A stretch of DNA of 11,963 bases from an uncultured archaeon (GTDB taxonomy: Archaea; Iainarchaeota; Iainarchaeia; Iainarchaeales; CSSED10-239). Numbering within the stretch: position 1 is the stretch's first letter; every line of letters begins with the position of its first letter. A program made the translations under genes and the position numbers. Where the stretch lies: positions 40,042 through 52,004 of the forward strand of contig CAYXAY010000002.1 of assembly GCA_964463155.1 (NCBI GenBank). Direction: 5' to 3'. This document shows, one piece after another, positions 1 to 11,963 of this stretch. A model generated the notes under the pieces. That model had not been told where the DNA came from. It made no database searches and was given only the letters and a program-made list of their open reading frames with translations.

Positions 1-112
1 TTTTGCTTTTTTTTTTTTCTGGAGTCTCTGAGGAATACACTTTCTCTTGTTCTCCGTTTTCTATCTTATCAAAAGGGTCTGTTCCATCTCCCTTAGATTT
101 CTCTATAACCAT
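1..112 (-). CDS. hypothetical protein, N-terminal fragment running off the window start
   Basis: ATG at 112..110 opens a frame that stays open to position 1: MVIEKSKGDGTDPFDKIENGEQEKVYSSETPEKKKSK. The sequence is charged and low complexity. The T12 run at 7..18 is read as a Lys run. No family recognised. Confidence 0.3.
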   Translation of the reverse strand, partial: MVIEKSKGDGTDPFDKIENGEQEKVYSSETPEKKKSK

Positions 113-204
113 AACTACTCAAAAATATATTTTAATCTATTTAATATAAGAAACTAAACAAATATAATATATTAGGGTTTTAAAAGATTTGCAATTGCGA
201 AAAA

Positions 205-798
205 TTAGTATCTTCTAAGCTTGTCTATTCCAAGTTCTATTATTTGTTTATGCATACTTTCTGTTAGCTCTATGTCTTTTCTTAGATATTTGTCTATTTG
301 CTTTTTGCCACCTTCTCGGTCATCTTGAAAATAAAGTCTGGAAATATCGCTACCAGCGTTTTCATCAAGCTCTATACCCATGGCTTTACCAAAGTCTTTT
401 AGGCCACCTCTTGTCTTTCCTGTCCTAAAAAAAGACACAGCATCTCTTAAATCAATAATCTCGTTACCAGAGATTGGAAGAACTTTAACTTTGTTAACAA
501 AGCATCTTGTAATAATAAAAGGCATATCAAAACTTAAAATATTAAAACCAACAACCCTTAGACTTGTGCCATTCCCTCTAAGTTTAGCTATTGTCTGCCA
601 CATGTCTACAAGAAGTTTTTTCTCATTATCGTCTTGAAGAATTATTGTGTCTTTACTATCTGAGAATTTTAGACCAATAGCAATAACTCTTGAGTCTATG
701 GGGTTAAGAAGCTTAAGCTTTGCTTCTTCGTCCTCTAAAAAAAAATATAGGGCCTTATCAATTGGACAAGTTTCGATATCAAGATATAAATAATTCAT
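205..798 (-). CDS. stand-alone DEDDy 3'-5' exonuclease related to the PolB exonuclease domain (COG3298/PF10108-like)
   Basis: 197-aa ORF with three exonuclease motifs: Exo I YLDIET at the N-terminus, Exo II GFNILSFDMPFI, and Exo III YLRKDIELT (Y-x3-D). Confidence 0.8.
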   Translation of the reverse strand: MNYLYLDIETCPIDKALYFFLEDEEAKLKLLNPIDSRVIAIGLKFSDSKDTIILQDDNEKKLLVDMWQTIAKLRGNGTSLRVVGFNILSFDMPFIITRCFVNKVKVLPISGNEIIDLRDAVSFFRTGKTRGGLKDFGKAMGIELDENAGSDISRLYFQDDREGGKKQIDKYLRKDIELTESMHKQIIELGIDKLRRY

Positions 799-858
799 AT
801 ATATTAATGAAAGAAAAATCCTATAAATAGATTGTAAAAAGAAAAAACTAAAGTAAAT

Positions 859-1089
859 CTACTTTAGTCTTTGGTTCTTGTAAACTTTTGCTATTCTTTC
901 CTGAACAAAAGCAATCTTGTTTCTTTCGTTCATTAATCTGTCATAGACTTCTTTTGGAACTTTGTGGTATTGATATAAATATCCCAAGTTATATTCTATT
1001 TCTAGAATCTCCTTTTCAGAATCATACCCAATAGATATCATGTTTCCAATCATTCTATTGTCTTTATCACTTACTGGTTGTCTTTCCAT
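859..1089 (-). CDS. KTSC domain protein
   Basis: 76 aa. The pattern ISIGYDSEKEILEIEYNLGYLYQYHKVPKEVYDRLMNE matches the KTSC (PF13619) signature s-x-GYD...LeIeF..G..Y.Y..VP..vy..l. A GGAG Shine-Dalgarno lies about 10 nt upstream of the ATG. Confidence 0.7.
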   Translation of the reverse strand: MERQPVSDKDNRMIGNMISIGYDSEKEILEIEYNLGYLYQYHKVPKEVYDRLMNERNKIAFVQERIAKVYKNQRLK

Positions 1090-1138
1090 TTTTATTCATC
1101 TCCAATTTTAGTGTAAATTTTATTATCTAATTAGACAC

Positions 1139-1162
1139 AATAGATATTTAAATAGATATTTT
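1139..1162. repeat. 12-bp tandem duplication AATAGATATTTA / AATAGATATTTT
   Basis: Read directly. It lies 50-73 nt upstream of the KTSC gene start (minus strand) and overlaps TATA-like sequence (minus TTTAAATATC). Confidence 0.6.
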
Positions 1163-1237
1163 TGATCTTTTATTATCTTATTTGGCCTTATTTTTATTGT
1201 CTTTCTGTGTGCTTTAGGTCAATTGTGGCGAGCGTTA

Positions 1238-1462
1238 TTATTTAGATATTTGCCAACTCCACTTTTTCTGTTTAAGATTTAATTTGAATCCAAAAGTGGT
1301 TTTAAAATTATTTTTATTTTTCATTGTTTTCATTCCTATTGGTGTTAATCCAACTATAACAAATTTCTGTAATCTCCCTATTTTTTCTTTAAACAAAGTA
1401 ATCTTAATTGTATCAATTTCTATTAAATATTTAATGGCCTTATCTAATCTCCAAGAACCCAC
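1238..1462 (-). CDS. hypothetical protein (GTG start); possibly the 3' part of a frameshifted longer gene
   Basis: 74-codon ORF beginning with GTG, no family recognised. An upstream ATG-initiated 32-codon ORF (1444..1542) overlaps it in another frame across a GGGG run (see findings). Confidence 0.3.
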   Translation of the reverse strand: MGSWRLDKAIKYLIEIDTIKITLFKEKIGRLQKFVIVGLTPIGMKTMKNKNNFKTTFGFKLNLKQKKWSWQISK

Positions 1463-1579
1463 CCCGTTTCTTTTAATAAATTTTTTGCAAGGATTGATAG
1501 ATTATTTGCACCCTCTTTATAGAAATAATAATTCTCCTGCATCTTTTTTTCTAGTCCTGTTTTTTCATAAAATATATAT

Positions 1580-1589
1580 AAAAAAAAAA
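1580..1589 (-). terminator. oligo-T (T10) archaeal-type terminator of mscL
   Basis: A10 on the plus strand directly abuts the mscL stop codon (1590..1592), giving T10 on the transcribed strand. Confidence 0.6.
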
Positions 1590-1898
1590 TTACTTTTTTG
1601 TAACTTTTTCTTCCTTAAATAGATATTTCGCAATCATAAATACTACAAAGGCAATTATTACGAAATTAAGCACTCCTCCTACAAAAGCACCCCAACCAAT
1701 GACTATTGGGCCTATTGAAAAGGTTGCTGTTTGCCAGGCTCCACCTGGAATAAATGGCGTTATTATTGGCATGATAATGTTATCAACTAAGGACTTAACT
1801 AAAGCCGTGATTGCTGCACCAATAATGAAAGCAACAGCAAGTCCCATTACCTTATATTCCTCTAGAAACTCCTTAAATTCCCTAAAGATCTTTAACAT
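1590..1898 (-). CDS. mscL: large-conductance mechanosensitive channel MscL
   Basis: 102 aa. FREFKEFL...MGLAVAFIIGAA...LVDNIIMP and a second TM ending in a KKEE-type tail align with canonical MscL (E. coli [38 protein letters not shown]). GGAGG lies 7 nt upstream of the ATG. Confidence 0.9.
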   Translation of the reverse strand: MLKIFREFKEFLEEYKVMGLAVAFIIGAAITALVKSLVDNIIMPIITPFIPGGAWQTATFSIGPIVIGWGAFVGGVLNFVIIAFVVFMIAKYLFKEEKVTKK

Positions 1899-1982
1899 AA
1901 CTTTGCCTCCAAATATAGATATCTGAACAAGATGATTTATAAATTGTGTTTTTTAGAAACAGTTAGTTTTTATAAGTAGAAT

Positions 1983-2065
1983 CGCAGAGGACGAGATTCG
2001 AACTCGCGTAGTCGTGAGACTCTAGCTTTCCAGGCTAGTGCGTTTGACCACTCCGCCACCTCTGC
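1983..2065 (-). tRNA. tRNA-Ser (anticodon GGA), class II with long variable arm, no intron, no encoded CCA
   Basis: Hand-folded cloverleaf from the reverse complement. Acceptor GCAGAGG/CCTCTGC. 3-bp D stem GCG/CGC. Anticodon stem CTAGC/GCTAG with loop CTGGAAA. Variable arm AGTC-TCAC-GACT. T arm GCGAG-TTCGAAT-CTCGT. Discriminator G. Confidence 0.93.
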
Positions 2066-2102
2066 ATGAACTGGTTGCACTCAGTTCACACACAGCCAAT
2101 TT

Positions 2103-2113
2103 GTGCATGGCAC
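2103..2113 (-). promoter_or_regulatory. GTGC-N3-GCAC palindrome directly upstream of a weak TATA-like AAATT, in the tRNA-Ser(GGA) promoter region
   Basis: Minus strand reads GTGC CAT GCAC followed by AAATTGG. Exactly 37 nt (2066..2102) separate it from tRNA position 1. The same architecture occurs upstream of tRNA-Ser(UGA). Confidence 0.4.
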
Positions 2114-2137
2114 TGAACTCATTTCTTCAACCAAAAG

Positions 2138-2159
2138 AAAAAACTCCTTGAGAAAAAAA
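2138..2159 (-). terminator. oligo-T terminator (T7 then T6) after the DUF4405-like gene
   Basis: A7 (2153..2159) abuts the stop codon at 2160..2162. A second A6 lies at 2138..2143. Both are T-runs on the transcribed strand. Confidence 0.5.
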
Positions 2160-2432
2160 TCAATTTTGTTTTTTAACAAATCTGGCTTTGGTAATGTTTG
2201 TAAATACGTTGAAATGTAATATGAAATGTATTACGGATAAAATAATCATTGCAATTCCAGAAACCCTGTGCGCCAATGACCAATAAATTTTGGCAATTCC
2301 TAAAAATAATTCAAATCCTGATTGTCGTCCATTTGGAAAAAAGAAAAGCAAAACTATACTTGTTATTACTAAAACTATAAATGATAGTAACAACAAAACA
2401 TGAACAAAATAATTTAATTTAATTTTATACAT
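2160..2432 (-). CDS. small integral membrane protein, DUF4405-like (His-rich TM helices)
   Basis: Start moved to the internal ATG at 2432 (MYKIKLNYF...), because the longer ORF would overlap the upstream gene. AGGGG lies about 6 nt upstream. There are about 3 TM segments, and SLAHRVSGIAMIILSVIHFILH resembles the conserved His pattern of DUF4405. Confidence 0.6.
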   Translation of the reverse strand: MYKIKLNYFVHVLLLLSFIVLVITSIVLLFFFPNGRQSGFELFLGIAKIYWSLAHRVSGIAMIILSVIHFILHFNVFTNITKARFVKKQN

Positions 2433-2442
2433 TGTTTCCCCT

Positions 2443-2781
2443 TTAATGAACGGAAGCACCTGTTGTTACTTTTTCTGTTGGAAAAAGTAATGCTTCAACT
2501 TCAGCATCGCCTATGGCAAGAATCATGCCTTGACTAACAAGTCCAGCCATCTTTCTTGGAGCAAGGTTAATTACTACTGGTATTTGCTTTTCTAAAATAT
2601 ATTCCGGAGAATATTTGCTTGCAATTCCTGCAATCACTTGTCTTTTGAAATATCCAAAATCAATTACAAGCCTTAAAAGCTTTTGACTGTTTTCTACTTT
2701 TTCTGCAACGATTATCGTTCCTACTCTAATGTCAAGTTTTGAAAAATCATCAAAAGTAATAATTGGTTTTTCTTCTGACAT
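2443..2781 (-). CDS. tRNA-binding domain protein (Trbp111/CsaA/EMAPII-like OB fold)
   Basis: From the internal Met: MSEEKPIITFDDFSKLDIRVGTIIVAEKVENSQKLLRLVIDFG...RQVIAGIASKY...VVINLAPRKMAGLVSQGMILA. This is the classic F-x-K-x-D-x-RVG-x-I...A-x-KL...G...RQI-x-SGI...NL-x-P-x-K-x-x-G-x-x-S-x-GM signature. The track ORF's extra 52 N-terminal codons run through the tRNA gene and are rejected. Confidence 0.85.
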   Translation of the reverse strand: MSEEKPIITFDDFSKLDIRVGTIIVAEKVENSQKLLRLVIDFGYFKRQVIAGIASKYSPEYILEKQIPVVINLAPRKMAGLVSQGMILAIGDAEVEALLFPTEKVTTGASVH

Positions 2782-2805
2782 AATTGATCTTTTAGTTGTT
2801 TTTAT

Positions 2806-2888
2806 CGCAGAGAACGAGATTCGAACTCGCGTAGTCTTTCGACTCCAGCTCTCAAGGCTGGCGCGTTTGGCCACTCCGCCATCTCTGC
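2806..2888 (-). tRNA. tRNA-Ser (anticodon UGA), class II, no intron, no encoded CCA
   Basis: Cloverleaf from the reverse complement. Acceptor GCAGAGA/TCTCTGC. D stem GCG/CGC. Anticodon stem CCAGC/GCTGG with loop CTTGAGA. Variable arm AGTC-GAAA-GACT. T arm GCGAG-TTCGAAT-CTCGT. Discriminator G. It is a paralogue of the Ser-GGA gene (identical T arm). Confidence 0.93.
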
Positions 2889-2923
2889 AGAATAGGTTTC
2901 GCGCGATTCGTGCGCAATACATT

Positions 2924-2939
2924 TCGTGCCTATGCACGA
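2924..2939 (-). promoter_or_regulatory. TCGTGC-N4-GCACGA palindrome directly upstream of TATA-like AAATGTATT, in the tRNA-Ser(UGA) promoter region
   Basis: Perfect 6-bp arms with core GTGC/GCAC. The proximal core edge (2926) is exactly 37 nt from tRNA position 1 (2888), identical to the Ser-GGA locus. Confidence 0.4.
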
Positions 2940-3054
2940 TAATTTTTCACCCAGTTCGTAGGCGTTCTTTTTATGGTTATTATTACCCTATTTAAAAACC
3001 CAGTAATTTTGGTAGGAAATATATATTTTATGACCAAAAACCTATATAAATTAA

Positions 3055-3483
3055 TTACTTTTTAAAAGTTGTGTGAAATAGGAAGGCGTCTTCCATTTCT
3101 ATATTTTCTAGTATCCTTGTGGCTATTGAAGGATTATAGTTTTCTGTAACAAACTCTATTAGGCAGAACTTTATATATTGCTTTGCAGAGTCTTTTGTCA
3201 AAACTTGATTTTTTCTATAGTTTTCAAACCTAGCAACTAGAATGTCTTCTAGTTTTTTAAGTTTTTGTTCAATGATTATGCCATCTATTGACTCTTCGGA
3301 GGACAAGGTGTTTTCAAGTCTTCTTGTTATCTCATCTATATTTACATCTAGATAGGCGTTAAGCGTTTGCTTGATTGGTTTTAGTTTATTTAGTCTCTCT
3401 TGTTTTTGTTTTGATTTTCTTTGTGGCTCTGTTATCATCTCTGTGTTGTTAGAGAAAAATTTCTTTCTTTTCTGTATAGCCAT
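3055..3483 (-). CDS. hypothetical protein (basic N-terminus, helical, no family recognised)
   Basis: Long ORF. I prefer the ATG at 3483 (MAIQKRKKFF...) over the TTG at 3501 used by the track. The true start is uncertain because a TTTATATA box lies only 7-14 nt upstream of this ATG. Confidence 0.5.
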   Translation of the reverse strand: MAIQKRKKFFSNNTEMITEPQRKSKQKQERLNKLKPIKQTLNAYLDVNIDEITRRLENTLSSEESIDGIIIEQKLKKLEDILVARFENYRKNQVLTKDSAKQYIKFCLIEFVTENYNPSIATRILENIEMEDAFLFHTTFKK

Positions 3484-3632
3484 ATATAATATATAAACCA
3501 AAAGAAATAAAAAGGAAAAGAAGAATATTAAAAATCATCCTTTTTTTATTGGGACACAAGCACGCCCTGAACAAAAATCAAAGCTACTAACTCCGCACCC
3601 TTTATTTGTAGAATTTATAAAAGAAGCCAAAG

Positions 3633-3671
3633 AAAAAAAAAGAAAGAAAAAAATAAAATCAACTTGATTTT
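3633..3671 (-). terminator. hairpin plus oligo-T terminator of the 300-aa membrane protein gene
   Basis: Perfect palindrome AAAATCAA-C-TTGATTTT (3655..3671) overlaps the stop codon. On the transcribed strand it is followed by T7 (3647..3653) and T9 (3633..3641). Confidence 0.6.
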
Positions 3672-4572
3672 ATTTTGAAAACTTTTCCTGAATTTCCTTT
3701 AATTTATCTTTTTCTATATTATTCCTCTTAGACTCACTTAATGCTGTTTCTGCTATTGTTTGACAATTTATTGTTTTTCCGGTGTTTGCGTTAGTTAATA
3801 AACCGTCATCCGTTTTTATGTATGCTGTTAAATATACGTCATAATTTAAACCAGAAGATAGCATTGTTATGGCTTTTGTTGGAAAATTACCTATGAATGT
3901 ATGCTGGCTATCTGGTGATCTTGCGTGTGTCCAATCAAAAGAATTTACTCCTCCGTCTTGGTCCAAAATAGATAAATAGAGATGCACTCTTGGATTGTTA
4001 TTTATATTAGAAAGTCTTAATTTGTATTGTCCAGGGCATTCAAAATTAAAAGTAGTCGCTTCAGAAAATGCTTCTGTATTTGGATTTGAAACAAATTCTT
4101 TTTGTTTGTAAATCTCTCTTCCATTTTCAAAAACAAAATGTCCATAAAGCAATGTTGAAACAGATAAATTGTTTTTTGTAAACGGAATATAAGAATATGA
4201 AAATCCGTGTGCTGAATATTTGCCAGAATCATTTAATTTAAGTTTTAATTCATTATAGCTTCCTGATGCGATGCCTGTAGTAGATAAAACAAATTGTGTG
4301 CTTTTTTGTAAATTTGCTGGAACAGTTGATTCTGCATATTCGTATTGATAGAAATAATAGTGTTTTTCCTGAAACCCCCCTATATCAAACCATTGAGCTA
4401 ATCTTAATTCTCCAAACAAAGAATTGTCCGCGGTTATATACTGAGCTTCTTGAAGTGAAGCTTTTGCTTGTCCTGTTGTTGTCAAATTGGTTAGTACTAA
4501 CCCTAATATTACACCAATCACTAAAGCTACTAGTGCCCAAATGATTAATGATTTTTTATTTTCTTTTGCCAT
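3670..4572 (-). CDS. membrane-anchored or secreted beta-rich surface protein, no family recognised
   Basis: 300 aa. The N-terminus MAKENKKS-LIIWALVALVIGVILGLVL is a charged head plus a single hydrophobic helix. The remainder is Ser/Thr/Asn/Tyr rich with two Cys. GGAGG lies 8 nt upstream of the ATG, and TTTATAAG lies about 41-48 nt upstream. Confidence 0.7.
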   Translation of the reverse strand: MAKENKKSLIIWALVALVIGVILGLVLTNLTTTGQAKASLQEAQYITADNSLFGELRLAQWFDIGGFQEKHYYFYQYEYAESTVPANLQKSTQFVLSTTGIASGSYNELKLKLNDSGKYSAHGFSYSYIPFTKNNLSVSTLLYGHFVFENGREIYKQKEFVSNPNTEAFSEATTFNFECPGQYKLRLSNINNNPRVHLYLSILDQDGGVNSFDWTHARSPDSQHTFIGNFPTKAITMLSSGLNYDVYLTAYIKTDDGLLTNANTGKTINCQTIAETALSESKRNNIEKDKLKEIQEKFSK

Positions 4573-4634
4573 TTTGGTTTCCTCCGTTTATTTTGTTTAT
4601 GTTTTTATTTTCTTATAAATATATTATTAATTGA

Positions 4635-4644
4635 GGGGGGGGGG
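4635..4644. repeat. G10 (C10 on the gene strand) homopolymer tract in the promoter region of the surface-protein gene
   Basis: Read directly: ttgaGGGGGGGGGGaagat. It is the only G/C homopolymer longer than 6 in this AT-rich window and lies 63-72 nt upstream of the ATG at 4572. Confidence 0.9.
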
Positions 4645-4752
4645 AAGATTTTATAAATGTGTCGCTTGTTTAGGTTTAGAATAGAATCACATTTCTTTTT
4701 TTATTTTTATTTTCTTTTGACGCCGTATAGTTCTTTTCTTTTGGCACCAACA

Positions 4753-4778
4753 TTTTCTTTTCTTGTAAGAAAAGAAAA
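4753..4778 (-). terminator. perfect 12+2+12 inverted repeat TTTTCTTTTCTT-GT-AAGAAAAGAAAA, 8 nt downstream of tRNA-Gly
   Basis: Read directly. On the transcribed strand the first arm is itself T-rich (TTTTCTTTTCTT), consistent with an archaeal oligo-T terminator with hairpin potential. Confidence 0.5.
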
Positions 4779-4786
4779 GGCAGAGA

Positions 4787-4858
4787 TGCAACTACCGGGA
4801 TTCGAACCCGAGTCTCAAGCTTGGGAAGCTTACATCCTAACCACTAGACTATAGTTGC
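4787..4858 (-). tRNA. tRNA-Gly (anticodon CCC), 72 nt, no intron, no encoded CCA
   Basis: Cloverleaf from the reverse complement. Acceptor GCAACTA/TAGTTGC. D arm GTCT-AGTGGTTA-GGAT. Anticodon stem TAAGC/GCTTG with loop TTCCCAA. T arm TCGGG-TTCGAAT-CCCGG. Discriminator A. TATA-like ATTAAATTT sits at -35..-27, inside the 3' end of the upstream CDS. Confidence 0.9.
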
Positions 4859-4862
4859 ATTT

Positions 4863-5525
4863 TTAAATTTCTATTTCTTGGCCGAAATTTAATGTCATTT
4901 GTTTGATTTCTAGATTTGAAAAGTCCATTAATTCTTTTAGTTTCTCTGGCGTACCTGTGAGTGCTGGAAAGGTCTTGTAGTGCATTGGAATGACAACCAT
5001 TGGCTTTATGGCTTTTATTAAATCAAAGGCGCCATTTGCATCAACTGTATATGTTCCGCCAACAGGAACTATTGCAATGTCGGGATGGAACTTGTTTGCG
5101 ATATCTTTGATATCAAAAAAGTAATCTGTGTCTCCAGCAAAGTAGATTGTATGATTACTTGTTTTAATTATTAAACCGGCTGCAATCCCACTGTCTGAAC
5201 GGTGAACTGCTTTTACAAAAGATATCTCTAGATGTTTGTACTTAATTGTGTCTCCAATTGTTCCAGAGATGATCTTTAGGTTTTCTGTTTTTAATTTATC
5301 TTTAAGCCCATTTTCACAAATGATTGTTGAATTGTTTGCTTTTGCAATATCTAAGGAATCTCCAACATGATCAAAATGGTCGTGGCTAACAAGTATAAGG
5401 TTTGGATGAAAGTCTAAAGGGCTTTCTTTAACAATCGGGTTTTTAGAAATAAATGGATCAATCAACACAGAAATGTTGTTATCAACAAATAAAAAACAAG
5501 AATGGCCGATATATTTTAGTTTCAT
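4863..5525 (-). CDS. metallo-beta-lactamase fold metal-dependent hydrolase (UPF0173-like)
   Basis: 220 aa. MKLKYIGHSCFL..., the HxHxDH motif as SHDHFDHVGD, and downstream His/Asp ligand positions (AVH, GDTDY, PMH). Confidence 0.88.
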   Translation of the reverse strand: MKLKYIGHSCFLFVDNNISVLIDPFISKNPIVKESPLDFHPNLILVSHDHFDHVGDSLDIAKANNSTIICENGLKDKLKTENLKIISGTIGDTIKYKHLEISFVKAVHRSDSGIAAGLIIKTSNHTIYFAGDTDYFFDIKDIANKFHPDIAIVPVGGTYTVDANGAFDLIKAIKPMVVIPMHYKTFPALTGTPEKLKELMDFSNLEIKQMTLNFGQEIEI

Positions 5526-6409
5526 GAAATTATCTTCTCCTTTGTTTTTTCAATGTCTGCGTATTTTGAATACTTCTCTTTTATTGCAGTTATCTGGCTG
5601 TATGGTCCCGTAAAATATAGTCTTCCAACCCGAAGGTAAATTACTACTTCCTTTATGTAAATCTTAAACCTTGTCTGCATAATTATGTCTAGTTTAGATA
5701 GAAGTAATTTTCTTAGGATTTCAATGTCTATTAGTTTTAGAACAAAAACATTGTCTGGTTTTTTTGTAAACTCACAGTGTGTTTCAAAAAGCATTCCTGA
5801 GTTTATGTCTGTCTTGTCACAGTCAATAACAAGTTCTGTTATGTTGTTTGTAATTGACAAATCCTTAATCAATTCAAAGGCGTTGTTATCCAGATTGATT
5901 ACAAATTGATCTTCAAAATTTAGTTCCTTTAATGATTGTATTTGTCTTTCAAGTGATTGCTCAAACTTTGTAAGTCTGCTATTTACATTTGTTTTTATGT
6001 CCTCTAAATCAGAAATGTAAAATGTGGCGCTTGTTTTTCCAATCTTAAGTAGTGTTTGGTCTTCTTTTGATCTTTCTAGAAATATTTGAAAGTTTCTAAC
6101 AATGTCATCAAGATATTGTAAAGATTTTGCGGGGGCTGATTTTTGCAAAAGATCATTTATGCTATTGATATTATTTAGCATCTTGTCTTGAAGCTTTGTC
6201 TCAACTATCTTTTTTCCTTTGTCTGTAATCTCGTAGAAGTCCTCAACCTTTTGTATATACTCAAAAGAAACAAGGTTTTTGATAACTCTTGACAGCGCTG
6301 CTCTTGCAGATTCTACACTTGAATAGTTAGGTATTATTCTTGTAAGTAGTTCATTAAAAGTTGTTTTCTTTTGATTAATCTGCAAAAGAATGGAGTCCAT
6401 TAAAGTCAT
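5522..6409 (-). CDS. hypothetical protein with a predicted N-terminal winged-helix domain and coiled-coil middle region
   Basis: 295 aa. The N-terminal ~75 aa (TFNELLTRI...SVESARAALSRVIKNLVSFEYIQKVEDFYEITDKGKKIVE) has a helix-turn-helix plus beta-hairpin wing pattern. The stop overlaps the MBL start (ATGA, 5522..5525). TTTTTAAA lies about 30 nt upstream of the ATG, so the mRNA is probably leaderless. Confidence 0.6.
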   Translation of the reverse strand: MTLMDSILLQINQKKTTFNELLTRIIPNYSSVESARAALSRVIKNLVSFEYIQKVEDFYEITDKGKKIVETKLQDKMLNNINSINDLLQKSAPAKSLQYLDDIVRNFQIFLERSKEDQTLLKIGKTSATFYISDLEDIKTNVNSRLTKFEQSLERQIQSLKELNFEDQFVINLDNNAFELIKDLSITNNITELVIDCDKTDINSGMLFETHCEFTKKPDNVFVLKLIDIEILRKLLLSKLDIIMQTRFKIYIKEVVIYLRVGRLYFTGPYSQITAIKEKYSKYADIEKTKEKIIS

Positions 6410-6431
6410 ATATAATATTTTAAGGGTTTTG

Positions 6432-6439
6432 TTTAAAAA
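6432..6439 (-). promoter_or_regulatory. candidate TATA box (TTTTTAAA) for the near-leaderless wHTH/MBL operon
   Basis: Its 5' edge is 30 nt upstream of the ATG at 6409, and there is no SD in between. Confidence 0.35.
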
Positions 6440-6458
6440 GCTTTTGAAGTACCATTTT

Positions 6459-6467
6459 ATTATAAAA
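6459..6467 (+). promoter_or_regulatory. candidate TATA box (ATTATAAAA) for the histone-PHP operon
   Basis: It lies about 40-48 nt upstream of the ATG at 6507. The predicted TSS near 6490 would leave a short leader containing the GGGGG SD (6495..6499). Confidence 0.35.
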
Positions 6468-6506
6468 GTGTTAAAATTATTCTAAATTAAATAAGGGGGT
6501 TATTTT

Positions 6507-6716
6507 ATGACAGATTTACCGGTTGCGGCAGTAGATAGACTTATTAGGAAGGCGGGAGCTGAGCGTGTTTCAGAAGATGCAGCCGAAGAACTTAGTAAAA
6601 TCCTTTCGGAGGTAGCTATGGACATATCAAAACAAGCAATTGAACTAGCAAAACATGCCAAAAGAAAAACAATAACTGGCGAAGACATAAAGCTTGCAAC
6701 AAAGACCATGCAGTAG
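6507..6716 (+). CDS. archaeal histone (HMfA/B family histone fold)
   Basis: 69 aa. LPVAAVDRLIRKAGAERVSEDAAEELSKILSEVAMDISKQAIELAKHAKRKTITGEDIKLA aligns along its full length with HMfB ([61 protein letters not shown]). Confidence 0.95.
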   Translation: MTDLPVAAVDRLIRKAGAERVSEDAAEELSKILSEVAMDISKQAIELAKHAKRKTITGEDIKLATKTMQ

Positions 6717-6731
6717 AATTGGAGAAAAAAA

Positions 6732-7559
6732 ATGAACTGTGACTTACATCTTCACACTTATTTTTCAGATGGCTTTCATTCTCCTGAGTATTTGATAGAA
6801 AATGCAGTTTCTAAGAAACTAAAGGCAATATCAATTACAGACCACAATTGTATTGATGCTTTGCCTATAGCAAGAAAAATAGCAGAAAAGGAAAGAATTG
6901 AATTAATTACTGGTGTTGAAATTACTTGCGAAGGCTCAGAAATCCTTGCTTATTTTTTTGATACAGAATATTTGCCATTAAAACAAATTTTGCAGTTTAA
7001 TGCGCAAACGATTGGTGATGTTAATCTTCAAAAGGCATATTGGCTAATTGACAACGGCTATAATATTTCTATTGAACATATAAAATCAATGTTTGGACCT
7101 AATAACAAAATCTTGGGCACACATCTGGCATTGGAATTGAAAAGAATGGGCTATGCTCAAACTCTCCAAGAGGCATTTAATGGAATTATTAAAAAGATTA
7201 AAATAGATTATAAATCAAAAAAATTTACTACAAAAAAAGTAATACATGAGATAATTAATGCTAATGGTGTAGCAGTCTTGCCACATCCGTGGTGTCTTTC
7301 AAAACCTATTATAAATGATTTTGAAAACTATATTTTTAAATTAATGGATTATGGGCTTGTAGGTATTGAGACTACTGGCGCGCATTATCAAGAGCATGAA
7401 AAGTTTATTGAAACCATAAAAGACATTGCAAAAAAATACAAGCTTGTGGAAACTGGCGGCTCTGATTTCCATGGCTTGAATTTCTTTCCAGAAAATGAGA
7501 TTGGAAAATTTAATGTTTCTTATTCTGTTGTTGAGAAACTACGACAGAAAATCATTTGA
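6732..7559 (+). CDS. PHP-domain metal-dependent phosphoesterase (COG0613, TrpH/YciV-like)
   Basis: 275 aa. It has the N-terminal CDLHLHTYFSDG motif, ITDHN, the later HP ligand and C-terminal GGSDFHG. GGAG lies 7 nt upstream of the ATG and only 15 nt separate it from the histone stop, so co-transcription is likely. Confidence 0.88.
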   Translation: MNCDLHLHTYFSDGFHSPEYLIENAVSKKLKAISITDHNCIDALPIARKIAEKERIELITGVEITCEGSEILAYFFDTEYLPLKQILQFNAQTIGDVNLQKAYWLIDNGYNISIEHIKSMFGPNNKILGTHLALELKRMGYAQTLQEAFNGIIKKIKIDYKSKKFTTKKVIHEIINANGVAVLPHPWCLSKPIINDFENYIFKLMDYGLVGIETTGAHYQEHEKFIETIKDIAKKYKLVETGGSDFHGLNFFPENEIGKFNVSYSVVEKLRQKII

Positions 7560-8133
7560 TTTTTTTTTTAAGAAAAGACATTGTTTTGTATTCTACTTGC
7601 GTTATTGACAAATGGGTTGTGTTTATGACTATGTCAAAGACCTTTTTGTCTTTTCCCAAGGTAAAACCATAAAGCTTTTTAAAATGCTTTTTTGAAAAAT
7701 TGTCTTTTTCTTTTAGAAGCTTGTAGGCTTCTTTGTAGGTTATCTTGTCCCTTAACGCCAGTCTTTTTGCTCTTATCTTTTCTGTGCCGTCAAGCCATAT
7801 CTTTATTATCTTTGGATTATCTTTGATTAGATATGGTAGTGTCCAAGAATCAAGAACAAGATTATCTTTTGTTTTTACAAGATTCATCAAGAACTTGTCA
7901 TGCTTTTTGTCAAGGATTTTACTTTTATTTCTTTTCTTGTCAAGACCAGAAAACTCATACCAGCCAGTGTTCATTTTTGTGTTTTCTATTTGAATTTTAT
8001 TTTTAGAAATCCCACAAGCAAATTGATTAAGGATATCTGATGTATGAACATAATTGTAGTTTAGTTTTTTTGCAACAAAGTTTACAAGATAGCTTTTGCC
8101 TGATGCTGAAAAACCGCAGATTAGTATTATCAT
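7552..8133 (-). CDS. cmk: P-loop nucleotide kinase, archaeal-type cytidylate kinase-like
   Basis: 193 aa. Walker A GFSASGKS. The C-terminal half IKIWLDGTEKIRAKRLALRDKITYKEAYKLLKEKD...KKLYGFTL...FDIVINTTHLS parallels archaeal Cmk (IKIWL-A-x-x-x-RA-x-R-x-A-x-R-x-x-I-x-x-EA...ERD...YK-x-x-Y-x-x-D...YDLVI-x-T). The symbol is tentative. Confidence 0.65.
   Translation of the reverse strand: MIILICGFSASGKSYLVNFVAKKLNYNYVHTSDILNQFACGISKNKIQIENTKMNTGWYEFSGLDKKRNKSKILDKKHDKFLMNLVKTKDNLVLDSWTLPYLIKDNPKIIKIWLDGTEKIRAKRLALRDKITYKEAYKLLKEKDNFSKKHFKKLYGFTLGKDKKVFDIVINTTHLSITQVEYKTMSFLKKKIK
7560..7569 (+). terminator. T10 oligo-T terminator of the histone-PHP operon, embedded in the 3' end of the convergent kinase CDS
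   Basis: T10 begins immediately after the PHP stop codon (7557..7559). On the other strand it encodes the C-terminal KKK of the kinase. Confidence 0.5.
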
Positions 8134-8193
8134 AAAAAATCAATATTTAAAAAGATTTAAAAATTGCTTTATTTCTAATTATTAACGACCAAT

Positions 8194-9261
8194 ATGAAAA
8201 TAATATACGGAATTAATGCAGATGGTTTTGGACATGTTACCAGAAGCATACCAATAATCGATCATCTATTAAAGAAAGGACATAAACTTCGTTTTGTAAC
8301 CGATAAGAACATTGCGGGTTTTCTTAAAAAAAGATACCCTAAGATAAAGACAGATATTATTAAACAACCAGTTTTTGTGTATAGTAAAAGTGGGGTAAAA
8401 TTAGTAAAAAGTTTTTTTGGATGGTTTAATACAAAGAACGCAAAGAGCCTTACAAATACTGCAAAAATAGTGTATAAGGAAAGGCCGGACATTATCATTT
8501 CAGACCTGGAAGGGTTTTGTTTGTGGGCAGGAAAAATGCTTGAGATTCCAACTATTGAGATAGATAATCATGCTACAATCTTTAGAGGAGATGTTGAGTT
8601 TAAAGGAAAAGACTGCGGGGATTTCTTCCAGGCAAAAGCGGTTTCAAAACTGGTTTATCCTTTTGCTAATTATTATTTTGGATTGTGTTTTTATAGAACA
8701 AATATCATTAAGAAGAATACAGAAATATTTGATCCAATATTCCGGGATGAAATAAAAAAATATAAACCTAAAAATAAAAACTATATTCTAGTATATGACA
8801 GATTTATGGAAAAAACAACTGTGATTCCTGTTCTTAAAAAAATCAAAGGTCAGATGTTCGTTATTTTTGGATATGATATAAACAAAATAGATGAAAATTT
8901 GGAATTAAAGAAAAGTGAGCCAAACCTCTACAAATATATCTCTGAATGTAAGGCGGTAATAACAAATGGCGGTCATACATTAATGACTGAGGCTATATAT
9001 TTCAAGAAGCCTATCTATGCTGTTCCTATTAAACATCAGTTTGAACAACTGACAAACGCTCATTATCTTGATATTTTGGGCTTTGGAGAATCTCATCGGA
9101 AGATGGATGGTCTTAGTTTACAAAGATTTATTAAAAAAATTCCAATCTATAAGACAAAATTGGAAAAACACAAATATCAGAGTGGAAAGTTATTTTTAAA
9201 AAGACTTGATGAAAAGATTCAAGAACTTGTAAGAAACAACCCAAATTGCTCTTCTAAATAA
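8194..9261 (+). CDS. GT-B fold glycosyltransferase (MJ1255/TIGR00661, Glyco_trans_1_3-like)
   Basis: 355 aa. N-terminal YGINADGFGHVTRSIPIIDHLLKKGHKLRF is the G-x-GH-x-x-R signature. C-terminal ITNGGHTLMTEAIYFKKPIYAVPIKHQFEQLTNA is the GG-x-x-x-x-x-E...P...P...EQ-x-x-NA donor-binding signature. Confidence 0.8.
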   Translation: MKIIYGINADGFGHVTRSIPIIDHLLKKGHKLRFVTDKNIAGFLKKRYPKIKTDIIKQPVFVYSKSGVKLVKSFFGWFNTKNAKSLTNTAKIVYKERPDIIISDLEGFCLWAGKMLEIPTIEIDNHATIFRGDVEFKGKDCGDFFQAKAVSKLVYPFANYYFGLCFYRTNIIKKNTEIFDPIFRDEIKKYKPKNKNYILVYDRFMEKTTVIPVLKKIKGQMFVIFGYDINKIDENLELKKSEPNLYKYISECKAVITNGGHTLMTEAIYFKKPIYAVPIKHQFEQLTNAHYLDILGFGESHRKMDGLSLQRFIKKIPIYKTKLEKHKYQSGKLFLKRLDEKIQELVRNNPNCSSK

Positions 9262-9293
9262 TATTTATAAATATATATATAATAGAGAATAAT

Positions 9294-11003
9294 ATGTTAC
9301 CTGCATTTTTCATAGAAATTAGTATAATAATATTTATTGCGATAATTATTACAACATTAACTAGATTATTAAAGCAACCATTGATTATTGGTTATATTCT
9401 TACAGGAATAATTGTTAGCCCTTATTTGTTAAATATTATAAAAGACAGTTCTTCAATTTCAGTATTTGCACAGATCGGTGTTGCATTGTTGTTGTTTATG
9501 GTTGGTATTAATCTTAATCCTAAGGTCCTAAAAGAAGTTGGAAAGGTTTCTTTATTTACTGGCATTGGACAAATTGTGTTTACTAGTGGTATTGGATTTC
9601 TAATATGTTTGTTACTTGGATTTAATGTAATTACTTCTCTTTATGTTTCTGTGGCTTTGGCTTTTAGTAGTACTATTATTATTATGAAATTGCTTTCAGA
9701 TAAAGGGGCTGTTGATTCTTTATATGGAAAAATATCTATTGGTTTTTTAGTGGTTCAAGATATTGTAGCAATTATAGTTTTGATAATTATTTCGTCTCTT
9801 GGTGGAGCAAACAATTCAACAATGATAACTAATATCTTTATTGGTATTGGATTGGTAATTTCATTATTATTGTTTTCAATATATGTTTTGCCATTATTTC
9901 TTAAATTTGTTGCAAAATCACAAGAATTTCTATTGCTGTTTTCTATTGGCTGGTGTTTGGCTTTAGCTGCTTTGTTTTTTATATTTAATTTCTCTATTGA
10001 AATTGGCGCATTGCTTGCTGGTTTCTTATTGTCTTTTTCACCATACCGGTTTGAGATAAATCTTAAACTTAAACCACTTAGAGATTTCTTCTTGGTTTTG
10101 TTTTTTGTACTTTTGGGGTTACAGATGAGTTTTGGTAATATTTCTAATTACATATTTCCTGTAATCTTGCTTTCAATATTTATATTAATTGGAAATCCAA
10201 TAATTGTAATGATAATTATGGGGTTGTCAGGGTATAAAAGGAGAACTGGATTTATGGCTGGATTAACTGTTGCACAGATTAGTGAATTCTCTTTGATACT
10301 TATCGCTTTGGGAGTTAGTGTTGGACATTTAAACTCAGATATCTTGTCTTTTGTAACAATTATTGGGTTGATCACAATCACGGGCTCTTGTTATATGATT
10401 ATATACTCTGATTGGATATTTACAAAAATATATAAATATTTAAAAATATTTGAAAAGAAAAATGCAAAAGAAGACAAACACATAGCAGAAGAATACAATT
10501 ACATAATCTTTGGATATAATAGACAAGGATATGGGGTTGGAGAATATTTAAAGAAAAAAAACAAGAAATATCTGGTGATAGATCATAATCCAGAAATCAT
10601 AAGGATACTTGTAAGAGATAATATCAACCATATCTATGGGGATGCTTGTAATGTTGAGTTGTTTGATGATCTTAATTTATCTAAAGTTAAGATGGTCATT
10701 TCAACAATTAATGCGGTTTCAATAAATTTGTTTTTGGTTAAAAAGATTAAATCAATTTCTCCTAACATCCTTGTAATTGTTAGTTGCGATGAATTAGAAC
10801 CTGCTCTAGAATTATACAAGATGGGTGCAGACTATGTCATTATGCCTAAATTCTTAAGCACATATGACACAAACAACCTTATACAGACCAGTGATATTGA
10901 TAAAGACAAGATAATTTCTGAAAAGTTCAATCATATTGATTACTTAAAAAACCTAAGATTAAAGAAAGGAGCAAAACACTCATTATCGTTTTTAGAAACA
11001 TAG
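9294..11003 (+). CDS. CPA2-family monovalent cation:proton antiporter with C-terminal RCK/TrkA-N domain (Kef-type)
   Basis: 569 aa. About 12 TM segments with a typical Na_H_exchanger N-terminus (LLKQPLIIGYILTGIIVSP). This is followed by a Rossmann-like IIFGYNRQGYGVGEYLKKKNKKYLVIDHNPE and a later GDA motif. TATA-rich sequence lies about 27 nt upstream with no SD, so the mRNA is probably leaderless. Confidence 0.9.
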   Translation: MLPAFFIEISIIIFIAIIITTLTRLLKQPLIIGYILTGIIVSPYLLNIIKDSSSISVFAQIGVALLLFMVGINLNPKVLKEVGKVSLFTGIGQIVFTSGIGFLICLLLGFNVITSLYVSVALAFSSTIIIMKLLSDKGAVDSLYGKISIGFLVVQDIVAIIVLIIISSLGGANNSTMITNIFIGIGLVISLLLFSIYVLPLFLKFVAKSQEFLLLFSIGWCLALAALFFIFNFSIEIGALLAGFLLSFSPYRFEINLKLKPLRDFFLVLFFVLLGLQMSFGNISNYIFPVILLSIFILIGNPIIVMIIMGLSGYKRRTGFMAGLTVAQISEFSLILIALGVSVGHLNSDILSFVTIIGLITITGSCYMIIYSDWIFTKIYKYLKIFEKKNAKEDKHIAEEYNYIIFGYNRQGYGVGEYLKKKNKKYLVIDHNPEIIRILVRDNINHIYGDACNVELFDDLNLSKVKMVISTINAVSINLFLVKKIKSISPNILVIVSCDELEPALELYKMGADYVIMPKFLSTYDTNNLIQTSDIDKDKIISEKFNHIDYLKNLRLKKGAKHSLSFLET

Positions 11004-11065
11004 ATTTATTTATAAATCTATTTCTCTAAATATATATATTAAATCTTGGACAGGGAAAAAAAGAC

Positions 11066-11485
11066 ATGGGTTATACTGTTAAAGACACTTTATCAGATTT
11101 TAAAAAAATCACACAACTTAACTCTAATTGTGAAGAGTTACATGTAACTAGGGCCTTTTCAAAGAAGAACCTTACAAAAATTCTCGCAAAATGTCAAAGA
11201 CTAAAGACAATAACTATTTCTAATTCCACAAACGAGAGAATCAGTAAAGCTTTAAAGGAATTTATAAAAAAGAAAGGCATTACAATAATGATTAGAAAAG
11301 AACAAGGTAGGCCAATTGATATCAAGGTTGAAAAACTACAAAAAATTTTAAGAGAATACAAAGATTATAGCTATCGCGACCTTGAAAAAAAGCTAGGCAT
11401 TCCTAAAAGCAAGATACACTATTTAATCAAATACTCTAAAAGAAGAAAAATAAAAGACGGAAATAAAATCATCTATCTTAAATGA
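11066..11485 (+). CDS. hypothetical DNA-binding protein with a C-terminal Hin/resolvase-like GRP + helix-turn-helix domain and no recombinase catalytic domain
   Basis: 139 aa. The C-terminus QGRPIDIKVEKLQKILREYKDYSYRDLEKKLGIPKSKIHYLIK follows the GRP-arm plus HTH_7 layout of serine-recombinase DNA-binding domains. The N-terminal ~80 aa lacks the Y-x-RVST-x-x-Q catalytic-serine motif. A T-rich stretch follows directly after the stop. Confidence 0.6.
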   Translation: MGYTVKDTLSDFKKITQLNSNCEELHVTRAFSKKNLTKILAKCQRLKTITISNSTNERISKALKEFIKKKGITIMIRKEQGRPIDIKVEKLQKILREYKDYSYRDLEKKLGIPKSKIHYLIKYSKRRKIKDGNKIIYLK

Positions 11486-11694
11486 TTTTATTTCAAGATG
11501 GTTTTATTTCTTTATTACTGCAGTTTCAGTAGATAAACTCTTTAAAACCTCTGTTTCAGACATATTGTTAACTACGATTCTCTTTGGTAGGTCTTTTGTA
11601 ATTTTTTTAATACTTTCTTCTGTAGTTGACAATTGCTTTAAAATATGATGTGCGAAATACAGATGTGTTGTTATTTTGATAAGTGGTTGCTTGT

Positions 11695-11810
11695 GCAGTT
11701 AAATGAACCAAATCGCTTCGCGATTTAATGTTTATCGGGAGCCCTTATCTGCACACAAGTGTGCAGTATTACAAGCGGGCTCCCTTACTAATTAATTTGC
11801 ATGTAACTGC
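11695..11810. other. nested-palindrome structured element (candidate ncRNA or protein-binding/recombination site), strand undetermined
   Basis: Closing pairing GCAGTTAAATG (11695..11705) with CATGTAACTGC (11800..11810), 10 of 11 bp. Hairpin AAATCGC-TTC-GCGATTT (11710..11726). Outer stem GGGAGCCC (11737..11744) with GGGCTCCC (11777..11784), enclosing the perfect palindrome CTGCACAC-AA-GTGTGCAG (11749..11766). T8 follows on the plus strand (11817..11824). The element is GC-rich relative to its surroundings. Confidence 0.4.
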
Positions 11811-11843
11811 TCATACTTTTTTTTCCTTCGTTAATATATTTTC

Positions 11844-11963
11844 TTACTGTTTCTGCAGTAATTTTTTCAATACTTTCGTAATAGGTATACTTGCTCCAGA
11901 AATGTCCGTTGGGATATTTTTTTTTAAATCCTGGAAAGATTGTAAAAATGTTGTATGCACTAT
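11844..11963 (-). CDS. possible C-terminal fragment of a CDS entering from the window end
   Basis: The frame is open from 11963 to the TAA at 11846..11844: IVHTTFLQSFQDLKKNIPTDISGASIPITKVLKKLLQKQ. It is too short to classify, and coding status is not established. Confidence 0.25.
   Translation of the reverse strand: MVHTTFLQSFQDLKKNIPTDISGASIPITKVLKKLLQKQ

Follow-up and report, generated by a model that had tools for sequence, protein, structure and literature searches.

For host-associated bacteria, phase variation driven by repeats is one of the central means of bet-hedging. The cells of DPANN archaea are attached to those of a host, and to our knowledge variation of their surfaces is largely unexplained apart from diversity-generating retroelements (DGRs), which Paul and colleagues (2015 and 2017) reportedly found to target surface proteins in this group. 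A run of ten cytosines in the promoter of a gene for a membrane-anchored archaeal protein, proposed in a preliminary description as a candidate phase-variation switch, raises the question of whether such a system also operates from an archaeal TATA/TFB promoter. The archaeal distribution of phase-variable loci is listed as future work in a 2025 review (PMC11868660), genome-wide statistics have been given for archaeal homopolymers in coding regions (PMC2831843), and slippage is on record for Pyrococcus polymerases in vitro (PMC4134008); in the literature searched, whose coverage was incomplete, we found no characterised archaeal promoter controlled by a simple sequence repeat (SSR). Here, we examine the tract within its window (the whole stretch of DNA that was analysed, 11,963 nt) and at the corresponding loci of related lineages.

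On the gene strand, the tract is bordered by CTT on its 5' side and TC on its 3' side, thus forming the pyrimidine stretch CTTCCCCCCCCCCTC. No other G/C run in the window, whose G+C content is 31%, exceeds 6; the next-longest are a C6 at 4375..4380 and two G5. An independent-base model predicts 9e-5 G runs of at least 10, and a first-order Markov model 4e-4. The run count thus agrees with the preliminary description, which had reported a G10 run unique among long G/C runs, and the coordinates likewise place the tract, as had been stated, 63-72 nt upstream of the ATG at 4572. The intergenic region that holds the promoter is 212 nt long and is bounded upstream by a gene for tRNA-Gly(CCC). Read 5' to 3' on the gene strand, its layout is ACA-TTTATAAAA-TCTT-C10-TCA-ATTAATAATATA-TTTATAAG-(26 nt)-GGAGG-(8 nt)-ATG (Table 1). 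The tract therefore does lie between TATA-like boxes within the promoter region, with the 15 nt originally given between it and the downstream box TTTATAAG; both boxes exist, but each had been placed one base away from its actual position, at 4658..4650 and 4620..4613. A G6 run on the gene strand at 4375..4380 is in frame, as had also been observed, and encodes Gly65-Gly66. As a candidate second switch we rejected this run; it is too short, and orthologues lack a conserved G6.

Table 1. Positions of the features discussed, counted from the first nucleotide of the window, followed by the tracts found at the same promoter position on contigs of related lineages
Feature	Position or contig	Strand	Description
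Gene for 300-aa membrane-anchored protein	3670..4572	-	Predicted TM helix, two tandem beta-sandwich (FN3/Ig-like) domains, C-terminal helix
N-terminal anchor, first 40 codons	4453..4572	-	Nearly invariant MAKENKKSLIIWALVALVIGVILGLV.TN.TTTGQAKA; common to a multigene family
Shine-Dalgarno (SD) GGAGG	4581..4585	-	8 nt upstream of ATG, inside conserved GGAGGAAACCAAAATG
Proximal TATA-like box TTTATAAG	4612..4619	-	26 nt upstream of SD
Invariant A/T block ATTAATAATATA	4620..4631	-	Immediately 3' of tract (alignment)
Poly-C tract	4635..4644	-	C10 on gene strand = G10 on + strand (GGGGGGGGGG)
Distal TATA-like box TTTATAAAA	4649..4657	-	Immediately 5' of tract; invariant in all poly-C-type promoters (alignment)
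tRNA-Gly(CCC)	4785..4859	-	Upstream neighbour, same strand; not part of the putative switch; also upstream in L015
Archaeal histone gene	6507..6716	+	Encoded in window
Tract, P0005 lineage	L005-L014		C13, C13, C11, C11, C16, C17, C10AC4
Tract, P0006 lineage	L016		C12
Tract, P0008 lineage	L017, L018		C15
Tract, P0009 lineage	L040, L041		C13, C16
Tract, P0018 lineage	L020		C13
Tract	L027		C9TC4
Tract	L031		C9

The Na+/H+ antiporter encoded in the window has its best named homologues, at 55-59% identity, in metagenome-assembled genomes (MAGs) of Ca. Woesearchaeota and Nanoarchaeota, and a DPANN (Woesearchaeota/Nanoarchaeota-like) affiliation is therefore plausible, in line with the archaeal, DPANN-type origin suggested earlier. 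Gene order around the tract is well kept across the loci compared, with PHP, histone, a 290-aa protein, a metallo-beta-lactamase and variable genes on one side of the surface-protein gene and, on the other, pyrG, which is convergent to it, followed by genes for a tRNA-binding protein, DUF4405 and MscL. Only three tRNAs exceeded the Rfam thresholds in the window. A link between tRNA-Gly(CCC) and the tract was considered and set aside as a coincidence, other lineages having a ParE or AAA ATPase gene upstream.

Homopolymer length in short-read assemblies may be in error by 1-2 nt. The tract itself could be a sequencing or assembly artefact, either a two-colour Illumina poly-G or a chimeric join at a low-complexity run, and the behaviour of contigs at this site lends that explanation some initial appeal. 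In SRR11582140, the single sample from which the window lineage is known (two assemblies, both with C10), two Logan contigs end or start no more than 6 nt from the tract and overlap each other by 2 nt, and at least nine contigs stop 25 nt or less from it (L001, L002, L009, L012, L014, L016, L018, L040 and L041). Within-sample length heterogeneity and homopolymer read errors would both produce such breaks. Against an artefact, the Logan contig L002 of the same sample runs in order through tRNA-Gly, the TATA box, C10 and TCAATTA, and the sequence over the tract (C(n)-ATTAATAATATA) is unbroken at orthologous loci of many independent assemblies, with both flanks and the tract spanned in L005, L006, L007, L008, L011, L017, L020, L027 and L031. 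These read-through assemblies come from different projects and assemblers, one of them (L017) at 31x coverage, and synteny is kept on either side of the tract. Moreover, L015 has a matching tRNA-Gly, TATA box and gene arrangement but a decayed tract. A join artefact, which the preliminary description had named as grounds for abandoning the proposal, was thus looked for and excluded by independent read-through, and we regard the artefact explanation as effectively refuted. Annotators of DPANN MAGs should nevertheless expect the tract to break assemblies at this locus.

An exact-protein look-up of the window's own gene returned only one other assembly, made from the same sequencing run, and so nothing for strain comparison; the loci of relatives were found through exact-sequence look-ups of homologous proteins. 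At least six further lineages carry pure poly-C at the same promoter position, ahead of orthologous or same-slot genes, within the common frame ...GATATA-TTTATAAAA-(T/A)-C(n)-ATT(A/T)ATAATATA...AAATTTAAACAAAA..GGAGGAAACCAAAATG. Since retrieval was by identical protein, each of the P0005 and P0009 series represents strains of a single species. Among the P0005 strains, flanks are 98-99.8% identical and the pure tracts range from 11 to 17 C, while L040 and L041 of the P0009 lineage are 99.88% identical over 4.9 kb and differ by 6 substitutions and by no indel except C13 vs C16. The comparison among related strains and orthologous lineages that had been suggested as a check therefore yields a tract that keeps its position and varies from 9 to 17 C between flanks that are 98-99.9% identical. 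The rarity of the run extends to the relatives as well: 215.5 kb of related loci contain eight G/C runs of length 6, four of length 7, none of length 8 and 17 of length 9 or more, and all 17 of the last class sit at this promoter. There is one such locus per genome in the sequence available. Between genomes, the neighbouring pyrG is 80-86% identical, whereas the promoter and the first 120-190 nt of the gene are 89-97% identical; the purity of the poly-C at this level of pyrG divergence therefore points to selection, gene conversion or both acting on the module. Judged from these alignments, the tract is a conserved feature of the promoter and at the same time an indel hotspot, where C residues are gained and lost far faster than the surrounding DNA changes, and we hold it to be very probably a hypermutable, conserved promoter repeat.

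The tract is not universal in the gene family. Decayed versions occupy the same position in two lineages, L015 with CCTTTTTCTCTCC and L032 with CCCACCATCCCTCT, and partly interrupted forms are seen in L027, in L007 and in the window itself, where the C10, among the shortest of the tracts, is flanked by T interruptions (CTT-C10-TC) that may mark partial decay toward a locked state. A second type of promoter in the family has no poly-C and carries instead (TA)6-9 followed by a pyrimidine-rich spacer of 13-16 nt (CGGTTATTCCTTCT); it was found in L003, L004/L033, L019, L021-23, L036 and ahead of the second gene of L031. At these family promoters we saw no (TA)n length variation between strains, L021, L022 and L023 (three samples of one lineage) being identical, and the (TA)n is most likely the TATA box itself. 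In a DNA-pattern scan of metagenomes, 2 of 8 matches were true further promoters and the remainder were chance A/T-rich sequence; the single match in viral contigs was due to chance; and a scan of GTDB genomes gave only 8 loci, none with a pure tract, together with the decayed one of L032. Given the decayed tracts and (TA)n promoters of relatives, the gene family does not require a tract. Orthologous promoters without a tract had been named in advance as evidence against a switch, and such promoters do occur in some relatives, but at least six lineages keep the tract.

The gene product has the look of an adhesin-type surface protein, and its ectodomain diverges rapidly. An AlphaFold2 model built on a 10-sequence alignment (mean pLDDT 82) has an N-terminal helix (residues 6-46), which is the predicted membrane anchor, about 17 strands arranged as two tandem beta-sandwiches, and a C-terminal helix. 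Residues 1-40 hardly vary in the alignment; in the ectodomain, identity between lineages falls to only about 30%, with two Cys residues invariant. The best Foldseek matches in the PDB are the Vibrio biofilm adhesin RbmA, FN3 pairs, the pilin BcpA and adhesin repeats, with E-values down to 3e-6 but TM-scores of 0.2-0.3, so that the likeness is at the level of fold only; Pfam has no match for the 300-aa protein, nor for the sister families P0012 and P0018. The predicted TM helix, the two beta-sandwich domains and the invariant Cys pair support the membrane-anchored product that the preliminary description had posited, and the protein is probably surface-exposed. As a separate observation, the N-terminus MAKENKKS/LIIWALVALVIG bears a loose resemblance to a prepilin peptidase (class III signal peptide) site. 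Such sites consist of [KR][GAS] followed by a hydrophobic helix and are processed by PibD/EppA.

The nature of the ectodomain's divergence is clearest in a comparison of L017 and L020, which share 86-90% identity over the upstream genes and the promoter and up to exactly nucleotide 120 of the gene, have no DNA similarity over the whole ectodomain, and become similar again at the stop codon and pyrG. The L017 product is of the two-beta-sandwich type (P0008), and that of L020 is of an unrelated 196-aa type (P0018) ending in ...YACI..DG..F.S..PCN. More generally, the invariant anchor MAKENKKSLIIWALVALVIGV... precedes ectodomains of several unrelated families, and a MAG contains several such genes. 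These alignments indicate that the ectodomain is swapped like a cassette behind a conserved promoter and anchor. By analogy, a module of promoter with repeat, SD and anchor, combined with exchangeable, fast-evolving ectodomains, is the architecture of bacterial variable surface proteins.

How the tract could act depends on which of the A/T-rich elements serves as the TATA box. In archaeal promoters generally, a TATA box lies near -27 with an A-rich BRE just upstream, an A/T-rich PPE lies near -10 and the start is a pyrimidine-purine step, its position being set by a distance of about 23-25 nt from the 8-bp A/T-rich TATA box (PMC5316973); the boxes and A/T blocks of the window are compatible with this geometry. 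Other genes of the window carry the octamer TTTATAAA 22-25 nt upstream of the ATG or SD; the leaderless ones have TTTATAAA or TTTTTAAA 22-25 nt before the ATG, and gene 1590..1898 has TTTATAAA, 25 nt and then GGAGG, the same geometry as from the proximal TTTATAAG to the SD. For the 300-aa gene, the candidates are the distal box, TAATAATATA and the proximal TTTATAAG. We favour as most likely a reading (a) in which the distal TTTATAAA would be the TATA box, the tract its spacer to the start, and ATTAATAATATA the PPE/Inr. In favour of reading (a), the distal box is the best match to the consensus and is invariant, and in the (TA)n promoters the sole workable TATA lies at the corresponding place, with a spacer of much the same length after it. 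A reading (b), in which TAATAATATA would be the TATA box and the tract would occupy the BRE position, is possible; all 9 lineages aligned have an identical TAATAATATA, and a conserved CA step 24 nt downstream of it fits this arrangement. Also possible is a reading (c), with the proximal TTTATAAG as TATA and the tract about 13-15 nt upstream of it; this box is less conserved between lineages (TAATAAG, CTTATAAG, CTAATAAA). The A/T block ATTAATAATATA may accordingly serve the distal promoter as its Inr/PPE region or act as a second TATA box, and comparative geometry, which leaves three viable readings, does not single out one TATA-like box.

Contingency loci are recognised by the length of the repeat (about 8 or more for a G/C homopolymer), its placement in a core promoter or 5' coding region, strain polymorphism between conserved flanks and a product that acts at the surface or toward hosts or viruses, and further by frequent, reversible length change within a population and an expression state governed by length. 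As to the first four of these, the tract has 10 C in the window and C9-C17 elsewhere; it sits in the promoter between TTTATAAAA and ATTAATAATATA; its length is polymorphic between conserved flanks in the P0005 and P0009 lineages; and the product combines a predicted TM helix and beta-sandwiches, with fold-level matches, and an ectodomain that is swapped. On this combination, we assign a probability of roughly 0.55 to the reading that the C10 tract is a contingency locus, a hypermutable repeat in the promoter of a variable surface-protein gene. In such a system, slipped-strand mispairing during replication would alter the distance from TTTATAAAA to ATTAATAATATA and onward to the SD (the spacing between the distal and downstream blocks is 10-18 nt across assemblies), and the altered spacing would in turn alter the strength of transcription of the surface-protein gene. 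The archaeal pre-initiation complex melts roughly -12 to +2 without ATP. With the distal box as TATA and the tract filling the spacer to the start, as in geometry (a), a short tract (about 12 or fewer) would leave the melting region A/T-rich, whereas in a long one (about 15 or more) G:C pairs would enter it and the promoter would be weakened or silenced; weaker initiation is thus predicted beyond roughly n = 13-14, as a graded or a threshold switch. In readings (b) and (c), the tract would determine how far apart the distal block and the core promoter lie, or their helical phase. Switching would make the display of a surface protein vary in a heritable yet reversible manner, and the ectodomain of this protein also evolves fast and is exchanged as a cassette. 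We infer that tract length plausibly switches or tunes expression. The fuller claim, of a bona fide archaeal contingency locus in which hypermutable poly-C in a eukaryote-like TATA/TFB promoter sets, stochastically and reversibly, how strongly an episymbiotic DPANN archaeon expresses a cassette-swappable surface adhesin, is put forward tentatively.

The main rival of the switch model holds that the tract, as a rigid G:C segment flanked by two A/T blocks, is a constitutive spacer or structural element of the promoter, acting for instance through DNA shape or through histone positioning or exclusion, and that its length polymorphism is a neutral by-product of unstable homopolymers and switches nothing. 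In support of this rival, all consensus lengths from 9 to 17 are found, with no clustering and no obvious preferred value, and neutral drift fits this spread equally with a multi-state switch; the 10-18 nt between the blocks overlap the 13-16 nt pyrimidine-rich spacers of the tract-free promoters; and a histone is encoded in a genome of 30% G+C. The promoter might also tolerate length changes, since the block 3' of the tract provides a TA start every two bases, and distance-based choice of the start in archaea may buffer them (PMC5316973). Against it, C-richness is dispensable, since family promoters that have CGGTTATTCCTTCT or CCTTTTTCTCTCC there instead persist; even so, a pure, mutationally costly homopolymer has been kept across genomes that share only about 80% identity in adjacent genes. 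Contingency loci, moreover, show just this kind of association, with a surface protein that evolves fast and is exchanged as a cassette. We regard the constitutive spacer as unlikely, though as a competitor to be taken seriously.

Two further explanations retain a functional role for the tract but assign it elsewhere. The tract could be a regulator site or spacer, with a factor or a second TBP/TFB on the distal box acting on a proximal core (TAATAATATA/TTTATAAG) and the tract setting helical phase, which would amount to a variant of the switch model with another geometry, comparable to the GAA repeat upstream of the vlhA promoter of Mycoplasma gallisepticum. The proximal TTTATAAG with its 26 nt and GGAGG does mirror the promoter of gene 1590..1898, the invariant block after the tract is TATA-like with the CA step at a suitable 24 nt, and the spacers vary over about 8 bp, which is most of a helical turn. 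No regulator is known, however, the distal box, which is invariant, fits the genome's promoter consensus better, and the one workable TATA of the (TA)n promoters is the distal-box homologue, all of which makes an upstream regulator quite improbable. Far less probable still is an RNA-level element in the 5' leader, whether through SD pairing, a poly(C)-binding protein, a G-quadruplex or i-motif, or transcriptional slippage. The window's tract does end in CCUC, which could pair with GAGG, and the MFE fold pairs UCUUCC with GGAGGA, but the fold from tract to ATG is no better than that of shuffled sequences (-4.4 kcal/mol, z = 0.62) and CCUC is peculiar to the window, being absent from other lineages; sequestration of the SD by RNA structure was rejected on these grounds. 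Such an element would also need a start upstream of the distal TATA box, where there is no conserved box, and a G-quadruplex or i-motif is unlikely because most tracts are shorter than the roughly 15 nt required for an intramolecular G4.

Returning to the contingency reading, repeat-based contingency switches are known in bacteria, and what would be new here, as far as sequence comparison can tell, is a contingency-type promoter repeat in an archaeal TATA/TFB promoter. The archaeal locus belongs to another domain of life than its bacterial analogues and therefore uses other promoter machinery; with TBP/TFB, the start is measured from the TATA box, and a bacterial -35/-10 spacing switch is therefore not directly transferable. 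If the reading is true, Archaea would have their first described case of SSR-driven phase variation, one that would act by moving G:C pairs into the melting region of the promoter rather than by -35/-10 spacing and would have a sister (TA)n version in related genomes. The locus thus poses a question without bacterial precedent, namely how a variable G:C tract is handled by a TBP/TFB/RNAP complex that measures its start from the TATA box. It also offers a concrete example for study: the length of its one promoter repeat is accessible in metagenomes, and its conserved promoter-plus-anchor module has interchangeable ectodomains.

Among bacterial systems, the poly-C and poly-G promoter tracts of Neisseria meningitidis opc and porA, reportedly described by Sarkari and colleagues in 1994 and by van der Ende and colleagues in 1995, are similar in that a surface-protein gene has in its core promoter a G/C homopolymer, about 9-15 nt long, and that tract length differs between strains, graded expression with length being a feature of Neisseria. 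They differ in that the promoters are of the bacterial -35/-10 type and experimentally tested, and in that Neisseria has dozens of loci per genome, compared with one per archaeal genome in the sequence available. In Haemophilus influenzae hifA/B, (TA)n repeats lie in the promoter spacer. TA repeats also occupy the promoter spacer of Mycoplasma mycoides Vmm (PMC10502178). These two systems recall the sister archaeal promoters with (TA)6-9 at the position homologous to the distal TATA, except that the archaeal (TA)n is most likely the TATA itself and is constant in length between strains in three samples.

The vlp genes of Mycoplasma hyorhinis carry a promoter poly-A whose length changes by indel (Citti and Wise 1995, as summarised in PMC10502178). 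The likeness extends to a homopolymer inside the promoter that changes length by indel, as the archaeal poly-C does, to a conserved 5' region (promoter plus membrane-targeting N-terminus) shared over a multigene family with divergent surface parts, and to a tiny-genome, host-dependent organism. The systems also differ: vlp is transcribed from a bacterial sigma-70 promoter in which the tract sets -35/-10 spacing, in contrast to TATA/TFB and poly-C in a genome of 30% G+C; the vlp anchor is a lipoprotein signal, in contrast to a TM helix; and ON/OFF switching is experimental in vlp, the archaeal case being known from sequence. Within the DPANN archaea themselves, DGRs offer a parallel in the accelerated variation of surface proteins, presumably tied to interactions with hosts or viruses. 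The window contains no DGR parts, and the two routes to diversity are distinct, DGRs rewriting coding sequence via a reverse transcriptase whereas the archaeal locus described here combines a promoter repeat with cassette replacement.

The ectodomain of the slot protein, encoded between the poly-C promoter and the convergent pyrG, has been swapped in the manner of a cassette, as judged by aligning two loci that carry the slot equivalent to that of the window (L017, from the P0008 lineage, and L020, from the P0018 lineage). These loci are 86-90% identical in their flanks, in the promoter and in the initial 120 nt of the gene, and DNA similarity is again found back from the stop codon and from pyrG onward, but the intervening ectodomain-coding DNA has no similarity. 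The encoded proteins are unrelated, that of L017 being 317 aa long with two beta-sandwich domains and that of L020 a 196-aa protein of the '...PCN' type.

The N-terminal 40 residues form a nearly invariant anchor, MAKENKKSLIIWALVALVIGVILGLVITN.TTTGQAKSA, that is common to a multigene family comprising the window's protein, proteins P0011-P0020 and loci L035-L039. Several unrelated types of ectodomain are fused to this anchor, several copies of the family are present per MAG, and none of the anchor-family proteins has a Pfam match.

In sister promoters belonging to this family, TTTATAAAA and the poly-C tract give way to (TA)6-9 with CGGTTATTCCTTCT after it; (TA)6-9 is a second type of simple repeat in the family core promoter. 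Among L021-L023, representing three samples, no strain variation was seen in these (TA)n promoters. Elsewhere, at another intergenic (TA)n in two strains of the P0005 lineage, (TA)7 at L005:10938 corresponds to (TA)6 at L006:5581, a difference suggesting that simple repeats in general are unstable in these genomes. At the poly-C tract itself, contigs of many assemblies terminate at the tract or at most 25 nt away; L001 and L002, both Logan contigs from the same run as the window, abut 5-6 nt downstream of the tract with a 2-nt overlap. Three further candidates from the DNA pattern scan, L025, L029 and L042, were rejected as family promoters; they have neither a poly-C tract nor a family gene, and are chance pattern matches in one unrelated A/T-rich sequence that occurs on two metagenome contigs and one IMG/VR GVMAG contig (labelled giant-virus MAG).

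Several lineages have an RHH-antitoxin/ParE-toxin pair directly upstream of their poly-C promoter, a place that tRNA-Gly occupies in the window. An upstream gene in the P0008 genome has domain matches to reverse transcriptase (RVT_1) and MutS_I.

Coordinates of family loci, contig ends and other genes
Feature	Location	Strand	Remark
Anchor-coding segment	window 4453..4572	-	
Slot gene	window 3670..4572	-	
Slot gene	L017:3001-3954		
Slot gene	L020:3388-3978		
RHH/ParE pair	L031:191-701	-	
RHH/ParE pair	L017:2385-2871		
RHH/ParE pair	L020:2772-3260		
RVT_1/MutS_I gene	L017:1-1152		
(TA)n sister promoters	L003:5931, L004:5929, L019:2932, L021:3930, L036:168		
(TA)n sister promoter	L031	-	
Contig ends at poly-C	L001:1, L002:1224		window about 4628/4629
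Contig ends at poly-C	starts of L009, L012, L014, L016, L018, L040, L041		
164-aa ORF	window 2443..2937	-	GTG start; overruns tRNA-Ser(UGA)
tRNA-Ser(GGA)	window 1982..2066		
tRNA-Ser(UGA)	window 2805..2889	-	
Archaeal histone gene	window 6507..6716	+	PF00808, E = 6e-19

Elsewhere in the window, a spurious 69-aa ORF at 6500..6709 lies across the histone gene on the opposite strand. By comparison with syntenic loci, the real gene within the 164-aa ORF is probably 2443..2781, encoding a 112-aa tRNA-binding-domain protein. The tRNA-Ser genes on either side of it show up as an 87-nt repeat with about 96% identity between genomes.
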